Assembly: GCA_045648965.1 (NCBI GenBank) | Contig: JAZRPA010000026.1 | Location: 9,451 to 73,450 of the forward strand | Direction of reading: 5' to 3' | Source: Alistipes sp. | GTDB taxonomy: Bacteria; Bacteroidota; Bacteroidia; Bacteroidales; Rikenellaceae | Length of the DNA stretch: 64,000 nt | Shown here: positions 1 through 64,000 of the stretch, piece after piece | Layout: every line of letters begins with the position of its first letter | How positions within the stretch are numbered: position 1 is the first letter of the stretch | Notes under the pieces: model-generated | The model's database searches: none | Told to the model about the DNA's origin: nothing | The model's input: the letters and a program-made list of their open reading frames with translations, nothing else | Translations under genes and position numbers: made by a program

Positions 1-1
1 C

Positions 2-1201
2 GAGTTCAAGGAGTTGAAGAACATCGACAAAGCAACAATGATTGGTGTGTTGGAGGATGTATTCCGTCACGCATTGCAGAAGCAGTATGGCACTGACGAG
101 AATTTCGACATCATCATCAACGACGACAAGGGTGACCTCGAGATTTGGCGCAACCGCGAGGTTGTAGCAGACGAGGACTTCACCGATGAGGCTACACAGA
201 TTTCGCTTTCGGACGTATTGAAGATTGACGATTCGTACGAGGTAGGCGACGAGTACACCGACGAGATTCCATTCTCGGCATTCGGTCGTCGTGCTGTATT
301 GTCGTTGCGTCAAAACCTCGCATCGCGCATCTTCGACCTCGAGAACGCAGGTATCTTCGAGGATTACACTTCGAAGGTTGGCGAGTTGATCTCGGGTGAG
401 GTTTACCAGGTTTGGAAGCGCGATATGCTTATCCTCGACGAGGAGGAGAACGAGTTGGTAATGCCTAAGAGCGAGCAGATTCCTAACGACTTCTACCGCA
501 AGGGCGATACCATCAAGGCTATCATCAAGAGCGTAGAGATGGTTAACAACAAGCCACGCATTATACTTTCGCGTACAGCCAATCTCTTCCTCGAGAAGTT
601 GTTCGAGCAGGAGGTTCCTGAGATTTCGGACGGCCTTATCACAATCAAGAAGATTGCTCGTATCCCAGGTGAGCGTGCGAAGGTTGCAGTTGAGTCGTAC
701 GACGACCGCGTAGATCCGGTAGGAGCTTGCGTAGGTGTTAAGGGTGCTCGTATCTACACCATCGTAAAGGAGTTGCGTAACGAGAATATCGACGTTATCC
801 AGTACACTGCAAACACTTCGTTGCTTATTCAGCGTGCTTTGGCACCTGCAAAGGTTTCGTCAATCACCGTTGACGAGGAGAAGAATACCGCACAGGTATA
901 CCTCCAGCCAGACCAGGTTTCGTTGGCTATCGGTAAGGGCGGTCTCAATATCCGTCTTGCAAAGCTCCTCACAGGCTTCGACATCGACGTATTCCGCGAG
1001 TTGGACGAGGAGGACGTAGCACTCACCGAGTTCGCAGACGAGATCGAGGGCTGGATTATCGACACGCTCCACAACATGGGTTGCGACACCGCAAAGAGCG
1101 TACTCGAGATGAGCGCAGAGGTGTTGGCTAAGCGTGCCGACCTCGAGATTGAGCAGGCCGAGAAGATCATCGAGATCTTGAAGGCTGAGTTCGAGGAGTA
1201 A
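2..1201 (+). CDS. nusA: Transcription termination/antitermination factor NusA (5' end outside window)
   Basis: Frame open from base 2 (EFKELKNIDK...). S1 and KH motifs (RIPGERAKVAV, VGACVGVKGARI, SLAIGKGGLNIRLA). Directly upstream of infB. Confidence 0.97.
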   Translation, partial: EFKELKNIDKATMIGVLEDVFRHALQKQYGTDENFDIIINDDKGDLEIWRNREVVADEDFTDEATQISLSDVLKIDDSYEVGDEYTDEIPFSAFGRRAVLSLRQNLASRIFDLENAGIFEDYTSKVGELISGEVYQVWKRDMLILDEEENELVMPKSEQIPNDFYRKGDTIKAIIKSVEMVNNKPRIILSRTANLFLEKLFEQEVPEISDGLITIKKIARIPGERAKVAVESYDDRVDPVGACVGVKGARIYTIVKELRNENIDVIQYTANTSLLIQRALAPAKVSSITVDEEKNTAQVYLQPDQVSLAIGKGGLNIRLAKLLTGFDIDVFRELDEEDVALTEFADEIEGWIIDTLHNMGCDTAKSVLEMSAEVLAKRADLEIEQAEKIIEILKAEFEE

Positions 1202-1204
1202 TAG

Positions 1205-1249
1205 GGGCTACGCCCAAAATGCAAAATGCAGAATGCAGAATGCAGAATT
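1205..1249 (+). repeat. Small hairpin GGGCTACGCCC plus heptamer tandem array (AATGCAR x4)
   Basis: gggctacgccc, then AATGCAA, AATGCAG x3, AATT at 1218-1249. Confidence 0.85.
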
Positions 1250-1300
1250 AAAATTGGTCAATTGGCCAACATTGTTGAATAAGTAAAGAAAAGATAGATA

Positions 1301-3976
1301 ATGGGAAACGATAAGAAGATACGCCTTATACGAGTTGCAAAGGAGTTTAACGTTGGTTTGAACACCATCACAGACTTCTTGCACCGCAAGGGCATCGAGA
1401 TTGACTCGTCGCCGAACACACAGATTGACGCCGACACCTACGCCGTTTTGGAGAAGGAGTATGGCAAGAATCGTCCTAGCGGTAACGAGCTCGACTCTGT
1501 TCGCGAGAAGATAAACAAGAAACCATCAGTAAGCATCGAGCCTGAGGCTAAGCCAAAGAAGGAGAAGCGCGTAATCGAGGTTAAGGAGGAGGTTGTACAG
1601 CCTAAGATCATCGGTAAGATTGACCTCGAGCCTAAGAAGAAGGTTGAGGTGGCACCAGAGCCAAAAGTTGAGCCTAAAGTAGAGGCACCGAAGGTGGAGT
1701 CTCCGAAGGTAGAGGCTAAGCCCGCACCACAGCCAAAGGCAGAGGAGCCAAAAGTTGTAGCAGAGGTAAAGGAGGAGCCTAAGAAGCAGGATGTATTCCG
1801 TGCTACCGAGGCACCTACCCTCGCGGGCCCACAGATTCTCGGCACAATGGACGTTTCGGGAATGGTTGCAGGTGGCAAGCGTCACCGCAAGCGTTTGGAG
1901 AAGGCTAAGGTCGATATTTCGAAGCAGCAGAACAACGCTCCAAAGGGCGAGAAGGGTCAGCAGAATGACAAGAATAAGTTCAACAAGCAGAACAATAACC
2001 AGAACCAGCAGAACCAGGGCGGTGGCAAGAAGAACAAGCAGAAGCCACAGCCAAAGCCAATCATTCGTCCGGAGGTGAGCGATGAGGAGGTTTCGAAGCA
2101 GGTGAAGGATACCTTGGCACGTTTGACTGCCAAGGGTGCAAAGAATAAGGGCGCGAAGTACCGTCGTGAGAAGCGCGAGGAGGTACGTGAGCGTATGAAT
2201 GAGGCTTTCGAGCAGGAAGCAGCAGAGAAGAAGATCCTCAAGGTTACCGAGTTCGTAACCGTAAGTGAGGTGGCAACAATGATGAACATCTCGCCTATGG
2301 AGGTTATCTCAGCATGTATGAACCTCGGCTTGATGGTATCTATCAACCAGCGTCTCGACGCTGAGGCCTTGGTTGTAGTTGCTGAGGAGTTTGGTTTCTC
2401 GGTTGAGTTCGTATCGGCAGAGATTCAGGAGGCTATCAACGATGAGGAGGCAGATACTGCAGAGGATTTGCTCCCACGTCCGCCAATCGTAACCGTAATG
2501 GGTCACGTAGACCACGGTAAGACATCGTTGCTCGACAACATTCGTAAGACAAACGTTACTGCAGGCGAGGCGGGAGGTATCACCCAGCACATCGGTGCAT
2601 ACTCGGTGAACCTCAATGGTCAGAAGATTACATTCCTCGATACTCCGGGTCACGAGGCGTTTACAGCGATGCGTGCGCGTGGTGCTAAAATTACCGACGT
2701 TGCCATCATCATCGTTGCAGCGGACGACCGTGTGATGCCACAGACTGTCGAGGCTATCAACCACGCACAGGCTGCGGGTGTACCAATGGTATTTGCAATT
2801 AACAAGATCGATAAGCCACAGGCTAACCCTGACCACATCAAGGAGCAGCTCTCGCAGATGAATCTCCTCGTGGAGGATTGGGGCGGTAAGTACCAGAGCC
2901 AGGACGTTTCGGCAAAGCAGGGTCTCAACCTCGACAAGTTGCTCGAGAAGGTGCTCCTCGAGGCCGAGATGCTCGACTTGAAGGCTAACCCTAACAAGAA
3001 GGCCAAGGGTACCGTTATCGAGTCTACATTGGATAAGGGTCGTGGTTACGTTTCGACCGTTCTCATTCAGGAGGGTACACTCCACATCGGTGATGTAATC
3101 CTCTCAGGTATCTACACCGGTCGTGTTAAGGCTATGTTCGACGAGAATGGTAAGAAGGTTACCGAGGCAGGCCCTTCGACACCTGTACAGTTGCTCGGTC
3201 TCAACGGTGCTCCACAGGCGGGTGATTCGATTAACGTGATGGACGATGACCGCTCGGCTCGTGAGATTGCAAACAAGCGTGAGCAGTTGCAGCGTATGCA
3301 GGGTATCATGACCCAGAAGCATGTAACACTCGATGAGATTGGTCGTCGTATCGCTATCGGCTCGTTCAAGGAGTTGAACATCATCGTTAAGGGTGACGTG
3401 GACGGTTCGGTTGAGGCTATGTCGGGCTCGCTCATCAAGCTCTCGAAGGAGACCGTTCAGGTTAACGTTATCCACGCTGCGGTAGGTCAGATTTCGGAGA
3501 GCGACGTATTGCTCGCTGCTGCTTCGAACGCTATCATCGTAGGTTTCCAGGTACGTCCATCGGCTGCGGCACGTAAGGTTGCCGAACAGGAGGAGATCGA
3601 GATTCGTCTCTACTCTATCATCTACGACGCTATCAACGATATCAAGGATGCTATCGAGGGTATGTTGGAGCCTGTGATGAAGGAGGAGATTGTATGTTCG
3701 ATCGAGGTACTCGAGACCTTCAAGATTTCGAAGGTTGGCACTATCGCCGGAGGTATTGTGCGTGAGGGTAAGATTACCCGCAACACTCCAGTCCGCGTAA
3801 TTCGTGACGGTATCGTTATCCACACCGGTCGCTTGGGCTCGTTGAAGCGCTTCAAGGACGATGTTAAGGAGGTTACTTCGGGTATGGATTGCGGTTTGAA
3901 CATCGAGTCGTACAACGATATCAAGATTGGCGATATCATCGAGGGATACGAGCAGGTTGAGGTAAAGCGCAAGTAG
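1301..3976 (+). CDS. infB: Translation initiation factor IF-2
   Basis: G-domain motifs [20 protein letters not shown]; long Lys/Pro/Glu-rich N-terminus; 891 aa. Confidence 0.99.
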
Positions 3977-3990
3977 TGCGTTTTACCTTG

Positions 3991-4029
3991 AATGCAAAAT
4001 GCAAAATGCAAAATGCAGAATTCAAAATT
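3991..4029 (+). repeat. Heptamer tandem array (AATGCAA x3, AATGCAG, AATTCAA)
   Basis: Read directly; same unit as 1218-1249. Confidence 0.85.
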
Positions 4030-4063
4030 AAATCATAAATAACCTAAAACAAACAAAAAAGCT

Positions 4064-5377
4064 ATGGCAATTAAATTTGTTACTCCGGAAGAGGCCGTAA
4101 AGGCGATTAAGTCGGGTGATCACATTCACCTTTCGTCGGTTGCTTCGGCACCGCAGTGCTTGATTAAGGCTATGTGCGAGCGTGGTCGCGCAGGCGAGTT
4201 GAAGGACGTTCACATTCACCACCTCCACACCGAGGGTCCTGCACCATACGCAGAGCCTGAGTTCGAGGGTGTATTCCAGCTCGATTCGTTCTTCGTAGGT
4301 GGCAACGTACGTAAGACAACCCAGGCAGGCTATGCTGACTATATTCCAATCTTCTTGAGCGAGACTCAGAAGTTGTATCGTTCGGGTGCAGTACCTTGTA
4401 ACGTGGCTATGATTCAGGTTTCTACCCCTGACCAGCACGGCTATGTTTCGCTCGGTACTTCGGTAGACGCTACCCTCGCAGCTGTTGAGTGCGCCGACAC
4501 CGTAATCGCAGTTATCAACAAGTATGTTCCACGTGCTTGGGGTGATGCTATGATTCACTCGTCGAAGATTGACATCTTCGTTCAGGACGACCAGCCACTC
4601 GAGGAGGCACACTTCTCGGAGCCAAACGAGGTTGAGGTTAAGATTGGTAACCTCTGCGCAGGTCTTATCGAGGACGGTGCAACCTTGCAGATGGGTATCG
4701 GCGCTATTCCTAACGCCGTACTCGCACAGCTCGGCAACCACAAGAACCTCGGTATCCACACCGAGATGTTCGCTGATGGCGTTCTCCCTCTCGTTGAGAA
4801 GGGCGTAATCAATGGCGAGGCTAAGAATATCGATAAGGGTAAGATGGTTTCGACCTTCTTGATGGGTTCGCAGAAGGTTTACGACTTCATCAACGACAAC
4901 CCAGGCGTATTGATGATGGACGTAGGCTACACCAACGATCCATTCATCATCGCAAAGAACGACCGCGTAACAGCTATCAACTCGGCTTTGCAGGTTGACT
5001 TGACAGGTCAGGTTTGCGCTGACTCACTCGGTCGCAAGTTCTACTCGGGCGTAGGTGGTCAGATCGACTTTATCTATGGTGCATCGTTGTCGAAGGGCGG
5101 TAAGGCAATCATCGCTATGCCTTCAATCACCAACAAGGGTGTTTCGAAGATTTCGGACGTTCTCACCGAGGGTGCTGGTGTTGTTACTACTCGTAACCAC
5201 ATCCACTGGTTCGTAACCGAGAATGGTGCTGTTGATTTGTATGGCAAGAGCTTGCAGGAGCGTGCTCGCCTTATCATTTCGGTGGCTCACCCATCGGCTC
5301 AGGAGGCTCTCGACGAGGCAGCGTTCAACCGCTACGGAAGTCATCACCACTATATTAAGGGGTATATGAAAAAGTAA
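4064..5377 (+). CDS. Acetyl-CoA hydrolase/transferase family protein (4-hydroxybutyrate CoA-transferase-like)
   Basis: Motifs LQMGIGAIP, HTEMFADG, NSALQVDLTGQV, SGVGGQIDF; 437 aa. Confidence 0.88.
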   Translation: MAIKFVTPEEAVKAIKSGDHIHLSSVASAPQCLIKAMCERGRAGELKDVHIHHLHTEGPAPYAEPEFEGVFQLDSFFVGGNVRKTTQAGYADYIPIFLSETQKLYRSGAVPCNVAMIQVSTPDQHGYVSLGTSVDATLAAVECADTVIAVINKYVPRAWGDAMIHSSKIDIFVQDDQPLEEAHFSEPNEVEVKIGNLCAGLIEDGATLQMGIGAIPNAVLAQLGNHKNLGIHTEMFADGVLPLVEKGVINGEAKNIDKGKMVSTFLMGSQKVYDFINDNPGVLMMDVGYTNDPFIIAKNDRVTAINSALQVDLTGQVCADSLGRKFYSGVGGQIDFIYGASLSKGGKAIIAMPSITNKGVSKISDVLTEGAGVVTTRNHIHWFVTENGAVDLYGKSLQERARLIISVAHPSAQEALDEAAFNRYGSHHHYIKGYMKK

Positions 5378-5406
5378 TCGGAATACCGAGACTTATCGTA
5401 TATGCA

Positions 5407-5434
5407 AAGCCTTCCCAATCGGGAGGGCTTTTTT
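5407..5434 (+). terminator. Intrinsic terminator
   Basis: Stem AAGCCTTCCC / GGGAGGGCTT followed by a T run, 30 nt after the stop codon. Confidence 0.85.
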
Positions 5435-5439
5435 CTTGG

Positions 5440-5632
5440 CTTTTAGCTATTAGCTTTTTAGCGCAGCATAATGGCATGCGCTCCCGTTGGTCGCTGAATG
5501 GCAACAAATGGCAATCGCTCGTTACACTCGCTGAATGACAAAGCGCCCGTCATTAAGCACTCCTTTGGAGTGCGCTGCCATTAAATGCCATTAAGGGCGA
5601 AAGCCCAAATGCCATTCAATGCCATTTTTGGC
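5440..5632. repeat. Composite palindromic element A (AATGGCA left arm, TGCCATT right arm, internal hairpins)
   Basis: AATGGCA at 5470, 5497, 5507; AATGACA at 5534; CGTCATT at 5548; TGCCATT at 5576, 5586, 5610, 5620; hairpins GCACTCC-TTT-GGAGTGC and GGGC-GAAA-GCCC. Confidence 0.85.
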
Positions 5633-5641
5633 GCACACCTC

Positions 5642-5676
5642 TTGCTCAATCAAAAATAATTTTCTAAATTTGTAGT
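5642..5676 (+). promoter_or_regulatory. Bacteroidota sigma-A promoter of the AT-rich island
   Basis: TTG at 5642 and TAAATTTG (TAnnTTTG) at 5665-5672. Confidence 0.7.
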
Positions 5677-5932
5677 GCAATCCTCAGATTGCAGACATAT
5701 TATTAGTGAAAGTGTTTCGCTAATCCTTTGTAGTGAAATTTGGCGATTTTATAAGCATAAGGATAAGCAACAGCACTCAACACCGCATTTGGTATATCAT
5801 TTTCTACATATACCATTCGGTGTGAGGTATTGTTTATTTATGCTTGGGCCACGCCAAATGCCTACTACTTGATAAACGAACTGCCTCACACTTTCTTTTT
5901 ATATTAACTGCTCGTTCGAGGTAGGTGGGCAA
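5676..5932 (+). ncRNA. Putative structured 5' leader or ncRNA of unknown family
   Basis: Complementary segments found by eye: hairpins at 5676-5693 and 5702-5724; a long nested stem at 5739-5858 (TTTGGCG/CGCCAAA, AAGCATAA/TTATGCTT, CACCG/CGGTG, TGGTATAT/ATATACCA); another stem at 5860-5930. Confidence 0.45.
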
Positions 5933-5949
5933 ACAAAAAAAAATATATT

Positions 5950-6210
5950 ATGGGAAGACATCACGACAACTGTGTCTCAATGATTTTTTTTCTACCAATA
6001 TATATATGCCTTTGGGGCGTTGAGATTGGTATTAAAATAGCAGGAACTTGTGGAATAGCAATCCTTGCAATCTTATGGGTAATATTAGGCATGCCTCTAT
6101 ATCTCTTGATAGATTTATTCGGAGGAGATGCGAAAGATGGCTGGAATTATGGAGATTCTCTTCTTCATATGTTGGATGCCTTGTGGAGTTCAAACATTTT
6201 TATAAAGTAA
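5950..6210 (+). CDS. Hypothetical small membrane protein (86 aa)
   Basis: A-rich initiation region before the ATG; long hydrophobic stretch; AT-rich coding; no family recognised. Confidence 0.55.
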   Translation: MGRHHDNCVSMIFFLPIYICLWGVEIGIKIAGTCGIAILAILWVILGMPLYLLIDLFGGDAKDGWNYGDSLLHMLDALWSSNIFIK

Positions 6211-6219
6211 TACCGTAGT

Positions 6220-6573
6220 ATGAAAGCAAATGTAAGAAATGGATTGACTATTCGTGATTTAAAAGACGAGCTTTTTACAACTAGTCGCTGGAAAAAATTT
6301 GTTTATTTTGCAGCAATCTATAGTTGGGATGATGTTGCTGGTCCCCCGATTGAGAAAGTTATCAAGACGGAGTACAATGGTAAGGTTGTTGCTGCTTTAG
6401 TTTATAGTCTAAAAAGAGGCGGAGAAGATTTAACTGCTAATGATGTACAAACTGCTCTAACATGGTTAGGTGTACCTGAACACACCGAGGTTGTTCTTCT
6501 TGATAAGGACAATTCCACCATAAGTTATGTTAAGAAAGTGTATAGTTGTTTGGATATGATATTTCTATACTGA
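6220..6573 (+). CDS. Hypothetical protein (117 aa)
   Basis: ATG 9 nt after the previous stop; followed by hairpin and terminator; no family recognised. Confidence 0.6.
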   Translation: MKANVRNGLTIRDLKDELFTTSRWKKFVYFAAIYSWDDVAGPPIEKVIKTEYNGKVVAALVYSLKRGGEDLTANDVQTALTWLGVPEHTEVVLLDKDNSTISYVKKVYSCLDMIFLY

Positions 6574-6617
6574 TTTATGTAAATAAGTTATCCATTAGAG
6601 TACAATATATTAAAAGC

Positions 6618-6647
6618 TATATGAAGAAATAGCGATTTCTTCATATA
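6618..6647. repeat. Perfect 13-bp inverted repeat
   Basis: TATATGAAGAAAT-AGCG-ATTTCTTCATATA. Confidence 0.85.
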
Positions 6648-6650
6648 ATC

Positions 6651-6680
6651 ACAAAGACCTTCCATTCGGGAGGTCTTTGT
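6651..6680 (+). terminator. Intrinsic terminator of the island ORFs
   Basis: ACAAAGACCTTCC-ATTC-GGGAGGTCTTTGT. Confidence 0.75.
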
Positions 6681-6699
6681 TGCTTTCGGCATCAAAGAA

Positions 6700-6777
6700 A
6701 ATTTAAGGAATTTAGGGAATATAGAGAATTTAATGAGTCTATTCTAATTTCTTTAATCTCCCTAAACTCTCTAAATT
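6700..6777. repeat. Element C: inverted array of 9-mers (4 + 4)
   Basis: AATTTAAGG AATTTAGGG AATATAGAG AATTTAATG, then TTCTAATTT CTTTAATCT CCCTAAACT CTCTAAATT. Confidence 0.75.
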
Positions 6778-6799
6778 CACTATTAAATAAATTGTCTCT

Positions 6800-6823
6800 C
6801 TACTCACTACTCACTACTCACTA
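6800..6823. repeat. Heptamer tandem array (CTACTCA x3)
   Basis: Read directly. Confidence 0.85.
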
Positions 6824-6853
6824 AAAAAGCCTTCCACTATAGGAAGGCTTTTT
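6824..6853 (-). terminator. Terminator of the uxa operon (bidirectional form)
   Basis: AAAAAGCCTTCC-ACTATA-GGAAGGCTTTTT next to the uxaA stop. Confidence 0.85.
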
Positions 6854-6857
6854 AAAA

Positions 6858-8351
6858 TTATAGCGTTACGCCCGTCTTGAAGATTGCTATCTCCTTGAAG
6901 CCTGTTTTTTCGTGCTTCAGCTTCTCGCCATTGACCGTAGCGAGAATCTTCTCGATAAGGCGCTCCAGCACAACCTGCGGCTCCTCGTCCTCAATCATTG
7001 TGCCGGCATTGAAGTCGATCCAATTAGCCTTGAACTGCGAGAGTTGCGAGTTGGTCGATATCTTCATCGTAGGAACGAACGCCCCAAACGGAGTACCGCG
7101 ACCCGTCGTGAAGAGTACAATCTGGCAACCCGACAACGCAAGCGACGACGAAGCAACGAGGTCGTTACCCGGTGCCTGCAACAGATTCAAGCCCGACTTA
7201 ACAATAGGCTGGCAGTAGCTCAGCACATCGACAACCTGCTGCGCACCACCCTTCTGCACACAACCGAGCGACTTCTCCTCGAGGGTTGTGATACCGCCCT
7301 TCTTATTGCCCGGCGAAGGGTTTTCGTAAATCGGCTGGTCGTACTTGCGGAAGTAGCCCTTGAAGTCGTTGATAAGGCATACCGTATTCTCGAATACCTC
7401 TTTATTTATAGCGCGGTCCATCAGGATAGTCTCGGCACCGAACATCTCGGGCACCTCGGTCAAAATTGTTGTTCCGCCCTGAGCAATAAGCCAATCCGAG
7501 AAGAGGCCCACCAATGGGTTGGCGGTAATGCCCGAAAAACCGTCCGAGCCACCGCACTTCAAGCCCACGCGCAAGTAGCTGAGCGGCAGAGGCTCGCGCT
7601 TATCCTCGCGAGTCTTCTCGACGAGTTCTTTACATATCTCGAAACCCGTTTCAATCTCGTCCTCGACCTCCTGAGCGATAAGGAACTTCACGCGCTCCTC
7701 GTCCCACTCGCCGATAACCTCCTTGAACGAGGCTATCTGGTTGTTCTCGCAACCCAAGCCGAGTACAAGCACCGCACCTGCATTCGGGTGCTTCACCAGC
7801 GCCGCCAATGCGTGCTGCGTATTGGCGTGGTCCTCGCCCAACTGCGAACAACCGTAGTTGTGGGTATAGACGCGTACATCGTCCAAGTGCGAGCAGTCGC
7901 ACTCGCTCTTTACGCGCTCGGCAATAGCCTGCGCCTGGCCATTCACGCAACCTACCGAAGGTACAATCCACAACTCGTTGCGAATACCCATAGTATTGTT
8001 CTTGCGCAAGTAGCCCATAACCTTCATATCGTCGCGCTTTGGATACTCTACCGCATAGGTCTTGTGGTCGTAGGTATATTCGATATTATCGTGCAAGTTG
8101 GTCTTGAGGTTGTGCGAGTGAATCCACGCGCCCACCTCGACTGCCGCCGTTGCGTGGCCGATTGGGTAGCCATACTTGATGACATTCTCACCCTCGGCAA
8201 TCGGCTTAATGGCGAACTTGTGGCCACGACCGATATCCTCCTTCAAGGTTATCGCCTGGCCGTCAATCTCGACCACCTCGCCCGCCTTCAAGTCGTCGGC
8301 AAGAGCTACGGCTACGCTATCGACAGCGTTGATTTTCAAAAATCGTTTCAT
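6858..8351 (-). CDS. uxaA: Altronate dehydratase
   Basis: N-terminal SAF domain (GHKFA, VIKYGYPIG); GLKCGGSDGFSGITANP; operon context. Confidence 0.95.
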   Translation of the reverse strand: MKRFLKINAVDSVAVALADDLKAGEVVEIDGQAITLKEDIGRGHKFAIKPIAEGENVIKYGYPIGHATAAVEVGAWIHSHNLKTNLHDNIEYTYDHKTYAVEYPKRDDMKVMGYLRKNNTMGIRNELWIVPSVGCVNGQAQAIAERVKSECDCSHLDDVRVYTHNYGCSQLGEDHANTQHALAALVKHPNAGAVLVLGLGCENNQIASFKEVIGEWDEERVKFLIAQEVEDEIETGFEICKELVEKTREDKREPLPLSYLRVGLKCGGSDGFSGITANPLVGLFSDWLIAQGGTTILTEVPEMFGAETILMDRAINKEVFENTVCLINDFKGYFRKYDQPIYENPSPGNKKGGITTLEEKSLGCVQKGGAQQVVDVLSYCQPIVKSGLNLLQAPGNDLVASSSLALSGCQIVLFTTGRGTPFGAFVPTMKISTNSQLSQFKANWIDFNAGTMIEDEEPQVVLERLIEKILATVNGEKLKHEKTGFKEIAIFKTGVTL

Positions 8352-8353
8352 AA

Positions 8354-9808
8354 TTAAGCGAGAAACTTATTTAACGCCTCAGTCATACCGAGATCCTCGA
8401 TATCCTTGAGGTACTTCGCTACGGCAGGGATAAAGCCTGGAACCTCCGAGAAATCTACGGTAAAGATACCGCTCTCCTTAACAATCTTCGAAACTGTACC
8501 CTCGAGGTCCTCCGAATTCCAATTGTTGCGGATGTAAGCAACGAACTCGGCAGTATCATCTGGCTCGAAGCCGCTCTTAGGGCTGTAGTATGCCATCAAA
8601 GCTGCGAAGGTCATACACTCGTGCTCGGCAACCTTTCCAGCCTTGAACCAGTTATCCTTAACTGTTGGGTAGTTGCGAGCCTCCCACTTCGAGAGCGAGT
8701 TGAGCGAAATAGACTTCAACATATGCTTGATGTATGGGTTGTAGAAGCGCTCCAAGATGCTTGCAGCAAACTCCTTCAACTCAGCCTGATCCTCCTCAAT
8801 CATTGGGATAACCTCCTCGGCAACCATATCGTTTACGAACTTCTCGATAGCAGGGGTATTGAAGGCGTCCATAACGGTCTCGCAGCCCATCATCAAGGCC
8901 ATTGTAACCATACCTGTGTGCGAGCCGTTCAAGATGCGCACCTTCTTGTCGCGGAACTGCTTGATAGATGGCATAAAGATTACGTGCAAGCCCGCCTTGT
9001 CGAGTGGAAGCTCCTCCATAACCTTCTTATAGCCCGGGCCACCGATAGCCCACAAGTGATAGAGCTCAGCCTTTACTACGAGGTTATCGTCGAAGCCAAT
9101 CTCCTCCTTAATCTCGTTGATAGTATCGCGAGGGAAGCCCGGAACGATGCGGTCCACGAGTGTATCGCAGAAGTGGCAGTTAGCCTCAACCCAATCGATG
9201 AAGTCCTGACCCAACTTGTGGTACTCGGCGTGCTTGATTACATACTCGTGCAAGGTCGAACCGTTGTTCTCGATCAACTCGCAGCAGATAATAACCAAAC
9301 CCTTCTCCGGATCGCCATTGAAGTGCTTGAAACGCTTGTAGAGCAAAGCGGTCATCTTTGCAGGGTACGACTTTGGAGGACAAGCGGTCAAATCGTCGCC
9401 CTCCTCATAGCGGATACCCGCCTCGGTGGTGTTCGAAATGGTAATCTTGAGCTCAGGCGAGAGGAAATACGACTCATACTTAGCATACTCCTCGTATGGG
9501 TTGAACGAGTCCATTACGCTCTTTACCATACGCACGTCCTTCTTAGGCTGCTTGTTCTCGATACCCTCCAAATAGACGTGGTAGAGGTGATTCTGCTCGT
9601 TGAGCAGATCGATAACCTTCAACACCTTCTTCTCAGGGTCGATAATAGGCTGACAAATAGCCACGCCCGAATTCATAACGCCCTTCTCGTTGGCGATGTC
9701 AATCTGCCAATCTACGAAAGCGCGCAAGAAGTTACCCTCGCCAAATTGAAGGATCTTAACCGGACGCTCAACCTTCTCTACGGTTGTCTTATTAAGTTTC
9801 TTAATCAT
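8354..9808 (-). CDS. uxaB: Tagaturonate reductase (altronate oxidoreductase)
   Basis: ILQFGEGNFLRAFVDW, SNTTEAGI, TLVDRIVPG, ILNGSHT. Confidence 0.93.
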   Translation of the reverse strand: MIKKLNKTTVEKVERPVKILQFGEGNFLRAFVDWQIDIANEKGVMNSGVAICQPIIDPEKKVLKVIDLLNEQNHLYHVYLEGIENKQPKKDVRMVKSVMDSFNPYEEYAKYESYFLSPELKITISNTTEAGIRYEEGDDLTACPPKSYPAKMTALLYKRFKHFNGDPEKGLVIICCELIENNGSTLHEYVIKHAEYHKLGQDFIDWVEANCHFCDTLVDRIVPGFPRDTINEIKEEIGFDDNLVVKAELYHLWAIGGPGYKKVMEELPLDKAGLHVIFMPSIKQFRDKKVRILNGSHTGMVTMALMMGCETVMDAFNTPAIEKFVNDMVAEEVIPMIEEDQAELKEFAASILERFYNPYIKHMLKSISLNSLSKWEARNYPTVKDNWFKAGKVAEHECMTFAALMAYYSPKSGFEPDDTAEFVAYIRNNWNSEDLEGTVSKIVKESGIFTVDFSEVPGFIPAVAKYLKDIEDLGMTEALNKFLA

Positions 9809-9840
9809 TGCTTTATATTGTTAAATTTTCACACTTAGTA

Positions 9841-11286
9841 TTACTCGATAACGATTGGCTTGTGCTTCGGTACCAAAGTCTTCATAACCGCCCATGCGAT
9901 CAAGTAAGCCACGGCACAGATACAGAAGATAATCATATAACCTGCCGGCTTACCCTCGAAGCCCGCAAAAGTGAATGCTGCACCCTGAGTCTCAGCGTAT
10001 GTGAAGAGCATACCTGCACCCTTATTGATAAGGAACGAGCCGCAACCTCCGACCATAGCGCCGATACCTGTAATGGTAGCGATAGTCGATTTAGGGAACA
10101 TATCGCCAACGGTCGAGAAGAGGTTCGCCGACCAAGCCTGGTGGCCTGCACCTGCGATACCGATAATCACTGCCGGGAACCAAACCGAAATACCCTGCAA
10201 TGGCTGAGCAAAGAGAGCAAAGAGAGGGAAGAATGCGAAGATCAACATCGCAAGCATACGGCCCGAATATGGCTCCATGCCCTTCTTCTCCACAAACAAC
10301 TTAGGCAAGTATCCTCCACCGATTGAAACAACCGTAACAATCAGATAGAGAACGAATACGAGCATCTTTCCGAGTGTTGTATCCATACCTGCACCGCACT
10401 CCGAGAAGTATGCCGGAGCCCAGAAGAGGTAGAACCACCAAACGCCGTCGGTAAAGAACTTACCTGCGATGAATGCCCACGTCTGCTTGAAACCGAAACA
10501 TTTCAAGAATGGTATTGTCTTCTCCTCGGCAGCAGGCTTTGCCTCGACGGCCTCGCCCTGCTCGTCTTGGAGAATATATGCCAACTCGGCCTTGTTCACA
10601 TGCTTCGACTTCTCAGGTTTATCGTACATAAACACCCAGAAGAACATCCACACGAAACCGAGAACACCAATGATGATAAATGCCATCTCCCAACCAAATT
10701 TATCAGCCAAGATAGGAATTGTCAATGGCGCAGCCAAAGCTCCTACCGAAGCGCCTGCGTTGAATAACGATGTAGCCAATGCTCGGTCCTTCTTAGGGAA
10801 GTACTCGGCTGTCACCTTAATAGCTGCAGGGAAGTTACCTGCCTCACCCAAGGCTAGAATACCTCGACAAATCAAGAACAACCATACGCTAAGGCCCGCA
10901 ATAGCCATAGCAGCTGCAGAGCCAACCTCTACCGCCTTAACAGCCTCTATCGACTCGTAGCCCAAGAATTTCATTGTAGCCCAGCCGCAACCTGCGTGCA
11001 TACATGCACCAAGCGACCAGATACCGATAGCCCAAAGGAAGCCCTTCTTGGTACCCATCCAATCTACGAACTTACCCGCAAAGAGGCAAGCAAAGGCGTA
11101 GAATATTGAGAAGAAACCTGTAATCGTACCATAGTGCGAATCGGTCCAATTGAACTCTGGAGCAATAAAGTCCTTCCATGTAAGCGAAAGCACCTGGCGG
11201 TCCATATAGTTGACGGTTGTAGCCACAAAGAGCAACAGACACATCGCCCAGCGCCAGTTTGTTTTTTTCTCGTTAAGTAGTGTCAT
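9841..11286 (-). CDS. MFS hexuronate transporter (ExuT-like)
   Basis: TTVNYMDRQVLS, GEAGNFPAAIK; multiple hydrophobic helices; uronate operon context. Confidence 0.88.
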   Translation of the reverse strand: MTLLNEKKTNWRWAMCLLLFVATTVNYMDRQVLSLTWKDFIAPEFNWTDSHYGTITGFFSIFYAFACLFAGKFVDWMGTKKGFLWAIGIWSLGACMHAGCGWATMKFLGYESIEAVKAVEVGSAAAMAIAGLSVWLFLICRGILALGEAGNFPAAIKVTAEYFPKKDRALATSLFNAGASVGALAAPLTIPILADKFGWEMAFIIIGVLGFVWMFFWVFMYDKPEKSKHVNKAELAYILQDEQGEAVEAKPAAEEKTIPFLKCFGFKQTWAFIAGKFFTDGVWWFYLFWAPAYFSECGAGMDTTLGKMLVFVLYLIVTVVSIGGGYLPKLFVEKKGMEPYSGRMLAMLIFAFFPLFALFAQPLQGISVWFPAVIIGIAGAGHQAWSANLFSTVGDMFPKSTIATITGIGAMVGGCGSFLINKGAGMLFTYAETQGAAFTFAGFEGKPAGYMIIFCICAVAYLIAWAVMKTLVPKHKPIVIE

Positions 11287-11319
11287 TTTTTCTATTGTTT
11301 AGATTAGATTAGTATTTAC

Positions 11320-11991
11320 CTATTTTCCACGTACCTCGGCAATAATATCGAGACACTCGCGGCACTTGTCGGTTACGTATGCCCAATCCTCGGCCTTCAC
11401 CTTATCCGAAGGGAAGAGCTTCGAACCCATACCTACGCAATATACGCCCGCCTTGAACCACGATGTAAGGTTATCGCGGTCGGGCGAAACACCACCCGTA
11501 ACCATAACCTTCGACCACGGACATGGAGCCATCAAACCCTTCACCATATTCGGGCCATAGACATCGCCCGGGAAGAGCTTAGTCAAGTCGCAACCCAACT
11601 CCTGAGCCTTGCCAATCTCCGATACGGTACCACAACCCGGGCAGTATGGGATTGAACGACGATTGCAAACAGGTGCAATATCAGGGTTAAAGAGCGGACC
11701 TACAACGAAGCAAGCGCCCAACTGGATATAGAGCGCAGCGGTAGGAGCATCAACGATCGAGCCGATACCCAATGCCAACTCGGGGCACTCGACAGCAGCC
11801 CACTTTACGAGCTCGCCGAAAATCTCGTGCGCGAAGTCGCCACGATTGGTAAACTCGAAAGCACGAACACCGCCCTCGTAGCAAGCCTTCACCACCTTCT
11901 TGGCAACCTCTACGTCCTTGTGGTAGAAAACGGGAACCATACCCGTCTCGCCGATCTTCTGCATTACGGCGATTTTATCAAACTTTGCCAT
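11320..11991 (-). CDS. eda: KDPG/KHG aldolase
   Basis: FEFTNRG, GIGSIVD, KLFPG; between kdgK and the transporter. Confidence 0.92.
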
Positions 11992-12025
11992 TATTTAAAA
12001 TTTCGAAATTATCCGTTTTACAAAA

Positions 12026-13045
12026 TTAGCGCTGTACGCGGCCGTTAGCGTTACCGCCCGCCAACGACTCAACCTCCTCAACCGATACGAGGTTGAAATC
12101 GCCATTGATCGTATGCTTCAAAGCCGATGCAGCAACCGCAAACTCGAGAGCCTCGCCCTGATTAGGCTTGGTCAACAAACCGTGAATTACACCGCCCGAG
12201 AACGAATCACCACCACCTACGCGGTCAATGATTGGGTCGATATCGTAGCGCTTCGACTCATAAAACTCCTCGCCGTTATAAATCATCGCCTTCCAGCCAT
12301 TGTGAGTAGCCGAGAATGACTCGCGAAGGGTCGAAATCACATACTTGAAGCCGAACTCCTCAGCCATCTGCTTGAAGATGCCCTTGTAGCCCTCAGCATT
12401 TGTCTCGCCACCCTCGATATCGGCATCAGGCTTAAAGCCAAGACAAAGCTCAGCGTCCTCCTCATTTCCGATGCAGACATCAACATACTGCATCAACGGG
12501 CGCATAATCGACTGTGCCTTCTCCTTTGTCCAGAGCTTCTTGCGGAAGTTTAAATCCACAGAAACGGTTACACCGTGACGCTTAGCAGCCTCGCAAGCGA
12601 GTTTTGTAAGCTCGGCAGCCTTATCCGAAATAGCAGGAGTGATACCCGACCAGTGGAACCAATCGGCACCCTCCATTATAGCGTCAAAATCAAAGTCGGC
12701 AGCCTCGGCCTCGGCAATCGCCGAATGTGCGCGGTCGTAGATAACCTTAGAAGGGCGCATCGAAGCACCCGTCTCGAGGTAGTAGATACCTACGCGATCG
12801 CCACCACGAGCGATAAAGTCGGTCTTTACGCCATACTTGCGAAGTGCATTTACGGCCGACTGGCCAATCTCGTGCTTAGGCAACTTTGTAACAAAGTATG
12901 CATCGTGGCCATAGTTGGCACAGCTGACAGCTACATTCGCTTCGCCACCGCCATAGACTACGTCGAATGAGTCCGACTGCACAAAACGCGTATTGCCCGG
13001 CGTCGAGAGTCGGAGCATAATCTCACCGAAAGTTACGATTTTCAT
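12026..13045 (-). CDS. kdgK: 2-dehydro-3-deoxygluconokinase (PfkB family)
   Basis: FGEIMLRL, GGGEANVA, DLNFRKKLW, DRVGGGDSF. Confidence 0.93.
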   Translation of the reverse strand: MKIVTFGEIMLRLSTPGNTRFVQSDSFDVVYGGGEANVAVSCANYGHDAYFVTKLPKHEIGQSAVNALRKYGVKTDFIARGGDRVGIYYLETGASMRPSKVIYDRAHSAIAEAEAADFDFDAIMEGADWFHWSGITPAISDKAAELTKLACEAAKRHGVTVSVDLNFRKKLWTKEKAQSIMRPLMQYVDVCIGNEEDAELCLGFKPDADIEGGETNAEGYKGIFKQMAEEFGFKYVISTLRESFSATHNGWKAMIYNGEEFYESKRYDIDPIIDRVGGGDSFSGGVIHGLLTKPNQGEALEFAVAASALKHTINGDFNLVSVEEVESLAGGNANGRVQR

Positions 13046-13067
13046 CTCTTAAGCAGTTTTGATGTTA

Positions 13068-14480
13068 TTAGAATTTGAAATACTCCTTTGCATTGCGGTA
13101 ACATACACCTTCGACAATCTCCTTACCGATGAAGTCAATCTCTGATGCAGGCAACAAGCCCTGTTCGATATCGTTACCCAACAAGTTACAGAGCGTACGA
13201 CGGAAGTACTCGTGGCGTGGGTACGAGAGGAACGAACGCGAGTCGGTCAACATACCTACGAAGCGGCTCAACAAGCCCAAAGTCGAGAGGGCGTTCATCT
13301 GCTTCTCCATACCGTCCTTCTGATCGAGGAACCACCAGCCCGAACCGAACTGAATCTTACCCGGACCATAGCGACCGTCCTGGAAGTTACCCAACATTGT
13401 AGCCACCAACTCATTATCGCGTGGGTTGAGGTTGTAGATGATAGTCTTTGTGAGCTTATCCTGACCATCGAGCATATCGAAGAACTTAGCCATCTTCTTC
13501 GCTACGGTGAAGTCGCCAATCGAGTCGAAACCTGTATCAGGGCCCAACTGACGGAACATGCGAGCGTTGTTGTTGCGGATTGCACCGTAGTGGAACTGCT
13601 GTGTCCAACCGGTCTCCCAATCCATAATAGCGAACTCAACCATCATTGCGGTCTTGTACTTCAAGATCTCCTCGTATGAGAGCTCCTTACCGCCATAAAC
13701 TTTCTCGAAGATAGAGTCAATCTCCGACTGAGTGTAATCCTCAGCGTAGAACTCCTCGATACCGTGGTCAGAAAGACGGCAACCAACCTCCTCGAAGAAC
13801 TTGTGACGTACGCGCAAAGCCTCAATTACGTCCTGGAACTTCTTAATCTCAACGCCCGACACCTCGGCCAACTTGTCGATATAAGCCTTAAAGTCGGCTG
13901 GTACCTCTACAGCCATAGCCTTGTCAGGGCGCCAAGTAGGCAACATCTTCACCTTGAAGCCATCGGCTGCAACCTTCAAGTGGTGCTCGAGCGAGTCGAT
14001 CGGATCGTCTGTAGTGCAGACAACCTCAACATTGTAGTGCTCCATCAAACCGCGAGCGTAAAACTCTGGCTGCTGCAACTTCTCCGAGCAGACATCATAA
14101 ATCTCGCGAGCGGTTGAAGGGTTGAGCAACTTCTCAACGCCAAAAGCGGTCTTAAGCTCAAGGTGGGTCCAGTGGTAGAGCGGGTTACGCATAGTATACG
14201 GAACGGTCTCTGCCCACTTCTCGAACTTCTCCCAGTCGGTAGTATCCTTGCCGGTGCAGAAACGCTCATCTACGCCGTTGGTACGCATTGCACGCCACTT
14301 GTAGTGGTCGCCCTCGAGCCAAATCTTCGACAAGTTGTCGAACTTGTGGTTTGAAGCCACATACTCGGGAATGAGGTGGCAGTGATAGTCAATAATCGGC
14401 TGCTTGGCTGCAAACTCGTGATAGAGGCGCTCAGCGGTTGGCGTCTGTAACAAGAAATTTTCGTCGTTAAACTGTTTCAT
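13068..14480 (-). CDS. uxaC: Uronate isomerase
   Basis: IIDYHCHL, DHYKWRAMR, SGWWFLDQ, TDSRSFLSY. Start moved to MKQFNDENF (14480). Confidence 0.96.
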   Translation of the reverse strand: MKQFNDENFLLQTPTAERLYHEFAAKQPIIDYHCHLIPEYVASNHKFDNLSKIWLEGDHYKWRAMRTNGVDERFCTGKDTTDWEKFEKWAETVPYTMRNPLYHWTHLELKTAFGVEKLLNPSTAREIYDVCSEKLQQPEFYARGLMEHYNVEVVCTTDDPIDSLEHHLKVAADGFKVKMLPTWRPDKAMAVEVPADFKAYIDKLAEVSGVEIKKFQDVIEALRVRHKFFEEVGCRLSDHGIEEFYAEDYTQSEIDSIFEKVYGGKELSYEEILKYKTAMMVEFAIMDWETGWTQQFHYGAIRNNNARMFRQLGPDTGFDSIGDFTVAKKMAKFFDMLDGQDKLTKTIIYNLNPRDNELVATMLGNFQDGRYGPGKIQFGSGWWFLDQKDGMEKQMNALSTLGLLSRFVGMLTDSRSFLSYPRHEYFRRTLCNLLGNDIEQGLLPASEIDFIGKEIVEGVCYRNAKEYFKF

Positions 14481-14572
14481 AGCTATAGGTTTATATGTGT
14501 ATTTTATGTCGTAAAGATAAATCTTTTTTTCCAATTTCACAACATTTACCAAACATATTAAATCCTATTTTT

Positions 14573-14607
14573 TTGCTCAATCGAAAAAGATTTCCTAAAT
14601 TTGTAGT
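14573..14607 (+). promoter_or_regulatory. Promoter of the S1/P1 nuclease gene
   Basis: TAAATTTG at 14596-14603; 31/35 identical to 5642-5676. Confidence 0.7.
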
Positions 14608-14628
14608 AAGGTCTAAAAAATTGGCACT

Positions 14629-15447
14629 ATGAAAAAATTTATTTTCACTATACTTGGCATCGTTTTGATGTGTGGCACAGCATTCGCGTGGGGAACGCGC
14701 GGACACGAGGCAACTGCAAAAATTGCCGAGAAGCACCTCACACCAAAGGCGAAAAAGTTGCTCGACAAGTACCTCGACGGCAAGTCGATTGTCGACTACG
14801 CATCGTGGGCAGATGAGTACAAGCGAGAGCTACTGTTCGAACTCGACTTTGAGCCATCGAACGCACCTCGTAGATTGCGCTATCCGCACACCTTCGAGGC
14901 TAATGCCGACTGTAGCGTCTTCGATGGCGACCGCCGCGGCGATGAGTGGGTCAAGAACTGCGTATATATGGCTGTTGGCTATGCCAATGACCTAAAGGCC
15001 AACCACAAAAATATGGATAACGACGAGCGTTTTCACAAGATTGCGATGCTGATACATTGGCTTGGCGATATGCACTGCCCTGCCCATATTCGCTACCCCG
15101 ATGACCAGACTTCGAGCGGCTACGAGGTGATGATGGGCGACCGCGCCATTTGGTACCACCGATTGTGGGACGGCATACTCTTTAATTGGCTCCACCCGTC
15201 GAGCCGAGGCGATGCCGCCGAGGCGATAGATACCTGCTCAGCAAAGGAGATTGCCAAGATTGTCGAGGGCGACCTATATGATTGGGGTAAAGACTCAGCC
15301 ACCGCCTCGCGTGCAACGCGCAAGTATCGCGCAGGAGCGCAGATTGACAGAGAGGAGTTCATTAAGGAATTTTCCGAACTACTCGACCAGCAAATCCGTA
15401 ATGGTGGCTACCGCTTGGCAAAACTATTCAACGACATATTTCAATAA
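14629..15447 (+). CDS. S1/P1 family nuclease with signal peptide
   Basis: Signal peptide, then AWGTRGH, SWADE, LIHWLGDMHCPAH, HRLWD, QQIRNGGYRLA (S1/P1 zinc-ligand pattern). Confidence 0.9.
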   Translation: MKKFIFTILGIVLMCGTAFAWGTRGHEATAKIAEKHLTPKAKKLLDKYLDGKSIVDYASWADEYKRELLFELDFEPSNAPRRLRYPHTFEANADCSVFDGDRRGDEWVKNCVYMAVGYANDLKANHKNMDNDERFHKIAMLIHWLGDMHCPAHIRYPDDQTSSGYEVMMGDRAIWYHRLWDGILFNWLHPSSRGDAAEAIDTCSAKEIAKIVEGDLYDWGKDSATASRATRKYRAGAQIDREEFIKEFSELLDQQIRNGGYRLAKLFNDIFQ

Positions 15448-15475
15448 AAAAGCCTTCCACTCGGGAAGGCTTTTT
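15447..15475 (+). terminator. Intrinsic terminator
   Basis: AAAAAGCCTTCC-ACTCG-GGAAGGCTTTTT. Confidence 0.85.
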
Positions 15476-15483
15476 CTTGGCTG

Positions 15484-15653
15484 TTAGCCATTGGCCATTA
15501 GCCATTAGCTTTTTAGCGCAGTATAATGGCATTTATAGGACTTAATAGGATAGAATAGGATTCGCACCTAAGGTGCTGAATAGGATTGCGCCTCCTATTA
15601 AAGGGCTGAAAGCCCGTTCCTATTTTTTCCTATTCGTTCCTATTCCCTCCTAC
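15484..15653. repeat. Composite palindromic element B (AATAGGA left arm, TCCTATT right arm)
   Basis: Heptamer array, then TTAGCTTTTTAGCGCAGTATAATGGCAT; core at 15534, 15544, 15554, 15579; TCCTATT at 15593, 15618, 15628, 15638; hairpins GCACC-TAA-GGTGC and GGGCT-GAA-AGCCC. Confidence 0.85.
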
Positions 15654-16501
15654 ATCTTGGCGATGCAATGTTTCAGGGCATCGTGCCACTCGGGGATTTG
15701 AAGTCCAAAGGTCTCGACGAGCTTACTCTTATCCAGCACCGAGTAGCGTGGGCGTTGCGCTCGGGTTGGATAGTCGGCCGTAGTGCAAGGCTTAACCTCG
15801 CAACCACTATTTCCGCTCAGGCGAGCAATCTCGCAAGCAAAGTCGTACCACGAGCAGACACCTTCGTTCGAGTAGTGGTAGATGCCACACTTGTCGAGTT
15901 GATTACTCTCTATGATATAAGTGATAGCGGCAGCTAAATCGCCTGCGTAGGTTGGCGTACCAATCTGATCGGCAACAACCTTAACCTCGGGACGCGATGC
16001 GGTGAGCGACTGCATAGTTTTGCAGAAGTTACGACCAAACTCCGAATAGAGCCACGCCGTACGCAAGATAATGCTCTTACAGCCCGACTCGGCGATAGCC
16101 TTCTCGCCCGCCAACTTCGTACGACCATAGGCACCAAGCGGTGCTGTAGCGCACTCCTCGGTATATGGCACATCGGCCCTACCCGAAAAGACGTAGTCGG
16201 TAGAAATATGAACGAGCGTAGCGTCGTAGCGCTTGCAAGCATCGGCCAACAGAGCCACAGCCTTATGGTTTATCTCGTCGGCCTGCGACTCGTTATCCTC
16301 GGCCAAATCGACCGCTGTGTAAGCGGCGCAATTCACCACCACATCGATCTTCTCGCGCTCGAAAAAGTCCGCAATAGCCGCAGCCGATGTTATATCCAAC
16401 TCCTCGACATCGGTAAAGATAAAGCGGTGGCAGCTCTCGGCCGACGCCAAGCGCAAGGAGCAACCCAACTGCCCGTTTCCACCCGTTACCAATATCGTCA
16501 T
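15650..16501 (-). CDS. rfbD: dTDP-4-dehydrorhamnose reductase
   Basis: ILVTGGNGQLG, NCAAYTAVD, HISTDYVF, YGRTKLAGE. Confidence 0.96.
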   Translation of the reverse strand: MTILVTGGNGQLGCSLRLASAESCHRFIFTDVEELDITSAAAIADFFEREKIDVVVNCAAYTAVDLAEDNESQADEINHKAVALLADACKRYDATLVHISTDYVFSGRADVPYTEECATAPLGAYGRTKLAGEKAIAESGCKSIILRTAWLYSEFGRNFCKTMQSLTASRPEVKVVADQIGTPTYAGDLAAAITYIIESNQLDKCGIYHYSNEGVCSWYDFACEIARLSGNSGCEVKPCTTADYPTRAQRPRYSVLDKSKLVETFGLQIPEWHDALKHCIAKM

Positions 16502-16504
16502 AAT

Positions 16505-17056
16505 CTACTCGAAAAGCGTTTCACACTCGGTCAATGTCGAGTGGTTCTTATCCTTAGCCGAAAGGATTACATCCTCGGCAGGCAACTGCCAATCTATCGC
16601 CAACGCTGCGTCGTCCCAGGCGATTGCACCCTCGCTCTCAGGAGCGTAGTAGTTGTCGCACTTATACTCCACCACAGCCTCCTCGCTCAGCACCGAATAG
16701 CCGTGCGCAAAGCCGTGAGGAATAAATATCTGGCGATGATTCTCGTCCGACAACTCGACGGCCACATACTTGCCAAAAGTAGACGACGACTTGCGGATAT
16801 CGACCGCTACGTCCAACACCCTACCCTTCGCTACGCGCACAAGCTTGCTCTGCGCATGAGGTGGCAACTGAAAGTGCAAACCGCGCACCACGCCGTACGA
16901 CGATTTCGCCTCGTTCGACTGCACAAAGTGGCAATCGCACACCTCGGCACGGAACTCTCGCTCGGAGAACGACTCGAAGAAGTACCCTCTATCGTCCTCG
17001 AAAACTCGTGGTTCTATCACAACCACACCCTCTATCGCTGTCTTTATGATGTTCAT
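16505..17056 (-). CDS. rfbC: dTDP-4-dehydrorhamnose 3,5-epimerase
   Basis: DDRGYFFE, VVRGLHFQ, DVAVDIR, GFAHG. Confidence 0.96.
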   Translation of the reverse strand: MNIIKTAIEGVVVIEPRVFEDDRGYFFESFSEREFRAEVCDCHFVQSNEAKSSYGVVRGLHFQLPPHAQSKLVRVAKGRVLDVAVDIRKSSSTFGKYVAVELSDENHRQIFIPHGFAHGYSVLSEEAVVEYKCDNYYAPESEGAIAWDDAALAIDWQLPAEDVILSAKDKNHSTLTECETLFE

Positions 17057-17596
17057 CTAAATGTGTTTTATATCATTTGCTGTAATACCCGACACCGCCA
17101 CTGCGATTACGCCGTCAATAGCCACCACAAAGCGCTTCGAGCGCTTGCCCTCAATCTTCACGAGCAGACCCTGGTGTCCCTTGAACGAGCCATTTACAAC
17201 CTCCACGCGCTCGCCCACCTCGAAGTGAGCCTCCTCGCCCGAGAGCAGCTCGGCCTTGTCGTCCATCTCGTTGCAGATAGCGATAAATTGCTGCATCTGC
17301 TCCTCAGGCACCTCAACGGGGAGATTTTTACCCTCCGCAGGCCGAACGATATAGTGAAGATACGGTATTTTACTCTTTGCCTCTTGTACTGTTTCGCGCT
17401 CGCCAAGCACAAAAATTAGGTCGCGCACAACAGGTATCATATCGGTCTTGATGCGACGACCAATCTTCACGGTACGCTTACGCATAGGCACAAAGCTCTC
17501 GATTTTATCCTTCTCGAGGCTTCGCTGCGCCATAAGGTTACGGCCGTAGGTTGCTCGCATTGCAAACCACTTTCTCTCTGTTTCGCACAATACCAT
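17057..17596 (-). CDS. UpxY-family (NusG-like) transcription antiterminator
   Basis: NGN N-terminus (WFAMRATY...ESFVPM, LIFV) and KOW motif (GERVEVVNGSFKGHQG); abuts rfbC (TAGATG). Confidence 0.87.
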   Translation of the reverse strand: MVLCETERKWFAMRATYGRNLMAQRSLEKDKIESFVPMRKRTVKIGRRIKTDMIPVVRDLIFVLGERETVQEAKSKIPYLHYIVRPAEGKNLPVEVPEEQMQQFIAICNEMDDKAELLSGEEAHFEVGERVEVVNGSFKGHQGLLVKIEGKRSKRFVVAIDGVIAVAVSGITANDIKHI

Positions 17597-17600
17597 AGCA

Positions 17601-17608
17601 CAAAGATA
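17601..17608 (-). promoter_or_regulatory. -7 box (TATCTTTG) four bases upstream of the upxY ATG
   Basis: caaagata at 17601-17608 on +; ATG at 17596. Confidence 0.6.
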
Positions 17609-17762
17609 GGAAAATAATGGCTATTACATATAGTTATTTCACAAAAAAATCGCTATACCGGCAATAAGTGCGAAGACCCACTATATTTTACTCCCGTTTT
17701 TCGGCAGAAAAACAAAAGGCACAGGCCGACCAATCTGCACTCGGAGCAGAACTCAGTTCTGC

Positions 17763-17800
17763 GACCAAGTCCCCTCCTCGGAGGGGGTTTGGGGGTGGGT
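17763..17800 (-). repeat. REP-like element (CCCCAAACCCCCTCC...GAGGGGACTT family)
   Basis: Reverse complement matches the copies at 53799-53841 and 53921-54035. Confidence 0.75.
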
Positions 17801-17830
17801 AGAATTGTAAATGCGGTGGCACACCGCAAG

Positions 17831-17859
17831 AAAAAGTCCCCGACATAAATCAGGGACTT
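17831..17859 (-). terminator. Terminator after the K+/H+ antiporter gene
   Basis: Minus strand reads AAGTCCCTGA-TTTATG-TCGGGGACTTTTT. Confidence 0.75.
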
Positions 17860-17883
17860 AACTTTATTGGTTCGCAACTACCA

Positions 17884-19380
17884 TTATTTAAACGAAATTA
17901 TATCCTCGACACCATACTCTTTGTAGTGTGCCTGCAACTCCTCGTTGCGATCCGAGAGGATCAAAAGCTTATCGCTGACGTGCAACTCGGCATTACCCTT
18001 TGGCACAAAGTAGTCGCCATCGCGACACACCATCACCACTAGCGTATTGTCGGGTAAAGCCACCTTATTCAGAGTTTTACCCCCGGAGAGCATCTGCTCG
18101 GTAACCGAAATCTCGGTGAAGGCCGACTTCATCTTATCCTGCAACGTATCGTCGAACTTACTCTCCTTCTCGGTATAGGCCAAGCCGAAGAGATTGGCCA
18201 TACTGCTCACTGTTGTACCCTGCACCACAAGCGAGATGATTGTCATAATAAACACCACGTTGAAGATAATATCCGCACCCTCGATTTTCGCCACCAGCGG
18301 ATAGGTCGCAAAGATGATTGGCACAGCGCCACGCAAGCCCACCCACGAAATGTAGCCACGCGCTTTGCTTGATAGCTTACGGAATGGTGCAAGCGAGGTG
18401 ATTGTTGCGATAGGTCGAGCCACAAACATAAGGAAGACTCCCGCCACAGCACCGAGCAGCAACACCTGTGGCTGGATAGCCTCCTCCAAATCGACCAATA
18501 AGCCCAGCATCAAGAACATAATAATCTGGAAAAGCCAGGTGATACCGTCGAAGAAGGTGTTTACAGTGCGTTTGTGAACGAGTTTATTGTTTCCGACAAT
18601 CAAGCCCGCAATATAGACCGCCAGGTAGCCGTTGCCGTTGATAATCGAAGTGAACGAGAATGTGAAGAATACACACGCCAACAGCAACACCGAATAGAGC
18701 GACGCGTTGTTGATGTCTATCTTGTTGATAATCCACACCGCAGCACGACCAAAGAGATAACCAATCAAGGCTCCGATAGCCATCTGCAAGATGAACATAA
18801 TAATCGCACCACCCAGGTTCACGCCCTCGCCACCACCGAGCATCTTCAGCATAAGAATTACAAGGATATATGCCATAGGGTCGTTCGATCCACTCTCCAA
18901 CTCCAACAGCGGGCGCAGATTCTCCTTCAAGCCCTGTCGACGAGTACGCAAAATGGAGAAGACCGACGCCGAGTCGGTCGAAGATATGGTCGAAGCCAAG
19001 AGCAACGCCAACGGAAACGAGAGTTCAACGCCCAAAAAAGGCGACACAAAATAGATAAAACCTCCCAAAAGCAGAGCTGTCATCAAAACGCCTGCCGTAG
19101 CTAGGGTGATACCCTCGGCCAGCACGGGACGAATCTCCGAAAATTTGGTATCCATACCGCCCGAGAATAGGATAATACAGAGCGATATCATACCTACAAA
19201 CTGCGTCAGCTCGGGCGAGTTGAATGATATGATGTCGTAACCGAAGAACAAACCTACCGCCAAGAAGAGCAAGAGCGCAGGGGCATTAAAGCGATACGCC
19301 ACCTTGCCCGCCAGCACTGCCACAAAAAGAAGCACGGCGCCGATGAGTAGGAAATGCTCGGGGTTTATATCAAACATCAT
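17884..19380 (-). CDS. Potassium/proton antiporter (CvrA/NhaP2-like, CPA1) with C-terminal TrkA-C domain
   Basis: SSTDSASVFSIL, LELESGSNDPMA, RGAVPIIFAT; C-terminal RDGDYFVPKG. Confidence 0.9.
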   Translation of the reverse strand: MMFDINPEHFLLIGAVLLFVAVLAGKVAYRFNAPALLLFLAVGLFFGYDIISFNSPELTQFVGMISLCIILFSGGMDTKFSEIRPVLAEGITLATAGVLMTALLLGGFIYFVSPFLGVELSFPLALLLASTISSTDSASVFSILRTRRQGLKENLRPLLELESGSNDPMAYILVILMLKMLGGGEGVNLGGAIIMFILQMAIGALIGYLFGRAAVWIINKIDINNASLYSVLLLACVFFTFSFTSIINGNGYLAVYIAGLIVGNNKLVHKRTVNTFFDGITWLFQIIMFLMLGLLVDLEEAIQPQVLLLGAVAGVFLMFVARPIATITSLAPFRKLSSKARGYISWVGLRGAVPIIFATYPLVAKIEGADIIFNVVFIMTIISLVVQGTTVSSMANLFGLAYTEKESKFDDTLQDKMKSAFTEISVTEQMLSGGKTLNKVALPDNTLVVMVCRDGDYFVPKGNAELHVSDKLLILSDRNEELQAHYKEYGVEDIISFK

Positions 19381-19384
19381 TTTT

Positions 19385-20203
19385 CTAGTAGAGGTTTAAT
19401 TTGTTGTTCATCAGCGATATGCCAATGCGGATTTTGCTCGATCGACGGTTGTAGTCAATCATCGTCTCGCCATAGCCATAGCAATACTGCACAAAGAGCG
19501 AAGGTATCCAATCGCCACGCTTTGCCATACGCCACGACGCCTCGACCTGGGCGTTAAACTTGGTGAATGTCACCGTCGGATTTACGAGTGCAGTAACCTG
19601 CAGACGCTCATCGCGAGTGTAGAATGTACCCCACAACTGCATCACTCCACGGTAGCGGAAGTAGCTCTGATTTATATCCTCGTCGTGGAAGAAATAGCCA
19701 TACCACGCTCTTGCGCCAAATCGCCAGTTCACAAGTGGCTCGTAAAGGCACGCCGCCGTAGCATAGTTGAACGAGCGGGAGTTTCCGCCCTCGAGACCAA
19801 GACCGTTCGACTCGTGCTCGAAACCAAAGAGCAGGCGCACCTTCTCGCCCGTACGCCAAGCCACCCAAACGCCTGGGTTATAGGCCGTCTCTCGGAAAGG
19901 GCTCGACTGCTGATAGATATCCCAAATGCTGCGCTGCGAATAGGTTGCAAAGATATCGACCTTCTCCTTTATGCTCCACAGACGCACCGCCACACTAATC
20001 TGGAACTTCGCATCTGACGACTGCTTGGTTATGGGCTGATTTGTTGCTATGCCCGTAGTGAAATAGCTATGTTTCCACAATCCAATAGCTGGATATTCAC
20101 TCTTTTTCACCGAATATCTATCGTTATGGGCAAGCGAGTCCCTCTGCTTTGCCGAAACGGCAAAACAGACAACAAGAAACAATATCGTGAGCAAGCGTCT
20201 CAT
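19385..20203 (-). CDS. pldA: Outer-membrane phospholipase A
   Basis: KFQIS, YSQRSIW, SSPFRETAYNP, catalytic HESNG, YGYGETMIDYN. Confidence 0.88.
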   Translation of the reverse strand: MRRLLTILFLVVCFAVSAKQRDSLAHNDRYSVKKSEYPAIGLWKHSYFTTGIATNQPITKQSSDAKFQISVAVRLWSIKEKVDIFATYSQRSIWDIYQQSSPFRETAYNPGVWVAWRTGEKVRLLFGFEHESNGLGLEGGNSRSFNYATAACLYEPLVNWRFGARAWYGYFFHDEDINQSYFRYRGVMQLWGTFYTRDERLQVTALVNPTVTFTKFNAQVEASWRMAKRGDWIPSLFVQYCYGYGETMIDYNRRSSKIRIGISLMNNKLNLY

Positions 20204-20214
20204 CTATCCTAAAT

Positions 20215-21060
20215 CTACTGAGGGATAAAGATGTATGTTATGGTACCCTCCTGCTTCTCGGGAGCACTTGTATCGACGTTGAATGTCGACGAGCGAGCTG
20301 CACTCACAGCAATGCTGCGCATACACGAATCGCCTCCACTATCGACCCTCGCCGAGATAACCTTACCATTTTGATTGATAACAGCAGCTACAACAACCTC
20401 GCCACCACCCTCACAGCGATAGGCCGGTATCACCAAATAGGTAGCACGACGCGTAGGGTTAGTAAATGAGTATCTCACCGTTACATTACCCTTCTGCTTC
20501 ACATCTTGGGCACCGCCCGTCTCCGTCTTTTTCTCGGTAGGTTCAGCTTTTGGGGTATCCTCCTTACCGATAGCATCTACCTCAGCCATACCCTTCTCGT
20601 AGGCCTCTTGGTTCGCCTTCATTCGCTGCTCGGCAGCATTCACTGCGGCTTGCAATTCATCGTCATTGTTGTGACGAACATTGCTCTTTTTGTCGGACTC
20701 GGCAGCGGCATCATTCGACACAACATTTCGCACCGACTTCCAGTCCACCTCCTCGCGCGCCTTAGGTCGCTCCTTTGGGGGCTCCGGCTCTTTCGGTTTC
20801 TCCTCCTCGACCTTTGTCATATCCAACTCTATGTAGATAGTGTCGGAGGTTTTAGGCACCTTGGTTACGATTTTGGCCGTAACAAAAATTATCGCTGCAA
20901 CCAGCAATATAACTATCGTCACGAACAAACCGAGGCGATTGTCGTAGATCCAAGCTATCGGATCCTGCTTCTTATCATCGAACGGCAACTTCAACCTGTC
21001 TCGACTAGGAGCAGGTCGTCGCGGAGCCTGATTTTTCAAACTATTTGGGTGTTGTTCCAT
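20215..21060 (-). CDS. TonB-family energy transducer-like protein
   Basis: Single TM helix, Pro/Glu/Lys-rich linker, TonB-C-like end (INQNGKVISARV...GTITYIFIPQ). Start moved to MEQHP. Confidence 0.7.
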   Translation of the reverse strand: MEQHPNSLKNQAPRRPAPSRDRLKLPFDDKKQDPIAWIYDNRLGLFVTIVILLVAAIIFVTAKIVTKVPKTSDTIYIELDMTKVEEEKPKEPEPPKERPKAREEVDWKSVRNVVSNDAAAESDKKSNVRHNNDDELQAAVNAAEQRMKANQEAYEKGMAEVDAIGKEDTPKAEPTEKKTETGGAQDVKQKGNVTVRYSFTNPTRRATYLVIPAYRCEGGGEVVVAAVINQNGKVISARVDSGGDSCMRSIAVSAARSSTFNVDTSAPEKQEGTITYIFIPQ

Positions 21061-21081
21061 TGTATTGTGCAAATTCGATTG

Positions 21082-21118
21082 CAAAATTAACAATTTTAAG
21101 AAAAAAATACTATCTTTG
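21082..21118. promoter_or_regulatory. Back-to-back divergent promoters (tonB-like gene / lpxC)
   Basis: TAATTTTG on - (21082-21089) and TATCTTTG on + (21111-21118). Confidence 0.65.
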
Positions 21119-21157
21119 TGAAGATTATACTTACCATTTGGTAAAATTTTGGAAATT

Positions 21158-22546
21158 ATGTCAGTAAAACAGAATACACTCGGCGCTCCGATTACATTTT
21201 CGGGCAAAGGATTACACACCGGAAAGCTCGTTACCATGACCGTCAGCCCCGCTGCCGAAAACCATGGAATCGTATTTCGTCGTATCGACCTCGAGGGTGC
21301 ACCTTCAGTGCCCGCACTCTGCGAGTATGTGGTTGACACCGCACGTGGTACAACCATCGCTCAAGGCGAGGCTCGCGTAAGCACAATCGAGCATATTATG
21401 TCGGCTCTTTGGACTCTTGGCGTGGATAACGCCTTGATCGATATCAACGCTCCCGAGACCCCGATTATGGACGGCTCGGCACGCGAGTATGCAGCCGAGA
21501 TTTTAAGAGTTGGTCTTGTCGAGCAGTCGGCAAACCGCAAATACTACGAAGTAACCGAAAAGCAGGTCTATGCCATTCCCGAGAAGGGCGTAATGTTGGC
21601 GATTTATCCGAGCGAGGAGTACTCGGCATCGGTACATATCGACTTCAATTCGAAGGTTATAGGCAACCAATATGCCACCTTCAACCCTGAGGACAACTAC
21701 ACCGAGAAGATTGCTCCAAACCGCACCTTCGTATTCTTGCACGAGATTGAGATGCTGGCAGCCGCAGGCCTCGTAAAGGGTGGCGACGTGGATAACGCAA
21801 TCGTAATCGTGGAGAACCCTGTTACCGACGAGCAGCTGCAGCGTCTCTCGGTACTCTTCGACAAGAAGGATATCCGCGTTACGGGAGGTTATTTGAACAA
21901 CCTTGAGCTCCGCGCCAGCAACGAGATGGCTCGTCACAAGTTGTTAGACCTCCTTGGAGACTTTGCGTTGCTCGGTATGCGCATCAAAGGTAGTGTTATG
22001 GCAACTCGTCCGGGTCACTTCGCCAACACCGAGTTTATGAAGCAGATTCACAACTCGATTCGTCGCGAGGGTGTAAAGCCGCGATACAAGTACGACGCAC
22101 GCAAGGCTCCGTTGTTCGACATCAACGACATCAAGCGCATGTTGCCGCACCGCTCTCCATTCTTGTTGGTGGATAGAGTATATCACATGGACGACGTTTC
22201 GATTGCGGGTATCAAGCAGGTAACCTTCAACGAGCCATTCTTCCAGGGTCACTTCCCAAGCGAGCCTATTATGCCTGGCGTACTAATTGTTGAGGCTATG
22301 GCACAGTGTAGCGCCATATATGTATTGAGCAAGCTCGAGGATCCGGAGAACTACAACACATATTTCCTCCGTCTCGACAATGTTCGCTTCCGCCACAAGA
22401 TTGTTCCGGGCGACACCATGCAGATTGAGTGTGTATTGGCTGAGCCTATACGCCACAATCTTACCCAGGTGGAGTGCAAGGTGTTTGTAGGCGACACACT
22501 TGCCTGCGAGGCTGCAATTGTTGCACAAGTAGCAAAAAATAAATAG
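21158..22546 (+). CDS. lpxC: Bifunctional LpxC deacetylase / FabZ dehydratase
   Basis: GKGLHTG, STIEHIMSAL, PIMDGS, RHKLLDLLGD; C-terminal LPHRSPFLLVD, FFQGHFP, MPGVLIVEAMAQ. Confidence 0.96.
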   Translation: MSVKQNTLGAPITFSGKGLHTGKLVTMTVSPAAENHGIVFRRIDLEGAPSVPALCEYVVDTARGTTIAQGEARVSTIEHIMSALWTLGVDNALIDINAPETPIMDGSAREYAAEILRVGLVEQSANRKYYEVTEKQVYAIPEKGVMLAIYPSEEYSASVHIDFNSKVIGNQYATFNPEDNYTEKIAPNRTFVFLHEIEMLAAAGLVKGGDVDNAIVIVENPVTDEQLQRLSVLFDKKDIRVTGGYLNNLELRASNEMARHKLLDLLGDFALLGMRIKGSVMATRPGHFANTEFMKQIHNSIRREGVKPRYKYDARKAPLFDINDIKRMLPHRSPFLLVDRVYHMDDVSIAGIKQVTFNEPFFQGHFPSEPIMPGVLIVEAMAQCSAIYVLSKLEDPENYNTYFLRLDNVRFRHKIVPGDTMQIECVLAEPIRHNLTQVECKVFVGDTLACEAAIVAQVAKNK

Positions 22547-22624
22547 GCTATTAGCTATTAGCTCTTAGCCATTAGCCCCCTCAAAAAAATAACTTTTAAC
22601 TTTGAATTTTTAACTTTTAACTAT
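22544..22624 (+). repeat. Two abutting heptamer arrays (TAGCYMT and TAACTTT)
   Basis: TAGCTAT TAGCTCT TAGCCAT TAGCC, then TAACTTT TAACTTT GAATTTT TAACTTT TAACTAT. Confidence 0.85.
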
Positions 22625-22628
22625 AGAT

Positions 22629-23411
22629 ATGATTAGTCCTTTAGCTTATGTTCACCCTGATGCGAAGTTGGGTAATAATGTTACAGTAGAGCCGTTTGCG
22701 TATATCGCAGGCGATGTCGAGATTGGAGACGATTGCTGGATTGGTCCGGGTGCGGTAATTCACGACGGTGCCCGCATCGGCAAGCGTAACAAGATTCACA
22801 CGGCAGCTTCGATTTCGTGCCTTCCGCAGGATTTGAAGTTCGTAGGCGAAAAGACCACAGCCGTAATTGGCGACGACAACGACATTCGCGAGTGTGTAAC
22901 CATTAGCCGTGGTACAGCTTCGCGCGGAACAACCGTTGTAGGTAATGGTAACCTCCTTATGGCATACGTTCACGTGGCTCACGACGACGTTGTGGGTAGC
23001 CACTGCGTCATCGCAAACCGCGTATCGTTGGCTGGCGAGGTTGAGGTTGGCGACTGGGTAGTTATCGGCGGTCACTCGGCAGTGCACCAGTGGTGTAAGA
23101 TTGGCGACCACTCGATGATTCAGGGTGGTTCGTTGGTTCGTCAGGACGTACCTCCATTCGTAACTATGCGCGAGACCGGAAGCTACGCAGGTATCAACAA
23201 GTTGGGCTTGCAGCGTCGCGGTTTCACACCAGAGCAGATCGAGACCATTCACAACTCTTGCCGCATCATCTTCCAGAGCGAATTGAACTTCACAAATGCC
23301 TGCAACGAGGCTGAGAATACTATTCCGCAGTCGCCAGAGCGCGATGCCATCATCAACTTCGTACGCGCATCGTTGGGTGGTCGTGGTGTAATTAAGAAGT
23401 ACGGCAGATAA
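22629..23411 (+). CDS. lpxA: UDP-N-acetylglucosamine acyltransferase
   Basis: Hexapeptide repeats; PQDLKF, IRECVTISRGT, LMAYVHVAHD. Confidence 0.96.
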   Translation: MISPLAYVHPDAKLGNNVTVEPFAYIAGDVEIGDDCWIGPGAVIHDGARIGKRNKIHTAASISCLPQDLKFVGEKTTAVIGDDNDIRECVTISRGTASRGTTVVGNGNLLMAYVHVAHDDVVGSHCVIANRVSLAGEVEVGDWVVIGGHSAVHQWCKIGDHSMIQGGSLVRQDVPPFVTMRETGSYAGINKLGLQRRGFTPEQIETIHNSCRIIFQSELNFTNACNEAENTIPQSPERDAIINFVRASLGGRGVIKKYGR

Positions 23412-23429
23412 AATCAACAAAGAAAAGAT

Positions 23430-24584
23430 ATGAAGAAGCTACTTTTTGTTGCGATGTTGCTCTGTGGCATCTACTCGGCACAGGCAATTAAAATTATTCA
23501 CGGCCCTTACCTTCAGGCCGTAACCGATACCGAGGCTACGATTATGTGGGTTACCGACGTAGATGCATTGTCGTGGGTAGAGGTTGCGCCCGAGGACGGC
23601 AAGCACTTCTACTACAAGGATCGTCCGAAGTTCTACCAGACATTCAACGGCAAGCGTGTTATCGGCACTATCCACCAAGTGAAAATCACTGGTTTAGAGC
23701 CAGGCAAGAAGTATCGCTACGCCATCGCCTCGAAGGAGGTTATCGAACAAAAAGGCAATCGCATTCACTACGGTAATGTAGTATCGACTAACGTCTATCG
23801 CAAGGGTGCACAGATAATCCCTACGCTCGACCCTAAGAAGGAGAGTATCGAGTTTGTAGTAATGAACGATGTTCACGCCAAGAACGAGAAGATTGAGGCC
23901 TATCTCACCCACTGCTTCGACAAGAGTAGTACCGATATGGTAATCTTCAACGGCGATATGGTGAGCAGCATTCCAACCGAGCAGATTCTCTTTACCGGCT
24001 TCTTGGATACTGCAGTAAAGCGTTTTGCGAGCGATGTTCCATTCTTCTTCGTACGTGGCAACCACGAGAATAGAGGCAAGTGCTCAACAAAGTATCTCGA
24101 CTACTTCCCTACGACTACGGGCAAGCCTTACTACACATTTACTCACGGCAACACCTTCTTCATTATGCTCGACGGTGGCGAGGATAAGCCAGATAGCAAC
24201 CTCGAGTACTACGAGACCGCTGCCTACGATGCCTACCGCGCCGAGGTTGCCGAGTGGCTCAAGAAGGTTGTCGAGAGCGAGGAGTGCAAGAACGCGAAGC
24301 ACCGCATCGTATGTCTCCACATGCCGCCAATCGACGGCCATAAGATGTGGCACGGCACCAAGCAGATTCGCGAGCTCTATATACCTATATTAAACAAGGC
24401 TAACATCTCGGTAATGTTGTGTGGCCATGTTCATACCTACTCTTTCCACACCGACCAGGCCGAGTTCCCAATCTTGGTAAATTCGTTCAACGACGCTTTG
24501 AAGGTAAAGGTCAATGACGAGGGCATCAAGGTCGATGTTGTGAATATGGAGGGTAAGGTGCTCCACACCCACAACTTCAAATAG
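23430..24584 (+). CDS. Secreted metallophosphoesterase (purple-acid-phosphatase-like N-domain plus calcineurin-like domain), paralog 1
   Basis: Signal peptide; GPYLQ; NDVH, FNGDMV, VRGNHE, CGHVH. Confidence 0.85.
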   Translation: MKKLLFVAMLLCGIYSAQAIKIIHGPYLQAVTDTEATIMWVTDVDALSWVEVAPEDGKHFYYKDRPKFYQTFNGKRVIGTIHQVKITGLEPGKKYRYAIASKEVIEQKGNRIHYGNVVSTNVYRKGAQIIPTLDPKKESIEFVVMNDVHAKNEKIEAYLTHCFDKSSTDMVIFNGDMVSSIPTEQILFTGFLDTAVKRFASDVPFFFVRGNHENRGKCSTKYLDYFPTTTGKPYYTFTHGNTFFIMLDGGEDKPDSNLEYYETAAYDAYRAEVAEWLKKVVESEECKNAKHRIVCLHMPPIDGHKMWHGTKQIRELYIPILNKANISVMLCGHVHTYSFHTDQAEFPILVNSFNDALKVKVNDEGIKVDVVNMEGKVLHTHNFK

Positions 24585-24614
24585 AGGCCAACAAAAACCT
24601 AAAACAGATAGATT

Positions 24615-25781
24615 ATGAAAAAGCTTTTTCTAATTGCAGCGCTCTTTTGCGGCATCTATTCTGCATCGGCAATTAAAATTATCTATGGCCCTTATTTGCA
24701 GGCCGTAACCGACACTGAAGCAACAATCGTATGGGTAACTGACCAGAAAGCTGTTTCGTGGGTGGAGGTTGCTCCGGTAGACGGCACTAACTTCTACCAT
24801 GTGGAGCGTCCGAAATACTATCAGACCTATCTCGGCAAGCGTATTTTCGGCACTGAGCACCAGGTAAAAATCACAGGCTTGGAGCCAGGTAAGAAGTACT
24901 GCTACTCGGTTTCGTCAAAGGAGGTTCTTGGTATGAAGGGTGCTCGCGTAACATACGGTCACGTTGTTACAGCTCGTATCTATGGCAAGAAGTATCCTGG
25001 ATTCACCACCCTCGACCCTAAGAAGGAGAGCACTCAGTTTATCGTCTTGAACGATATTCACGCAAAGCAGGAGAAGATGGAGGCGTTGCTCAACACATTC
25101 GAGGATAAGAAGACCGACATGGTATTCTACAACGGCGACATGGTAAGCCACGTGCCTAACGTAGAGATTCTCTTCGACGGCTTCGTGAATGCCTCGGTGG
25201 AGCGCTTTGCTAAGCAGGTGCCGTTCTACCTTGTGCGTGGTAACCACGAGACTCGCGGTTTGTTTGCCACAAGCTTCCTCACCTACTTCCCTACCCCAAC
25301 AGGCAAGACCTACTTCACATTGAAGCACGGCGATGTATTCTTCATCATCTTGGACGGTGGCGAGGATAAGCCGGATAGCGACCTCGAGTACTACGAGACC
25401 GCAGTTTACGACCAGTACCGCCGCGAGGAGGCTGAGTGGTTGAAGAAGGTTGTCGAGACCGAGGAGTGCAAGAACGCAAAGTACCGCGTGGTGCTTATGC
25501 ATATGGCTCCAATCGGTGGTAAGAACATGTGGCACGGCCCTAAGTACTCGGGCGAGTGTTTCCTCCCTATCTTGAACAAGGCAAACATCACCGTTATGCT
25601 CGGCGGCCATACTCACCGCTACTCATACACTCACAACAAGCCTGAGGTATCTGACGCAACATTCCCTATCTTGGTAAATGCTCACAACACAGCGTTGAAG
25701 GCAAATGTCAATGCAAACGGCATCAAGATTGACGTTATCGATATGACAGGCAAGGTAACAAAGAGCCACACTTTCAAATAG
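24615..25781 (+). CDS. Secreted metallophosphoesterase, paralog 2
   Basis: Signal peptide; GPYLQ; NDIH, YNGDMV, VRGNHE, GGHTH; collinear with paralog 1. Confidence 0.85.
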   Translation: MKKLFLIAALFCGIYSASAIKIIYGPYLQAVTDTEATIVWVTDQKAVSWVEVAPVDGTNFYHVERPKYYQTYLGKRIFGTEHQVKITGLEPGKKYCYSVSSKEVLGMKGARVTYGHVVTARIYGKKYPGFTTLDPKKESTQFIVLNDIHAKQEKMEALLNTFEDKKTDMVFYNGDMVSHVPNVEILFDGFVNASVERFAKQVPFYLVRGNHETRGLFATSFLTYFPTPTGKTYFTLKHGDVFFIILDGGEDKPDSDLEYYETAVYDQYRREEAEWLKKVVETEECKNAKYRVVLMHMAPIGGKNMWHGPKYSGECFLPILNKANITVMLGGHTHRYSYTHNKPEVSDATFPILVNAHNTALKANVNANGIKIDVIDMTGKVTKSHTFK

Positions 25782-25808
25782 GCGTTGAGAAGCTAAAGTT
25801 AAACGTTG

Positions 25809-25836
25809 AAGAGCGGAGAAATTCTCCGCTCTTTTT
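25809..25836 (+). terminator. Intrinsic terminator
   Basis: AAGAGCGGAGAA / TTCTCCGCTCTT followed by a T run. Confidence 0.8.
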
Positions 25837-25844
25837 CTGTTTTT

Positions 25845-25900
25845 AATGGCAAGGAATGGCAGTGAATGACATTGAATGGCATCGTTCGCTTTACGCTCAC
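25845..25900 (+). repeat. Element D: left-arm-only copy of the element A family
   Basis: AATGGCA 25845, AATGGCA 25855, AATGACA 25865, AATGGCA 25875 (exact period 10), then CGTTCGCTTTACGCTCAC. Confidence 0.75.
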
Positions 25901-26001
25901 TCAAATAACAAGTTGCGAGATGTAGTGTATTGCAATAGAAAAGGCTTCGCACACACCTACAATAAAATCCATTTTATATTAGCGTATATTTTGAGCAATT
26001 A

Positions 26002-26160
26002 AATTTTGTGCCAAACGAAAAAGCGAGTCCGCAGCATAGTAGACCTACAAAAAATCAGAGGTAGTTGAGCTATTTTTGAGATAAACAAGAAGCCCGATGC
26101 GCAGCATAGTAAACCTATGTGAGCAATCGGGCTATCGAAGTGCAGCTCAAAAAGAGCCAA
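26002..26160. repeat. ERIC-like intergenic repeat, family E2 copy 1
   Basis: Shares AATTTTGTGCCAAAC(G)AAAAAGCGAGTCCGCAGC and a palindromic core with 42344-42560. Confidence 0.75.
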
Positions 26161-26173
26161 CTAGAATGATTTT

Positions 26174-27430
26174 TTATGCGCCGAAGTTATCGTAAAGGAT
26201 ATTCTCCGGTGGAACTCCGAGTGAATCGAGGAGCTTCTCTACTGCGCCGACCATCATTGGAGGTCCACACATAAGGTAGATACAGCCCTCTGGATCCTCG
26301 TGATTCTTGAGGTAGTTCTCGAAGAGAACGTTGTGAACGAAGCCTACCTTGTAGTCAACTCCTGCTGCATCTGCCTCCGGATCCGGACGGTCGAGAGCGA
26401 GGTTGAACTTGTAGTTAGGGAACTCCTTCTCGATAGCTGCGTAATCCTCCAAATAGAAGGCCTCCTTGAGCGAACGAGCACCATACCAGAAGGTAACAGG
26501 ACGCTTAGTCTTCTCGGTCTTGAAGAGGTGCATAATGTGCGAACGCATAGGCGCCATACCTGCACCACCACCGATAAAGATGAGCTCCTGAGTATCAGGC
26601 AAGTTGTCCGGCAAGAAGAACTCTCCGTAAGGACCCGACATAGTGATCTTATCGCCTGGCTTGAGCGAGTAGATATACGACGAACATACACCCGGATTAA
26701 CTGGGAGCATCTTACGATCTGGACCGAATGGAGGAGTTGCGATACGAACGTTGAGACGGATAATATCGCCCTCAGCAGGGTAAGTAGCGCACGAATATGC
26801 ACGTACCTGCGGCTCAGGGTTAACCATCTTCAAGTCGCGAAGGCCAAACTTAACCCAATCCTCCTCGTACTGTGGATCAACGTCGATATCCTTGTAATCT
26901 ACTGTGATTGCAGGAACGTCAATCTGGATATAACCACCCGAACGGAAGTTGAGGTGCTCGCCCTCAGGCAACTTAACAACGAACTCCTTGATAAATGTAG
27001 CAACATTGTGGTTCGAAATAACCTCGCACTCCCACTTCTTGATGCTGAGCACCGAATCAGGAACTGCGATCTTCATATTCTCCTTAACCTTCACCTGGCA
27101 GCCCAAACGCCAATTATCGCGAATCTGCTTACGGTTGAAGAAACCGGTCTCGGTAGGGAGAACCTCACCGCCGCCCTCCAAAACCTGACACTTGCACTGT
27201 CCGCAGGCACCCTTACCACCGCAAGCCGATGGGAGGAAGATGTCTGCTGTAGCAAGTGTTGCGAGGAGGTTACCACCAGCCTCAACCTCAACAACCTTCT
27301 TACCATCGTTGATATCGATGGTTACGTTGCCCGACGAGGTCAATTTAGCCTTTGCAAAGAGCAACAGTGCCACCAAAAGGAGTGTCACTCCAAGAAAGGC
27401 TGCGATTGCAATTAAAATAATCTTTAACAT
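26174..27430 (-). CDS. nqrF: Na+-translocating NADH:quinone reductase subunit F
   Basis: 2Fe-2S motif CGGKGACGQC; RAYS; GGGAGMAPMRSH; LMCGPPMM. Confidence 0.97.
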   Translation of the reverse strand: MLKIILIAIAAFLGVTLLLVALLLFAKAKLTSSGNVTIDINDGKKVVEVEAGGNLLATLATADIFLPSACGGKGACGQCKCQVLEGGGEVLPTETGFFNRKQIRDNWRLGCQVKVKENMKIAVPDSVLSIKKWECEVISNHNVATFIKEFVVKLPEGEHLNFRSGGYIQIDVPAITVDYKDIDVDPQYEEDWVKFGLRDLKMVNPEPQVRAYSCATYPAEGDIIRLNVRIATPPFGPDRKMLPVNPGVCSSYIYSLKPGDKITMSGPYGEFFLPDNLPDTQELIFIGGGAGMAPMRSHIMHLFKTEKTKRPVTFWYGARSLKEAFYLEDYAAIEKEFPNYKFNLALDRPDPEADAAGVDYKVGFVHNVLFENYLKNHEDPEGCIYLMCGPPMMVGAVEKLLDSLGVPPENILYDNFGA

Positions 27431-27452
27431 CTCTTTTACTCTTTTTAAAGGT

Positions 27453-28061
27453 TTACAACTTAATACCCATAAATATCATAAATGCGATACCCATAAGGCC
27501 AGTGATAATAAATGCAATACCCGGGCCCTTCAATGCAGCAGGAATATGCGAGTACGAGAGGCGCTCGCGGATAGCAGCCATCATAACGATAGCAATCCAC
27601 CAGCCAATACCCGAACCCAAACCATAAACTACCGACTGCCATACATTTTCGATTTCGCCGGCACTAACCTTCTGCTGCATAAAGAGCGAACCACCCATGA
27701 TTGCGCAGTTTACAGCGATAAGCGGAAGGAAGATACCGAGCTGATTGTAGAGTGATGGCGAGAACTTCTCGACAACCATCTCCACCAACTGCACAAATGC
27801 AGCAATAACTGCGATGAAGACGATGAACGAGAGGAACGACAAATCTACACCCTGAACCAATGCATCAGGAGCCAAAACATGCTCATTCAAGAGGTAGTTC
27901 AAAGGCACAGTCATAGTCTGCACGAAAGTTACTGCAAGACCAAGGCCAATTGCAGTCTTTACGTTCTTCGATACAGCAATATAGGAGCACATTCCGAAGA
28001 AGAATGCGAACACCATGTTCTTGATAAATATCGAATCAATAAACAAATTCAATGTTTCCAT
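27453..28061 (-). CDS. nqrE: NQR subunit E
   Basis: FFGMCSYIAVS, FLPLIAVNCAIMG. Confidence 0.96.
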   Translation of the reverse strand: METLNLFIDSIFIKNMVFAFFFGMCSYIAVSKNVKTAIGLGLAVTFVQTMTVPLNYLLNEHVLAPDALVQGVDLSFLSFIVFIAVIAAFVQLVEMVVEKFSPSLYNQLGIFLPLIAVNCAIMGGSLFMQQKVSAGEIENVWQSVVYGLGSGIGWWIAIVMMAAIRERLSYSHIPAALKGPGIAFIITGLMGIAFMIFMGIKL

Positions 28062-28072
28062 AATCTACCCTC

Positions 28073-28702
28073 CTATTTTTCCTGTAAATCCTTGTTAAAC
28101 GAACGGTGTACCCAGATAATGCAACCTACGATAATAAGTGCCATAGCCGGGTTCAACATCAAACTGCAGTTAGAATATACACCACCATTCTTGATGAGCC
28201 AATCCTTTGGAATAATCTCATAATCGAACAAGGTGCCCGAACCTAACAACTCGCGGAAGAATGCCACGATAACGAGAATCAAGCCGTAGCCTGCACCATT
28301 ACCAATACCATCGAGGAACGAGTCCCAAGGCTTGTTCTGCAAAGCGAACGCCTCGACACGACCCATCACGATACAGTTTGTAATAATAAGACCTACATAG
28401 ACCGACAACTGCTTAGACACGTCGTAAACGTATGCCTTCAACACCTGGTCCACGAGGATTACCAACGCAGCGATAACTACCAACTGAACAATTATACGAA
28501 TACGCGAAGGGACACCCTTGCGCAAAAGCGACATCACCAAGTTAGCGAACGCTGTAACGACCATAACCGACAAACCCATAACAATAGCAGGTTTGAGCTT
28601 CACGGTAACAGCCAAAGCCGAACAGATACCGAGGATCTGAACGATGACAGGATTATTTCCGCTGAGCGGAGCTGTCAAATTTTTCAAACTCTTACTTGCC
28701 AT
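28073..28702 (-). CDS. nqrD: NQR subunit D
   Basis: QILGICSALAVT, GLIITNCIVMGR. Start moved to MASKSL; overlaps the nqrC end. Confidence 0.95.
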   Translation of the reverse strand: MASKSLKNLTAPLSGNNPVIVQILGICSALAVTVKLKPAIVMGLSVMVVTAFANLVMSLLRKGVPSRIRIIVQLVVIAALVILVDQVLKAYVYDVSKQLSVYVGLIITNCIVMGRVEAFALQNKPWDSFLDGIGNGAGYGLILVIVAFFRELLGSGTLFDYEIIPKDWLIKNGGVYSNCSLMLNPAMALIIVGCIIWVHRSFNKDLQEK

Positions 28703-29471
28703 TGTTCTCTGTGTTTTTATCGTTAGACTTCTCATCTTCAGCACCCTCAGCCTCAGTCGTAACTGGCTCATTTACAACAGCCTCAACCTCTGCCTTGTTT
28801 GCTTCAAAATATGACTTATACGACTCCAAGCTATTCTTAATCATATTTGTAACACCGTCAGATGTCATTGTACCGCCCGAGATAGCATCTACCTCGTGTG
28901 CAATGTTTTTAGAGTCGCTCTTTACGCCGTCCTTCACCAAGGTAATACCCATAAACTTCTTACCCTTGAAGATGGTCTTACCCTTGTACTGCTTCTGATG
29001 GTTGTCGTTTGCAATCTCAGCACCCAGACCAGGAGTCTCGCCCTTGTGATCGAGTACGATACCCTTGATGGTATTCATATCCTTTTCCAAAGCTACATAA
29101 CCCCAAATTGGGCCCCAAAGGCCATCACCAGACAAAGGTACTACAACGCAACCATTCTTAGCCTTGAAGATTGGGAACAGACCATTAGCACGAGAACCCT
29201 TAACATTTTGAAGCGCAGCGAACACATTCTTGGTGACAGTATCAACCAACTTACCATCAGCATCGATCAATGCAGCCTCAGCTACAACCTCCTCGTATGA
29301 AGCGGTCTCACCGAGAGCCTTCACAATCTGAGTCTTCTTCTCGTTGAGGATATTCTCGCTCTGAAGCGGCTTCAAACTCTCTGCAGCCAAAGCAAGGAGC
29401 ACCGCCACGATAACTACCATCACTACCGAGTAGATGATGATATATACATTACTGTTTGTATTTACTTTCAT
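28692..29471 (-). CDS. nqrC: NQR subunit C
   Basis: GLWGPIWGY, GETPGLGAEI, FMN-attachment region DAISGGTMTS. Confidence 0.95.
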   Translation of the reverse strand: MKVNTNSNVYIIIYSVVMVVIVAVLLALAAESLKPLQSENILNEKKTQIVKALGETASYEEVVAEAALIDADGKLVDTVTKNVFAALQNVKGSRANGLFPIFKAKNGCVVVPLSGDGLWGPIWGYVALEKDMNTIKGIVLDHKGETPGLGAEIANDNHQKQYKGKTIFKGKKFMGITLVKDGVKSDSKNIAHEVDAISGGTMTSDGVTNMIKNSLESYKSYFEANKAEVEAVVNEPVTTEAEGAEDEKSNDKNTENNGK

Positions 29472-29485
29472 AGCCTATACCCTCC

Positions 29486-30706
29486 TTATTTAGCGATTTT
29501 AACACGATTCTTACGACGGCGAATATTTGCCTCGACTACGAAGTAATCTACGAGTGGAGCCAACGCATTCATAAAGAGAATCGAAAGCATCATACCCTCC
29601 GGATATGCAGGGTTAATCTCGCGAATCAAAATTGCGATAGCACCTGTCATAAAGCCGACGATATACTTACCGGTCGAAGTCTGAGCCGAAGTTACAGGAT
29701 CAGTAGCCATAAATACAGCACCGAATGCGAAACCACCGATGAGGAGGTGCATATAAGGTGCAATACCCTCAACCTGAACCGTCTTGAATATTGTATCACC
29801 AAATTCATCAACGCCGTTAGGAACGTTTATGATTGGGTTGCTCAATGCGCCTGCGCCGCAAAGCTCGAAGAGGTATGCCATAGCCAAACCTCCGGCAAAT
29901 ACCGAAACCATAGTCTTCCACGAAGCTACGCCTGTGAAGAGCAAGATAGCAGCACCGATGAGGATAGCCAAAGTCGAAGTCTCACCGAACGAGCCTGGGA
30001 TAAATCCAAGGAATGCGTCGAGAGTTGACCACGGCATCTCACCCTTTTCAGCAACCTCTGCCAAAGCAGTTGCACCTGTCTGAACGTCAGCAACGCCGAA
30101 CATATCCTTAAGCCACTCTGCGTTCGAGTACCATACCTCCTTACCCGACATCTGCGGAGTATAAGCGAAGAATACGAATGCACGAGCCAAAACAGCAGGG
30201 TTGAAGACATTCATACCTGTACCACCAAAGATCTCCTTACCGAAGATTACAGCGAATGCAGTACCAAGACCTACCATCCAAAGCGGAGTGCTTACAGGCA
30301 TTACCAAAGGAATCAAGAGACCCGAAACAAGGAATCCCTCATTCACCTCGTGACCACGGAACTGAGCTACGGTAAACTCGATACCCAAACCTACGATGTA
30401 CGATACAGCAATCATAGGAAGAATGCTCAACAAACCGTAGAAGAATGCATTCCAGCCCTCCAAGTGCGCCTGGATACCGGTGTTGTAGCAGCCGAACAAG
30501 AGCGCAGGAATGAGAGCAACTACTACGGTGATCATGGTACGCTTGATATCGTTACAGTCGCGAACATGTGTACCGTGCTGGGTAGTAGTGTTAGGAACGA
30601 ACAAGAAGGTTTCGAAAGCATCGAAAGTCGAGTGCAAGAAACCGAGTTTGCCACCCTTAGAGAAGGTTGGCTTAACCTTATCAACTAATTTACGAAGCGC
30701 CTTCAT
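29486..30706 (-). CDS. nqrB: NQR subunit B
   Basis: HVRDCNDIKR, KEIFGGTGMN, QTGATAL, FMATDPV; start overlaps the nqrA stop. Confidence 0.96.
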   Translation of the reverse strand: MKALRKLVDKVKPTFSKGGKLGFLHSTFDAFETFLFVPNTTTQHGTHVRDCNDIKRTMITVVVALIPALLFGCYNTGIQAHLEGWNAFFYGLLSILPMIAVSYIVGLGIEFTVAQFRGHEVNEGFLVSGLLIPLVMPVSTPLWMVGLGTAFAVIFGKEIFGGTGMNVFNPAVLARAFVFFAYTPQMSGKEVWYSNAEWLKDMFGVADVQTGATALAEVAEKGEMPWSTLDAFLGFIPGSFGETSTLAILIGAAILLFTGVASWKTMVSVFAGGLAMAYLFELCGAGALSNPIINVPNGVDEFGDTIFKTVQVEGIAPYMHLLIGGFAFGAVFMATDPVTSAQTSTGKYIVGFMTGAIAILIREINPAYPEGMMLSILFMNALAPLVDYFVVEANIRRRKNRVKIAK

Positions 30707-32046
30707 TACTCCTCCTCCTTCATCATTAAGTTAATACCATTGCGGAGAATCTGCTGAATCTCAATCTTCGAAGGGCAAACGAACTCGCAAAGTGCCAAGT
30801 CCTCCTCTACCACCTCGTAGATACCGAGATTCTCCATCTTATCCAAGTCACCAGCCAAGCAAGCCTTAACGAGGTGTACCGGATACACGTCCATTGGCAA
30901 GTACTTCTCGTAGAGGTCATTCATAACGAATGCACGCTCACCACCATTGAGGTTAGTATCTAGGTTATACTTGCGGCAAGGGAACAACCACGAGAAGTAT
31001 GCACGCGATACCGAGAACTTCTTGAAGCGAGGCATTGCCCAACCGAGCAACTCATAGTCATCGCCCTCAGGAATTACGGTAATCTGGTTTGCATTTACGC
31101 CGAGGAAGCCCTCTTTACCAACGTTGCGACCGGTCAAAACGTTGCCCGAGATAACACGAGCGTGCTCGTTAGACAACTTACCGCCCAAAATAGACTCGAT
31201 CGAAGCACCTGCAACTACGCGGTAGTACTTAGGCTCTGCTACGCACGAACCTGCAACTGCGATTACGCGGGTCATATCGACCTTGCCTGTGAGGAACAAG
31301 CGACCGAGGATTACAACGTCCTGAATGTTCAAGGTCCAAACCTTCTCGCCCTTGTTGATAGGGTCGATGTGGTGAATCTGAACGCCCACATTGCCCGCAG
31401 GGTGCTTACCCTGGAATGCGTGCAACTCTACGCCCTCAACCTCCGGCTTCTGGCACTCTGCATTGTACGAAAGGTGAACCTTACCGTCGGTCAAACGGCG
31501 CAATACATCAAAACCCTTCTGCAATGGCTGCTGCAACGATGCAAGAGCAAAGTTGTAGTCAGTTGCGAGAGGTGCGCTGTCGAATGCCGATACGAAGATA
31601 GCCTTTGGCTTATCGCTTGGCGAAGCAACAACTCCATAAGGACGCTGAACAAACATCGTCCACAAACCCGATTCGAGCAAAAGCTCAACAATCTGCTCAC
31701 GCGATGCCTTCGAGAGGTCGAGCGACGAGAACTGCTTGTAAGCGGTCTCCTCATCTGCGGTAACAACTACCGAGAGGATCTTACGCTTATCACCACGATT
31801 GACAGCAGCAACAGTACCGCTGACAGGCGAAGTGAAGACGATCTCCGGACGCTTCTTGTCGAAGAAGAGCGGAGAACCTGCCTCTACCTTGTCACCAACC
31901 TTAACGAGCATCTTAGGAGTTACGCCCTCGAAATCGAGTGGCGATACGGCATACTCCGAAGCCTTCGGAGCATCGACGATAGTCTTTGCCGCCTCTCCCT
32001 GCAAGCGAAGATCCAAACCTTTGCAAAGTTTAATGATTTTCGACAT
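30706..32046 (-). CDS. nqrA: NQR subunit A
   Basis: FTSPVSG, GKHPAGNVG, EEDLALCEFVCPSK. Confidence 0.96.
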   Translation of the reverse strand: MSKIIKLCKGLDLRLQGEAAKTIVDAPKASEYAVSPLDFEGVTPKMLVKVGDKVEAGSPLFFDKKRPEIVFTSPVSGTVAAVNRGDKRKILSVVVTADEETAYKQFSSLDLSKASREQIVELLLESGLWTMFVQRPYGVVASPSDKPKAIFVSAFDSAPLATDYNFALASLQQPLQKGFDVLRRLTDGKVHLSYNAECQKPEVEGVELHAFQGKHPAGNVGVQIHHIDPINKGEKVWTLNIQDVVILGRLFLTGKVDMTRVIAVAGSCVAEPKYYRVVAGASIESILGGKLSNEHARVISGNVLTGRNVGKEGFLGVNANQITVIPEGDDYELLGWAMPRFKKFSVSRAYFSWLFPCRKYNLDTNLNGGERAFVMNDLYEKYLPMDVYPVHLVKACLAGDLDKMENLGIYEVVEEDLALCEFVCPSKIEIQQILRNGINLMMKEEE

Positions 32047-32209
32047 GGTTTTTTGTGTTTTGTTAAGTGTTAATTAAATTTGTTTTATTTTGAAAAAATA
32101 ATGTTTCCGTAAAAACCCGTGCGAAGATACGAAATTTTTCGCCTCGTTATACTCTTTTCTGTTATTATTTTCACAATTCTTGCTATTTTTAGTTATCTTC
32201 GCAGTTGAT

Positions 32210-32779
32210 ATGGTCATAGACATTCACACGCATAATGCGCAAACACACGCGCAAACCATTGAAACAGTGGGCATTCACCCTTGGCACGCCTCGACGGGCG
32301 ACATTTCCGAGGTGGAGCGACTTGCACCCGCGGCCGACGCCATCGGAGAGATTGGTTTGGACTACGCTTGCGAGGTGTCGCGCGAGGAGCAGATGAGCGT
32401 TTTTCATGCGCAGTTAGCTCTTGCCGAGCTGCTCGAAAAGCCCGTGGTTTTGCACTGCGTGAGAGCGTTCGAAGATGTGATGAAGGTGGTGGGCGAATAT
32501 CGCTTAAAAGCGGTGATTTTTCACGGATTTATAGGCTCGGTCGAGCAGGCGCAACGTGCTGTAAAACAAGGATATTACCTATCATTCGGAGAGCGCACGT
32601 ATCACTCTCCAAAGAGCATCGAGGCACTGCGCGCCACCCCACTCTCGCAGCTCTTCGTAGAGACCGACGAGAGTACCACTCCGATAGAGGATATTTATGC
32701 AAAAATAGCCGAACTGCGAGGCATCAAGATCGAAGAACTCCTCAATGCCACCGAGGAGAATTTTTACAAGATATTCTAA
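32210..32779 (+). CDS. TatD-family hydrolase
   Basis: IDIHTH, GIHPW, IGEIGLD, LHCV, FVETD. Start moved to MVIDIHTH. Confidence 0.9.
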   Translation: MVIDIHTHNAQTHAQTIETVGIHPWHASTGDISEVERLAPAADAIGEIGLDYACEVSREEQMSVFHAQLALAELLEKPVVLHCVRAFEDVMKVVGEYRLKAVIFHGFIGSVEQAQRAVKQGYYLSFGERTYHSPKSIEALRATPLSQLFVETDESTTPIEDIYAKIAELRGIKIEELLNATEENFYKIF

Positions 32780-32799
32780 AAGGGTGTTAAATAATAAAA

Positions 32800-32833
32800 T
32801 GGGGTATCCTACAAATTATGGATACCCCATTTT
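32800..32833. terminator. Terminator hairpin after tatD
   Basis: AAATGGGGTATCC / GGATACCCCATTT. Confidence 0.75.
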
Positions 32834-32837
32834 TCTG

Positions 32838-32959
32838 AGAAGTTGTATAACAAGTGCTAATTTTAGGCTTGCGAAGCTCGAAAATGCGGAGTTTACTAGG
32901 CGTAAATGAGCATTTTGAGAGCGAGCGTAACGACAAAGTAGCCTTGTTAGGCAGCTTCT
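32838..32959. mobile_element. ERIC-like MITE, family E1 copy 1 (122 bp, 17-bp imperfect terminal inverted repeats)
   Basis: AGAAGTTGTATAACAAG ... CTTGTTAGGCAGCTTCT; core GGAGTTTAC-TAGGC-GTAAATGAGC; homologous to 48687-48807. Confidence 0.7.
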
Positions 32960-32960
32960 A

Positions 32961-34349
32961 TTACAGTAACTTCTTTACCAGGCTGAACATCTTATACGGC
33001 ATATAGCGGAACGGCAGGTCGAGCCATTTGCTTGTGGTTACGATACTACGTGTGTGGCTGAAAGCATCGAAGCTCTCGCGGCCATGATAGCGTCCCATAC
33101 CCGAATTGCCGACACCGCCAAACGGAACATTCTCGTTGGCTATATGCATTATCACATCGTTGATACAACCTCCACCCGACGAAGTGTGGCGCACAACTCG
33201 CCAGCCATCGGCTTCATCGCCAAAGAAATAGAGCGCCAACGGCTTCTCGCGCGAGGTGATAAATTCAATCGCCTTATCCACAAACGAGCTGCCCTCATCG
33301 AGCGTTATAACCGGAAATACGGGACCAAAGATCTCCTCGGTCATAACCGCAGAATCGAGCGGCGGATTATCAAGTAATGTAGGCTCAATATAGCGCTCTG
33401 CCGCATCAAAAGAGCCACCATACAACACCTTCGACTCCTTGATATAGCCCGAAACACGCTCGAAAGCCTTATCATTTACCATTCGCACATAGTGCTTGTC
33501 GGCCTTTACATCCTCGCCATGCAGAAGTTTCACCTCCTCGGCAAAAGCCTTCACAAAGGCCTCCTTAATATCCTTATGTATTAGAATGTAGTCCGGTGCA
33601 ATACAAGTCTGACCGCTATTCAAGGTCTTACCCCAGGCAAGGCGACGAGCGGTAGTCTTTATGTTGGCTGTTTTATCAATCACACACGGGCTCTTTCCAC
33701 CAAGCTCGAGAACAACCGGTGTAAGGTGCTTTGCCGCAGCTGCCATAACGGTCTTTGCCAAGGCAGGACTGCCCGTAAAGAAGATTATATCCCAACGTAT
33801 ATCGAAAAGCACTGCATTTACCTCACGATTTCCCTGAACAACAGCCACATACTCGCTATCGAAGGTCTCCGAAATCATCTCCTCGATAACCTGCGATACG
33901 ATAGGCACATAGGGCGACGGTTTGAGCATTGCCGTACAGCCCGAAGAGATTGCACCCACGAGCGGATTTAACAAGAGCTGCACGGGATAGTTCCACGGCG
34001 ACACGATAAGCGCATTGCCGAGCGGCTCCTTGACAACGTAGCTCTTCGACGGGAACATCTTCAATGGCGAAGAGGCCTTGCGACGCTTCGACCACGAACG
34101 GAGATGTTTGAGGTGCATCTTTGCCTCCGCCTTAACTATGCTGATTTCGGTAAGCAGAGCCTCCTCGTACGACTTATGAAGGTCCGCCCAAAGCGCATCG
34201 TAGAGACGCTGCTCCCAGCTATCCAACGCCGCCAAAAATTTACGCAACATCTGCTTGCGGAATTTGATGTCGAGCGTTGCACCCGAGCGGAAATAGGCCT
34301 TCTGCGCCTCGGCCATCTTCTGAATCTTCTCGATATATGCCTTATCCAT
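32961..34349 (-). CDS. Aldehyde dehydrogenase (ALDH3-like)
   Basis: PWNYP, FTGS, LELGGKSP, NSGQTCIAPDY, EEIFGP, PFGGVGNSGMG. Confidence 0.94.
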   Translation of the reverse strand: MDKAYIEKIQKMAEAQKAYFRSGATLDIKFRKQMLRKFLAALDSWEQRLYDALWADLHKSYEEALLTEISIVKAEAKMHLKHLRSWSKRRKASSPLKMFPSKSYVVKEPLGNALIVSPWNYPVQLLLNPLVGAISSGCTAMLKPSPYVPIVSQVIEEMISETFDSEYVAVVQGNREVNAVLFDIRWDIIFFTGSPALAKTVMAAAAKHLTPVVLELGGKSPCVIDKTANIKTTARRLAWGKTLNSGQTCIAPDYILIHKDIKEAFVKAFAEEVKLLHGEDVKADKHYVRMVNDKAFERVSGYIKESKVLYGGSFDAAERYIEPTLLDNPPLDSAVMTEEIFGPVFPVITLDEGSSFVDKAIEFITSREKPLALYFFGDEADGWRVVRHTSSGGGCINDVIMHIANENVPFGGVGNSGMGRYHGRESFDAFSHTRSIVTTSKWLDLPFRYMPYKMFSLVKKLL

Positions 34350-34357
34350 ACTTTAAA

Positions 34358-35164
34358 CTATTTACGGCCCGTAAACTTATCCATCGTGTGATAGATGCCT
34401 ATCACCTCGCCGAAGAACCAATCGAAAATTCGAACCGGCAGAAACGCCTGCCAGAATCGGATAAAGTGGTATCCGAACGGTATTCCTCGGAACGATTTGT
34501 TGCGCTCTATTGCATTCAACACTCTACGAGCCACATATTCAGGCGCTAAGATAGGTATAATTCTCGACTTTACACCATCGAACATACCTGTTTTTATGTA
34601 GTACGGTGCAACAGTTGTTACTCGAACACCTCTTCTTGCCTTATCCAACTCGATACGCAACGACTCCGACCAGCCGATAGCACCCCACTTACTTGCGCCA
34701 TAGACCGACATTCGCGGATTGCCAAGCATACCACCCGCCGAGGCGATGGTGCAGATGTGACCGCACTCGCGCTCCAACATATCGGGCAACATAGCGTGTG
34801 CCACATACATAGGAGCCAAGGTGTTGATACTCATCGTGCGCACAATCTCATCCTCGGTGAGTTGGTCGAAGGTCTTATTGCTGGTGATGATACCTGCGCA
34901 GTTGATAAGAATATCAACCTTGCCACACTCCTCGCATACCTGCTTGTATGCCGCCTTCACCACACTGTTGTTCGACACATCTACAATGTAGCCATTGACC
35001 TTGCCAAGCGGCGAGAGCTCTGCGATTGTTGCATCTATATTTGCTGCGTTTATATCCCAAATTATCAGGTGGTTGGCACCACGCTCGAGAGCCATACGAC
35101 CCATAATGCGTCCGATACCCGAAGCTCCACCCGTAATGAGGATATTTGCACTCTTTAACTTCAT
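34358..35164 (-). CDS. Short-chain dehydrogenase/reductase
   Basis: TGGASGIG, NCAG, YGASK. Confidence 0.92.
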   Translation of the reverse strand: MKLKSANILITGGASGIGRIMGRMALERGANHLIIWDINAANIDATIAELSPLGKVNGYIVDVSNNSVVKAAYKQVCEECGKVDILINCAGIITSNKTFDQLTEDEIVRTMSINTLAPMYVAHAMLPDMLERECGHICTIASAGGMLGNPRMSVYGASKWGAIGWSESLRIELDKARRGVRVTTVAPYYIKTGMFDGVKSRIIPILAPEYVARRVLNAIERNKSFRGIPFGYHFIRFWQAFLPVRIFDWFFGEVIGIYHTMDKFTGRK

Positions 35165-35235
35165 ATCTCTTCTCTTTTGAACATCACTTAAACGAAATGA
35201 GCCTGCCCAACCAACTAGGACAGACCCATTTTCAA

Positions 35236-35661
35236 CTACTTAACACGGTACCAATCCATCGTTCTGCCAATCATGCCCATCTTGTCGAGAGAGCCTCGAA
35301 CTTTCAGAACGTTGCCAACTACCTCCATCGAGCAGTAGTAGGTCTTACCGTTTGCAGGGTCGTAAATCTTACCACCTGTGTACTCTTTGCCGTCCTGCTT
35401 TAAGCCGCTGAGCATATTCAAGCCCATAAGTTTGCGGCTGCGAAGATTTGCGTTAGGATTCTTCGAATCAACAGCTGGTGAGCCATCAGGCTGTGTTGGA
35501 TTCTTCAACCAAACAATTCGTCCGTTGTAAACTCCACCACTCTGGTAGACCTCAACGATTGCGGTTCCGGTGCTCAACTTCCACTTACCAATTACGCCCT
35601 GAGCAAAAACTGCAAGCGGAGCAAGTGCCAAAACCAATCCAATAAATAACTTTTTCATCAT
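35236..35661 (-). CDS. DUF2147-like secreted protein
   Basis: Signal peptide; DSKNPN...RSRKLMG; GGKIYDPANGKTY; LKVRG; upstream TATCTTTG at 35685-35692. Confidence 0.82.
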   Translation of the reverse strand: MMKKLFIGLVLALAPLAVFAQGVIGKWKLSTGTAIVEVYQSGGVYNGRIVWLKNPTQPDGSPAVDSKNPNANLRSRKLMGLNMLSGLKQDGKEYTGGKIYDPANGKTYYCSMEVVGNVLKVRGSLDKMGMIGRTMDWYRVK

Positions 35662-35987
35662 AAACTTTTATGCTTATTGCGGTGCAAAGATATGTAAAGA
35701 TTTTCAGCCTACAACACTTTTCCTACATCGGTATTTATACCTAGTAAGCGATTTTTCAACCCTCAAAAATTGTGTAAATAATTAAATACATGATTATTAC
35801 ACTTACAACAAGACTACTCCCCACCATTAACCAGATGCGCAATATAGAACATCACCCAGTCTAAAATCATCACTTTGGCAATTTATTCATTTTAGTAAAT
35901 ATTTTTCACATATCGTACCGCGCACGCAACTTTTAGCGTTAAAGTTTAAACTTTATTTTGTATCTTTGCGTAAAGGATATTCGATTT

Positions 35988-36719
35988 ATGTGGCTTGAAC
36001 GAAGTTTGCTCCTCTTTGGCGAGGAGAAGATGAAGGCCCTGCAAGGGGCAAATGTGCTAGTTGTAGGCTTGGGTGGTGTAGGTGCATACGCTGCCGAGAT
36101 GTTGGTGCGTAGCGGCGTTGGCAAGATGACTATCGCCGACTCGGACTGCGTGGGCAAGAGCAATATCAACCGCCAGCTCATTGCACTCCACTCTACGATT
36201 GGTCGTCCAAAGAGCGAGGTTTTGGCCGAGCGTCTGCGCGATATTAACCCTGCAATCGAGTTGAGAGTTGTTAATGACTACATCAAGGACGAAAAGACCG
36301 ACCTACTGCTAGATAGCGACAAATACGACTACGTAGTAGATGCAATAGACACCCTCTCGCCGAAGTTGGCCTTGATAAAGGGGTGCTTGGATAGAGGCTA
36401 CCCTATCGTGAGCTCGATGGGAGCAGGGGCAAAGCTCGACCCTACGAAGGTTGAGGTCGCAGATATCTCGAAGACACACCACTGCCCGTTGGCGCATATG
36501 CTACGCAAACGACTCCACAAAATAGGTATTCGCAAGGGATTTAAGGCTGTATTTTCGGCTGAGCCACCCGTTGAGGGGGCGATGGTATTGTGCGAGGAGC
36601 AAAACCACAAATCGCAGGTGGGCACCGTATCGTACATGCCGGCAACATTCGGCATTGCGTGCGCATCGGTAGTTGTGAGAGAACTCATAACTACAATTGA
36701 AATTGAAAATAAACAATAA
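35988..36719 (+). CDS. tcdA: tRNA threonylcarbamoyladenosine dehydratase (ThiF family)
   Basis: VGLGGVG, SNINRQ, VVDAID, SSMGAG, HCPLA. Start moved to MWLERS. Confidence 0.88.
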   Translation: MWLERSLLLFGEEKMKALQGANVLVVGLGGVGAYAAEMLVRSGVGKMTIADSDCVGKSNINRQLIALHSTIGRPKSEVLAERLRDINPAIELRVVNDYIKDEKTDLLLDSDKYDYVVDAIDTLSPKLALIKGCLDRGYPIVSSMGAGAKLDPTKVEVADISKTHHCPLAHMLRKRLHKIGIRKGFKAVFSAEPPVEGAMVLCEEQNHKSQVGTVSYMPATFGIACASVVVRELITTIEIENKQ

Positions 36720-36723
36720 AGAT

Positions 36724-37659
36724 ATGGCAAAAATAGTATTTTTAGACGAGTATTCATTAGGCGATATGGACTTAACTCCAATCAAGGAGTTGGGCGAATA
36801 TGTGGGCTATGACCGCACAACCAAGGAGCAGGTATTGGAGCGCTGCAAGGGCGCTGAGGTGGTTATTGCAAATAAGACGCTACTGAAGGCTGATACTTTG
36901 CGTGCACTACCCGACCTTCGCTTTATTGCAATCGCCGCTACTGGAATGAACAATGTCGACTTGGATGTTGCAGCCGAGTTGGGTATCGGCGTCAAGAATG
37001 TTGCCGGCTACTCGACATCGTCTGTGGCGGAGGCGACAATGAACTTTGCGTTGGCGCTCTTCAAGAATACCGCCTACTTCGACAACTACTTCAAGGGTGG
37101 AGCCTACGCAGCAACCGAAGATATCTTCCACTTTGGTCGCCCTGTGCGACAGTTGCGTGGCTCGAAATGGGGCATCATTGGCTTGGGTGCTATCGGTCGC
37201 GAGGTGGCTCGCCTGGCTTCTGCATTTGGCTGCGAGGTGGCTTACACTTCGACCTCGGGCGCAGTTCGCAAGGAGGATTATCCGCAGATGGAGCTCAACG
37301 AGCTGCTCGGCTGGGCTGATGTAGTGTCGATTCACTGCCCGCTTACCCCTACTACCAAGGGGCTGATTGGCGAGAAGGAGTTGAAGTTGATGAAACCAAC
37401 CTCGATTATCATAAATGTTGCCCGTGGTGGCATCATCGACGAGGCGGCACTCGCAAAGGCGTTGGACGAGAAGGTTATTGCAGGTGCAGGTTTGGACGTA
37501 TTCTCGCGCGAGCCGTTGCACTCGTCACCACTCTACGATATCGAGGATAAATACACGCTCGTTGGTTCGCCACACACCGCCTGGGCTGCCGATGTAGCAC
37601 GTAATGTGCTGATTCATCGAATTGCCGAAAACATCAAAGAACACTTCGATAAGAATTAA
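36724..37659 (+). CDS. D-2-hydroxyacid dehydrogenase (glycerate dehydrogenase-like)
   Basis: ATGMNNVD, GLGAIG, SIHCPLT, INVARGG, LDVF, SPHTAW. Start moved to MAKIVFLD. Confidence 0.9.
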   Translation: MAKIVFLDEYSLGDMDLTPIKELGEYVGYDRTTKEQVLERCKGAEVVIANKTLLKADTLRALPDLRFIAIAATGMNNVDLDVAAELGIGVKNVAGYSTSSVAEATMNFALALFKNTAYFDNYFKGGAYAATEDIFHFGRPVRQLRGSKWGIIGLGAIGREVARLASAFGCEVAYTSTSGAVRKEDYPQMELNELLGWADVVSIHCPLTPTTKGLIGEKELKLMKPTSIIINVARGGIIDEAALAKALDEKVIAGAGLDVFSREPLHSSPLYDIEDKYTLVGSPHTAWAADVARNVLIHRIAENIKEHFDKN

Positions 37660-37665
37660 AAAAAA

Positions 37666-37700
37666 CAGAGATGCCGAGCGAATTACTCGGCATCTCTGTT
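37666..37700. terminator. Bidirectional terminator (AGAGATGCCGAG family)
   Basis: AGAGATGCCGAG / CTCGGCATCTCT; near-identical copy at 39997-40030. Confidence 0.8.
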
Positions 37701-37716
37701 TATAGCCTTGTTATAA

Positions 37717-39939
37717 TTACCACTTAGGGTAGATTATCGGCGAGCAGATTCTAATCTCGCTATTGCCTACCGATGTGCCCTCGGCAACAATGCGAGCTGC
37801 CTTGATTGGTCGAGGATTTACAAGTCTCGCACAACCATTTTCCAACTCGGCTACACGCTCGAAATTCACACCATCCTCGCTCACTTCGAGATAACCAGGA
37901 TTTACAATTCGGGCTACTACTCCATAACCGCCCGCCCAGAACTCTATCTCACGGCACTCAACAGGCTCCTCAAACTCGAAGAGAATCCAATCGCCCTTAT
38001 GACAAGTGCGAGTTGTTCGCATATAGTTATAGGTATATAACATTACATTCGAGAACGGATATTCAGGGTTCTCAGGCATTGAAGAGGTCATCTTCACCTT
38101 CGGCTTGATAGTTTCGTAACGCGAAGCGTGAGCAAACTCAGGAGACTTAATGTTGCGATACTCTGCCCAGAAGATATATTGGCCTGGTTTGTCGGTCTGA
38201 ATTGGTTCCTTATAGCGATGCACCTTATCCGAGCCATACTTGCGATAGTAGATTGTGCTGTTGTCAATCTTCTCAACCGAAAGCAAGCCATTCTCATACT
38301 TCACCTCCGAAGGTGTTATGCGGAAATTCAAGCCCATATCCGCCATACGGTCATAGTGGCAGGTATAAAGACGCTTGTGAAGATGCTGCCAATCGTTACC
38401 ACCATTCTTACCCCAGCCCTGTTCTGCCAATGCACACAAACGAGGGAATGTCTGGTACTCGATGAAGTCTGTCGATACATCGCCACCGTGCGAAAGCGCT
38501 ATCTCGCTCCAGAATGGAGCCTCGAAGCCCTCAACAAGAGCAGCCTCCTCAGGGGTAAAGCCTGTTTCTGCAAAATCGAAAGAGTATGTCTTGCGGAAAT
38601 CGAACGCACCTCGACGAATAGGGCGACCCTCTTCGAGCTGGCTCTGGCGCATATCCAAGTAGAAGTACTCCTGCGGCATAAAGATGGTGCGATAGCCCTT
38701 CATCATAACCTCCTTGCATACCTCTGCACTCTTCCAGCCATATACCAAAGCCTCCTTCGACAGACCACCACCGTAGGCAGCCTCGTTCCAAACGCCCGGC
38801 ACCTTGCCATACTTAGCGAGAATTGCCTGGATACGGCCGATAAACATATCCTCCAACTTGTAGCCGTCGGTATAGCCATTCTTTTTGAGCCAAGCCGAGC
38901 AATCAGGGCACTGCTCCCACTGCGAGAGTTTCACCTCATCGCCACCAATATGGAAGTGCTTCGATGGGAACAAAGCGCACACCTCAGCCAAAATCTCTTC
39001 GAGAATAACATAGTTGTTCTCCTTGGTTGCGCAAACAGCATTACGACTGTCGTAGTTACCCTGATTTGCAAACTCTTTATTAACAAAGTTGCAAAGCATC
39101 TGCGGATAGATATGAAGCAGAGCCTCGCTGTGGCCAGGGAGATCAATTTCGGGGATAATCTCAATATTGCGAACCGCAGCGTATGCCACCACCTCACGAA
39201 TCTCCTCTTGCGTGTAATAACCTCCGTACTTCTCCTCCCACTTGCCGAGCGATGCACGCAAAGGCGAATCACCACCTCGGTATCCTGCAACCTTTGCCAA
39301 GTCGGGGTGCGACTTGATCTCTATGCGCCAACCTTGATTATCAGTCAAATGCCAATGCAACTTGTTGATTTTGTGGTAAGCGATATAGTCGATATAGCGC
39401 AACACATTATCCTTGGTCATAAATGTACGCGCCACATCGAGCATAAAGCCACGATATGCGAACTTCGGTTTGTCGGCAACCTCACAACCGAGCACCTCGA
39501 CAGGCAACGACATCTCCTTTGTATAGACTGCGCTCGGCATGAGCTGGAAGAGGGTCTGCACGCCATTGAACGCGCCACCATAGCCGCCCGCAACAATCTG
39601 CACCGACTCGTTCGACACCGAGAGTTTGTACTCCTCCTCGGCAAGCGTTTTATCGAGCGAGAGCGAGATGTAGTTATTCTCAGGAGCTACCTCAACCGCG
39701 TCATCTACATCCAGATATTCGAGCACGTAATTGACGATTGGTTTAAGCTCCTGCGCATCGCAAACAATCTTAGTTGTCGGACGCACCACGAAGTTGGAGT
39801 TGTTTTCACTTACCGAGAGTGGCTGCGGAATAATCGCCACCTCCGAAATAGTGGTTGGGGCAGATGATTTTGTCAACATCACCGCTGCAGAGACGGCAAG
39901 CACCACAAGCACTACCACCGTCAAAAGAGTTTTTTTCAT
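37717..39939 (-). CDS. GH20 beta-N-acetylhexosaminidase, paralog 1
   Basis: RGFMLDVAR, HWHLTDNQGWR, PEIDLPGH, catalytic HIGGDE, WNE. Confidence 0.93.
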   Translation of the reverse strand: MKKTLLTVVVLVVLAVSAAVMLTKSSAPTTISEVAIIPQPLSVSENNSNFVVRPTTKIVCDAQELKPIVNYVLEYLDVDDAVEVAPENNYISLSLDKTLAEEEYKLSVSNESVQIVAGGYGGAFNGVQTLFQLMPSAVYTKEMSLPVEVLGCEVADKPKFAYRGFMLDVARTFMTKDNVLRYIDYIAYHKINKLHWHLTDNQGWRIEIKSHPDLAKVAGYRGGDSPLRASLGKWEEKYGGYYTQEEIREVVAYAAVRNIEIIPEIDLPGHSEALLHIYPQMLCNFVNKEFANQGNYDSRNAVCATKENNYVILEEILAEVCALFPSKHFHIGGDEVKLSQWEQCPDCSAWLKKNGYTDGYKLEDMFIGRIQAILAKYGKVPGVWNEAAYGGGLSKEALVYGWKSAEVCKEVMMKGYRTIFMPQEYFYLDMRQSQLEEGRPIRRGAFDFRKTYSFDFAETGFTPEEAALVEGFEAPFWSEIALSHGGDVSTDFIEYQTFPRLCALAEQGWGKNGGNDWQHLHKRLYTCHYDRMADMGLNFRITPSEVKYENGLLSVEKIDNSTIYYRKYGSDKVHRYKEPIQTDKPGQYIFWAEYRNIKSPEFAHASRYETIKPKVKMTSSMPENPEYPFSNVMLYTYNYMRTTRTCHKGDWILFEFEEPVECREIEFWAGGYGVVARIVNPGYLEVSEDGVNFERVAELENGCARLVNPRPIKAARIVAEGTSVGNSEIRICSPIIYPKW

Positions 39940-39996
39940 AATTTATGGTTTGTTAGGTTTCTACAAAGATAACACAATAAATGCAAAATACAAAAT

Positions 39997-40030
39997 TAGA
40001 GATGCCGAGCAAATTACTCGGCATCTCTTT
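39997..40030 (-). terminator. Terminator of GH20 paralog 2
   Basis: AGAGATGCCGAG-CAAATTA-CTCGGCATCTCT. Confidence 0.8.
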
Positions 40031-40054
40031 AACAACGGCGTCAAAACCGAATTT

Positions 40055-42277
40055 CTACCACTTAGGATAGATCTTCGGTGCTCCAACAGCAATCGTCGAT
40101 TGGCCAACAGCCGTATCAGTAGCCACTATTCGAGCTGCTTTGATAGGGCCTGGATTATAGAGCTTCGCAACGCCATACTCCAAGTCCGCCACGCGCTTGA
40201 AGGTCTTACCGTCCTCGCTAATTTCGAGGTAACCCTTCTGGATAAGGCGACTAGCAACGTGGTAGCCACCGGTAAAAAACTCTATCTGACGACACTCGAC
40301 AGGCTTCTCGAACTCGTAGAGGATCCAATCACCCTTATGGCAAGTGCGGGTTGTGCGAATGTTGTGGTAGTAATCGGCAATACGAGCATATCCGCGCTTC
40401 GGGTCCTCAGGCATAGACGAAGTGAGAGTAACCTTCGGCTTAATGGTCTTGTAGCGCGATGAGTGAGCCACCTCAGGCGACTTCAAGCCGCGATACTCGC
40501 TCCAGAAGACATACATACCAGGTTTATCGGTAGAGATTGCACCATTATATTTTTTCACCTTATCCGAACCATCTACGCTATAGTAGATTGTTCCGTTGTC
40601 AATCTTCTCGATAGAGAGCTTACCCTCCTCGTACTTCACTGCTGGAGGTGTGATACGGAAATTAAGACCCATATCGGCCATACGGTCGTAGTGGCATGTA
40701 TAGAGTCGCTTGTGGAACTCCTCCCACTCGCCACCACCATTCTTACCCCAGCCCAACTCAGCGAGGGCGCAGAGACGAGGGAATGTCTGATACTCGATGA
40801 AGTCAATCGACTTGTCGCCACCCTGCGAGAGGAACACCTCGCTCCAATATGGAGCCTCGAAGCCCTCGACGCAAGCCACCTCCTCAGGTGTGAAGCCCTC
40901 CTTCGCGAAGTCGAACGAGTAGACCTTGCGAACGTCGAACTGACCACCCCAGATTGCACCAGGCTCCTGCTTGCTCTGAGCCATATCGAAGTAGAAGAAC
41001 TGCTGCGGCATGAAGATTGTCGGATAGCCCTTCTCCATCACCTGCTTGCACACCTTCGGACTCTTCCAGCCGTGTACGCGAGCCGTCTTATCCAAGCCAC
41101 CGCCAAAGGCTGCCTCGTTCCATACAGCAGGGGTTTTGCCATACTTGGCAAGGATTGCCTGAATACGCGAAATAAACATATCCTCCAACTTGTAGCCATC
41201 GGTATAGCCATTCTTCTTAAGCCAAGCCGAGCAGTCTGGACACTTCTTCCACTGCGCCATGCGCACCTCGTCGCCACCGATATGGAAGAACGACGATGGG
41301 AAGAGCGCACACACCTCCGAGAGAATCTCCTCGAGGAGCTTGTAGTTGCTCTCCTTGGTTGCGCAGATAACGTCGCGGTTATCGTAGTTGCCATTTACGT
41401 CGAGTTCATCGTTTGTGTAGTTGCAGAGCATCTCGGGGTGCACACGCAAGAGCGCCTCGCTATGGCCTGGAAGGTCGATTTCGGGGATTACCTCGATATT
41501 GCGCACTGCAGCGTAGGCCACAACCTCACGAATTTCGTCCTGGGTGTAGTAGCCGCCGTACTTCTCGTCCCACTTGCCCAATGCAGCTCGTAGCTTCGAG
41601 TCGCCACCGCGGAAACCGCCAATCTCGGTAAGCTCGGGGTGCGACTTAATCTCCACGCGCCAGCCCTGATTATCTACGAGGTGCCAATGCAACTTGTTAA
41701 TCTTGTGGTAAGCGATATAGTCGATATAGCGCAACACATTATCCTTGGTCATAAATGTACGCGCCACATCGAGCATAAAGCCGCGATACGCGAACTTCGG
41801 TTTATCGGCAACCTCGCAACCAAGCACCTCGACAGGCAACGACATCTGCTTTGTATAGACTGCGCTTGGCATAAGCTGGAAGAGGGTCTGCACGCCATTG
41901 AACGCGCCACCATAGCCGCCCGCAACAATCTGCACCGACTCGTTCGACACCGAGAGTTTGTACTCCTCCTCGGCAAGCGATTTATCGAGTGCGAGCGAAA
42001 TGTAGTTGCTCTTTGGGGCTACCTCAACCGAGCCACCCACTTTCAGGTATTCGAGCGCGTAGCTGACGATAGGTTTGAGCTCCTTCGCATCACAAACAAT
42101 CTGCGTAGTCGAATTCACAACGAAGTTGCTGTTGTTTTTAGTTACCGAGAGTGGCTGCGGAACTATCGCCACCTCCGAGATAGAGGTTGTTGTCGATGAG
42201 GAGGAGGCAATCGCCACCGCCGAGGCAGAGACTGCGAGCACCACAAGTACCGCCACTGCTAAAAGAGTTTTTTTCAT
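40055..42277 (-). CDS. GH20 beta-N-acetylhexosaminidase, paralog 2
   Basis: Same motifs (HIGGDE); same length (740 aa) as paralog 1; own TATCTTTG promoter at 42303-42310. Confidence 0.93.
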   Translation of the reverse strand: MKKTLLAVAVLVVLAVSASAVAIASSSSTTTSISEVAIVPQPLSVTKNNSNFVVNSTTQIVCDAKELKPIVSYALEYLKVGGSVEVAPKSNYISLALDKSLAEEEYKLSVSNESVQIVAGGYGGAFNGVQTLFQLMPSAVYTKQMSLPVEVLGCEVADKPKFAYRGFMLDVARTFMTKDNVLRYIDYIAYHKINKLHWHLVDNQGWRVEIKSHPELTEIGGFRGGDSKLRAALGKWDEKYGGYYTQDEIREVVAYAAVRNIEVIPEIDLPGHSEALLRVHPEMLCNYTNDELDVNGNYDNRDVICATKESNYKLLEEILSEVCALFPSSFFHIGGDEVRMAQWKKCPDCSAWLKKNGYTDGYKLEDMFISRIQAILAKYGKTPAVWNEAAFGGGLDKTARVHGWKSPKVCKQVMEKGYPTIFMPQQFFYFDMAQSKQEPGAIWGGQFDVRKVYSFDFAKEGFTPEEVACVEGFEAPYWSEVFLSQGGDKSIDFIEYQTFPRLCALAELGWGKNGGGEWEEFHKRLYTCHYDRMADMGLNFRITPPAVKYEEGKLSIEKIDNGTIYYSVDGSDKVKKYNGAISTDKPGMYVFWSEYRGLKSPEVAHSSRYKTIKPKVTLTSSMPEDPKRGYARIADYYHNIRTTRTCHKGDWILYEFEKPVECRQIEFFTGGYHVASRLIQKGYLEISEDGKTFKRVADLEYGVAKLYNPGPIKAARIVATDTAVGQSTIAVGAPKIYPKW

Positions 42278-42317
42278 AATTTATTGGTTTGTTAGGTTTC
42301 TGCAAAGATAGCATAAG

Positions 42318-42350
42318 AAATTAAAAATTAAAAATGTAGAATTAAAAATT
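42318..42350. repeat. Heptamer array (AATTAAA-type)
   Basis: aaattaaaaattaaaaatgtagaattaaaaatt. Confidence 0.7.
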
Positions 42351-42560
42351 GGAATTTAAGCAGATGAGAGCAAGGCCAAAAATCAGAGATGATTGAGGGA
42401 ATTTTGTGCCAAACAAAAAGCGAGTCCGCAGCTCCCATTTATCAAAAATTGGAATTTAAGCAGATGAGAGCAAGGCAAACGAAAAAGCCGAGTGCGCAGC
42501 ATACTAAAGCGTATGTGAGCAACTCGGCTATCGAAGTTTAACGCAGCTATCGCTGCTTAA
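42344..42560. repeat. ERIC-like intergenic repeat, family E2 copy 2, with an internal 33-bp direct repeat
   Basis: AAAAATTGGAATTTAAGCAGATGAGAGCAAGGC at 42344 and 42444; palindromic core at 42485-42529. Confidence 0.75.
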
Positions 42561-42569
42561 AAACAATTT

Positions 42570-43727
42570 TTACAACTCGTCGGAGTAGACTGCTGATGGC
42601 AAATCGTGCTGATTATAACGCGACGCCATCGACATTCCGTAAGCTCCGGCAGTTTTGAGAGTGAGAAGATCGCCTCGCTTGGTGAGAGGGAGGGAGACGT
42701 TCTCATCAAAAATATCGGTGCTCTCGCAGGCGGTACCAACGATTGTATATTTGAGTCGCTGGTCGCTCTCAGAGGTGATATTCTCGATATTGTGGTAAGA
42801 GCCATAAAGCGCAGGACGGATAAGCTCAGTCATACTTGCATCGACGATAACAAGACGACGACCTGTTGCGGTGGTCTTATTGAAGAGCACTTTGGTGATA
42901 AGCTCGCCGCACTCGGCAACGATAGCTCGACCAAACTCGAAGTGCACCTCGCGGTTACCCACCTGAAGGTGCTGCTTGATAATCGCAAACACCGAAGCAA
43001 AGTTCGGAATTGGCTCATTCTCAGGCATATCGTAGTTTACGCCAAGACCTCCGCCAACGTCCACAAACTCCAACTCAAAGCCGAGCTCGGTGAGGTTCTT
43101 CACGATAGCATTCACCTTGTTGCACATATTCTCGAAGACGTGCAACTCGCGAATCTGCGAACCGATATGGATATGCATACCCATAACGTCGAGGTTCTTC
43201 AACGCCTTGATATCCTCCACGCTTGCCAAAATCTCCTCGTAGGAGATACCGAACTTAGAGTCCGCCTGACCGGTATCGATACAGTGGTTAGTCTTAGGGT
43301 CGATATCGGGGTTCACGCGCAAGCCTACGCTTACGACCTTGCCCATCTCGCCTGCAATCTCGTTCACAACGTGCAACTCCTCGATAGACTCGCAGTTGAT
43401 TGCGAAGATACCCTGCTCGATAGCGTAGCGAATCTCCTTGTCGCGCTTACCAACGCCCGCATAGACAATGGTCTTTGGGTCAAAGCCCGCCTCGATGGCG
43501 CACTTCACCTCGTTGCCGCTGGCGCAGTCGATGCCCAAGCCGTGCTCGCGGATAATCTGCAAGAGGCGCGGGTCGTAGTTCGCCTTAATAGCGTAGTGCA
43601 CCTTGTAGTTATAGCGCGAGGCCATGGTCATCAGGCTCTCCAAAGTTTGGTGCAAAAGCTCTACATCGTAGAGGTAGAATGGGGTTTCGTGGGTTGCCAA
43701 CTTAGCGGCAACTTGTCTGCTCAGCAT
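42570..43727 (-). CDS. lysA: Diaminopimelate decarboxylase
   Basis: TPFYLYD, YAIKAN, DCASGNE, SKFG, HIHIGSQ, DVGGGLG, CESTD, GAYGMSMAS. Confidence 0.95.
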   Translation of the reverse strand: MLSRQVAAKLATHETPFYLYDVELLHQTLESLMTMASRYNYKVHYAIKANYDPRLLQIIREHGLGIDCASGNEVKCAIEAGFDPKTIVYAGVGKRDKEIRYAIEQGIFAINCESIEELHVVNEIAGEMGKVVSVGLRVNPDIDPKTNHCIDTGQADSKFGISYEEILASVEDIKALKNLDVMGMHIHIGSQIRELHVFENMCNKVNAIVKNLTELGFELEFVDVGGGLGVNYDMPENEPIPNFASVFAIIKQHLQVGNREVHFEFGRAIVAECGELITKVLFNKTTATGRRLVIVDASMTELIRPALYGSYHNIENITSESDQRLKYTIVGTACESTDIFDENVSLPLTKRGDLLTLKTAGAYGMSMASRYNQHDLPSAVYSDEL

Positions 43728-43754
43728 ACTCTTTACCTATATGTATAATATATG

Positions 43755-45281
43755 TTACTTCAAAGTAACGAGCGAGTGGCCCTCCATCTCGGCTGGCTGT
43801 GGCACGCCCATAAGTGACAATACGGTTGGTGCAACGTCTGCCAAGATACCATTCTCAACCTTTGCTACACGATCCGAAACAACAACTACCGGAACCGGAT
43901 TCAACGAGTGAGCAGTATTTGGAGTGCCGTCCTCGTTGATAGCGTTGTCAGCGTTACCGTGGTCAGCGATGATAACAACCTCGTAGCCGTTAGCCTTAGC
44001 CGAAGTTACAACCTTCGCTACGCACTCGTCAACAGCCTTAACAGCCTTCTCGATAGCCTCGTAGATACCTGTATGGCCCACCATATCGCCATTTGCGAAG
44101 TTCAAGCAGATGAAGTCGTACTTCTGCTCGTCGAGTGCACCAACCAACTTGTCAGCAACCTCGTATGCGCTCATCTCTGGCTGCAAGTCGTAGGTAGCAA
44201 CCTTTGGCGAAGCAACCAAGATACGATCCTCGTTCTCGAACTTCTCCTCACGGCCGCCGTTGAGGAAGAAGGTAACGTGAGCGTACTTCTCGGTCTCGGC
44301 AATACGCAACTGCTTCAAACCGAGCGACGAAACGTACTCACCCAAGGTGTTCTGAACGTTCTCCTTGTCGAAGAGAATGTGCAAGCCCTCGAACGATGCG
44401 TCGTATGGAGTCATACAGCAATAGTAGAGAGGCATTGTGTGCATACCCTCCTCAGGCATATCCTGCTGAGTCAAAGCTACGGTAATCTCGCGAGCGCGGT
44501 CGTTACGGTAGTTGAAGAAAATAACCATATCGTTTGGCTTGATAGTGCCGATTGCGTTACCCTCGCCGTCAACAGCCACGATAGGCTTGATGAACTCGTC
44601 GGTTACGCCCTCAGCGTACGAAGCCTCAACTGCGCCCACCATATCGGTAGCCTTCTCGCCAACACCGTCAACCAAGCAATCGTAAGCGATCTTCACACGC
44701 TCCCAACGCTTGTCGCGGTCCATTGCGTAGTAACGGCCGATGATCGAAGCAATCTTACCTGTTGACTTAGCCATGTGAGCCTCCAAGGCCTCAACGAAGC
44801 CCTTACCGCTCTTAGGGTCGGTGTCGCGACCGTCCATGAAGCAGTGTACGAAGGTGTTCTCGATGCCGTAGTGCTTCGAGATGTCGCACAACTTGAACAA
44901 GTGATCAATCGACGAGTGAACACCGCCGTCCGACAACAAGCCCATAAAGTGAACATTTACGCCATTCTGCTTTGCGTACTCAAATGCTGCTACAACCTCC
45001 TTATTCTCCAAGATAGAGCCAGTCTTGCAAGCACGGTTAATCTTTACGAGGTCCTGATATACAACACGACCTGCGCCGATATTGAGGTGACCTACCTCCG
45101 AGTTACCCATCTGACCATCAGGCAAACCTACGTTCTCGCCGTCGGTACGCAACTCTGCGTGTGGATTTGCAGCAGTCAATGCGTTGATAAACTCAGGATT
45201 TGTCGAATAGATTGCATCGGACTTAGTGTGGTTACCAATTCCCCAACCGTCCAAAATCATCAATAATACTTTGTTAGCCAT
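43755..45281 (-). CDS. gpmI: 2,3-bisphosphoglycerate-independent phosphoglycerate mutase
   Basis: [40 protein letters not shown]. Confidence 0.98.
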
Positions 45282-45291
45282 ATCTGTGTAA

Positions 45292-45322
45292 ATTTTAATT
45301 TTGCATTTTTAATTTTTAATTT
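45292..45322. repeat. Heptamer array between alaS and gpmI
   Basis: aattttaattttgcatttttaatttttaattt. Confidence 0.6.
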
Positions 45323-47933
45323 AGTTGAGCGTAGCGAGAATCAACGCCTTTGCCTTCTCGATAGCCTCGGTCAAGCCATCAGGGTTCTTACCACCGGCTG
45401 TAGCGAAGAACTTCTGACCGCCACCACCGCCCTGGATAGCCTTAGCAGCCTCGCGAACGATAGCTCCCGCATCTATGCCCTTAGCAATAACATCGTCGCC
45501 GAGCATAATTGTCAAGGTAGCCTTGCCTGCAGCTGCCGAGCCGATAACCAAAACGAGGTTCGACTTACGAGCGCGCAAATTGTAAGCCAAGTTCTTAACG
45601 AAGTCTGTCGAGTGGTTCATCTGACGAGCCACGACGAAGTAGCCATTCTCCTCCGATGTATTCTCAACAATCTTCTCGGTGATAGCATTGAGCTGCTCCT
45701 TCTGCATAGCCTCAACCTCCTTCGACAACGACTCGTTGTTCTCAACCAAGCGCTTAATTGCAGGAATGAGCTGTGAATTGCCGAGCATTTCGCCAAGCTG
45801 TGCAAGCAAATCCTGAGCTGCGTAGATTGTAGTCTCTGCCTTCGAGCCTGTTACCGCCTCGATACGACGAACACCAGCCGAGATAGCCGACTCCGATACA
45901 ATCTTGAACATACCGATATTACCGGTAGCCGAAGTGTGGGTACCACCGCACAACTCAACCGACTCGCCGAAGCGTACCATACGTACCTTGTCGCCATACT
46001 TCTCGCCGAAGAGCATCATTGCGCCTGCAGCCTGAGCCTCCTCCTGAGTAGCCTCACGGTTCTCATCGAGTGGCGAGTTCAAACGAATCTTCTCGTTAAC
46101 CTCGCGCTCTACGGCACGAATCTCCGCGTCGGTCATCTTCTGGAAGTGCGAGAAGTCGAAACGGAGCGAGTCAGGCGATACCATCGAACCCTTCTGCTCT
46201 ACGTGCGAGCCCAACACCTTACGCAATGCAGCGTGAAGAAGGTGGGTTGCTGTATGGTTGTTTGCCGAGCACTGGCGCTTTGCTGGATTTACCACTGCGT
46301 GGAACTCCGCCTCCAAATTCTCAGGCAACTGATTTGCGATGTGGATAATAAGTCCGTTCTCCTTCTCGGTAGCAACGATCTCAATCTTCTCGTTAGCCGA
46401 CTCGATGTAGCCGGTATCGCCTACCTGACCACCCGAATTACCATAGAACGGAGTCTTGTCGAATACCATCTGGTACGAAACCTTGTTCTTGGTCTGTACC
46501 TTACGAACACGTGCAATGTGAACGTCAGCCTCGAGGTTATCGTAGCCGATAAACTCCTCGCTCTTAGCCTCCGGAATAATCTCCTTCCAGTCGTCGATAT
46601 CCTGAGCTGCAGCGTTGCGTGAACGCTCCTTCTGGGCCTGCAACTCCTTCTCGAACTCTACTAAGTCAACCTCAACACCCTGCTCCTTTGCGATGAGCTC
46701 GGTCAAGTCGATTGGGAATCCGTATGTATCGTAGAGCAAAAATGCGTTCTTACCCGAAATCTTACCATTGCACTCCTTGATAACACCCTCCAAGAGGTTG
46801 ATACCTGTAGCCAAGGTGCGGAGGAACGATGCCTCCTCCTCCTCGATAACGCGCTCAACGAGCGACTGCTGTGCCTTCAACTCCGGATACTGCTCGCCCA
46901 TCTGTGCAACCAAGGTTGGCACCAAGCGGCAGATAAACGGCTCATTGAAGCCGAGGTAGGTGTAGCCGTAACGTACTGCACGACGCAAGATACGACGAAT
47001 AACATAACCAGCCTTTACGTTCGATGGCAACTGACCGTCAGCAATCGAGAATGCGATAGCACGAAGGTGGTCAGCAATAACACGCATTGCTACGTCGATT
47101 GCCTCCTCCTTGCCGTAAGCCTTGCCCGACATCTCAGACAAAACCTTGATAGTAGACTGGAATACGTCGGTATCGTAGTTCGACTTCACGCCCTGCATAA
47201 TCATACACAAGCGCTCGAAGCCCATACCTGTATCGACGTGCTTTGCAGGCAACGACTCCAACGAGCCATTAGCCTTGCGGTTGAACTGCATAAACACAAG
47301 GTTCCAAATCTCGATAACCTGTGGGTGACCCATATTCACCATCTCACGACCCGGCTTCTCGGCAATCTCAGCCTCGTCACGAAGGTCGAAGTGAATCTCG
47401 CTACAAGGACCACAAGGACCTGTCTCGCCCATCTCCCAGAAGTTGTCGTGCTTGTTACCACGAATGATGTGATCCTCAGGAAGACGCTCCTTCCAGATAT
47501 CGTAAGCCTCCTGGTCAAACGGTACACCGTCCTCCTCCGAGCCCTCGAATACGGTTGCGTACATACGCTCCTTTGGCAACTTGTAGACCTCGGTCAAGAG
47601 CTCCCAAGCCCAAGCGATAGCCTCCTTCTTGAAGTAGTCGCCGAAAGACCAGTTACCGAGCATCTCGAACATTGTGTGGTGGTAAGTATCGTGACCAACC
47701 TCCTCCAAGTCGTTGTGCTTACCCGAAACGCGCAGACACTTCTGCGAATCGGCAGCACGAGGCGCCTTACGCTCGGCGTTGCCGAGGAAAATATCCTTAA
47801 ACTGGTTCATACCCGCATTTGTAAACATCAAAGTTGGGTCATTTTTCACTACCATAGGTGCCGAAGGCACAATCATGTGTTGCTTCTCTGCAAAGAAGTC
47901 GAGAAAAGCTTGGCGTATTTGCTTAGAATCCAT
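45321..47933 (-). CDS. alaS: Alanine--tRNA ligase
   Basis: [59 protein letters not shown]. Confidence 0.99.
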
Positions 47934-48014
47934 TGTGTGTATAATGTTTTTAATTTCAATGCGTTATACTATTGACTCGCGACCACTACACGTGTATACG
48001 CGCGAAATCGGTTG

Positions 48015-48042
48015 CAAAAATACAAAATTATAACTAATTTTG
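48015..48042. promoter_or_regulatory. Back-to-back promoters for alaS and the HAD gene
   Basis: TATTTTTG on - (48015-48022) and TAATTTTG on + (48035-48042). Confidence 0.6.
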
Positions 48043-48092
48043 CACCTATAAAGGGAAGTTTTTTCATATCGAAAAAGATATTAACGAAATAG

Positions 48093-48653
48093 ATGCAGAT
48101 AAAACTTATAATTCTCGATTTTGACGGCACGCTTGCAGCGACGATAGACGCCCATACGAAGGCCTACATTTTAGCACTCGAAGAGTCTGGTTATACGCTC
48201 GACGAAGCGGAGTACAGAACCAAGTATTTCGGTGTTCGTTGCTCCGAATTTTTGCAGGCTTTGGGCTTTAAGGACGAAGCAGATATCGACCGCATACGTC
48301 GTCGCAAGATAGAACTCTACCCCACCCTCTTCGAGTCGGTGCGCTTGAACAAGCCGCTATGGAACTTTGCGCAGGATTTTCGCGCCCAAGGCGGTAAAGT
48401 TTGGATAGTTTCGACGGGGCAAATTGACAACATTGCAAATGCAATGCGCTATCTCGACATCGAGGGTAAGGTCGATGGCATACTCACCTCGAACGACGTT
48501 GTCGAGCCGAAACCTTCGCCCGAAGCTTTCCTAAAAGCGATGGAGATTGAGGGTGTTACACCTGCCGAAACACTCATCTTCGAGGATTCGCCGGTCGGCA
48601 TTGCCGCAGCCAAGGCGAGCGGAGCGGCCTACTTCAAGGTTGCAATCGAATAA
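48093..48653 (+). CDS. HAD-family phosphatase (beta-PGM-like)
   Basis: LDFDGTL, KPSPE, IFEDS..GI.AA. Confidence 0.9.
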   Translation: MQIKLIILDFDGTLAATIDAHTKAYILALEESGYTLDEAEYRTKYFGVRCSEFLQALGFKDEADIDRIRRRKIELYPTLFESVRLNKPLWNFAQDFRAQGGKVWIVSTGQIDNIANAMRYLDIEGKVDGILTSNDVVEPKPSPEAFLKAMEIEGVTPAETLIFEDSPVGIAAAKASGAAYFKVAIE

Positions 48654-48686
48654 AGCAAGGAGTCTTATTAGACAGCGCTACGATTT

Positions 48687-48807
48687 AAAAGTTGTGTAAC
48701 AAGAGGGATTTTAAGGCCTGCGAAGACCGAAAAAGCGAAGTTTACTCAACGTAAATGAGCATTTGAGGGCGAGCGTAACGCAAAAATCACCTTGTTAGAC
48801 GGCTTTT
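48687..48807. mobile_element. ERIC-like MITE, family E1 copy 2 (121 bp)
   Basis: AAAAGTTGTGTAACAAG ... CTTGTTAGACGGCTTTT; core AAGTTTAC-TCAAC-GTAAATGAGC. Confidence 0.7.
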
Positions 48808-48810
48808 ATT

Positions 48811-50346
48811 TTAGAATGCTGCATATACCGGCAAACCTCCACCACCTTCCGCAAGCATCAGATGGCACTGCACGGTAAGCCAAACCGCTACCACAAGAAT
48901 CACCACCTGACCAACTATACCCGCGCGAGTCATTGCCTTGACTGACAGATCGTTAAAGCTCGTCGGCAAGAAGTGCATCACATACCCGATAAGCACAAGC
49001 ACAAGCGCAAAGCCCGCCTTATGAGCAAGAGTAACAGCATCGGCAAGGTCAAAATCGGTGAAGATGCGGCGGAAAATAGTGCACATACCCTCCCAGCTAT
49101 CGCAACAGACCATAGTCCAGGTCAAGGTCACAAAGACAAAACACAAGAGCGTGCCGAAAATTCGTCGAACAGGCTTCATATCAGCACCCACCGCCTTTGC
49201 ACCAGGCACCTTCTCGACCCACAGTTTGTGAACTGCCAAGCCTATACCATGGAGTAATCCCCACAACAAATATGGAAGGCTCACCTTATGCCACAAGCCG
49301 CAGACAACCATCGTTACCAAGAGGTTAAAGTATTGACGAACACGCCCCTTGCGATTACCGCCCAACGAGATATAGACGTAGTCGCGCAACCAGGTCGATA
49401 GCGAGATATGCCAACGACGCCAGAACTCGGTAATGGTAGCCGACTTGTATGGAGCATTGAAGTTATCGGGCAGCTTATAGCCCATAATAAGCGCAATAGC
49501 TACTGCCATATCCGAAAATCCCGAGAAGTCGCAGTAGAGGCGCACACCAAAGCCCACTAGGCTTATAAACATAACCACACCGCTCTCGGCAAGCTCCTCG
49601 CCAAAACCACCCGACATGGCAGGGCCAATGAGTAGCGAGTCGATAGCCTTTGCGATTACGGCATACTTAACCATACCTCTGGCCATCAGCACAACGGCAC
49701 GACCTATATCCTCACGCGAAACAGGAAGGGCCTCCTGCTCTATCTGCGGAATAAACTCCTTGTTACGCACCAATGGGCCAAGGAAAATCTTCGGAAAGAA
49801 GCTCAGCAAGAAGAGGTAGTCTATAAATCGCTTCACGGGAGCTATCGTACCACGCGAAATATCGAGAATGTACGATATGGACTGGAAGATAAAGAACGAC
49901 ACTCCCGCAGGTATGATGATATTGCCAAGGCTGATGAAATTATCGCCGAAGATATCGTTCATCGTCTGCTCGAACACACCCGCTGCCTTGAAATATACAA
50001 GAATACCCACATCGATGAGCAAGCTCAGCGCCACCCACGCCTTAGCGCTCTTACCCAAGCTCTTACGATGAGCCACACGACCACCAATAAAGTAGTCGAT
50101 TATGGCTACACCAAGCAACAAGAGTAGGTAGAAGCCCGAAATTTTATAGTAGAAGTAGAGCGACGCCAGAATCACGAATATAGTGCGCGGCGTAGCCTTA
50201 CGACGCACGGCCATATACCCCAAGCCAAACACAAAGAAGGCAAAGAGGAAAAAGCCGCTGGTAAGCGTCATCGGTGCATGAGCATCGTATTGCAAGAGCG
50301 CTAGAAGTCGCTCCCAAACATACTCGTCGAACTTAAAAAACTCCAT
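48811..50346 (-). CDS. MBOAT O-acyltransferase (AlgI/PatA-like)
   Basis: PAGVSFFIFQSISY, FPKIFLGP, YCDFSGFSDMA, EFWRRWHISLSTWLRDYVYISLGG, GLWH. Confidence 0.93.
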   Translation of the reverse strand: MEFFKFDEYVWERLLALLQYDAHAPMTLTSGFFLFAFFVFGLGYMAVRRKATPRTIFVILASLYFYYKISGFYLLLLLGVAIIDYFIGGRVAHRKSLGKSAKAWVALSLLIDVGILVYFKAAGVFEQTMNDIFGDNFISLGNIIIPAGVSFFIFQSISYILDISRGTIAPVKRFIDYLFLLSFFPKIFLGPLVRNKEFIPQIEQEALPVSREDIGRAVVLMARGMVKYAVIAKAIDSLLIGPAMSGGFGEELAESGVVMFISLVGFGVRLYCDFSGFSDMAVAIALIMGYKLPDNFNAPYKSATITEFWRRWHISLSTWLRDYVYISLGGNRKGRVRQYFNLLVTMVVCGLWHKVSLPYLLWGLLHGIGLAVHKLWVEKVPGAKAVGADMKPVRRIFGTLLCFVFVTLTWTMVCCDSWEGMCTIFRRIFTDFDLADAVTLAHKAGFALVLVLIGYVMHFLPTSFNDLSVKAMTRAGIVGQVVILVVAVWLTVQCHLMLAEGGGGLPVYAAF

Positions 50347-52169
50347 TACTCAGTTTGTGTTTCAGGGTTAGACCTCTCTATTTTTGGCGCCACCACGCTC
50401 GAAGTGTCGGCTATCGGAGCTATAATGGTCGGTTCCTCTACCTTTCTCTCCTCTACACTCGCCGAGTCAGTCTTGAGAGTATCCGCTTTCGCAGTCTCGA
50501 CGCTCTCCGTTTCAACCATTGGCTCTTCAACTCTAGGAGTTTCAACTATTGGAGCTTCTACAACCGACGATTCCGAAGCGACCTCATCATCGTTGCCAAG
50601 TATCAAAATGCGAGGCGTAGTAATATCCTCCACAGAGAGACTATCCTCGAGCATTCTCCACGGCTCAAGCTCTATCGGGAGAACCATATCACTATTGATA
50701 CCCTCTCGTTTTTGGAGCATCTCATAGGCTCGCAGCTGTATCGCCTGAACGAATGACTCGGCAATACGCGCTCCGCCCTTGAAACTGAGATGCGTATGGT
50801 CGTGGGCAGCCCAGCCATTTCTAACAAAGGCGCCGATACCACCATAAGAGAGCACAACCTTGCCCAAATCCCAGAAGCAAGCGCCCGTAACCTTTGCTGC
50901 ATCGCGCTGAACAGGGCCCAAATATGTCACTGAGTTGATCGAACGCCAACCGCCTTCGCCACCGACTGCTCTATCGCTAACGCCAAGCACCACAATTGCC
51001 GCATTAGGGAAACATCGCTGGCAGTACTTAACCATATCGATAATCCTCTGCTTGTATCGCGAGAAGTTACGCTGTCCCGGCTGCATAGCATTAAGGCCAT
51101 ACTCCAAGACTATCATATCGTAGCCCAGCTGTTTGTCGAGCTGCATATTGGTAGCTACACTTGCTCCAAAGATAGCCTGGCCGCTATTTCCTCGCATCGA
51201 GAGGTTGTCAACCATAGCTCCTCTTCCGCCCTCAATCGATGCACCGTGGCACAACACTTCACCACTCAGCACTCGCAATCGTATGGACGACACTGGAGCC
51301 TCGACATACAATTCACGGAGATAGTCTGCAGCTGCGACCGCCACTTCGTGCTTGAGCGTATCGTTCAAAGTGAGCTCAACCTTACTATCCGTACGGCACG
51401 TAACAAATATGCGAGCTCGTGAGCAAGAGTCGAGATGAGGTCTTACGTTAGTCGTCTTCCAACGAACAGTCGCACCACGACGACCAGCCGAGAGGTATCC
51501 TGCCATCGAAAAGCGGCTCTTATAGGCAGCAGGTATCTCGCCCGCGTTCAGCAAACTATATGTTGACCAACCCGAAGCCTGGCGCTTCACGCTTGTACGG
51601 AATATATCAAATGGCAATGCGCACGGAACAAAGCCAACGCCACGACCACCAAACTTCTGCTGCAGTTGCTCACGCATATCAACCGTAATAATATCGCCCT
51701 CGACAAACGAATCGCCAAGGAACGCCACACGAACATCATCGCCCTTGATAAGTTTCTCGACAAACTTATCAAGGCGCGACACGCCCGTTGTATCGAAGTC
51801 CTCGATAGGCATTTGGTGCTTATTGGTCTCTATTTTAAGATGTTCGCTGAGCAACTCCAGAGGCTGAGGCAGGCTATCTCGCTTGACAATCCATTCATAG
51901 CGTACGGGAGCAACCTTCTTCAACGAATCGGCCGTCTCTGCCTTCGCAGCTTTAAGCTCCTGCTCGAGAAGTTCAAAGTTGGCATCGTAGATTGTGGCAT
52001 CGGACTCCGCCTCGGCATCGCCCTTCTCGCGCAAGTCCGACAGCAAGTCCACCTTCTCGGTAGTCAAACCAAGAAGATTGAACGATGGCACAAAGCTCAG
52101 TCCCGCCATTGCAAGAATAACGGCAAGCACTAAGATCCAGCCACGATATGCATAATCACGTTCCTTCAT
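50346..52169 (-). CDS. SGNH/GDSL-type esterase or O-acetyltransferase (PatB-like) with acidic C-terminal tail
   Basis: FLGDSFVEGD, DNLSMRG, YGLN, DHTH; stop overlaps the MBOAT start. Confidence 0.78.
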   Translation of the reverse strand: MKERDYAYRGWILVLAVILAMAGLSFVPSFNLLGLTTEKVDLLSDLREKGDAEAESDATIYDANFELLEQELKAAKAETADSLKKVAPVRYEWIVKRDSLPQPLELLSEHLKIETNKHQMPIEDFDTTGVSRLDKFVEKLIKGDDVRVAFLGDSFVEGDIITVDMREQLQQKFGGRGVGFVPCALPFDIFRTSVKRQASGWSTYSLLNAGEIPAAYKSRFSMAGYLSAGRRGATVRWKTTNVRPHLDSCSRARIFVTCRTDSKVELTLNDTLKHEVAVAAADYLRELYVEAPVSSIRLRVLSGEVLCHGASIEGGRGAMVDNLSMRGNSGQAIFGASVATNMQLDKQLGYDMIVLEYGLNAMQPGQRNFSRYKQRIIDMVKYCQRCFPNAAIVVLGVSDRAVGGEGGWRSINSVTYLGPVQRDAAKVTGACFWDLGKVVLSYGGIGAFVRNGWAAHDHTHLSFKGGARIAESFVQAIQLRAYEMLQKREGINSDMVLPIELEPWRMLEDSLSVEDITTPRILILGNDDEVASESSVVEAPIVETPRVEEPMVETESVETAKADTLKTDSASVEERKVEEPTIIAPIADTSSVVAPKIERSNPETQTE

Positions 52170-52301
52170 TTTATCTAAATACCCCTACGCCTATCAAAAA
52201 AAGTCCAAAATATACCACATTCGGACATTTTATTACGTAACAAGGCGCAAAGGTATAAAAAAAACCGCCCGAAACCGAGCGATTTATCAACTATTTACCA
52301 A

Positions 52302-53504
52302 CTATTTTAGTTTGTGAGCTTTTGCCAATCCGCCTTGCGAAGTTTCGCGGTATAAACTTGGCAAATTATGCCCCGTCTCGTGCATCACCTCCACGACCTT
52401 GTCGAAGGATACGAGGTGTGAGCCGTCCGACAAAATAGCGTATGTGTTGGCGTCGAACGCACGAGCCGCAGCCACCGCATTTCGCTCGATACAAGGCACC
52501 TGAACAAGTCCGCAAACAGGGTCGCAAGTGAGACCCAAGTGGTGTTCCAAGCCCATCTCGGCAGCATACTCAATCTGCGCTGGCGTACCGCCAAAGAGCT
52601 GACAAGCTGCAGCTGCCGCCATAGCGCAAGCTACACCAATCTCGCCCTGACAGCCAACCTCAGCGCCCGAAATAGACGAGTTTGTCTTAACGATATTTCC
52701 GAAAAGTCCCGCCGTAGCCAATGCACGCAACACTCTGATACGCAAGAACTCACGCGAAGTGACCATATGATAAAGCACGCCCGGCAACACACCGCACGAG
52801 CCGCAGGTTGGCGCCGTAACTACAGTACCACCCGAAGCGTTCTCCTCAGCCGCAGCCAAGGCGTAGGCGTATATGCGCGCACGCGAGCTGAGTGAGCCTG
52901 CATAGCCCTTGCTCTTGACAAAATAGGTACTCGCCTTGCGTGCTACCTTCAGACCACCCGGCAATACGCCGTCGTTGTTAAGGCCGCGCTCGACGGTTTC
53001 GCACATAACAGTCCAGATATGGTCGAGAAAATCCCAAATCTCCTTACCCTCGCACTCCTCAACGTACTCCCAATAGGTTTTACCCTCCTCGTAGCACCAC
53101 TCCTTAATCTGCTGAATGGTAGTGAGCGGATAGATACTCTTTGGAGCTGCGGCAACCGTATCTTCGTTGGCCAAAGCACCACCACCAACGCTGAAAATAG
53201 TCCAGTTATCGAATACCTCGCCACCCTTCAGCGCCTCGAACAACATTCCGTTCGGGTGGAAATCGAGCACAACATCGGCCTTCCATACGATTTCGGTCGG
53301 AGCCAACGGCTCGAGAATCGAGAGGATAGCCGAGTGTGTAAGGTGGCCCTTACCAGTAGCTGCCAACGAGCCGTAGAGGGTTACTCGGTAGGCCTCGGCA
53401 CCTGCGGTGCGCTCGGCGAACTGCTCGGCAGCTCGCTTTGGACCCATGGTGTGACTACTCGATGGGCCACTACCAACTTTATATAATTCGCGTAACGATT
53501 CCAT
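52302..53504 (-). CDS. sdaA: L-serine dehydratase (single-chain Fe-S type)
   Basis: GPSSSHTMGP, LYGSLAATGKGH, PTCGSCG, GCQGE, GLTCDPV. Confidence 0.95.
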   Translation of the reverse strand: MESLRELYKVGSGPSSSHTMGPKRAAEQFAERTAGAEAYRVTLYGSLAATGKGHLTHSAILSILEPLAPTEIVWKADVVLDFHPNGMLFEALKGGEVFDNWTIFSVGGGALANEDTVAAAPKSIYPLTTIQQIKEWCYEEGKTYWEYVEECEGKEIWDFLDHIWTVMCETVERGLNNDGVLPGGLKVARKASTYFVKSKGYAGSLSSRARIYAYALAAAEENASGGTVVTAPTCGSCGVLPGVLYHMVTSREFLRIRVLRALATAGLFGNIVKTNSSISGAEVGCQGEIGVACAMAAAAACQLFGGTPAQIEYAAEMGLEHHLGLTCDPVCGLVQVPCIERNAVAAARAFDANTYAILSDGSHLVSFDKVVEVMHETGHNLPSLYRETSQGGLAKAHKLK

Positions 53505-53647
53505 ACGTAGTTAATTTTATTGCGCAAAGATAAATAAATTACCCTATCCACACAAACCAAACGCCACAATAAAGAGCCCAAGAGTGATATTTTAAGGGTA
53601 AAAACAAAAAAAAGTGCAAAAGTTTTTGGTGTAAAGAAAATTTCCAC

Positions 53648-53662
53648 TATCTTTGCACTCGC
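53648..53662 (+). promoter_or_regulatory. tRNA-Met promoter
   Basis: TATCTTTG followed by CACTCGC, 21 nt before the tRNA. Confidence 0.75.
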
Positions 53663-53676
53663 TTTCGAGCAATAAT

Positions 53677-53750
53677 GGCGGGATAGCTCAGCTGGTTAGA
53701 GCGCATGATTCATAATCATGAGGTCGAGAGTTCAAGTCTCTCTCCCGCTA
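53677..53750 (+). tRNA. tRNA-Met (CAT), probably elongator
   Basis: Cloverleaf GGCGGGA...TCCCGCT-A; anticodon loop TT-CAT-AA; T-loop GTTCAAGTC; CCA not encoded. An Ile2 assignment cannot be excluded without a model. Confidence 0.9.
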
Positions 53751-53751
53751 C

Positions 53752-54035
53752 AAAAGGAGTGATTTTTCACTCCTTTTTTTTGTAGCGGGGAGAGACCTTG
53801 TGTTACCCACCCCCTAAATCCCCCTCCTGTGAGGGGGACTTATTTTTTTTATAAACTGCTATAAAAAAGATTTAGGAGCGATTTTATCACTCCTATTTTT
53901 TTTGTAGCGGAGAGAGACGAGTGTGTTACCCTCCCCCTAAATCCCCTTGACTTCGTCTTCTTCCTTGCGGCCCGGCAAAGTGTGTAAACCCACTCTGCTC
54001 TCACTCCGCTGCGTCAGTCCCTGTGAGGGGGACTT
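53752..54035 (+). repeat. Tandem duplicated unit: terminator hairpin + antisense tRNA-Met 3' end + REP-like element
   Basis: Unit 1 at 53752-53841; unit 2 at 53873-54035, with a ~71-bp insert in the REP. Confidence 0.8.
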
Positions 54036-54103
54036 TTTGCTTTTAGCCATTGTTTTTTTTGTTTTATAGGGACAATGGAGAGTTTAACGGAAAACGGAAA
54101 ACT

Positions 54104-54137
54104 GAGATTGCCACGTCACTTCGTTCCTCGCAATGAC
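54104..54137 (+). repeat. REP-like palindrome GAGATTGCCACGTCACTTCGTTCCTCGCAATGAC
   Basis: Resembles, from memory, a widespread GAGATTGC...CCTCGCAATGAC REP family; single copy in the window. Confidence 0.65.
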
Positions 54138-54403
54138 GACAAGAGGAGTATTTCACCTTTATGCCCTTAACGCCATTATTACACAACAGATATTTTTCCC
54201 ACGACAGATTCGAACGGGCGCAGCAGGTTTGAGCAGAGCAAGCGGAGAGATATTGGAGCGGAGGCGAACAACGAAGTTGCAGGGGTTGAGATGATAGTTG
54301 AAAAGAAAATTTATTTACTTTTTTAACTATCAGCGCAAGACCGACGATTGCATAGCAATACGCCTAGGCTACAATAGCGCCCGCGCAGATAACTCTGCCA
54401 CAC

Positions 54404-54469
54404 CGCCACCGACTGAACGAATCCTGGTATTACGACAAAAAAAGAGAGACAATTTCTTGTCTCTCTCTG
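54404..54469 (-). repeat. Terminator hairpin plus inverted copy of the tRNA-Pro 3' end and shared motif
   Basis: + strand 54418-54436 CGAATCCTGGTATTACGAC matches the tRNA-Pro 3' end at 17/19; AGAGAGAC/GTCTCTCT hairpin in between. Confidence 0.8.
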
Positions 54470-54544
54470 TCGGGATACCAGGATTCGAACCTGGGACCCT
54501 CTGGTCCCAAACCAGATGCGCTAACCGGACTGCGCTACATCCCG
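54470..54544 (-). tRNA. tRNA-Pro (TGG)
   Basis: CGGGATG...TATCCCG-A; anticodon arm TCTGG-TTTGGGA-CCAGA; CCAGG-TTCGAAT-CCTGG; promoter TACCTTTG at 54562-54569. Confidence 0.95.
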
Positions 54545-54743
54545 TTGTTGTATTGCGAGTGCAAAGGTAAAGCAAATTTTTTAATCTGCAAACTTTTTTC
54601 AAAAATTTTATCATTTTTTTCGCATCACCCCTATTTTATGCTCCATTTTCGACTTTGAGAACGAAAAATATCTGCCTTTTGCGATACAATGATAGAAAAA
54701 TTTGTTATATTTGTATAACCAAACAAAACTAACCGAATTAACT

Positions 54744-54953
54744 ATGGAAGGAAAAGTAAAGTGGTTCGACTCTAAAAAGGGCTACGGATTTATTATCGCC
54801 GAGGACGGCAAAGAGATTTTTGTACACTACACCGGTATCGTCAAGGAGGGCTTCAAGGCCTTGAACGAGGGTCAGCTCGTAACCTACGAGATTGGCAGCG
54901 GCGACAAGGGCGAGCAGGCTGTAAATGTACAGATTGTTCCGAAGGGCGAATAA
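54744..54953 (+). CDS. Cold-shock domain protein
   Basis: GKVKWFDSKKGYGFI, IFVHYTGI; TATATTTG promoter box upstream. Start moved to MEGKVKWF. Confidence 0.95.
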   Translation: MEGKVKWFDSKKGYGFIIAEDGKEIFVHYTGIVKEGFKALNEGQLVTYEIGSGDKGEQAVNVQIVPKGE

Positions 54954-54974
54954 TCTCCAATTTCGAACAAAAAG

Positions 54975-55006
54975 TGATGGGTATCGAAAGCGATACCCAT
55001 CTTCTT
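54975..55006. terminator. Bidirectional terminator between csp and the nucleoside permease
   Basis: GATGGGTATCG-AAAG-CGATACCCATC. Confidence 0.8.
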
Positions 55007-55030
55007 TTATATTATATATATGTATGAAGT

Positions 55031-56485
55031 TTAGTGCTTAACCTCTATCTCCGACTGAGGATTGTGCTTGTACTTGAAGATAAGCGCAAAGAGGATTGTC
55101 ACAACCAACGCATATCCTGCGAAGATCAACCAAGTGTGCGACCAACCTGTCAACATCTCCTGAACTTGTGGTTGCAAAGCCTCTTTCACCTTACCACATG
55201 TTTCAGCTGCAGGTTGAGCCAGATTTACGATATCCGACACGGTATTAGTAACCGTATCAGGAAGCTTCAAGCCCTTCACTTTGTCCAAAACCTCTGTTAT
55301 CGAACCATTATAGAAAGCCTCATCTAATAGAGGTTTGATATTTCCATTAGGTACAAAGCGATTTACCACGGCCTGAGCACCGAGAGTACCGATAGTTGCA
55401 CCAATACCATTGGTCATAATCATAAACAAGCCCTGTGCCGAAGAGCGAATATCGCTCGAGGTCTCCTGGTTTACATAGAGCGAGCCCGAAACGTTGAAGA
55501 AGTCGAATGCTACACCATAGACAATCATCGAGAGGATAAACATCCACACACCTGCACCTGGATTACCCAAGCCGAACAAGCCGAAGCGCAATACCCACGC
55601 AAACATAGCCATCAACATCACATTCTTGATACCGAAGCGCTTCAAGCAGAATGGAATCAAGAGGATACACAAAGTCTCAGATACCTGCGAGAGCGAGATA
55701 AGGATATTTGTATATTCTACGCCGAAGGTACCCTTATACTCAGTAGCAAGGCCGAAATCGCCGATAAATGGATTCGCAAAGCCATTGGTAATCTGCAACG
55801 ACACGCCCAAGAGCATCGAGAAGATAAAGAAGATAGCCATCTTCTTCTGCTTGAAGAGAGCAAATGCCTTCAAACCGAGAGCCTCGCCGAGCGACTTCTT
55901 CTCGCCACCCTTAACGATAGGACACTGCGGAAGTGTGAACGAATAGATACCGAGCATCAAGCCGAGAGCTGCCGACTGGGCAAACTGCAAGTACGACGAC
56001 TCAATATGTGCAAGGCTGCAACCAATCATTGCGCAGATGAAACCTACGGTACCCAACACGCGAATTGGAGGAAAGACCTTCACCGTATCCAAACCAGCGC
56101 GCTCCAAAAGGCTATATGCCACCGAGTTCGACAAAGCGATTGTCGGCATATAGAACGCCACGCTCAAAGTGTAGATCGAGAACAAAGGCATAAATGCCAC
56201 CTCGCCGAGCATACCCGAACCGTAGAATGCGGTCAAGCCTGCGAACACGGCTGCCAAGGTGTGGCAGATACCGAGCATACGCTGCGCCTGGATCCAGCGG
56301 TCGGCAATAATACCAATCACGGCAGGCATAAAGAGTGACACGATACCCTGCACGGCATAGAAGATACCTATCTTCTCGCCCATGCCGATACTACCGAGGT
56401 AACGACCCATTGATGTCAAGTAAGAACCCCAAACAGCATACTGCAGGAAGTTCATCACTATAAGACGAAATCTAATGTTTTTCAT
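55031..56485 (-). CDS. MFS nucleoside:H+ symporter (NupG/XapB-like)
   Basis: MNFLQYAVWGSY, IADRWIQAQR, FPPIRVLGTVGFI, SQVSE, FDFFNVSG. Confidence 0.9.
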   Translation of the reverse strand: MKNIRFRLIVMNFLQYAVWGSYLTSMGRYLGSIGMGEKIGIFYAVQGIVSLFMPAVIGIIADRWIQAQRMLGICHTLAAVFAGLTAFYGSGMLGEVAFMPLFSIYTLSVAFYMPTIALSNSVAYSLLERAGLDTVKVFPPIRVLGTVGFICAMIGCSLAHIESSYLQFAQSAALGLMLGIYSFTLPQCPIVKGGEKKSLGEALGLKAFALFKQKKMAIFFIFSMLLGVSLQITNGFANPFIGDFGLATEYKGTFGVEYTNILISLSQVSETLCILLIPFCLKRFGIKNVMLMAMFAWVLRFGLFGLGNPGAGVWMFILSMIVYGVAFDFFNVSGSLYVNQETSSDIRSSAQGLFMIMTNGIGATIGTLGAQAVVNRFVPNGNIKPLLDEAFYNGSITEVLDKVKGLKLPDTVTNTVSDIVNLAQPAAETCGKVKEALQPQVQEMLTGWSHTWLIFAGYALVVTILFALIFKYKHNPQSEIEVKH

Positions 56486-56627
56486 AGTGTTTTAAGTTAT
56501 ATTTTACCTATCAAATTGCCTTTTCCAGTGCTATAACTGCAATTTTCACAACAAAATTATAAAAATTTTTGAAAAATCTTTGCGAAAATAAAAAATAAAT
56601 AATACTTTTGCACTCGCAATCAAGCAT

Positions 56628-56698
56628 TGGGCTATGGTGTAATGGTAACACTACAGATTCTGGTCCTGTCATTCTAGGTTCGAATCCTGGTAGCCCAA
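56628..56698 (+). tRNA. tRNA-Gln (CTG)
   Basis: TGGGCTA...TAGCCCA-A; anticodon loop TT-CTG-GT; GGTTCGAATCC; promoter TACTTTTG at 56603-56610. Confidence 0.93.
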
Positions 56699-56717
56699 CT
56701 CAAGCGAAATGCAACGA

Positions 56718-56742
56718 CCTCTGCAATGCAGAGGTTTTTTTT
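56718..56742 (+). terminator. Terminator after tRNA-Gln
   Basis: ACCTCTGCA-A-TGCAGAGGT followed by a T run. Confidence 0.75.
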
Positions 56743-56904
56743 ATTTAGAAACAGCCTACACAACAGATATATTTGAAGTGGGCTGTTTTTAAATAAAGGT
56801 GGCTATGCAATAGACATCGTTGCATTTCGCTTGCAAATGTCAGCGGCGCCCTAGGAAAGGCGTTAAGCGGAGCAGACCAACGGTCTGCGTAGTAGCCAAT
56901 CCTG

Positions 56905-56969
56905 AAATAGACGACTCGAAAGTCGTCTATTTTCGTTTTGGGCTACCAGGATTCGTTCAGTCGGTGGCG
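56905..56969 (+). repeat. Hairpin plus perfect antisense copy of the tRNA-Gln 3' end and shared motif
   Basis: AAATAGACGAC/GTCGTCTATTT; TTGGGCTACCAGGATTCG (56938-56955) is the exact reverse complement of 56681-56698. Confidence 0.85.
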
Positions 56970-56997
56970 TCTCGGGTGTTATGGATAGAAATCACTA

Positions 56998-57030
56998 AAA
57001 AAAGACCGCCTTATGAGCGGTCTTTTATAT
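56998..57030 (-). terminator. Terminator after GH97
   Basis: AAAAGACCGC / GCGGTCTTTT. Confidence 0.75.
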
Positions 57031-57046
57031 AATAGGTATCTCTCCC

Positions 57047-59038
57047 CTACTTCTTGGTAATCTTCACGACGTAGCCACCCGCAGGAGCCATATCGGCAAC
57101 GACCTTGCGCGATGCAGGCAAAACTACAACCTCGCGGATATAATCCTCGCCAAGCTTGTCGGCATTCAAACCATCGCGGAACACCTCAGCCACATAGTCG
57201 CCCTCGCCGAGAATCTTCGACAAATCGAGCTCTACCTTGCGAGCCGTCCAATCGTTCACAACGCCCACATACCAGGTATTGCCATTGCGACGAGCCATAG
57301 CCACGTAGTCGCCAAACACGCCGTCGAGCGCAACTGTTTCGTCCCATACGGTTGGGAACTCGGCGATAAACTTGGTGCATTCAGCCTCGCGCTCATACAA
57401 CGATGGCGAGTCGCACAACATCGCAAACGGAGCAAAGTAGATTGCGTACATTGCCAACTGACGGCAACGAGTACCCTGGCTCATAGGGGCGCGGCTACAA
57501 GGGCGGTAGTTCCTCTTATTCGCATTACGCATTGCACCCTGTGTGTAGTCCATCGGACCTGTCACCATACGGAGGTATGGAATCTGCAAGTCGTATTCGA
57601 CCTGGTTATAGCGCTTGTCATCGCTCCATTTTGCATTCTCCAAGCCCATCACAGCCTCGAAGTTTACCACGTTTGGATAGGTGCGATTCATACCCGAAGG
57701 CTTCTGGCAGCCGTGGAAGTCGAGCATAAGTTTGTACTTTGCAGCAATCTCTGCAAGATTATATTGGAAATCGGTCATCTCCACGTCGTCGCGGTCGAGG
57801 AAGTCAACCTTGAAGCCCTTTACACCCATCTCGGCAAAGTGGCGGCAAACCTCCTCCTCTTTGCCTACAACAGCGTTGTAACCTGCCCAGAGGATAATGC
57901 CTACGCCCTGCTTGTTGGCATTGTCGATGATAGCCTTCAAATCAATCTCAGGGATAACCTTTGTCAAATCGTTGGCATACTTTACAGCCCAGCCCTCGTC
58001 GAGAATTACATACTCAATACCATATTTAGCCGCAAAATCGACGTAGTAGTTGTAGGTCTCGGTATTGATACCCGCCTTGAAAGGCACGCCCATCAAACCC
58101 CAATGGTTCCACCACTCCCAAGCAACCTTACCAGGCTTAACCCACGAGGTATCCTCCACGCGCGAAGGCGATGCGAGGCGATAGACCATATCGTTATCCA
58201 AAAGAGTATTCGCATCATCAGTTACGAGCACGATACGCCAAGGAGTATTGGTTGCAGCCTTACACTCGGCGATATATGGTTTGCGGCTCTCGACGACGCC
58301 CTGCAACTTGTTATGTCCGCCCTCAACCACCTTATCGGGCATTGGTGCAAACTCGCCATAGAGAGCCGTTGCGCCCTTGTTGTTCGACACGAACATTCCC
58401 GGATAGTGCTCGACGTCAGCCTCCAAGATGCAAACCTTGTATTTGTCGGCCTCAATCATTACGGGTACGAAAGCCACCTTTCCCACCTCGAACTTCGAGA
58501 GCTCGGTATGGCGATACCACGACTCGAACGAAGTAAAATATTTATCCGTTTTAGAACCAGTCCAATTCGTATATGGAAAGTAGCCCTTATAGTCCTTCGC
58601 AAAGGCAAACTCCACAATCTCGTTTTCGAGTTTGAAATCCTGCTTGAAGTTTGTTGCAAAGCGATAAGCCACACCCTCGTCGTAGGCACGGAACTCCACA
58701 GCATAACGCGCCGAGAATTCAATGCGCATGGCGTTGTAGTTATCCTTGATTGTGTTGCGGAAATAGAACTGCGCAGGAATCTCGGTATTTACGTTTGTGC
58801 GCTTAACCTTCTTTACAGTTATCTTCTCGCCCAGATCAACACCCTCGTAAATCTTCAAGCCAATCTGCGACGGAGCCAAAATCTGCTCACCGTTGCACTT
58901 TACGCTATATGAGAGTTGCGGTTCGGCAGTTACAGTCACCTCCAACTTGCCATTTGGCGAAAGAAGCTTATACTCCTTTGCAGCAAAAGCCTCCACGCAC
59001 AAGAGAAGTGCACAGAGTACAAAAATAATACGTTTCAT
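57047..59038 (-). CDS. GH97 glycoside hydrolase (SusB-like alpha-glucosidase/galactosidase)
   Basis: Signal peptide; LLSPNGKL; WVKPGKVAWEWW; ILDEGW; GVKGFKVDF; RTYPN; GPMDYTQG. Confidence 0.93.
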   Translation of the reverse strand: MKRIIFVLCALLLCVEAFAAKEYKLLSPNGKLEVTVTAEPQLSYSVKCNGEQILAPSQIGLKIYEGVDLGEKITVKKVKRTNVNTEIPAQFYFRNTIKDNYNAMRIEFSARYAVEFRAYDEGVAYRFATNFKQDFKLENEIVEFAFAKDYKGYFPYTNWTGSKTDKYFTSFESWYRHTELSKFEVGKVAFVPVMIEADKYKVCILEADVEHYPGMFVSNNKGATALYGEFAPMPDKVVEGGHNKLQGVVESRKPYIAECKAATNTPWRIVLVTDDANTLLDNDMVYRLASPSRVEDTSWVKPGKVAWEWWNHWGLMGVPFKAGINTETYNYYVDFAAKYGIEYVILDEGWAVKYANDLTKVIPEIDLKAIIDNANKQGVGIILWAGYNAVVGKEEEVCRHFAEMGVKGFKVDFLDRDDVEMTDFQYNLAEIAAKYKLMLDFHGCQKPSGMNRTYPNVVNFEAVMGLENAKWSDDKRYNQVEYDLQIPYLRMVTGPMDYTQGAMRNANKRNYRPCSRAPMSQGTRCRQLAMYAIYFAPFAMLCDSPSLYEREAECTKFIAEFPTVWDETVALDGVFGDYVAMARRNGNTWYVGVVNDWTARKVELDLSKILGEGDYVAEVFRDGLNADKLGEDYIREVVVLPASRKVVADMAPAGGYVVKITKK

Positions 59039-59053
59039 ATTGTTCGGTTTAAG

Positions 59054-60091
59054 TTATTGTTTCGGTGTAAATCCCTGCGCCTTCAACGCTACGTTGCTAC
59101 CGTCAGGTGTTACGAGATAAGCACCCGTCTCCTCCTTCGTGATATGGCCGATGATGTCGATACAACCGAGGTTTACAATCTTCTCGCGGAGCTCGAGAGG
59201 TACGGTAAAGAGCAACTCGTAGTCCTCGCCACCATTCAACGCAGCAACCACTGGGTCCATATTCATTTCCTCGGCCAAAGCGGTAGTCTGCTTTGCCAAA
59301 GGCATACGCTCGAGGTAGATGCGTGCGCCACACTTCGACGCCTTGCAAATCTGCAACACCTCCGAAGCGAGGCCGTCGGTAATATCAATCATCGAGGTTG
59401 GCACGATACCCTCCTTGCGCAACGAAGCGACCATGTCGTAGCGTGCGCGTGGCTTCAAGTAGCGTTCCAAGAGATACTCATAGCCCTCGAACTGCGGCTG
59501 AACTGCGTCGCCCAAGCCCTGCAATACTCTACGTTCACGCTCCAAGAGGCGCAAACCCATATATGGCGCACCGAGGTTGCCCGTAAGGCAGATTAAATCG
59601 TGCTCCTTTGCACCGCTACGATAGGTGATCTCGCTCTTCTTGGCGCGACCTACGGCTGTGATATTTACGACAAAGCCGGTAAGAGAAGCCGAAGTGTCGC
59701 CACCCACCAAGTCAACGCCCGCCTCTTTGCAGGCGAACTCTACGCCCTCGTAGAAGTGGTCGAGGAACTCAACCGAAATCTTCGACGAGATACCGAGCGA
59801 GAGTGTTATCTGCTCAGGCACGGCATTCATCGCGACAACGTCGCTGATACCCTTGGTTACAGCCTTGTAGCCGAGGTGCTTTGGCGGGAAGTAGGTCAAG
59901 TCGAAATCTACACCCTCCAACATTGAGTCGGTCGAAACCACAATCGCCTTATCCTTCGACGCCTCGATTACCGCAGCATCGTCACCAACGCCGCAGATTG
60001 TCGATTTGTTCTTATTCTGAAACTTTGAGGTCAAGCGGTCAATCAAACCGAACTCGCCCAACTCAGCTATCTCTGTTCTGCCCTTTGCCAT
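59054..60091 (-). CDS. thiL: Thiamine-monophosphate kinase
   Basis: GEFGLI, GVGDDAAV, STDSMLEGVDF, VGGDT, IDITDGL, GGEDYELLFT. Start moved to MAKGRTE. Confidence 0.95.
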   Translation of the reverse strand: MAKGRTEIAELGEFGLIDRLTSKFQNKNKSTICGVGDDAAVIEASKDKAIVVSTDSMLEGVDFDLTYFPPKHLGYKAVTKGISDVVAMNAVPEQITLSLGISSKISVEFLDHFYEGVEFACKEAGVDLVGGDTSASLTGFVVNITAVGRAKKSEITYRSGAKEHDLICLTGNLGAPYMGLRLLERERRVLQGLGDAVQPQFEGYEYLLERYLKPRARYDMVASLRKEGIVPTSMIDITDGLASEVLQICKASKCGARIYLERMPLAKQTTALAEEMNMDPVVAALNGGEDYELLFTVPLELREKIVNLGCIDIIGHITKEETGAYLVTPDGSNVALKAQGFTPKQ

Positions 60092-60176
60092 TATTTGCAA
60101 TTATAAATATTTCTAAACCTATGTGAGCATTTCGAAGTCCGACGCTCTCGTGCAAAAAGAGCTCATCAGAACGATT

Positions 60177-60752
60177 TTAAAGATATTTTTCAACTACTGC
60201 ACCGATGCGCTCGGCAACCTCCTCGATAGTACCCAACGAAGGTACGCTCTCGAACTTGCCCTGTGCGCGATAGAAGTCTGCTACGATAGCAGTCTGCGCG
60301 TTATAGATGTCGATGCGGTTGCGGATAATCTCCTCCGACTGATCATCAGCACGACCCGAATCCTTACCACGCAACAAAATACGCTTTACGAGCTCCTCCT
60401 CAGGAACCTCCATGTTGATCATAACAGCCACCTTCTGTCCGTGCTTTGCGAGAATCTCGTCGAAAGCCTCAGCCTGAGCGGTAGTGCGAGGAAAACCGTC
60501 AAAAATTACGCCCTTACCCTCGTTATGAGTTGCCACATAGTCGGCAATCATATCGATAACGAGTTGGTCGGGAGCCAACTCTCCACGCTCGATGCAAGCC
60601 TGCATCTGCTTACCAAGCTCGGTCTCGGCAGCAATCTGCTCGCGAATAACATTTCCTGTTGAGATGTGGCGAAGCGAGAATCGTTTCTCCAAAAGTTCCG
60701 ACTGTGTACCCTTTCCACAGCCAGGAGCACCAAAAAGTACGATATTTAGCAT
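60177..60752 (-). CDS. adk: Adenylate kinase (short LID)
   Basis: FGAPGCGKGTQ, HISTG, FDGFPRT, GRADD. Confidence 0.96.
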   Translation of the reverse strand: MLNIVLFGAPGCGKGTQSELLEKRFSLRHISTGNVIREQIAAETELGKQMQACIERGELAPDQLVIDMIADYVATHNEGKGVIFDGFPRTTAQAEAFDEILAKHGQKVAVMINMEVPEEELVKRILLRGKDSGRADDQSEEIIRNRIDIYNAQTAIVADFYRAQGKFESVPSLGTIEEVAERIGAVVEKYL

Positions 60753-60778
60753 TCTTTATGCAATTTTGTTTACGTCGG

Positions 60779-60827
60779 CAAAGATAGCGAATTTTGAATA
60801 AAAAACTACGTTTTTTTACTATCTTTG
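60779..60827. promoter_or_regulatory. Divergent promoters for adk and the GNAT gene
   Basis: TATCTTTG on - (60779-60786) and on + (60820-60827). Confidence 0.65.
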
Positions 60828-60857
60828 TGGCAACAATAAAACATTTTGTGAAAAAAG

Positions 60858-61292
60858 ATGAAAATCGATAGAATTACGAGCACCTCGACCGCACTTTTCG
60901 AGGCCCTCGAAAAGCTTCTTCCTCAACTCTCTACCTCGGCCACTACCCCATCGACCGAACACATCAAGGAGTTGCTCCATAACGACAACACACACCTCTT
61001 CGTAGCCAAAATAGAGGGCAAAATCGTCGGTATGCTTACACTTGTCGTGGTCGATATTCCGACAGGACGTAAGGCGTGGATTGAGGACGTGGTGGTTGAT
61101 GAAGCGGCGCGAGGCCTCCACATCGGAGCTGCCCTTGTCGAGCATGCAAAAGAGGAGGCACAAAGGCTCGGAGCCAAGAAAATTTATCTCACCTCGAACC
61201 CGTCGCGCAAAGCGGCACACGCCTTGTACAGCAAATGCGGATTTAAGGAGTACGACACTGCGGTATTCAGATTAAATCTTGCAACAAAATAG
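60858..61292 (+). CDS. GNAT-family N-acetyltransferase
   Basis: WIEDVVVDEAARGLHIG, LTSNPSRKAAHALYSKCGF. Confidence 0.9.
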   Translation: MKIDRITSTSTALFEALEKLLPQLSTSATTPSTEHIKELLHNDNTHLFVAKIEGKIVGMLTLVVVDIPTGRKAWIEDVVVDEAARGLHIGAALVEHAKEEAQRLGAKKIYLTSNPSRKAAHALYSKCGFKEYDTAVFRLNLATK

Positions 61293-61366
61293 TTAAAAAT
61301 TAGCTTGTCTAATATACAGCGATACCATTTTTTTTATAAATTTGCGCCCTGATTATTCAAGTTACT

Positions 61367-62371
61367 ATGGGAATAACATTAAAAAACAAACCTAGCATCT
61401 TCACCATCTTCAAGGAGTACTCGTTGATGGCGTTTGGTATGTTCCTCTACTCGTTTGGTTGGTTGTGCTGTATCTTGCCGGCCGACGCTGCGGGTGGTGG
61501 TGCTACCGGACTCTCGCTCTTGATTTATCACCTCACCGGCGAAGCCATTTCAATTGGTACAATGGTGCTCATTATCAACGCCATACTCCTCATAATAGCA
61601 GGATTTGTGGTCGGTTGGAACTTCGGCATCAAGACCATCTACTGCGTCGTTGTGATGTCCGTCATCATGCACTTCCTGCAGATGTGGTGCACCGTTGGCG
61701 AGACTGGAAGCTGGATTGCCGAGCTCGTCGCACCGGGAGGTATGATTTCGCGCATAAACCCGGAGGGCATAGAGGAGATTATCAAGCTCAAAGATGGAAC
61801 TATTGTCGATATTTTCAACCTCAACAACCGATTTCTCTCGGCTATCTTGGGTGGTATCTGCTCGGGTATCGGTGTTGCCGTATGTTTCCAGCAGGGCGGT
61901 TCTACCGGAGGTACAGATATTGTCGTAATGATTGTAAATAAGTTCTACACAATCTCTTACGGTAAGTTTGTTCGTTACACCGACGGTGTAATCATCACCT
62001 CAGCACTCTTCTTGCCTGAGATTGGTATCGATGGTGTCATCTACGGTTTCGTTATGGTGGCAGTATTCAGCTACACGGTCGACATGATACTCTCGGGTAA
62101 CCAGCAGTCATCGCAAATTTTCATTGTCAGCAAGGACTACAAGGCTGTTGCCAATGCCATAAACGAAGAGGCAAAACGTGGCGCAACGGTAATCGACGCT
62201 ATGGGTTGGTACTCGAAAGAGAATACTAAGGTTGTGATGTGCGTATGCCGCAAGCGCGACCTCGCAATGGTATTGAAGGTTGTTCGCGGCGTAGATCCCG
62301 ATGCATTTATCACTATTGGCTCAGTAATGGGTGTGTATGGCAAGGGCTTCGATGCGCTTAACAAAATCTAA
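61367..62371 (+). CDS. YitT-family membrane protein
   Basis: GGGATGL, GGSTGGTDI, GATVIDAMGWYS, DPDAFITI. Confidence 0.9.
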   Translation: MGITLKNKPSIFTIFKEYSLMAFGMFLYSFGWLCCILPADAAGGGATGLSLLIYHLTGEAISIGTMVLIINAILLIIAGFVVGWNFGIKTIYCVVVMSVIMHFLQMWCTVGETGSWIAELVAPGGMISRINPEGIEEIIKLKDGTIVDIFNLNNRFLSAILGGICSGIGVAVCFQQGGSTGGTDIVVMIVNKFYTISYGKFVRYTDGVIITSALFLPEIGIDGVIYGFVMVAVFSYTVDMILSGNQQSSQIFIVSKDYKAVANAINEEAKRGATVIDAMGWYSKENTKVVMCVCRKRDLAMVLKVVRGVDPDAFITIGSVMGVYGKGFDALNKI

Positions 62372-62409
62372 TTCACGATAAAAAATTAACCATTAAATAC
62401 TAACTAAAC

Positions 62410-62823
62410 ATGAAAAAGCTTTTAACAGCTATCGTGGCAGTGTTTGCAATCACTTTGCTCAGCACTCCACAGCAGGCAATGGCTAGCGAACCGACAAACA
62501 CCGAGAGCTCAACCGTATTGTTCAGCTCGTACTATTCAGGTGTTATTGGCAGCAACTTATACATCACTGCCTACATCCAGGTACACTCTAACGGCTCATA
62601 CTCAGGCTGGTACTACTACAACAAGAATGGAGCTAAGAACAAGCTCTATCTTACAGGCTATAAGGATAGAAACGGTGTCGTAAGACTCCAAGAGCACGAC
62701 GCATATAACAATGTTACTGGCGGCTTCGAAGGCACTTTCAACAGCTACGACGAATTCAATGGCGTTATGCACGTTGTACATAGCGGCAAGCGCTACTCGT
62801 GCCGATGGACACCAATGCGATAA
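62410..62823 (+). CDS. Hypothetical secreted protein (137 aa, beta-strand-rich)
   Basis: Signal peptide ending QQAMA; alternating aromatic/Gly pattern; A-rich initiation region. Confidence 0.75.
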   Translation: MKKLLTAIVAVFAITLLSTPQQAMASEPTNTESSTVLFSSYYSGVIGSNLYITAYIQVHSNGSYSGWYYYNKNGAKNKLYLTGYKDRNGVVRLQEHDAYNNVTGGFEGTFNSYDEFNGVMHVVHSGKRYSCRWTPMR

Positions 62824-62842
62824 GGCTACTCTTCATAAAACA

Positions 62843-62876
62843 ATAAATGCCGAGCAATGTGCTCGGCATTTATTGT
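62843..62876. terminator. Bidirectional terminator
   Basis: AATAAATGCCGAGCA / TGCTCGGCATTTATT. Confidence 0.8.
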
Positions 62877-64000
62877 TAGAAGCGGAAGGCAAATGTAACC
62901 GCTAGATTGTGTTTCACAATATCCAATCCGTAGAGTGGACTCGCATTTGGCGTATCGCCCAGCAGTGTGTAGAATGAGTAGTAGTCTGTATAGCGAGTAT
63001 TACGATATTGGTATGCCAAATCAATCGATGTAACCTCGCTCAAACGGAAGCCCAAACCAGCCGAAGCATACCACATCTTATCAGCTACAGGCTCCGAGAA
63101 TGCGACAAAGTCGAAACTATTCACAAGTTGCTTGCTGCTAAAGCCACCACCCACGCGCAAGGCGAGCCATGGTGCAGGCTTAGCCTCGATACCGGCACGT
63201 ACGGTATGAGTATTTTGCAAGTTGTTGCGGAAAGTATCGTTCGTATAGCCCGTATCAGCAGGGGTATAGTTCCACTTCAAGCCGCGATAAGCGCTATACT
63301 CGTAGTCGGCCGATAGAATTGCATATTGACCTATTGCACACGAAATACCAGCAAGCAAGCGCGTAGGCGTTGTGAAGCACCAGCGATTATCGCCGCCATC
63401 TTTGAGCAGCGGAGTCGCCTCATTAGCGTAAACGTATCCATTGTCAACCTCCCAGCCATAAGGGTTATTACCTGCACTTATAGCCGACGAGGCGAGCGAT
63501 GCCGAATAACGATAAGAGAGCGAATAGTAGGTTGGTGTATGCACCGCGAAGCCGATACGCAACGCCTCGACAGGGCGCACTACGATACCGAACTTAGCCC
63601 CTACGCCTGCACCCTCCAGCTCCATCTGCTGCGAGAACTTAAAGTCGCGCAACTGATACGGATAGTCCGAAGCATTAGGCTGCGAATCGTAGCTGATATA
63701 CTCGTCGTAGTAGAGGTTCTGCTTGCGCGAAATGCTCTGAATATCGAGCGAAGCACCGAGATAGACAACATTGTCGAAGTTGAATCCGAAAGCGAACGAG
63801 AACTCACCCGCCGAACCGCGGCTCTTGAGCGAGGTGTACTGCGACACCATCGCGCCATTAGCAATTTCGTCTGGATACCAGCCATTCGCACCCTTATTGA
63901 TCAAGCCCGCCTTGTAAGCCATAGCCGTGCCCCAGAAATATGGGTTCATCTCATAGTCGGCATATCCCCTACCGTCGGTAATTTTGTTGTTCGAGTTTAT
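62876..64000 (-). CDS. FadL/OmpP1-like outer-membrane beta-barrel (5' end outside window)
   Basis: Frame open to the window edge; amphipathic beta-strands (FSFAFGFNF, LRIGFAVHTPT, IDLAYQY); C-terminal aromatic TFAFRF. Confidence 0.75.
   Translation of the reverse strand: MNSNNKITDGRGYADYEMNPYFWGTAMAYKAGLINKGANGWYPDEIANGAMVSQYTSLKSRGSAGEFSFAFGFNFDNVVYLGASLDIQSISRKQNLYYDEYISYDSQPNASDYPYQLRDFKFSQQMELEGAGVGAKFGIVVRPVEALRIGFAVHTPTYYSLSYRYSASLASSAISAGNNPYGWEVDNGYVYANEATPLLKDGGDNRWCFTTPTRLLAGISCAIGQYAILSADYEYSAYRGLKWNYTPADTGYTNDTFRNNLQNTHTVRAGIEAKPAPWLALRVGGGFSSKQLVNSFDFVAFSEPVADKMWYASAGLGFRLSEVTSIDLAYQYRNTRYTDYYSFYTLLGDTPNASPLYGLDIVKHNLAVTFAFRF

Follow-up and report, generated by a model that had tools for sequence, protein, structure and literature searches.

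Element A is not a discrete conserved RNA gene but a member, together with element B, of a multicopy, modular repeat system that is polymorphic for insertion and deletion. Each copy is a non-coding insertion of 175–200 bp directly after an intrinsic terminator, and it is formed by a heptamer run, a joint and a branched palindrome. The long stem of the palindrome has in its 5' arm a purine-rich word of 7 nt, repeated at 10-nt intervals, and in its 3' arm the pyrimidine-rich complement of that word, and two or three small GC hairpins occupy the junction. We think, with about even confidence, that A and B represent a new, lineage-specific and fast-changing family of mosaic repeats of the REP/BIME/BOX kind, which would act as a single-stranded hairpin and undergo concerted evolution in an uncultured gut Rikenellaceae lineage resembling 'Alistipes sp.'.

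Genomic setting and anatomy

The window, i.e., the whole stretch of 64,000 nucleotides that was analysed, is a segment of bacterial chromosome with the genes nusA, infB, acetyl-CoA hydrolase/transferase, uxaA/uxaC, S1/P1 nuclease and rmlD-rmlC, the rml genes sitting behind a UpxY-type NusG. The nearest proteins to those of the window are from 'Alistipes sp.'/Rikenellaceae MAGs, and near-identical DNA is present in bovine, pig and other gut metagenomes. Element A lies directly 3' of the acetyl-CoA hydrolase terminator and element B between the convergent S1/P1 nuclease and rmlD genes; with the half element listed in Table 1 they make three copies of the A/B type in 64 kb, all intergenic. No protein-coding potential was found in A or B, and their six-frame translations gave no match in the protein database at E ≤ 10.

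Table 1. Coordinates of elements A and B, their parts, and the two related arrays of the window
Feature	Position	Strand	Remarks
Element A, whole	about 5435-5636	+	~180-200 bases
Hydrolase intrinsic terminator	5406..5431	+	terminator scan; host sequence, left insertion boundary of A
A heptamer run TTRGCYN (CTTGGCT TTTAGCT ATTAGCT ...)	5435..5458	+	
A 23-mer joint TTTTTAGCGCAGCATAATGGCAT	5455..5477	+	includes first AATGGCA word (5470-5476)
A left-arm words AATGGCA	5497 and 5507 (5497..5513)	+	10 nt apart
A hairpin b, AATGACA-aaGCGCCcg-TCATT	5534..5554	+	
A hairpin a, GCACTCC-TTT-GGAGTGC	5557..5573	+	
A right arm TGCCATT	5576, 5586, 5610, 5620 (5576..5626)	+	
A hairpin c GGGCGAAAGCCC	5595-5606	+	between right-arm words two and three
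A closing GGCGCAC	5630..5636	+	pairs with GCGC at 5461-5464
A, all words	AATGGCA 5470, 5497, 5507; AATGACA 5534; TGCCATT 5576, 5586, 5610, 5620		
Element B, whole	15476 to about 15650	+	right end 15650 or up to ~15662; ~175 bp
Bidirectional terminator after S1/P1 nuclease gene	15447..15475	+	host sequence, left boundary of B
B heptamer run CTTGGCT GTTAGCC ATTGGCC ATTAGCC ATTAGCT	15476..15511	+	TRF
B 23-mer joint	15510..15532	+	Y position is T
B left-arm words TATAGGA, AATAGGA, AATAGGA	15534, 15544, 15554 (15534..15560)	+	10 nt apart
B hairpin a, GCACC-TAA-GGTGC	15564..15576	+	
B hairpin b, AATAGGA-ttGCGCC-TCCTATT	15579..15599	+	fourth word pair
B hairpin c GGGCTGAAAGCCC	15603..15615	+	
B right-arm words TCCTATT x3, TCCTACA	15618, 15628, 15638; 15648 (15618..15654)	+	10-nt spacing
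B, all words	TATAGGA 15534; AATAGGA 15544, 15554, 15579; TCCTATT 15593, 15618, 15628, 15638; TCCTACA 15648		
A-type half element, AATGGCA/AATGACA x4 at 10 nt	25845..25881	+	after terminator
Same-design palindrome, 9-nt words (GAATTTAGG / CCTAAATTC type)	6700..6778	+	between two terminators

Every motif named in the initial annotation was found where it had been placed in A and B. The ordered scaffold that it described stands as regards the shared motifs, but the order of the inner hairpins is opposite: hairpin b precedes the GCAC hairpin a in A and follows it in B. Otherwise the layouts are similar, A having one extra right-arm word. The terminators, which had been counted as parts of the elements, are host terminators, each of them kept in relatives that lack the element concerned. 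Straight after the terminator T-run, CTTGGCT opens both elements; TTCTTGGC is simply the degenerate heptamer with which the TTRGCYN run begins. The 23-mer TTTTTAGCGCAGYATAATGGCAT occurs in the window only in the two joints (0 expected from shuffles), and the GGGC(N)GAAAGCCC hairpin only as the two hairpins c. Within the common 23-mer, B keeps an A-type word, AATGGCA, at 15525-15531, and its last word, TCCTACA, shares bases with the stop codon of rmlD (minus strand, 15650-15652).

The core is AATGGCA/TGCCATT in A and AATAGGA/TCCTATT in B with the complementarity of the arms kept, as had been proposed, and the same holds for at least three more word types in relatives. The 10-nt spacing is far above chance, with 7 A-word pairs and 4 B-word pairs against 0.01 expected. 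No two of the 3-nt spacers between the words are alike, and those of one arm do not complement those of the other, so the stem is a series of 7-bp helices split by 3x3 loops. Outside the elements the A and B words are not enriched in the window.

When the arm-to-arm fold was checked, A and B gave better folds than shuffled controls on either strand (z from -3.2 to -5.0). The predicted fold of B is a clean four-way junction, in which the long stem pairs the words at 15534/15638, 15544/15628 and 15554/15618 and hairpins a, b and c are placed at the junction. The minus strand folds as well as or better than the plus strand, and the strand preference by G.U counts and by MFE is inconsistent among elements.

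The half element is followed by a TCGCT..ACGCTC spacer like that of A, with no recognisable right arm. After the palindrome at 6700-6778 comes a heptamer array, (CTCACTA)4 at 6796-6823, and both the arms of the palindrome and this array are multicopy in metagenomes.

Presence, absence and word exchange in relatives

The comparison with relatives defines the left boundaries. In L140/L141, whose nuclease is 91% identical, the same 29-nt terminator abuts the rmlD stop codon and B is absent, which makes B an insert of ~175 bp from 15476. L018 (nuclease 89% identical) is also without B. Thus, the nuclease-rmlD junction has the presence/absence polymorphism with sharp boundaries that is expected of MITEs. 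The last rmlD codons of the window differ from those of the relatives, so B may supply them. No clear target-site duplication was seen: the junction of B can be read with a 2-nt CT ambiguity or with imperfect CTTGGC direct repeats at 15476 and 15656, and the empty site has no CTTGGC. The arms of the elements are themselves inverted repeats. The hydrolase terminator also follows its gene in L011-L017 and L145-147, all of them without element A.

Further copies with other core units were sought, as the initial annotation had suggested, and palindromes of the same design with other words were found in relatives. L145-147, with a 98% identical hydrolase, carry at the site of A a palindrome after the same terminator and before the same right flank, GCGC(C/A)ACACCTC. 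Its left words are TGTTAAGGG / TGTTAATGA / TGTTAAGGG and its right words CCCTTAA / CCATTAA / CCCTTAA with 10-nt spacing, that is, of type TTAAGGG/CCCTTAA; the middle variant is roughly mirrored, being one base off the exact complement. This palindrome folds at -43 kcal/mol (z -6.5). In L010, where the hydrolase is again 98% identical, palindromes of the GGAATTTAGG type flank a four-helix-bundle protein gene at the position of A. L142 and L019/20 have an AATAGGG/CCCTATT palindrome upstream of the nuclease promoter, and L148 has a long TAAGGAG/CTCCCTAA palindrome between rimP and nusA. Words of the GAATTTAGG/TAAGGAG type are common to the window palindrome at 6700, L010 and L148.

There are thus at least five related words, which differ by one or two compensated positions and form a network of neighbours one or two compensated steps apart: AATGGCA, AATAGGA, AATAGGG, TTAAGGG, TTTAGGG and TAAGGAG. 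The words are perfectly kept beside spacers saturated with differences, and the same small vocabulary recurs across loci, across genomes and community-wide. The content and length of the arrays are hypervariable among strains. In every case that could be judged, the purine-rich arm comes first along the direction of the flanking gene. Among metagenome copies, hairpin a has compensatory double changes (C5560/G5570 to G/C; C5563/G5567 to T/A), and alternative stems such as GCAGTC..GACTGC and GCAGTCC..GGACTG keep the pairing. Most metagenome copies have AATGGCA in hairpin b of A, which gives a G.T/U pair, and the +T version of hairpin c, as in B, is also present in some A-type copies.

The four-helix-bundle protein gene of L010 (11378-12120) encodes 182 aa with a TIGR04258 suffix domain and TIGR02436; its family also covers proteins encoded within 23S rRNA intervening sequences.

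Copy number in metagenomes and possible transcripts

In Logan contigs from gut metagenome DNA the core of A (about 5470-5626) reaches a depth of 150-490 against <20 in the flanks; it is ~10x deeper than its own flanks and has many discordant loose ends. Variants of the core in metagenome contigs include internal deletions, a 72-nt tandem duplication, and missing or swapped modules. Only about a fifth of the A-type copies retain the 5' joint, and in other copies (AATGCAR)n heptamers replace (TTAGCYA)n. The heptamer runs as such are extremely abundant as stand-alone repeats: those of the TTAGCCA type reach depths of 1400-2700 in gut DNA and RNA runs, where their flanks are of many kinds, and CTCACTA reaches up to about 1980. 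An exact scan for the scaffold 18-mer (TTAGCGCAGNATAATGGCA) gave only chance matches in coding regions of GTDB representative genomes and JGI metagenome contigs, so the family size rests on the depth of short Logan contigs.

Transcription, for which a check had been proposed, is suggested by contigs over 5457-5629 in four gut metatranscriptome assemblies, at a depth similar to that of the neighbouring gene; these contigs are unstranded and DNA carry-over is possible. Some of them continue into the upstream heptamers, so that no defined 5' end is visible. The depth profile of A is alike in DNA and RNA runs because the element is repeated. For B, we infer that it must be transcribed on the minus strand within the rmlD 3' UTR, since the only terminator lies beyond it.

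Comparison with described repeat families

Extragenic palindromic repeats (REP, BIME, BOX, Correia) have been well studied in Proteobacteria and Firmicutes. Literature searches retrieved no described family matching A/B and no extragenic palindromic repeats for gut Rikenellaceae or Alistipes. Only three tRNAs of the window reach the Rfam gathering threshold, and for A and B nothing credible appeared in Rfam at E up to 5; BTnc231 gave a weak hit on the palindrome plus terminator at 6650-6794, with 27.5 bits against a threshold of 80.4. Blastn of A against plasmids and phages gave no match either, and a search of viral contigs for word-array and hairpin-c patterns gave only unrelated phage arrays (L044, L109) and chance matches. 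The suggestion of an undescribed family therefore agrees with the absence of matches in Rfam, plasmids, phages and the literature searched. The arrays of those unrelated phage contigs (L044, about 7540-7640; L109, about 4700-4900) have the same layout as A, at least four ATGGCA-containing words phased at 10-12 bp and then their complements.

In Enterobacteria and Pseudomonas, the REP/BIME elements, which RAYT proteins (TnpA_REP, Y1 HUH) mobilise, are like A/B short non-coding extragenic palindromes, often placed at gene 3' ends or between convergent genes and present in many copies per genome; both are mosaics of palindromic units and defined linkers that are thought to act as hairpins in ssDNA or RNA. 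The A/B family shares with them a high copy number at extragenic sites with differing flanks. The hallmark of REP is an imperfect palindrome of 20-40 nt with GT[AG]G or CGTC at its foot, whereas A/B have no such head (nor CTAC/GACG) at any hairpin foot, the sole CTAC (15650-15653) being the rmlD stop-codon region. Moreover, the A/B palindrome spans 90-170 nt and is branched, with arms of a phased 7-nt word that varies among copies. Members of RAYT subclass 2.6, which is rich in Bacteroidetes, are reported to be flanked by 'atypical secondary structures' without GTAG (PMC6006769). The search for a co-occurring transposase or RAYT, also proposed in the initial annotation, found none in the ~64 kb of the window and ~200 kb of relatives, and no ORF with HUH and Y motifs is present in the window or in the loci of the relatives.

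Pneumococcal BOX elements (boxA-boxB(n)-boxC) are modular like A/B, with a variable number of internal modules and complementary ends that give a long hairpin. BOX and the RUP/Correia-type MITEs are also intergenic, co-transcribed with their neighbours and polymorphic for presence between strains, as are A/B. There is no sequence similarity with BOX, whose modules are of 45-59 nt and fixed sequence, whereas in A/B a word of 7 nt, swapped between copies, alternates with a free spacer of 3 nt. Unlike Correia/RUP, A/B have no clear TIR/TSD.

Heptanucleotide arrays, such as the cyanobacterial STRR and the TAACTGA repeats of Beggiatoaceae, Cyanobacteria and Bacteroidetes, consist of one short word in tandem at very many intergenic sites per genome; their origin and function are unexplained, and binding of post-transcriptional regulators has been proposed (PMC4679880). 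The TTAGCCA, AATGCAR and CTCACTA runs found here are of this same class. Such arrays run without gaps (period 7) and are nearly always direct, whereas the words of A/B are spaced by 9-10 nt and are set in complementary arms with inner hairpins; within A/B only the 5' heptamer run consists of tandem 7-nt units of the kind found at many intergenic loci. Iteron and centromere arrays (parC of R1, omega heptads of pSM19035) and the multi-site ends of Tn7/Mu are also made of short identical phased sites, direct and inverted, and all their sites change together between related replicons, as in A/B. They adjoin the gene of their own binding protein on plasmids or transposons, whereas for A/B no such gene was seen and several word types share one chromosome.

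Other candidates were discarded. No GTTRRRY/RYYYAAC pair bounds A or B, as an integron attC site would require; for an inverton (invertible promoter), there is no TAnnTTTG between the arms and only one contig joint with the opposite strand was seen; and retrons, CRISPR and DNA-uptake sequences were set aside for want of their core motifs, of any RT or cas gene in the neighbourhood and of an enrichment of the words beyond the elements.

Interpretation and alternatives

The initial annotation saw in A and B either selection on a folded structure or a mechanism that templates one arm from the other. The kept complementarity and the covarying inner hairpin agree with this proposal, be it for RNA or for ssDNA, and pairing alone is insufficient as an explanation. 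In the reading that we prefer, the element would act, and be maintained, in single-stranded form, folded into a hairpin or four-way junction; the molecule could be a read-through or 3'-UTR transcript, or ssDNA arising when DNA is replicated or mobilised. Interrupted by a 3x3 internal loop every 7 bp, the stem would not become a long perfect duplex. Concerted evolution could keep the arms complementary through slippage among the 10-nt repeats, through intrastrand (quasi-palindrome) template switching or through gene conversion between the arms, and ectopic exchange between copies might take place through the shared modules, i.e., heptamer runs, 23-mer and promoter module. Their biological effect is probably that of REP/BIME/BOX-type elements, which for the most part are selfish or neutral and may contribute to termination, to insulation or to the protection of 3' ends between transcription units.

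The words themselves seem to matter somehow, because they are perfect beside free spacers, recur at many loci and also occur in 10-nt arrays without a partner. Since pure pairing does not explain perfect words, a shared vocabulary and partnerless arrays, a model in which a protein or a guide reads the words deserves weight. The elements would then be arrays of protein-binding sites, 7-bp words one helical turn apart read on double-stranded DNA, either by an iteron/centromere-like protein or as multi-site ends of the Tn7/Mu/Tn402 type or hAT-like, reduced to a MITE, with word changes as co-evolving switches of specificity. The exact phasing at 10 nt and the presence of perfect words next to free spacers of 3 nt fit this proposal well, as do the solo direct arrays without a complementary arm (25845-25881 in the window; 926-1020 in L145), the identical words across many loci and genomes, the conserved promoter module directly downstream of three elements, and the similar ATGGCA arrays in both orientations in unrelated phage contigs. 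We nevertheless consider it unlikely: at least five word types on one scaffold would require an equal number of cognate proteins, the word variants are roughly mirrored, position by position, between the arms, the inner hairpins co-vary, and no candidate binding protein or transposase is nearby. More speculative, and in our opinion very improbable, is that the 7-nt words are an address code, each type being written or homogenised by a dedicated templated process or read by a matching programmable partner. The templated process might depend on a small nucleic acid serving as guide or template, or on a RAYT-like enzyme of an atypical Bacteroidetes kind able to read a guide sequence; if the code were real, both arms of a whole array could be re-coded together at one locus on the time scale of 98%-identical neighbouring genes.

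A structured sRNA or 3'-UTR RNA family on the plus strand, in which the 7-nt word would be a repeated seed or sponge motif masked by the complementary arm, and a neutral by-product of slippage are both less likely than the preferred reading, and we regard each as improbable. An RNA would be in keeping with the metatranscriptome contigs over 5457-5629 in four runs, the GNRA-type loop of hairpin c, the G.U-compatible variants of the plus strand (AATGGCA with TGTCATT), the compensatory changes and a TATAAT-like box inside the conserved 23-mer. However, the element has no Bacteroidetes-type promoter (TAnnTTTG), lies downstream of strong terminators and is missing at the same locus in close relatives; the RNA contigs reach the upstream heptamers and leave the 5' end undefined, the minus strand folds equally or better, and no Rfam family matches. 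As for slippage, replication slippage would produce the 7-10-nt arrays and template switching their inverted copies, with no function or mobility. About ten heptamer arrays in 64 kb, the existence of heptanucleotide SSRs as a known class (PMC4679880) and the hypervariable content and length of the arrays among strains speak for such an origin. Against it, the same words and entire elements are found from genome to genome between differing flanks, the spacers would have been duplicated too, yet all differ, and two loci separated by 10 kb have kept the 23-mer and hairpin c in common.

Returning to a mosaic repeat family, which we favour, we think that it offers a natural system for the concerted evolution of palindromes by slippage, quasi-palindrome template switching and ectopic conversion, as word swaps affect the two arms jointly, and do so even within a single locus when very close strains are compared. 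The word, with its 7 nt and one-helical-turn phase, is a readable internal code, which allows asking whether a protein or an RNA reads it. Besides, such elements can be confused with invertons, sRNAs or CRISPR-like arrays, and short-read assemblies of abundant rumen/gut Bacteroidales break at them, nearby contigs being typically of 1-4 kb.

Other repeats and modules in the region

About ten heptamer arrays were detected in the 64 kb (TRF), which is unusually many, and some lie between genes of one operon. Intergenic ones are found at 1218-1248, 3991-4028, 6796-6823, 22547-22622, 42318-42350, 45289-45322 and 56585-56604, and the units in the window are AATGCAG, AATGCAA, CTCACTA, GCTATTA, TAACTTT, AAATTAA, TAATTTT and AAAATAA. 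Between rimP and nusA, L145 (905-1050) has two adjacent direct arrays of 10-nt units, (GGCTAGTAAN)3 and (CCCCAGTAAN)3. They are non-complementary and give no fold signal (926-1020); their CCCCAGT is also the classical cyanobacterial STRR1 heptamer.

A promoter module of ~34 nt (TTGCTCAATCRAAAA..ATTTYCTAAATTTGTAG) is present twice in the window, nearly identical at 5642-5675 and 14573-14606, in both places immediately 3' to a word-array element or to what is left of one (TCCTATT at 14563), and it is also found in L010, L018, L019, L140 and L142. Just downstream of A it contains the Bacteroidetes promoter TAAATTTG (5665-5672). The stretch 5665-5905, with the promoter TTGC..TAAATTTG at 5642-5672, is a candidate non-coding RNA or leader: it has a predicted start near 5680, a conserved hairpin (TTAGTGAAAGTGTTTCGCTAA), a long-range stem GGTGTGAGG/CCTCACAC and then a T-run at ~5895-5905. 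It gave no Rfam match, and L010 has a conserved counterpart at 12120-12380; metagenome coverage is deep over the 5' part, and the centre varies in length among metagenome copies (joints 5728-5820).

The window has two copies of the hydrolase gene's 3' end, at 5352-5377 and at 6607-6680. The functional end with its terminator is like that of the L011-type lineage, and the orphan second end (TATTAAAAGCTATATGAAGAAATAG plus terminator) is like the L010 type. The 1.25 kb between them, which hold A, the RNA candidate and two ORFs (5950-6210 and 6220-6573) with no family match, look like a recombination patch from another lineage. L011-L017 (about 11290-11900; 2008-2400 in L017) have one to three tandem copies of a ~195-bp unit, in which a duplicate of the hydrolase gene's final 27 nt and of its terminator comes first and a module TATAGTGGTGRTGCATAATATTGACATT..CCCCCTTTGGGAAAGGGGGACTTTGGTCGCTACGCTCC next. 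Parts of this module (GGTCGCT, GCGCTCC) recur inside A and beside the palindromes of L019 and L145.

Two tandem gene duplications are present in the window, 38066-39951 with 40401-42289 and 23818-24584 with 25003-25781. Both have 72-81% DNA identity, their repeat spacings are ~2.33 kb and ~1.19 kb, and the upstream regulatory regions were copied as well. Finally, inverted copies of tRNA 3'-end sequence (CGAATCCTGGTA...) at 54418-54487 and 56681-56955 adjoin tRNA-Pro (54469-54544) and tRNA-Gln (56628-56699), and may be remnants of integration sites.

Follow-up and report, generated by a model that had tools for sequence, protein, structure and literature searches.

The window analysed here, a stretch of 64,000 nucleotides from an Alistipes sp. 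genome, holds a leader (5676-5949) that follows a CoA-transferase gene (4064-5377) with its terminator and precedes an AT-rich unit of two genes (5950-6573). This leader raises a simple question: is it a folded RNA, and what would such an RNA do for the genes behind it? Folded as RNA, it reaches -79.9 kcal/mol, against -54.7 +/- 4.5 kcal/mol for 200 dinucleotide shuffles (z = -5.62), and none of the 200 shuffles folded equally well. This bears out the preliminary description of the locus, which had proposed a highly structured RNA directly after a promoter. All the stems listed there were also found (the 5' hairpin P1, the hairpin P2, the nested rod and a last stem; Table 1). The rod, given there as 5739-5858, is present as P3b, P3c, P3d and the apical hairpin, and P3a extends it outward; the last stem near the start codon is P4 (5881-87/5918-24), whose end lies 25 nt upstream of the ATG at 5950. 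The minimum-free-energy stems 5859-5869/5919-5930 of the single-sequence fold were rejected, as they are only 51-52% paired and not conserved; P3a, P4 and P5 were retained instead.

Table 1. Positions of the leader elements, the cargo and the surrounding island in the window (helices as 5' strand/3' strand)
Feature	Position	Strand	Sequence or pairing	Basis or remark
Promoter	5642-5672	+	-33 TTG 5642-5644; -7 box TAAATTTG 5665-5672	Sequence
P1, 5'-terminal hairpin	5676-5693 (5676-5682/5687-5693)	+	UGCAAUC-CUCA-GAUUGCA	Fold and alignment
Single-stranded linker	5694-5702	+	AGACAUAUU	Near-invariant columns in alignments A1 and A2
P2, local hairpin holding switch segment 1	5702-5724	+		Fold
H5 domain, state B	5723-5764	+	AUCCUU 5723-5728:AAGGAU 5759-5764; inner hairpin AAAU:AUUU 5736-5739/5746-5749	
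P3 rod, state A	5729-5869	+		Top mutual-information pairs z = 13-31, 3-4 Watson-Crick types per pair
P3a	5729-5735/5863-5869	+		z = 13-28; up to four Watson-Crick types per pair
P3b	5738-5745/5852-5859	+		z up to 31; 99% paired
P3c	5753-5759/5839-5845	+		Covaries
j:n	5765-5772/5828-5835	+		Part of the P3 rod
P3d	5776-5785/5818-5826	+		Covaries
Rod apical hairpin	5790-5815	+		Fold
Alt-A, terminator-like hairpin, state B	5819-5892	+	GGUGUGAGG 5819-5827:CCUCACACU 5884-5892	RNAalifold consensus
Alt-A extension	5830-5838/5871-5879	+	UUGUUUAUU:GAUAAACGA	
Segment 4 of the switch	5877-5895	+	q = CGAA 5877-5880; r = CUGCCUC 5881-5887; s = ACACUUUC 5888-5895	
U-rich tract	5896-5907	+	UUUUUAUAUUAA	Directly after Alt-A/L2; candidate termination point
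3' platform	5909-5931	+	P4 3' strand t = GAGGUAG 5918-5924, pairing with r; alternative hairpin P5 5909-5914/5926-5931, enclosing t	
A-rich translation-initiation region and cargo ATG (5950)	5931-5952	+		Spacing from the CACACUU block
Cargo of the window copy	5950-6573	+		86-aa membrane protein 5950-6210; 117-aa protein 6220-6573
Strain-variable island	5378-6602	.	Word-array palindrome, promoter, leader, cargo	Absent or replaced in relatives

We then searched for the leader among known RNA families. At the gathering threshold, Rfam 15 found only 3 tRNAs in the whole window. With E<=10 over 5380-6900, nothing relevant was detected on the leader (the best match, mir-2814, scored 29 bits vs. 90), and the distant homologs gave nothing on the leader at E<=0.01 or E<=0.05. 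The Rfam sRNA families, including the Bacteroides BTnc models, did not match the leader either, and in these scans of the window copy and the distant homologs we found no aptamer of a known class. The earlier failure to recognise a known riboswitch by eye thus agrees with Rfam 15 at gathering and lenient thresholds. Full-text searches of the literature on structured RNA in Alistipes/Rikenellaceae, on FopS, on attenuation in Bacteroidetes and on cis-regulatory RNA in Bacteroidota also returned no description of the leader, and it is not mentioned in Fremin & Bhatt 2021 (PMC8040213), in the Minerva preprint or in the F. psychrophilum transcriptome paper (PMC9723704). The family appears to be undescribed so far.

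The leader is present in many copies. From the Alistipes genome itself (1.98 Mb, 26 contigs), BLAST recovered leader matches at 19 places, a profile search (nhmmer) 10 near-full copies on 9 contigs with 70-77% identity plus fragments, and the covariance model 12 matches. Every copy in this genome begins with a promoter of the same type (TAnnTTTG) and ends with an ATG, and in most of 95 copies from many genomes the ATG of the first ORF lies 57-69 nt downstream of the invariant block CACACUUUC (CACACUU). All 18 same-genus genomes sampled carry the leader (BLAST), and its close homologs come from Alistipes sp., Tidjanibacter sp. and a Rikenellaceae bacterium, mostly ruminant-gut metagenome-assembled genomes. 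For the broader survey, we used the covariance model R1, built on the 125-position 3' half of the leader rather than on its full length (~270 positions). Positive genomes amounted to 98 out of 151 in the same family, Rikenellaceae (1-16 copies each; 24 of 31 genera), and to 51 out of 251 in the same order (42 of 184 genera), with a single match among ~290 genomes from the rest of the phylum. By combining a pattern scan with R1, divergent copies were identified in genomes recorded as Prevotella, Paraprevotella clara, Muribaculaceae, Paludibacteraceae, Tannerella and Seramator and, outside the order, in one Flavobacterium, one Kordia and several metagenome-assembled genomes of Fibrobacter. Outside Bacteroidales, the leader is either sporadic or too diverged for R1. 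An origin in phages or plasmids was rejected, as the matches amounted to two unannotated virome contigs (69-71% identity), with none among plasmids. Multiple copies, an order-wide range and the ability to fold in two ways are properties of the leader that go beyond the preliminary description.

Is the leader transcribed? The -33 TTG and the Bacteroidota -7 box accompany the leader in all copies of the alignment, including 9 from the own genome. The -7 box keeps a constant distance from the leader, and its position at 5665-5672 makes a transcription start near 5676 plausible. The promoter and P1 also occur together at other loci without the leader body. P1 varies in sequence and keeps its structure (5677-5692 is 91% and 5678-5691 93% paired, with CG, UA and UG types); placed where it is, it is likely a stabiliser of the 5' end that would protect the read-through mRNA. 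In bovine and mouse gut metatranscriptomes, family members were found at 88-99% identity, some of them extending past the U tract, on assembled contigs that carry neither strand nor ends and may include DNA carry-over. Transcription of the leader is therefore supported, not proven.

Each copy is followed by an ORF in the same orientation, and these genes are unrelated between copies. Comparing the genes downstream of a conserved leader, a check named in the preliminary description, was therefore positive: the leader is multicopy and its cargo unrelated. The two cargo ORFs of the window have no Pfam match and no match in 41 same-genus genomes. Elsewhere in the same genome, the cargo consists of small membrane proteins (CD225, DUF805), lipoproteins, a 476-aa protein with MORN repeats and ORFs without Pfam match. 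Over all copies, cargo sizes run from 46-aa peptides up to 1500-aa lipoproteins. About 60% of the first ORFs behind the 95 copies start with signal peptides, lipoboxes or N-terminal transmembrane segments, and others, judged from their N-terminal sequence, encode a Dcm-like methyltransferase, a kinase, Zn-ribbon proteins and small HTH proteins. The enrichment in signal peptides is modest (65% vs. 45% in the background, by a crude hydrophobicity measure). The leader is thus associated with accessory genes, whose products are exported in most cases, though not in all. No shared pathway was found among 95 + 26 first ORFs; Pfam, applied to 20 sampled ones, gave only CD225, DUF805, MORN_2, Laminin_G_3, Por_Secre_tail, PEGA or nothing. 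Without a pathway common to the cargo, a ligand cannot be guessed.

The window copy belongs to a 1.2-kb island with a GC content of 0.30-0.40, vs. ~0.50 in the flanks. In five same-genus genomes (G001, G014, G015, G016 and G421) the site is empty, the CoA-transferase gene being joined directly to the terminator at 6603-6686. Three other genomes have a different occupant at the same site: a full leader with a 329-aa lipoprotein (G433), a full leader with a 304-aa protein (G419), and the promoter and P1 only with a 325-aa lipoprotein (G005). Moreover, two community contigs (metatranscriptome/metagenome) skip 5371-6638 and 5432-6699. The island is flanked by similar terminators (5405-34, 6652-81, 6825-54) and by word-array palindromes, and the ORFs listed beside the copies of this genome include no evident recombinase gene. 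On the best reading, the leader travels with its promoter and a terminator as a cassette with strain-specific accessory genes, mostly exported; homologous recombination between leader copies and the terminator/array repeats is a reasonable guess for the exchange.

Such mobility could also mean that the element acts as DNA, with a palindromic rod that folds as single-stranded DNA and serves as a site of recombination or transposition, like a MITE, a REP or an attC. The rod would then mediate cassette insertion, and the RNA structure would be incidental. The copy number is high, the reverse strand of the leader also folds (z = -4.93), and the island behaves as an insertion/replacement polymorphism between repeat arrays and similar terminators. 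Against this, G.U cells outnumber A.C cells about 3:1 in the supported helices on the + strand (662 vs. 212), the long-range non-palindromic helices L1, L2, Alt-A, H5 and P4 covary, and both orientation and distance relative to promoter and ATG are strict. In addition, the leader ends showed neither terminal inverted repeats nor target duplications, integron R''/R' core sites were not seen by eye, and the listed neighbour ORFs contained no evident recombinase. We consider an element of this kind very improbable. At the level of the sequence, the G.U bias, the long-range non-palindromic helices and the orientation fixed to promoter and ATG show an element of the RNA strand.

Among the closest known systems are mobile promoters and gene cassettes (integron cassettes, promoter propagation), where a conserved non-coding module is likewise combined with variable cargo and one locus may hold different cassettes in different strains. 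The attC site of integrons is an imperfect palindrome with R''/R' core sites; it follows a promoterless ORF on the 3' side, and such sites form arrays that adjoin an integrase or derive from one. In contrast, the module described here is located 5' of its cargo and brings its own promoter together with a putative RNA switch, and its copies are dispersed over 9 contigs rather than arrayed. Near the copies there was no evident integrase gene, and inspection of the rod ends by eye revealed no RYYYAAC/GTTRRRY pair. Identity with attC or a gene cassette was rejected on the 5' position, the own promoter, the dispersal and the 3:1 G.U bias.

We used mutual information in 104 aligned copies, each pair <93% identical, to find which helices are conserved. 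The strongest pairs of this alignment form antiparallel runs, and pairs in P3a and P3b reach z-scores of 25-31. Homologs with covariation had been named in advance as a check, and the helices of the leader do covary, over ~100 non-redundant homologs. A first set of helices, state A, consists of the P3 rod and two long-range helices that close it. In L1, UUUCG (5715-19) pairs with CGAA (5877-80), and this helix covaries in sequence (UAUUAG:CUAAU, UUUAG:CUAA) as well as in length (UUUUUCG:CGAAAA). L2 adjoins L1 and joins the invariant GAAAGUGU (5708-15) to the complementary and equally invariant ACACUUUC (5888-95), with AAAGCGU:ACGCUUU as compensation in distant homologs. P2 contains strands of both long-range helices: d (GAAAGUGU, 5708-15, invariant) pairs with s in L2 or with k (5773-77), and e (UUUCG, 5715-19) pairs with q in L1. 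Within segment 4, q is the L1 partner of e, r the 5' strand of P4, and s both the L2 partner of d and the 3' strand of Alt-A. When 99 nascent transcripts that begin at the start site and end with the U tract were folded with RNAfold, 91 of them contained L2 and 88 the rod in the predicted minimum-free-energy structure. On alignment A2, state A is 79% paired, with a covariation of 0.300 vs. 0.176 +/- 0.003 after shuffling (0/500), and of 0.07-0.195 when the partners are slid.

A second set of helices, state B, uses the same strands differently. Alt-A, with the consensus GGUGUGRGG:CYYCACACU, was chosen by RNAalifold on two alignments; it is 99.8% paired and its extension 89-96%. All copies and the distant homologs share the U tract, which always follows Alt-A. 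The leader therefore has the feature of an attenuator, a GC-rich GGUGUGAGG:CCUCACACU helix followed by UUCUUUUUAU, in competition with P3d/j:n and L2. The loop of Alt-A (~32 nt) is unusually long for an intrinsic terminator and holds the descending strands of P3a-c. The strands inside H5 are exactly the ascending strands of P3a-c. H5 is 81-96% paired, with compensatory variants (AUUCUU:AAGAAU, GUCC:GGAC, GCCUAU:AUAGGC, UCCC:GGGA, ACCUUG:CAAGGU). H5 and P3a-c are probably mutually exclusive on steric grounds, because a 6-bp stem cannot close a loop in which 30 nt are stretched along ~21 bp. State B as a whole is 86.4% paired, and its covariation reaches 0.194 vs. 0.158 after shuffling (0/500) and 0.05-0.11 with the partners slid.

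In Rikenellaceae, the core of Alt-A and L2 are invariant, and at two variable Alt-A pairs an A occurs only opposite U (16/16). The decisive changes were found in distant homologs: GUGUG:CACAC of Alt-A becomes GCGUG:CACGC in the Prevotella type and GUGCG:CGCAC in another homolog (L173) where d (GAAAGUGU) is unchanged, and the Alt-A extension becomes UUGCGC:GCGCAA in Fibrobacter. In the copies with GCGUG, d reads AAAGCGU and k ACGCU, so that d, k, m and s are all altered at one position. This joint change is what an exchange between the pairings 1:2 + 3:4 and 2:3 + 1:4 predicts. The compensation in Alt-A and L2 comes from a few distant homologs, which were aligned with a model itself built on Alt-A. 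Taken from the sequences, the compensatory changes support two incompatible folds, A and B. The leader shows two exclusive conserved structures, one of them a candidate expression platform, as expected for a riboswitch: A and B both covary, and the U tract follows Alt-A.

Downstream of the U tract, P4 (5881-87/5918-24) is 87-88% paired and has changed on both sides in 5 of its 7 pairs, and P5 has >=4 bp in 93% of 86 copies, vs. 53% of shuffles. These helices bear on the question of whether the leader is a standalone RNA, as the preliminary description had also suggested, with variable cargo genes downstream. An RNA of ~220 nt, from the start site to the U tract, would then act in trans, with the cargo transcribed only by read-through; P1, the rod, and L1/L2 or Alt-A as the sRNA's own terminator would serve such an RNA, whose action would resemble that of FopS/GibS. 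It would have its own promoter, a U tract behind a strong helix, many copies per genome and the conserved single-stranded block AGACAUAUU, and short contigs with only the leader occur in metatranscriptomes; the latter are expected anyway, because assemblers break at repeats. There is also a precedent in FopS, with 12-15 copies per Bacteroides genome and sigma-ABfr promoters (PMC11697453). However, conservation and covariation go on 3' of the U tract, through P4 and P5, as far as the start codon. Most copies also keep the ATG at a constant distance (57-69 nt), an ORF in the same orientation comes after every copy, and some metatranscriptome contigs extend past the U tract. The variable cargo of the earlier suggestion was found, but the covariation past the U tract and the fixed ATG speak against its standalone part, and we judge an independent sRNA to be unlikely.

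FopS/GibS, the nearest precedent among multicopy RNAs of Bacteroidales, is a Bacteroides family whose 65-70-nt members are trans-acting repressors of susC mRNAs, FopS having an R1' seed at the 5' end and its own terminator (PMC11697453). The leader resembles it in being multicopy in Bacteroidales (12-15 per genome for FopS/GibS), in its canonical sigma-ABfr promoters and possibly in spreading by mobile DNA (PMC11697453). A length of ~275 nt, a position always directly upstream of an ORF and a two-state fold set the leader apart from FopS as described, and by length and architecture the two look unrelated.

Energetically, the two states are not equivalent. For the nascent transcript of the window copy, state A is predicted at -71.9 and state B at -66.9 kcal/mol. 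When Alt-A was forced in 99 sequences, the cost was ~12 kcal/mol on average, and H5 appeared in the folds once this terminator hairpin was imposed. Being less stable than state A, state B would be reachable only kinetically, with early local hairpins trapped, or with a stabilising factor. This strong thermodynamic preference for state A also fits a constitutive module, a stabilising and translation-enhancing 5' UTR that spread with a strong promoter. It would comprise the 5' hairpin, the compact fold, a pyrimidine-rich loop and the A-rich start, and the alternative helices would be folding intermediates. Such a module would agree with P1 at the extreme 5' end, with the A-rich region ahead of the ATG, with cargo that shares no function and with the use of the promoter and P1 alone. 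However, H5 and Alt-A are kept by compensatory changes and would have no role in a single-state UTR, and no part is more widely conserved than the terminator-like hairpin with its U tract, which is present even in Fibrobacter, with its different 5' module. We therefore doubt that the leader is constitutive, although somewhat less firmly than we doubt a role as DNA.

Rather, we favour, with a little more than even confidence, a cis-acting two-state terminator/antiterminator switch of ~275 nt that controls whatever gene follows. Transcription would begin at the canonical Bacteroidota promoter, and four segments would swap partners: 1 (d/e, 5708-19), 2 (j/k, 5765-85), 3 (m/n, 5819-38) and 4 (p-s, 5871-95). 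State A would pair segment 2 with segment 3, a helix that P3a-c lengthen into the rod, and the 1:4 pairing (L1/L2) would close the domain. Both terminator strands would then be sequestered and RNA polymerase would pass; after this read-through, r:t (P4) or P5 could form beside the A-rich start region. In state B, P2/1:2 and H5 would hold the 5' half, 3:4 would form the GC-rich hairpin followed by U5-7, and transcription would stop ~50 nt upstream of the ATG. We infer that state B terminates, that the switching is regulated and which state is ON; as L2 also abuts the U tract, the ON/OFF assignment may be reversed.

In its working principle, this leader would be a classical attenuator or riboswitch expression platform. 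Terminator/antiterminator leaders (riboswitch platforms, trp-type and protein-dependent attenuators) likewise have exclusive helices, one of them a GC-rich hairpin with a U tract, and likewise exchange four segments (1:2 + 3:4 vs. 2:3), both alternatives being kept by compensatory change. Unlike them, the leader has no known aptamer, leader peptide or binding-protein motif, and it possesses an extra closing helix, 1:4. Moreover, attenuators serve one pathway, whereas the leader occurs in >=10 copies per genome before unrelated accessory genes, as a promoter-linked cassette. A leader peptide was rejected as a general mechanism after inspection of the alignment: mini-ORFs over GAAAGUG exist in some subfamilies (GUG-AAA-GUG-UUU-CGC-UAA in the window copy, AUG-AAA-GUG-UAU-UAG in other subfamilies) and are absent from others.

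The preliminary description had also drawn a parallel with the leaders of transcripts for type I toxins or phage immunity. The mRNAs of type I toxins (hok, tisB, zorO, aapA1) do have a long folded leader with long-range 5'-3' pairing, and some cargo in the own genome is small and hydrophobic (86, 76 and 92 aa). Unlike type I systems, the leader sequence is common to many loci, and most of the cargo is not toxin-like (lipoproteins, enzymes, HTH proteins). A consensus scan revealed no convincing antisense promoter over the leader (the sole minus-strand site, 5969-5942, scores 9/12), and neither an antisense partner nor a prophage context was seen. With this heterogeneous cargo and without such a partner or context, the analogy is not supported. 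As candidates for the identity of the leader, a type I toxin leader, an integron attC and a MITE each fail a defining feature.

The heterogeneity of the cargo favours a global signal or a protein effector over a pathway metabolite. A broader proposal, which we put forward tentatively and hold to be less likely than the switch itself, is that of a class of regulatory RNA not described before: a portable, promoter-linked four-strand switch, order-wide in range, that would place horizontally acquired and mostly exported Bacteroidales genes under one global signal. The switch would be sporadic in Flavobacteriia and Fibrobacter, and either a new aptamer or a dedicated RNA-binding factor would sense the signal. 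The genes so controlled would amount to a 'leader regulon' of the flexible genome. Its role for horizontally acquired operons would be comparable to that of ops/JUMPstart-RfaH in enterobacteria, in a version encoded in RNA structure.

Bacteroidales dominate mammalian gut communities, and their RNA-based regulation is poorly charted. To our knowledge, they have no Hfq, ProQ or CsrA and barely use Shine-Dalgarno pairing. Compared with known leaders, the one described here differs in being multicopy, promoter-linked and open to any cargo, and as an order-wide two-state RNA supported by covariation it appears to be undescribed. Its cassettes illustrate the packaging and exchange of accessory genes at hot spots such as the CoA-transferase/uxaA spacer, where no recombinase is evident. 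If it is merely a portable expression module, it offers a ready promoter-UTR part for the engineering of gut anaerobes. Should it respond to a metabolite or a protein that it binds, it would represent a new sensor and set up a new regulon within the flexible genome. With up to 16 copies per genome, and present in about two-thirds of the sampled Rikenellaceae and one-fifth of the sampled genomes of the order, the leader would act on dozens of surface and secreted proteins, specific to individual strains, simultaneously.

Certain types of cargo, i.e. the ORFs directly 3' of the multicopy structured leader, were found repeatedly behind leaders in genomes of different families (see the table). Among them, the 45-60-aa peptides share the motif P..EV....E.GFA.S and might be precursor peptides. 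In leader copies from Bacteroidales/Paraprevotella, the cargo proteins of L224 and L198, and probably that of L256, end in a C-terminal sorting domain for type IX secretion (Por_Secre_tail). Moreover, a DUF805 protein is encoded 3' of a leader of the window's own genome, on contig C5, and a weak match to the DUF805b RNA motif (L177:2312-2344; 25.6 bits vs. a threshold of 35.6) lies some 700 nt 3' of one of the distant leader copies.

A mini-ORF (GUG-AAA-GUG-UUU-CGC-UAA, window 5706-5723) overlaps the invariant GAAAGUG block of the leader, and another subfamily has AUG-AAA-GUG-UAU-UAG at the same position. Many leader copies possess no start codon there, and the mini-ORF therefore probably does not encode a leader peptide.

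The promoter and the 5'-terminal hairpin of the leader (P1) form a module (window 5642-5700) that is also employed elsewhere without the leader body, both in the window and in two relatives, G001 and G005, at L301:1048-1102 and L298:716-788. Leader-like DNA (69-71% identity) was also found in two unannotated human-faecal virome contigs from a phage collection. It could be bacterial DNA, either transduced or contaminating, or a phage-borne cassette.

Features related to the leader and its island
Feature	Location	Remark
HTH proteins, ~78 aa (cargo)	L200, L202, L166	
Dcm-like C5 methyltransferases (cargo)	L034, L196	Alistipes-like genome and a Fibrobacter
Peptides, 45-60 aa (cargo)	L026, L037, L102, L051, L108	
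Promoter + P1	window 14573-14607	ahead of S1/P1 nuclease gene, 9 kb away
Promoter + P1	G001	ahead of same nuclease, immediately after CoA-transferase gene
Promoter + P1	G005	ahead of 325-aa lipoprotein
Leader-like DNA	MT836914.1:4260-4460	virome
Leader-like DNA	MT838511.1:1845-1997	virome
ATGGCA/TGCCAT array palindrome	window 5440-5632	upstream side of island
AATTTAGRG (9-mer) array palindrome	window 6700-6823	downstream side of island
Terminator hairpins (n = 3)	window 5405-5434, 6652-6681, 6825-6854	around island; single sequence family, 70-80% identical

Both families of word-array palindromes beside the strain-variable island are repeated across many contigs of the same genome. Over 6650-6794 on the minus strand, the AATTTAGRG array gave a weak Rfam match to the Bacteroides sRNA BTnc231 (27.5 bits, E = 0.0036). 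Finally, the first two terminators are direct repeats spaced by 1247 nt, close to the ends of the segment absent from relatives, and may serve as homology for cassette gain or loss.

Follow-up and report, generated by a model that had tools for sequence, protein, structure and literature searches.

Inverted copies of tRNA 3′ ends downstream of tRNA terminators in an Alistipes genome, their flanking repeats and a possible origin by template switching

Several described systems share features with the arrangement reported here. The RtT repeats of the E. coli tyrT gene are direct repeats that are related to the tRNA spacer and contain no antisense copy of the tRNA 3′ end. In CTXphi attP(+) and in integron attC, inverted copies that resemble the target are separated by a short spacer and fold into a duplex that mimics the target. 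Inverted triplications are exemplified by the TID of Salmonella. Integration into tRNA and tmRNA genes can be sublocated at the T-loop, as Williams reportedly described in 2002.

Template switching creates or extends hairpin stems, and it homogenises or expands the arms of inverted repeats (PMC8794818, PMC8604942, PMC13100816). Mutations of this kind at quasi-palindromes are also treated in a further study (PMC7202029). At a larger scale, template switching yields direct-inverted-direct triplications (PMC4689423, PMC10766183).

We analysed a stretch of 64,000 nt, referred to as the window, which corresponds to C26:9451-73450 of a 1.98-Mb Alistipes assembly (G000; 26 contigs, ~49% G+C). Behind its tRNA(CAU) gene, the tRNA 3′ end recurs twice in antisense orientation. 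We call such a copy a mirror, and the copied tRNA segment X. Both mirrors at this Met locus lie between a terminator hairpin and a repeat named REP. At the neighbouring tRNA-Pro gene, the repeat next to the mirror belongs to another family, named T1 (Table 1).

Table 1. Features of the tRNA-Met and tRNA-Pro loci in the window (positions are those of the window)
Feature	Position	Strand	Sequence or composition	Remark
Promoter box of tRNA(CAU)	53648		TATCTTTG	
tRNA(CAU)	53677..53751	+		ARAGORN and Rfam; Met is the ARAGORN call (elongator Met or Ile2)
X	53732..53752	+	T-loop C56 to discriminator plus CA	tRNA 3′ segment, copied inverted downstream
tRNA 3′ 17 nt	53736-53752		GTCTCTCTCCCGCTACA	
Terminator 1 (predicted)	53756..53781	+	Hairpin GGAGTGA-tttt-TCACTCC (53756-53773), T8; preceded by A4	
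Mirror 1	53782..53800	+	GTAGCGGGGAGAGAC(C)TTG	Reverse complement of tRNA ~56-74, one deletion and one insertion
REP1	53800..53850	+	GTGTTACCCACCCCCTAAATCCCCCTC-ctgt-GAGGGGGAC	
Direct remnant of tRNA end	53856..53862	+	CTGCTAT	7 nt (CCGCTAC in the tRNA); head of unit 2
Terminator 2 (predicted)	53863..53903	+	A6GATTT, imperfect hairpin AGGAGCGAT-ttt-ATCACTCCT (53874-53894), T8	
Mirror 2	53904..53918	+	GTAGCGGAGAGAGAC	53903-53918 with leading T
REP2	53923..54036	+	Same REP as REP1	Split by ~70-nt insert (53947-54018)
Sister example read from tRNA-Pro	54204..54468	-		
Direct T-loop fragment at tRNA-Pro	54204-54212	-	GTTCGAATC	
T1 at tRNA-Pro	~54213-54417	-		Imperfect terminal inverted repeats
tRNA-Pro mirror	54418-54436	-	GTCGTAATACCAGGATTCG	
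tRNA-Pro terminator	54440-54468	-		
tRNA-Pro	54469-54544	-		

The mirrors resemble quasi-palindrome template-switch mutations, in which the exact reverse complement of nearby sequence appears (PMC8794818, PMC7202029, PMC8604942, PMC13100816). As in such mutations, an existing inverted repeat is lengthened, its arms co-vary, and orthologues occur with and without the addition. Unlike them, the mirrors affect one tRNA gene in three within one clade, often end at one defined position of the tRNA, and in nearly all cases adjoin a member of one of two repeat families. Inverted triplications (TID/ODIRA; PMC4689423, PMC10766183) share the direct-inverted-direct order and the junctions at short inverted repeats, a role that falls here to the terminator hairpin and to the T-arm, which contains the palindrome TTCGAA. 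However, our case involves tens of bases rather than kilobases, and the third copy mostly measures 4-11 nt. Although a T1 array at the tRNA-Arg gene of the related genome G001 and the 7-nt X remnant in the window fit the layout of an inverted triplication, an intact second junction was not found. This junction is always occupied by a repeat, and no uninterrupted rc(X).X palindrome, which would be the intermediate, was found in 3.3 Mb.

Tyrosine-integrase integration into tRNA and tmRNA genes (Islander, PMC4383910) is similar in its T-loop boundary and in the displaced 3′ fragments downstream, and true direct-repeat examples occur at the same loci. By contrast, the mirrors have the inverted orientation, are located at distances of 30 and 150 nt from the gene, and enclose no integrase or cargo. 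CTXphi attP(+) and attC also have foldable inverted copies, and after integration they leave a site plus its mirror at one end. The resemblance here is one of sequence geometry alone (two inverted target-like arms and a spacer), and each copy matches a different tRNA. REP/BIME elements, along with IS1397 and IS621, which target REPs or hairpins (PMC3184786), are comparable as short extragenic palindromes behind genes or terminators, with mosaic clusters and tandem occurrence. Unlike these, the REP of G000 is accompanied by no RAYT/Y1 gene, has a low copy number (12), and starts at a fixed 2-5 nt after the 3′ arm of another hairpin. With the RtT repeats of tyrT, the Met locus shares a repeated structured sequence that trails a tRNA gene, but its units contain the antisense copy of the tRNA 3′ end.

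In the literature, we found no account of antisense tRNA 3′-end copies behind tRNA terminators or of the REP and T1 repeats, and no described counterpart in Rikenellaceae. The ingredients, namely hairpin growth by template switching, extragenic palindromic repeats and T-loop integration, are known. Their combination and scale are new.

A first-pass annotation of the window had described two antisense copies of the tRNA 3′ end that each differ by another 1-nt deletion from the perfect reverse complement, in a tandem unit of hairpin, mirror and REP of ~120 nt. Its sequences and coordinates are exact to the base, the two deletions are likewise correct, and the two units are spaced by 120-123 nt. 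The core of mirror 1, (T)GTAGCGGGGAGAGAC at 53781-53796, continues, if one extra C is allowed, as CTTG to 53800, with which the copy reaches T-loop C56. Both mirrors are the reverse complement of tRNA positions 56-74 with single indels and flank a terminator hairpin, as a template-switch product would. Hairpins 1 and 2, each with its T8, are predicted intrinsic terminators, and terminator 2 is homologous to the sole terminator of this tRNA in the related genomes G005, G001 and G013. The gene itself does not encode CCA.

REP1 is followed here by a T-run, which gives it a terminator-like look. The insert in REP2 bears T1-repeat end motifs (CTCTGCTCTCACTCCGCTGCG and TCAGTC), and the long, split form of REP2 also occurs at C26:76129 and in G001. 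The CTGCTAT remnant, which precedes the A-run of unit 2, was absent from the first-pass description. Comparable remnants of tRNA ends are present in G020 (CCTAC), in G005 (CGCGAC) and at a metagenomic locus, L219 (TTCCGC).

The tRNA-Met and tRNA-Pro genes are convergent, with four terminator-like hairpins in between. An sRNA with its own promoter in this spacer was rejected, because TAnnTTTG, the -7 box of Bacteroidota, was found on neither strand. No integrase-type ORF was found between 53752 and 54468. In an Rfam 15 covariance search of the region, only three tRNAs pass, and the mirror, REP and T1 have no match at E ≤ 1 except chance-level ones.

Independent metagenome contigs reproduce the tRNA 3′ end with hairpin, mirror and REP1, and separately unit 2. 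The arrangement also recurs in many independently assembled MAGs and is therefore not an assembly artefact. Allowing up to two edits, the 16/17-mer mirror words occur nowhere else in the 1.98-Mb genome. Moreover, the score of the Met mirror (26) is reached by <0.25% of mismatched pairs of a tRNA and another tRNA's flank. The similarity is thus more than chance.

To survey the whole genome, as the first-pass annotation had proposed, tRNA genes were predicted with ARAGORN and each tRNA 3′ end was compared with its own downstream flank. The null paired a tRNA with the downstream flank of another tRNA. A mirror lies just behind the terminator in 13 of the 35 distinct tRNA genes of G000 (null 4.8%), and nine have a score of at least 24 (null 0.25%). 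Weaker mirrors accompany the tmRNA, one RNA of no assigned identity and a small-peptide gene present in nine copies. Among 286 sites with a hairpin and T-run, strong flank mirrors are nearly all at tRNA loci, so we rejected the idea that mirrors are a general property of terminators. The same survey found mirrors at 4 of 28 tRNAs in G001, at none of 31 in a 3.3-Mb congener and at none of 25 in a genome of another family. Most mirrors span the discriminator to T-loop C56 (...GGATTCG) and are directly followed by T1, and those in REP-linked loci vary in length from 6 to 19 nt.

The peptide gene encodes 44 aa, and its mirrors co-vary with the last codons of each paralogue (GTTGACATACTAACAG with mirror CTGTTGTATGTCAAC, GTTTATTTACTAAGAG with mirror CTTTTAGTAAATAAAC), indicating that they were copied from the neighbouring gene and not imported. 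We also considered a primer-binding site, i.e., 18 nt complementary to the mature tRNA 3′ end. This idea was rejected because mirrors lack a TGG that could pair with CCA, so it was the gene that served as template, rather than the mature tRNA.

REP is a short, extragenic, imperfect palindrome in multiple copies, and in this respect resembles REP/REPIN elements. G000 contains 12 copies, eight of the 25 congeners contain 1-14 each, and >118 loci were counted in MAGs of Rikenellaceae. REP is widespread in MAGs of Alistipes, Tidjanibacter and other Rikenellaceae, and exact matches to the repeats come solely from uncultured members of these groups, mainly from ruminant guts. In >100 REP loci, the element starts 2-5 nt past the 3′ arm of a hairpin, and many of these hairpins are long palindromes made up of a gene 3′ end, a terminator and a mirror. 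Mirrors at such loci include a perfect 17-nt copy for tRNA-Met (L227), 11-nt copies for tRNA-Ser (L115, L196, L219) and copies of 6-12 nt at several others. The tRNA-Ser locus L219 has the two-unit layout seen in the window. We rejected a RAYT-driven REP, since a search of G000 for the Y1 transposase (PF01797) had no match and its controls were positive.

T1 is a non-coding repeat of ~200-230 nt with at least 14 copies that looks like a MITE, given its imperfect terminal inverted repeats of ~25 nt. The left end, TTCAGTCGGTGGCGGTGTGGCAGAG..., abuts the mirror. After the right end, ...CTCTGCTCAAACCTGCTGCGACCG, comes a short direct piece of T-loop sequence that corresponds to the adjacent RNA (TTCGACTCTCG for tmRNA, TTCGAGTC for Leu/Met/Asp and TTCGAATC for others), i.e., T1 sits between rc(X) and a short X. 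A TTCG/TCG target duplication is possible, and is indistinguishable from the palindromic core of the T-loop. An invariant motif of ~25 nt with a conserved hairpin (GCAGAG-nnn-TCTGC) is kept at L088 and L104 as well, although other sequence stands there in place of the remaining T1, and A-type T1 contains a perfect TAAATTTG box. In the tRNA-Arg locus of G001, an array of X, trailer, mirror and T1 occurs twice, and the displaced X between the units reads ATTCTG, 26 nt and CTCGGGGGGTAC.

Of 49 exact T1 left ends located in other MAGs, 38 lie downstream of a tRNA or tmRNA gene with the same orientation and come after a mirror that has decayed to varying degrees. They are mostly 52-83 nt from the gene end, and the remainder lie further on, with a repeat unit or an inserted element. 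T1 is present in six genomes, five of which also have REP. It has no match among 50,697 phage records or in IMG/VR, and we identified no autonomous partner or parent element for it.

Seven of the eight congeners that bear REP have the Met mirror, as against none of the 13 other genomes with a usable match at the locus. The mirror is absent from G022, G023, G024 and G004, whose loci were read directly, and from nine more REP-less congeners, in which the BLAST match to the query stops at the tRNA end. Mirror and REP form two units in G020 and one unit in each of G013, G001 and G003. G005 has two units with the same two hairpin types as the window, in reverse order. The hairpin of G003 differs, with the mirror retained, and in G014 a T-loop insertion of ~270 nt with a 30-nt direct repeat has displaced the mirror and REP.

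The tRNA-Pro terminator is orthologous in four species (AGAGAGAG...CTCTCT-T6-GTC). It has no mirror in G005 and G022, a mirror without T1 in G001, and a mirror with T1 in G000. The G000 and G001 mirrors share one mismatch and therefore have a single origin. At tRNA-Met, G022 reads ...ATTTTTTTGT followed by GCGCTATGG, whereas G005 reads ...ATTTTTTTGT followed by AGCGGAGAGAGAC. By this comparison, the apparent switch point, where loci with and without a mirror part, comes after a common ...T6-GTC at tRNA-Pro and ...T7-GT at tRNA-Met, where G022 is the locus without a mirror.

Our tentative preference, held at somewhat less than even odds, is that the mirrors belong to DNA palindromes that arose by replication template switching at the terminator hairpin, became flanked by repeats and were reiterated to a tandem unit. 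They look like a by-product of DNA copying and not like a regulatory device. The antisense copies would be the right arms of palindromes consisting of X, the terminator hairpin, the T-run and rc(X). In replication or repair, a nascent strand that had passed the T-run would switch template at a microhomology of 2-3 nt (GT or GTC, the complement of the last bases of the tRNA), reverse-copy 6-19 nt of the tRNA 3′ end, and switch back. Such a quasi-palindrome event would lengthen the existing hairpin.

The observed association with repeats would then reflect short non-coding elements that came to occupy the outer foot of long hairpins, REP at 2-5 nt after the 3′ arm and T1 from the mirrored C56 onwards and up to the direct T-loop fragment of that tRNA. 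A tRNA gene has two natural inverted repeats, its terminator and its T-arm, the latter with the palindrome TTCGAA. Both the boundary at C56 and the presence of a T-loop fragment past T1 would follow from this. The tandem structure could come from reiteration of the module (X, terminator, mirror, repeat) beside the tRNA, by unequal or inter-genomic recombination or by integration directed to the T-loop or 3′ end. In this process, the older copy would come to lie further downstream, with 7 nt of its X retained. For the T-loop-directed recombination that acts at these loci, a symmetric rc(X).X site would serve ideally as a pseudo-attB. The structure would require no function, and its predicted side effect is that a rare read-through transcript refolds as a long hairpin instead of a tRNA.

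Three facts argue for local copying from the neighbouring gene: each mirror matches its own gene, a protein gene included; the mirror was added after the T-run at GT or GTC, behind a terminator that also exists without it; and its length varies in REP loci. Judged from the sequences, these are the signature of quasi-palindrome replication template switching. The first-pass annotation would have given up its reading if the pattern were limited to these loci, not conserved in relatives and explained by simple hairpin extension. The pattern is genome-wide and conserved, although hairpin extension by template switching is still the best account of its origin.

Some observations fit template switching badly. 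It does not account for the common T-loop end and T1 left end in at least 12 different tRNAs, for the restriction to the subclade that bears REP and T1, or for the strong enrichment at stable-RNA genes. The constant T1 or REP partner is also awkward, and no intact rc(X).X palindrome from before the arrival of T1 was found in the 3.3 Mb. The tRNA-Pro gene has no A-run to pair with the T-run, which makes fold-back priming difficult. Exonuclease VII, a known suppressor of template switching, is present in all 25 congeners, so its loss was rejected as a mutator cause, and no mutator explanation was found. The reverse order of the same two Met hairpin alleles between species favours accretion of modules over local duplication. 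This order, the missing palindrome, the constant repeat partner and the restriction to one subclade all fit a possible, although unlikely, alternative, in which X, terminator, rc(X) and repeat together make up a miniature integrative element that is non-autonomous and has a hairpin as its attachment region. In single-stranded DNA, X would pair with rc(X), and the stem, extended by the terminal inverted repeats of the repeat, would mimic the T-arm and acceptor duplex. A tyrosine recombinase of the host or the element would exchange strands at the T-loop, replace the tRNA 3′ end and terminator, and push the former 3′ end downstream, and repeated integration would give tandem units. The array in G001 has the order expected of this process (trailer, mirror, T1, displaced X and a second set), and the direct T-loop fragment to the right of T1 is that of the RNA next to it. 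By hand pairing, the joined T1 ends appear to continue the X:rc(X) stem, apart from a T.T/T.T mismatch at 54-55. Moreover, eight tyrosine recombinase genes are present, three of which adjoin tRNA genes, with tRNA-adjacent ones at, e.g., C24:2071, C9:52486 and C23:30422. True insertions into the T-loop, bounded by direct repeats, are present at the Met locus of G014 and at Val, Gln, Arg, Lys and Cys in G000. Direct repeats of the tRNA 3′ segment are also found elsewhere in G000, at Val, Cys and His. These insertions give some substance to the first-pass suggestion that the first copy mirrors a typical attB sequence. However, the Met mirrors were rejected as an attL/attR duplication, because both are inverted and the direct remnant has only 7 nt. 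An integrase-bearing island was also rejected for the Met locus, which has no such ORF up to 54468; the integrase genes are at other tRNA loci. The integrative module is further disfavoured by the match of each copy to its own tRNA: arrival at a new tRNA would make a chimeric, non-functional tRNA unless local copying re-templated it. Orthologous terminators with and without a mirror suggest a gain behind a resident terminator, and at Met/REP loci the displaced X of only 4-7 nt and the variable mirror length differ from what a fixed crossover site would leave. The same phage records and IMG/VR yielded no free, phage or plasmid form, and no autonomous parent element was identified. It is rather improbable that the mirror is instead an “inverted target-site duplication”, made when REP or T1 inserts at the 3′ foot of the terminator hairpin or at the tRNA T-loop and reverse-copies the gene 3′ end. 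This would proceed through a hairpin or folded single-strand intermediate or through folded-att recombination, and each element would gain an arm complementary to its host tRNA.

Explanations at the RNA level were also considered. The first-pass annotation had proposed to fold the precursor and had predicted that read-through would unfold the tRNA. The predicted fold of the transcript up to the T-run is a cloverleaf plus terminator (-43 kcal/mol). When mirror 1 is included, one long hairpin supplants the acceptor and T arms, as predicted (MFE -56.8 kcal/mol; z = -6.4). We found no sign that this refolding is selected at the RNA level. The fold is one argument for a selected RNA element, which we regard as improbable. 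Its mirror would pair with the 3′ strands of the acceptor and T-arm in read-through transcripts and block the tRNA fold. The long duplex might be degraded (e.g., by RNase III) or stop the polymerase, as a fail-safe between convergent, highly expressed tRNA genes. The convergent arrangement with its four terminator-like hairpins suits such a role, as does the retention of the mirror in seven species, even with the different hairpin of G003. A 77-nt metatranscriptome contig covers the tRNA 3′ half, the terminator and the mirror start, but such fragments, from two metatranscriptomes, are unstranded contigs that may stem from DNA, and are silent on direction and ends. The 50 substitutions in 44 mirror/tRNA pairs oppose selection for pairing, as 4 are G.U-compatible in sense RNA, 15 in antisense RNA and 31 in neither, and they concentrate in the acceptor part. 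In addition, the mirror is placed beyond a canonical terminator (hairpin and T8), mirrors are missing from close relatives whose tRNAs and terminators are the same, and a peptide gene carries them. A guide-like RNA gene is very improbable. It would join a constant repeat scaffold to ~18 nt that match or complement the tRNA 3′ end, be transcribed from either strand, and guide a protein to the tRNA or its gene. A variable, tRNA-matched segment does lie beside the invariant T1 hairpin motif, which persists in L088 and L104, and A-type T1 has its perfect TAAATTTG box. However, the Met-Pro spacer has no promoter box, no Rfam family matches, the Met mirrors adjoin REP and not the T1 scaffold, and the guide segments have decayed in many copies. 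Of the candidate partners TnpB, IscB and Y1, the search covered Y1, which was not found in G000.

The modules have practical consequences, in that they break MAG assemblies at tRNA loci and can lead astray programs that detect islands by displaced fragments of tRNA genes. If true, hairpin att modules or inverted target duplication would constitute a new mechanism of transposition or integration that uses tRNA terminators. If, however, the template-switch reading is right, the tRNA genes of this clade show unusually cleanly how long hairpins are built from functional sequence, and how small repeats and T-loop recombination then colonise and reiterate them. In that case, they would be a natural test bed for the origin of structured repeats, the tolerance of Bacteroidota for palindromes and the targeting of tRNA genes by mobile DNA.

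The terminator, mirror and T1 modules of tRNA-Leu(CAG) and tRNA-Leu(TAG) share 96% identity (the mirror is a reverse-complement copy of a gene's own 3′ end downstream of its terminator; T1 is a non-coding, MITE-like repeat of ~200-230 nt that usually abuts it). The mirror behind the CAG gene corresponds to the sequence of the TAG gene, so one of these loci acquired its module from the other by copying. The tandemly duplicated stretch behind tRNA-Cys begins in the T-loop; besides the 3′ end of the tRNA it takes in the terminator and ~170 nt of flanking sequence, and a perfect 14-nt direct repeat lies at +250.

A second small element of ~170 nt, with the terminal sequence ...GGCGTTAAGCGGAGCAGACnnnnGTCTGCGTAGTAGCCAA, sits inside tRNA T-loops. 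Its insertion is accompanied by a direct repeat of the 3′ part of the tRNA and has displaced the older unit of tRNA 3′ segment, terminator, mirror and T1. At C19:264, the palindrome between this element and T1 is precisely deleted.

The assembly has a single reverse-transcriptase gene, and tRNA-Lys(CTT) lies ~1 kb downstream of it. This tRNA carries a T-loop insertion of ~230 nt, and its displaced 3′ end bears its own mirror.

A T1-like end also occurs behind an RNA that is probably non-coding, where the partial mirror reads TTGCGAGTTTCTTCC versus GGGAACTCGCAA. Separately, we observed a family of ~44-aa genes in nine copies (sequence MKKNILSYSAPEVNIYEVVAERGYSASTGTILPGFGSEEDDLIY*), whose products resemble precursor peptides. 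Downstream of most copies come a terminator, a mirror of the final ~13 nt and a REP (short palindromic repeat), in that order. Homologues with varying C-termini are present in many Alistipes and Tidjanibacter metagenome-assembled genomes.

Features of the Alistipes assembly (contig:position, or position in the window)
Feature	Location	Remarks
tRNA-Leu(CAG); tRNA-Leu(TAG)	C3:103585-103667; C3:108870-108953	opposite orientation, 5 kb between
tRNA-Cys	C24:153711-153784	~250-nt tandem duplication downstream
~170-nt T-loop element	window ~56700-56900	downstream of tRNA-Gln (56628-56699)
Same, further sites	C13:265, C19:264, C24:4051	
Reverse-transcriptase gene	C3:60747-61331	RVT_1, 337-aa frame
T1-like left end, partial mirror	C24:26303-26370	3′ of terminator of a probably non-coding RNA
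~44-aa genes	C2:56717, C5:66525, C7:149101, C12:90986, C14:108, C24:125455	
~44-aa genes	C26:76175, C26:83947, C26:87881	contig of the window, beyond it
Repeat GTCGTCATTGCGAGGAACGAAGTGACGTGGCAATC	window 54090-54159	adjoining GTTTTCCGTTTTCCG motifs
cspA thermoregulator, weak Rfam match	window 54588-55005	31 bits, below gathering score
83-aa ORF	window 54702-54953	downstream of cspA match

In a congeneric genome, a cold-shock gene lies directly 3′ of tRNA-Pro, unlike the arrangement in the window, and the tRNA-Pro locus has therefore been rearranged between species. The GTCGTCATTGCGAGGAACGAAGTGACGTGGCAATC repeat is a very abundant element community-wide, because its very high summed contig depth (2,000-4,000) is comparable to that of tRNAs in all four runs.

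What the first reader, a model, noticed from the sequence alone, without database searches (positions are those of the whole stretch)
54404..56969. tRNA-mirror elements: inverted 3'-end copies at tRNA-Pro and tRNA-Gln continue into an identical motif
Read in each tRNA's direction, a hairpin is followed by an antisense copy of that tRNA's own 3' end: 17/19 for Pro (54418-54436) and 18/18 for Gln (56938-56955). Both then continue with the same sequence, giving 25 identical bases, ACCAGGATTCGTTCAGTCGGTGGCG (54404-54428 on -, 56945-56969 on +). Eleven of these are expected from the shared T-arm; the other 14 (TTCAGTCGGTGGCG) are not tRNA-derived. So a constant element end is joined to a locus-specific anti-tRNA segment at the T-loop. 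At Gln the module lies ~240 bp from the gene, and its hairpin is preceded by GTAGCCAATCCTG, a possible decayed sense copy (attR-like). With tRNA-Met, 3 of 3 tRNAs show mirroring. Hypotheses: (a) a non-autonomous element mobilised by a tRNA-targeting integrase; (b) antisense control of tRNA maturation; (c) decoy or occluded att sites that limit prophage/ICE integration. I know of no named system matching this in Bacteroidota.
Basis: partly seen in the sequence, partly recalled or inferred. Interest (0 to 1): 0.78.

Follow-up and report, generated by a model that had tools for sequence, protein, structure and literature searches.

The report
Structured RNA repeats trailing tRNA genes
Directly behind tRNA and tmRNA genes of a group of herbivore-gut Rikenellaceae lies an undescribed ~205-nt structured RNA-like repeat, always preceded by a reverse-complement copy of the neighbouring tRNA's own 3' end; I found no described counterpart, and its function is unknown.

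Summary
The shared 14 nt (TTCAGTCGGTGGCG) are the first bases of a ~205-nt element, called "X" here. The window holds one full copy (54196-54417, minus strand, behind tRNA-Pro) and a 23-nt stub (56956-56978, behind tRNA-Gln).

In about 50 loci from Alistipes/Rikenellaceae MAGs, X lies 45-80 nt downstream of 12 tRNA isoacceptor types and of tmRNA, on the same strand. The order is always gene, intrinsic terminator, 18-nt antisense copy of that gene's positions 56-73, then X. The antisense part tracks the neighbouring gene: 9.5/12 specific bases match the cognate gene against 5.7/12 for others.

X has a conserved fold: 45 pairs, 21 with compensatory changes, invariant G-U pairs and UUCG loops. 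That points to an RNA on the tRNA strand. It matches no Rfam family and nothing in the phage, plasmid or viral collections, and no integrase is linked to it.

X bodies 90-96% identical sit behind different tRNAs, so bodies move or are exchanged while the mirror stays local. The motif also occurs without a tRNA, in tandem units where a short hairpin replaces the mirror.

Best reading: a tRNA-trailer RNA family bracketed by hairpins, the mirror being the outer arm of a tRNA/terminator palindrome. Function and origin are not settled.

The parts
54470..54544 (-). tRNA-Pro(TGG) gene. Its 3' end (positions 56-73, at 54470-54487) is the left arm of the palindrome.
   Evidence: ARAGORN; Rfam tRNA, 67 bits
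54441..54468 (-). Intrinsic terminator hairpin and T-run of tRNA-Pro, at the centre of the palindrome.
   Evidence: Terminator scan; inverted repeat I3
54418..54435 (-). Mirror: the reverse complement of tRNA-Pro positions 56-73 (16/18). Its last 7 nt (GGATTCG) also pair with the tail of X (helix P0).
   Evidence: (I3); P0 covariation
54215..54417 (-). Body of the structured element X, from TTCAGTCGGTGGCG to CTGCTGCGCCCG. It comprises helices P1 and P2, a multi-helix junction and three hairpins.
   Evidence: nhmmer E=2.5e-42 over 54190-54417; alignment; single-sequence fold; family consensus structure
54196..54214 (-). Tail of X: the T-loop-like TTCGAATC followed by TGTCGTGGGAA. It pairs with the end of the mirror (P0).
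54404..54417 (-).
56628..56698 (+). tRNA-Gln(CTG) gene.
56716..56736 (+). The terminator now used by tRNA-Gln. It resembles the terminator of the X-free tRNA-Gln in L001.
56905..56932 (+). Second hairpin with a T-run. It resembles the tRNA-Gln terminator of the intact module in L118 and lies just upstream of the Gln mirror.
   Evidence: I10; compared with L118
56938..56955 (+). Mirror of tRNA-Gln positions 56-73 (18/18), displaced 239 nt from the gene.
   Evidence: I9
56956..56978 (+). Truncated stub of X: 23 nt of the TCTCGGGTG subfamily, after which the sequence is unrelated.
   Evidence: No nhmmer hit.
53677..53750 (+). tRNA-Met(CAT) gene.
53783..53800 (+). Mirror of the tRNA-Met 3' end with a 1-nt shift. 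It follows terminator 53752-53777 and is joined to a different sequence (TGTGTTACCC...), not to X.
53873..53919 (+). Tandem second copy of the Met-type hairpin and mirror. There is no tRNA directly upstream of it.
   Evidence: D4, D8

Best explanation
**What it is (shown).** The 14-nt motif is the 5' end of a ~205-nt, multi-copy, highly structured element, here called X. X is found only in MAGs labelled Alistipes or Rikenellaceae, mostly from ruminant guts.
- X lies on the same strand directly behind tRNA and tmRNA genes, either singly or in short tandem arrays.
- Every unit is bracketed by hairpins.
- In tandem arrays, one short GC hairpin separates the ...GCGACCG-TT end of one unit from the TTCAGTCGG start of the next.
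- Behind a tRNA, the bracket is a 70-100-nt palindrome. Its left arm is the tRNA's own positions 56-73, the trailer and half of the intrinsic terminator. Its right arm ends in the mirror.
- The last 5-8 nt of the mirror also pair with a T-loop-like tail at the 3' end of X (helix P0).

**How it most likely works (inferred).**
- X is an RNA that rides on tRNA transcription units. It would be made by read-through of the tRNA terminator, or from a weak start in the T-run.
- In read-through RNA, the mirror forces the tRNA 3' end into a long, near-perfect duplex capped by the terminator hairpin.
- That duplex would act as a processing or insulating stem of the RNase III-substrate type. It would separate X from the tRNA. 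P0 would then close X into its folded form.
- The X body probably serves as a protein-binding scaffold; what it does is unknown.
- The mirror matches the neighbouring gene because it is templated from it. Palindrome arms anchored by the terminator stem on one side and the T-loop:P0 complementarity on the other are homogenised by template switching. The mirror then decays again from the terminator side.
- X bodies are exchanged or spread between loci up to the mirror/X junction.
For: **Anatomy and association.**
- There are 40 modules across 13 gene types, all on the same strand. The gap from gene end to X is 45-80 nt, mostly 52-56.
- The mirror tracks the cognate gene: 9.5/12 against 5.7/12 specific bases, and the cognate gene is the strict best match in 33 of 40 modules.
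- Every exact Pro/Gln 'tRNA end ... mirror' palindrome in the JGI metagenomes (6 loci, all from one assembly) is followed by X or a deletion derivative of X.

**RNA-type structure.**
- The consensus has 45 pairs, 21 of them with compensatory changes. Of all cells, 94.3% are paired against 85.5% in shuffles.
- The covariation score is 0.257 against 0.113 in shuffles (0 of 500 reach it) and 0.03-0.05 in the slid controls.
- Three G-U pairs are invariant, and one hairpin carries a UUCG-type loop. Both fit RNA read from the tRNA strand.
- P0 covaries with the T-loop type of the gene: CGAATC, CGAGTC, CGACCC or CGATTC.
- The short hairpins at tandem junctions differ in sequence but keep their pairing.

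**Folding.** The minimum-energy fold of five read-through transcripts pairs the tRNA 3' 18 nt with the mirror. It is 18-25 kcal/mol more stable than the cloverleaf plus the downstream part folded separately.

**Transcription.** X-family contigs are present in several metatranscriptome assemblies. One 197-nt contig covers X from -7 to +184, and one contig spans the tRNA-Pro 3' part, terminator, mirror and start of X.

**Exchange between loci.** X bodies 90-96% identical sit behind different tRNA types. One such pair is in a single MAG: L096 (Leu-cag) and L097 (Val).

**Plausibility of the templating step.** Template switching that homogenises and extends inverted repeats is documented (PMC8794818, PMC7202029, PMC13100816).
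Against: - No transcript ends, strand information or processing sites are available. RNA contig depth over X is low (2-50, against 10^3-10^4 for the tRNAs), and DNA carry-over is not excluded.
- A good terminator stands between the tRNA and X, and no Bacteroidota-type promoter is evident upstream of X.
- Using the tRNA 3' end in a processing stem would sacrifice the tRNA in every read-through transcript.
- Only 3 of 73 mirror/tRNA mismatches are wobble-compatible. Mismatches concentrate next to the terminator, on the inner side of the palindrome, which simple hairpin-templated correction does not predict.
- The model does not explain how X first reaches the site behind a new tRNA-like gene, nor why targets are restricted to tRNA and tmRNA.
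- Some tRNAs in the same loci lack a mirror and X (Arg-acg, Ser-gga, the L001 Gln). L007 keeps a normal tRNA-Pro and terminator without the mirror.
Confidence: 0.4

Rival explanations
1. X is a non-autonomous mobile DNA element. A recombinase or transposase encoded elsewhere in the genome would recognise the T-arm and acceptor end shared by tRNA and tmRNA genes. The mirror would be created by the insertion reaction itself, for example by fold-back or hairpin-primed synthesis at the terminator, and would then decay. The conserved fold would reflect single-stranded DNA or RNA intermediates, or an RNA the element needs for its own spread.
For: - The targets are exactly the class used by integrative elements: tRNA plus tmRNA.
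- The junction is always at T-loop position 55/56.
- Seven of 25 mirrors are perfect, while others are decayed, as expected for events of different ages.
- Nearly identical X bodies sit behind different tRNA types and within one genome.
- Close relatives differ in presence, absence and deletion forms: L001 Gln is empty, the window has a stub, L118 is full, L007 and L128 are deleted, and L008 has an extra copy.
- Tandem arrays occur (L037, L098).
- Copy number is at least 6-7 per MAG.
Against: - No integrase, transposase or other protein family recurs near X across different tRNA contexts.
- No target-site duplication or precise empty site was found.
- Integrases acting at tRNA genes leave direct repeats, not inverted ones. 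The tail of X does not match the cognate acceptor end, so an attL/attR reading fails.
- The invariant G-U pairs argue for constraint at the RNA level rather than on transposase-bound terminal repeats.
- X is absent from the viral, phage and plasmid collections.
- I know of no transposition chemistry that copies 18 or more nt of target in inverted orientation.
Confidence: 0.25
2. X is a guide-type or antisense RNA. The 18-nt mirror would be a functional 5' guide on a constant scaffold. It would pair, in cis or in trans, with the 3' half of the cognate pre-tRNA or tmRNA, or with the gene's DNA. This would control maturation or turnover, or recruit an effector. It is the reader's hypothesis (b).
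For: - The layout is a locus-specific ~18-nt segment followed by a conserved structured scaffold.
- The guide tracks its target across 13 gene types.
- The T-stem part of the mirror follows two variants of tRNA-Val with three compensated positions, GTTGACG against GCTGAGG.
- P0 could switch between sequestering and exposing the guide. In many copies the tail can instead fold as a T-arm-like hairpin: 11 of 45 with 5/5 pairs and 26 of 45 with at least 4/5.
Against: - Only 3 of 73 mismatches with the target are wobble-compatible, and the acceptor part is often badly decayed. Examples are the Val loci (constant TTCG or CTCG where GGAG is expected), Ser-tga in L027 (12/18) and tmRNA (6/18).
- Tandem and detached units keep mirrors with no cognate gene next to them (L098, L012).
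- The 3' half of a folded tRNA is a poor antisense target.
- No effector gene is linked.
- tRNA-Pro in L007 does without the mirror.
Confidence: 0.12
3. There is no host function. X would be a selfish or neutral structured repeat that survives in the permissive space behind tRNA terminators. The mirror would be only a mutational by-product of quasi-palindrome template switching around the terminator hairpin.
For: - Mirrors decay.
- X suffers truncation and internal deletion without visible harm to the tRNA: the window Gln stub, L007, L128, L085 and L030.
- Distribution is patchy among tRNAs.
- Template switching is known to create and extend hairpins.
Against: - The X fold is conserved with many compensatory changes across subfamilies that are only 45-70% identical. 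Something therefore selects on the fold, either for the host or for the element.
- Mutation alone does not explain the strict restriction to tRNA-like genes or the fixed junction at position 56.
Confidence: 0.15
4. The mirrors are decoy or occluded attachment sites that interfere with integration of prophages or ICEs at tRNA 3' ends.
For: tRNA and tmRNA 3' ends are the usual integration sites, and a second, inverted copy of the site lies about 35 nt away.
Against: - This gives no role to the 205-nt structured body, which is the conserved part.
- Mirrors are often too decayed to be recombination sites.
- The loci examined gave no data on island occupancy.
Confidence: 0.03

Closest known systems
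RtT repeats of the E. coli tyrT locus (Rfam RF00391; from my own knowledge)
   Same: Both are repeated units of roughly 170-200 nt directly downstream of a tRNA gene. Each unit contains a segment derived from the tRNA 3' end, and the units are released from the tRNA transcript.
   Different: - The RtT copy of the tRNA end is direct, not inverted.
- RtT sits at one locus and one isotype, not at a dozen isoacceptors plus tmRNA.
- There is no sequence or Rfam similarity.
Integrative elements (prophages, ICEs, islands) that insert into tRNA and tmRNA genes, with a crossover in the T-loop or the 3' end (from my own knowledge, e.g. Williams 2002)
   Same: The target class is the same (tRNA and tmRNA 3' halves), and the junction lies in the T-loop.
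   Different: - Those elements are flanked by direct repeats of the tRNA 3' end and carry an integrase.
- Here the copy is inverted and lies outside an intact gene and its terminator.
- The element is 205 nt with no gene, and no integrase is linked.
MITE-, ERIC-, RUP- and Correia-type structured intergenic repeats
   Same: They are short, non-coding, multi-copy and lineage-restricted. Their ends pair into a long stem, and they are often co-transcribed with neighbouring genes.
   Different: - The closing stem of X contains invariant G-U pairs, and its interior is a multi-helix junction rather than a simple foldback.
- No target-site duplication was seen.
- X is restricted to tRNA-like genes and has a flank templated from its neighbour.
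Guide RNAs with a 5' guide and a 3' scaffold (Cas9 sgRNA; IscB/IsrB omega-RNA, i.e. HEARO)
   Same: The layout is a ~18-nt variable segment complementary to a target, followed directly by a ~200-nt conserved structured scaffold. In IscB the guide is likewise the DNA that flanks the element end.
   Different: - There is no Rfam HEARO or tracrRNA match.
- No nuclease gene lies nearby.
- The 'target' lies 35 nt away in cis.
- The guide is often decayed.
RNase III processing stems of rRNA/tRNA operons, and sRNAs derived from 3' external transcribed spacers (e.g. 3'ETS-leuZ)
   Same: Long duplexes formed by sequences that flank a stable RNA, and functional RNAs cut out of tRNA trailers.
   Different: In X modules one strand of the predicted duplex is the mature tRNA's own 3' end, not flanking spacer. 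No processing data exist.
Extension and homogenisation of inverted repeats by template switching (PMC8794818, PMC7202029, PMC13100816)
   Same: This mechanism can copy one arm of a hairpin onto the other. It would yield a mirror that follows the tRNA.
   Different: It is a mutational process, not a system. It does not explain X or the restriction to tRNA-like genes.

Membership tests
Any Rfam 15 RNA family | A covariance-model match at or near the family's gathering score | tested here: not met
   Both strands of window 52500-58500 and five X-bearing loci were searched at E<=1. Only tRNA genes passed their gathering score, and nothing credible fell on X; one 23.6-bit snoRNA-model match (E=0.46, opposite strand) overlaps X in L098.
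tRNA-targeting integrative element (attL/attR) | Direct repeats of the tRNA 3' segment flanking the element | tested here: not met
   The copy next to the gene is inverted. The only direct repeat is the 7-10-nt T-loop-like start of the tail. Beyond it the tail follows a family consensus (GGTTGTGGGAA), not the cognate acceptor end.
tRNA-targeting integrative element (attL/attR) | A linked tyrosine or serine recombinase gene | tested here: not met
   ORF clustering over 8-kb loci finds only syntenic housekeeping genes. Nothing is shared across tRNA contexts. A recombinase encoded elsewhere in the genome cannot be excluded.
MITE | Terminal inverted repeats, target-site duplication, multiple dispersed copies and no coding capacity | tested here: inconclusive
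   X is multi-copy and non-coding, and its ends pair. However, the pairing includes invariant G-U pairs, no target-site duplication is evident, and no precise empty site was found.
IS200/IS605-type OMEGA RNA (IscB/IsrB/TnpB guide RNA) | A scaffold matching HEARO or omega-RNA models, lying next to or overlapping a nuclease gene, with the guide being the flank of the element end | tested here: not met
   There is no HEARO match and no nuclease gene nearby. Only the 'variable flank plus constant scaffold' layout is shared.
Retroelement primer-binding site | About 18 nt complementary to the mature tRNA 3' end, including CCA | tested here: not met
   The mirrors stop at the discriminator base and then continue as the complement of the genomic trailer. 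There is no TGG for CCA, and the tRNA genes do not encode CCA.
RtT-type tRNA-linked repeats | Tandem units downstream of a tRNA, each carrying a direct copy of the tRNA 3' end | tested here: not met
   Units are downstream of tRNAs and sometimes tandem (L037, L098), but the copy is inverted. There is no RF00391 match.
Known self-cleaving ribozymes | A match to the hammerhead, twister, pistol, hatchet or HDV-like models | tested here: not met
   No Rfam match. The CUGAUGA-like strings in hairpin P5 lie in a covarying stem and are not conserved.
Structured non-coding RNA (generic) | A conserved secondary structure supported by compensatory changes on one strand | tested here: met
   Of 45 pairs, 21 show double changes. 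The covariation score is 0.257 against 0.113 in shuffles (0 of 500) and 0.03-0.05 in slid controls. There are three invariant G-U pairs.
Structured non-coding RNA (generic) | Evidence of a discrete transcript | tested here: inconclusive
   Low-depth contigs appear in metatranscriptome assemblies. They carry no strand or end information, and DNA carry-over is possible.

The most novel reading that the evidence does not exclude
X is a programmable RNA. Its 5' ~18 nt would be copied from the neighbouring tRNA-like gene and used as a guide, on a constant ~190-nt scaffold, by an effector encoded elsewhere. The guide would recognise tRNA and tmRNA 3' ends as DNA or RNA. The purpose could be to home new X units into the safe site behind tRNA-like genes, or to control the maturation of each tRNA through a common, possibly signal-responsive, scaffold. 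Either way it would be a bacterial guide-RNA system that takes its guides from its own insertion site.
Probability: 0.1. Interest if true: 0.95.

Novelty: new variant of a known kind. Interest (0 to 1): 0.74.

Why it matters
If X is a functional RNA, it adds a family with at least 6-7 copies per genome. The family is physically and evolutionarily coupled to the tRNA/tmRNA gene set in an abundant but poorly studied group of herbivore-gut Bacteroidota.

The arrangement is a constant scaffold joined to a segment that follows the identity of the neighbouring gene across a dozen isoacceptors. It is a natural case of a variable, target-matching segment fused to a constant scaffold. It makes several questions testable:
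- how tRNA trailers are processed in Bacteroidota, whose tRNA genes in the loci examined here lack an encoded CCA;
- whether read-through of tRNA terminators is put to use;
- how an element can be confined to tRNA-like genes without a linked integrase;
- how far template switching can build long palindromes from functional genes.

In practice, the module is a strong marker for this clade. It is also a likely cause of assembly breaks and inversions at tRNA loci.

Tried and rejected
- **Rfam.** Permissive searches of the window region and five other loci gave only tRNAs and noise.
- **Phage, plasmid or viral origin.** One chance hit in a coding region and otherwise nothing.
- **Linked integrase, transposase or nuclease.** None recurs across contexts.
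- **attL/attR model.** It would need X plus a replacement tRNA 3' end integrated into the T-loop. I rejected it because the tail does not carry the cognate acceptor end and the gene-proximal copy is inverted.
- **Split inverted tRNA pseudogene.** Rejected because the sequence after X is a sense T-loop, not the antisense 5' half.
- **Primer-binding site.** Rejected because there is no complement of CCA and the palindrome runs on through the genomic trailer.
- **Hammerhead-like core in hairpin P5.** Rejected because the sequence is not conserved and lies in a covarying stem.
- **Functional RNA on the opposite strand.** Disfavoured by the invariant G-U pairs, and the hairpin has no T-run in that direction.
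- **Assembly artefact.** Rejected because the same junctions occur inside contigs from many independent assemblies in ENA, NCBI and JGI.
- **Literature.** Seven search calls (two rejected for term format) found no description of such an element.
- **Tail as a canonical T-arm.** Only partly supported: 11 of 45 copies have 5/5 pairs.
- **tRNA-Met element.** The sequence after its mirror was seen only at that locus and was not pursued.
- **Identity of the window organism.** No exact match among the fetched reference loci. The nearest named relatives are MAGs labelled Alistipes sp..

Full report
**1.

The window has three tRNA genes: Met 53677-53750(+), Pro 54470-54544(-) and Gln 56628-56698(+). 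Each has its own promoter-like TTTGCACTCGC box and an intrinsic terminator.

Read in the direction of each gene, the terminator is followed by a reverse-complement copy of tRNA positions 56-73.
- Gln: 18/18, at 56938-56955 (I9).
- Pro: 16/18, at 54418-54435.
- Met: at 53783-53800 with a one-base shift, plus a second tandem copy at 53905-53919.

The 14-mer occurs exactly twice in 64 kb. Even with two mismatches allowed, its count (5) exceeds every shuffle; the expected count is 0.39. The best mirror found by chance behind unrelated tRNAs is 8-10/18.

**2. The 14 nt are the start of a ~205-nt element.**

Contigs that encode the same CspA-like protein gave ten related loci. In them the motif recurs behind tRNA-Pro. 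It also recurs a second time with no tRNA mirror in front. There it follows ...CTGCTGCGACCG-TT and a short GC hairpin.

About 50 came from MAGs labelled Alistipes sp. or Rikenellaceae, mostly from ruminant guts. The rest were scattered single matches in unrelated, mostly GC-rich genomes, and I take them as chance.

Aligning what follows the motif shows a unit, here called X.
- Its 5' end and its 3' end (...GCTCTGCTCAAACCTGCTGCGACCG) are conserved.
- A T-loop-like tail follows: TTCGAATC(C)..GGTTGTGGGAA.
- The middle is variable and defines several subfamilies.

A profile HMM finds more than 60 copies in these loci. In the window it finds only one, at 54190-54417 on the minus strand (E=2.5e-42). 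The Gln-locus copy is a 23-nt stub, 56956-56978.

**3. X is tied to tRNA-like genes, and the mirror follows the gene.**

Of 57 tRNA genes in the X-bearing loci, 43 have X within 700 nt downstream on the same strand. The count of 40 modules below includes the tmRNA genes.

In 40 modules the gap from gene end to X is 45-80 nt, mostly 52-56. The genes are Leu-taa, Leu-cag, Leu-caa, Ser-gct, Ser-tga, Ser-cga, Val-tac, Gly-ccc, Arg-cct, Glu-ctc, Pro-tgg, Gln-ctg and tmRNA.

Leaving out the six T-loop bases that most tRNAs share, the remaining 12 mirror bases match the cognate gene at 9.5/12 on average. They match other gene types at 5.7/12. The cognate gene is the strict best match in 33 of 40 modules.

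Seven of 25 representative mirrors are 18/18. The others have 1-12 mismatches, concentrated at the terminator-proximal, acceptor-derived end. Only 3 of 73 mismatches would still allow a G-U pair.

At tRNA-Val, two variants of the tRNA T-stem (CGTCAAC and CCTCAGC) are each matched by their mirrors. The four acceptor positions, however, mismatch in the same way in both variants.

A scan of the JGI metagenomes for the exact Pro/Gln 'tRNA end ... mirror' palindrome gave six loci, all from one assembly. All six continue into X or an internally deleted mini-X. For this T-arm type, then, the mirror does not occur without X.

Mirrors can join other sequences. The tRNA-Met mirrors in the window, L001 and L007, and that of a different tRNA-Met in L123, are followed by unrelated sequence.

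Some tRNAs have neither mirror nor X: Arg-acg, Ser-gga and the L001 Gln.

**4. X has an RNA-type conserved structure.**

RNAalifold on 24 copies of the largest subfamily predicts the following.
- A closing helix P0 between the last bases of the mirror (GGATTCG) and the tail (CGAATCC).
- A 4x4 internal loop (UUCA/CGUU).
- Helices P1 and P2.
- A junction with three hairpins: TTGC-loop-GCAA, a long hairpin tipped by GAAAATAAATTTTC, and CAATC-TTC-GATTG.

The support is as follows.
- Of 45 pairs, 21 show changes on both sides.
- 94.3% of cells are paired, against 85.5% in shuffles.
- The covariation score is 0.257. Shuffles give 0.113 (0 of 500 reach the observed value) and the slid controls give 0.03-0.05.
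- P2 switches wholesale between subfamilies: GGCAGAG:CTCTGCT becomes GGGTGAC:GTCACCT.
- Three G-U pairs are invariant. On the opposite strand they would be A-C mismatches, so the constraint acts on the strand of the tRNA.
- P0 covaries with the T-loop type of the gene (CGAATC, CGAGTC, CGACCC, CGATTC).

No Rfam family matches X. Nothing similar is found in the plasmid, phage or viral collections.

**5. A unifying anatomy.**

Every X is preceded by the 3' arm of a hairpin. After ...GCGACCG-TT it is followed by the 5' arm of a hairpin.
- In tandem arrays one short hairpin does both jobs. Examples are GACGGC-TTTGCAA-GCCGTC, GGCGAT-TAAA-ATCGTC and GGCGACTTTTC-AG-GAAAAGTCGCC. The sequences differ but the pairing is kept.
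- Behind a tRNA the hairpin is a 70-100-nt palindrome: tRNA 56-73, trailer, terminator stem, loop, terminator stem, complement of the trailer, mirror.
- The T54-T55 of the tRNA stands where the terminal TT of a preceding X would stand.

So the mirror is the outer right arm of the bracket hairpin that X has everywhere. It is built from whatever lies to the left, and behind a tRNA that is the tRNA's own end.

**6. Dynamics.**

X bodies 90-96% identical sit behind different gene types:
- Pro and Val, 0.92;
- Leu-taa and Pro, 0.90;
- Ser-gct and Val, 0.91;
- Val and Leu-cag, 0.96;
- tmRNA and Leu-cag, 0.92.

The same tRNA type carries different subfamilies in different MAGs. L096 (Leu-cag) and L097 (Val) come from one MAG and are each other's closest relatives. 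So bodies are spread or homogenised between loci up to the mirror/X junction, while the mirror stays local.

Close relatives of the window differ at both loci.
- L008 and L009 have an extra X behind tRNA-Pro.
- L007 has lost the mirror and three quarters of X but keeps the tRNA and its terminator.
- L001 has tRNA-Gln in the opposite orientation, with no mirror and no X.
- L118 has an intact Gln module.

Whole modules of terminator, mirror and X are duplicated in tandem in L098, and X alone in L037. At least 6-7 copies per MAG were seen, although only loci with an exact 20-mer were fetched. No protein family recurs beside X across different contexts.

**7. Transcription.**

Metatranscriptome assemblies from animal guts contain X-family contigs at word depth 2-50. 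The neighbouring tRNAs reach 10^3-10^4.
- One 197-nt contig covers X from 7 nt upstream to position 184.
- Another runs from the tRNA-Pro 3' part through the terminator and mirror into X.

These contigs have no strand and no true ends, and DNA may be present. This is consistent with transcription, including read-through, but it is not proof.

**8. How it most likely works (inference).**

Folding of five read-through transcripts puts the tRNA 3' 18 nt into a continuous duplex with the mirror, capped by the terminator hairpin. This fold is 18-25 kcal/mol more stable than the cloverleaf plus the downstream part folded alone.

My preferred reading has four parts.
- X is an RNA family carried on tRNA transcription units.
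- The long duplex marks read-through RNA for cleavage and separates X from the tRNA.
- P0 then closes X.
- The body acts as a scaffold for an unknown partner.

The mirror matches the gene because the two arms of a quasi-palindrome tend to be homogenised by template switching, a documented process (PMC8794818, PMC7202029, PMC13100816). Here the arms are anchored by the terminator stem on one side and the T-loop:P0 complementarity on the other. Changes on the tRNA side are removed by selection, so the downstream arm follows the tRNA.

I put this at about 0.4. It does not explain how X first arrives behind a new tRNA-like gene. It also does not explain why mismatches accumulate on the inner side of the palindrome.

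**9. Rivals.**
- **A non-autonomous mobile DNA element served by an enzyme encoded elsewhere, with the mirror made at insertion (0.25).** This fits the target class, the fixed junction at position 55/56, the mix of perfect and decayed mirrors and the intragenomic spread. It lacks a linked enzyme, a target duplication and a known chemistry.
- **A guide or antisense RNA acting on the cognate pre-tRNA or gene (0.12).** This fits the layout but not the pattern of decay.
- **A functionless structured repeat with a purely mutational mirror (0.15).** This is hard to square with the conserved fold.
- **Decoy att sites (0.03).** This ignores the conserved body.

**10. Comparison with known systems and verdict.**

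The nearest precedents are listed below. Each shares one feature and fails on others (see the membership table).
- The RtT repeats behind E. coli tyrT, which carry direct rather than inverted copies of the tRNA end at a single locus.
- tRNA/tmRNA-targeting integrative elements, which have direct repeats and an integrase.
- MITE- and ERIC-type structured repeats.
- Guide RNAs with a 5' guide and a 3' scaffold.
- RNase III processing stems.

I file the finding as a new variant of tRNA-linked or structured intergenic repeats. The X RNA motif itself appears to be undescribed. Its coupling to a flank templated from the neighbouring gene, across the tRNA/tmRNA set, has no described counterpart that I could find.

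Noticed in passing
window 54081-54154: A palindromic repeat (…GCCACGTCACTTCGTTCCTCGCAATGACG…) draws very high depth in metatranscriptome assemblies (about 500-2400). Reads break off on both sides of it, so it is a widespread repeat shared by many organisms. Related copies lie after X in L096 and L030.
   Followed up: partly
window 53752-54045: Behind tRNA-Met, a unit of terminator hairpin, mirror and TGTGTTACCC(A/T)CCCCCTAAATCCCC is duplicated in tandem about 120 nt apart. Each copy ends in a small GC hairpin, CC(C)TGTGAGGGGG, with a T-run (53819-53838 and 54016-54034). The same small hairpin follows X in L024. This may be a second kind of tRNA-trailer element.
   Followed up: partly
window 56699-56937, compared with L001 7300-7720: tRNA-Gln and its terminator lie in the opposite orientation in L001, between the same flanking genes (nucleoside symporter and GH97). 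In the window, 239 nt with nested inverted repeats (56701-56722/56812-56833 and 56740-56759/56778-56797) separate the gene from its mirror. The locus has been rearranged, possibly through these inverted repeats.
   Followed up: partly
window 54180-54197 and 56757-56774: The 18-nt repeat TACACAACAGATAT(T/A)TTT is shared by the two loci. At the Pro locus it is the reverse complement of the sequence just after the X tail (AAATATCTGTTGTGTA). The same sequence follows X in L003, L008 and L025.
   Followed up: partly
L027, L028, L041, L042, L061, L097, L115, L118, L123 (just after the X tail): Many X tails are followed by short tandem repeats with a 9-12-nt period. Examples are GGCCAGTAA(A/G)G, GGGGATTACT, CTCTCTACT, GAGTTTAGT and CCCTAA-like runs. 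Their sequence differs from locus to locus.
   Followed up: no
L128 1880-1930: A 'mini-X': the first ~22 nt of X are joined directly to the tail (TTCAGCTGGTGGCGGTGTGGCC|GCCGTTCGAATTGG). It keeps only the closing helices, behind an intact tRNA-Gln with a perfect mirror.
   Followed up: no
window 53651-53662, 54555-54567(-), 56605-56617: All three tRNA genes are preceded by the same box, (C)TTTGCACTCGC. This is probably the Bacteroidota -7 promoter element plus a shared start region.
   Followed up: no
window 54588-55005: There is a weak match to the Rfam cspA thermoregulator (31 bits, E=3e-5, far below the gathering score of 78). It spans the 5' leader and coding region of the cold-shock-domain gene at 54744-54953.
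   Followed up: no
L012 6083-6200; L089 downstream of X: Modules of hairpin, mirror and X occur behind a short fragment, GGACATCATAGGGTAC, where ARAGORN finds no tRNA gene. These are detached or pseudo-modules.
   Followed up: no
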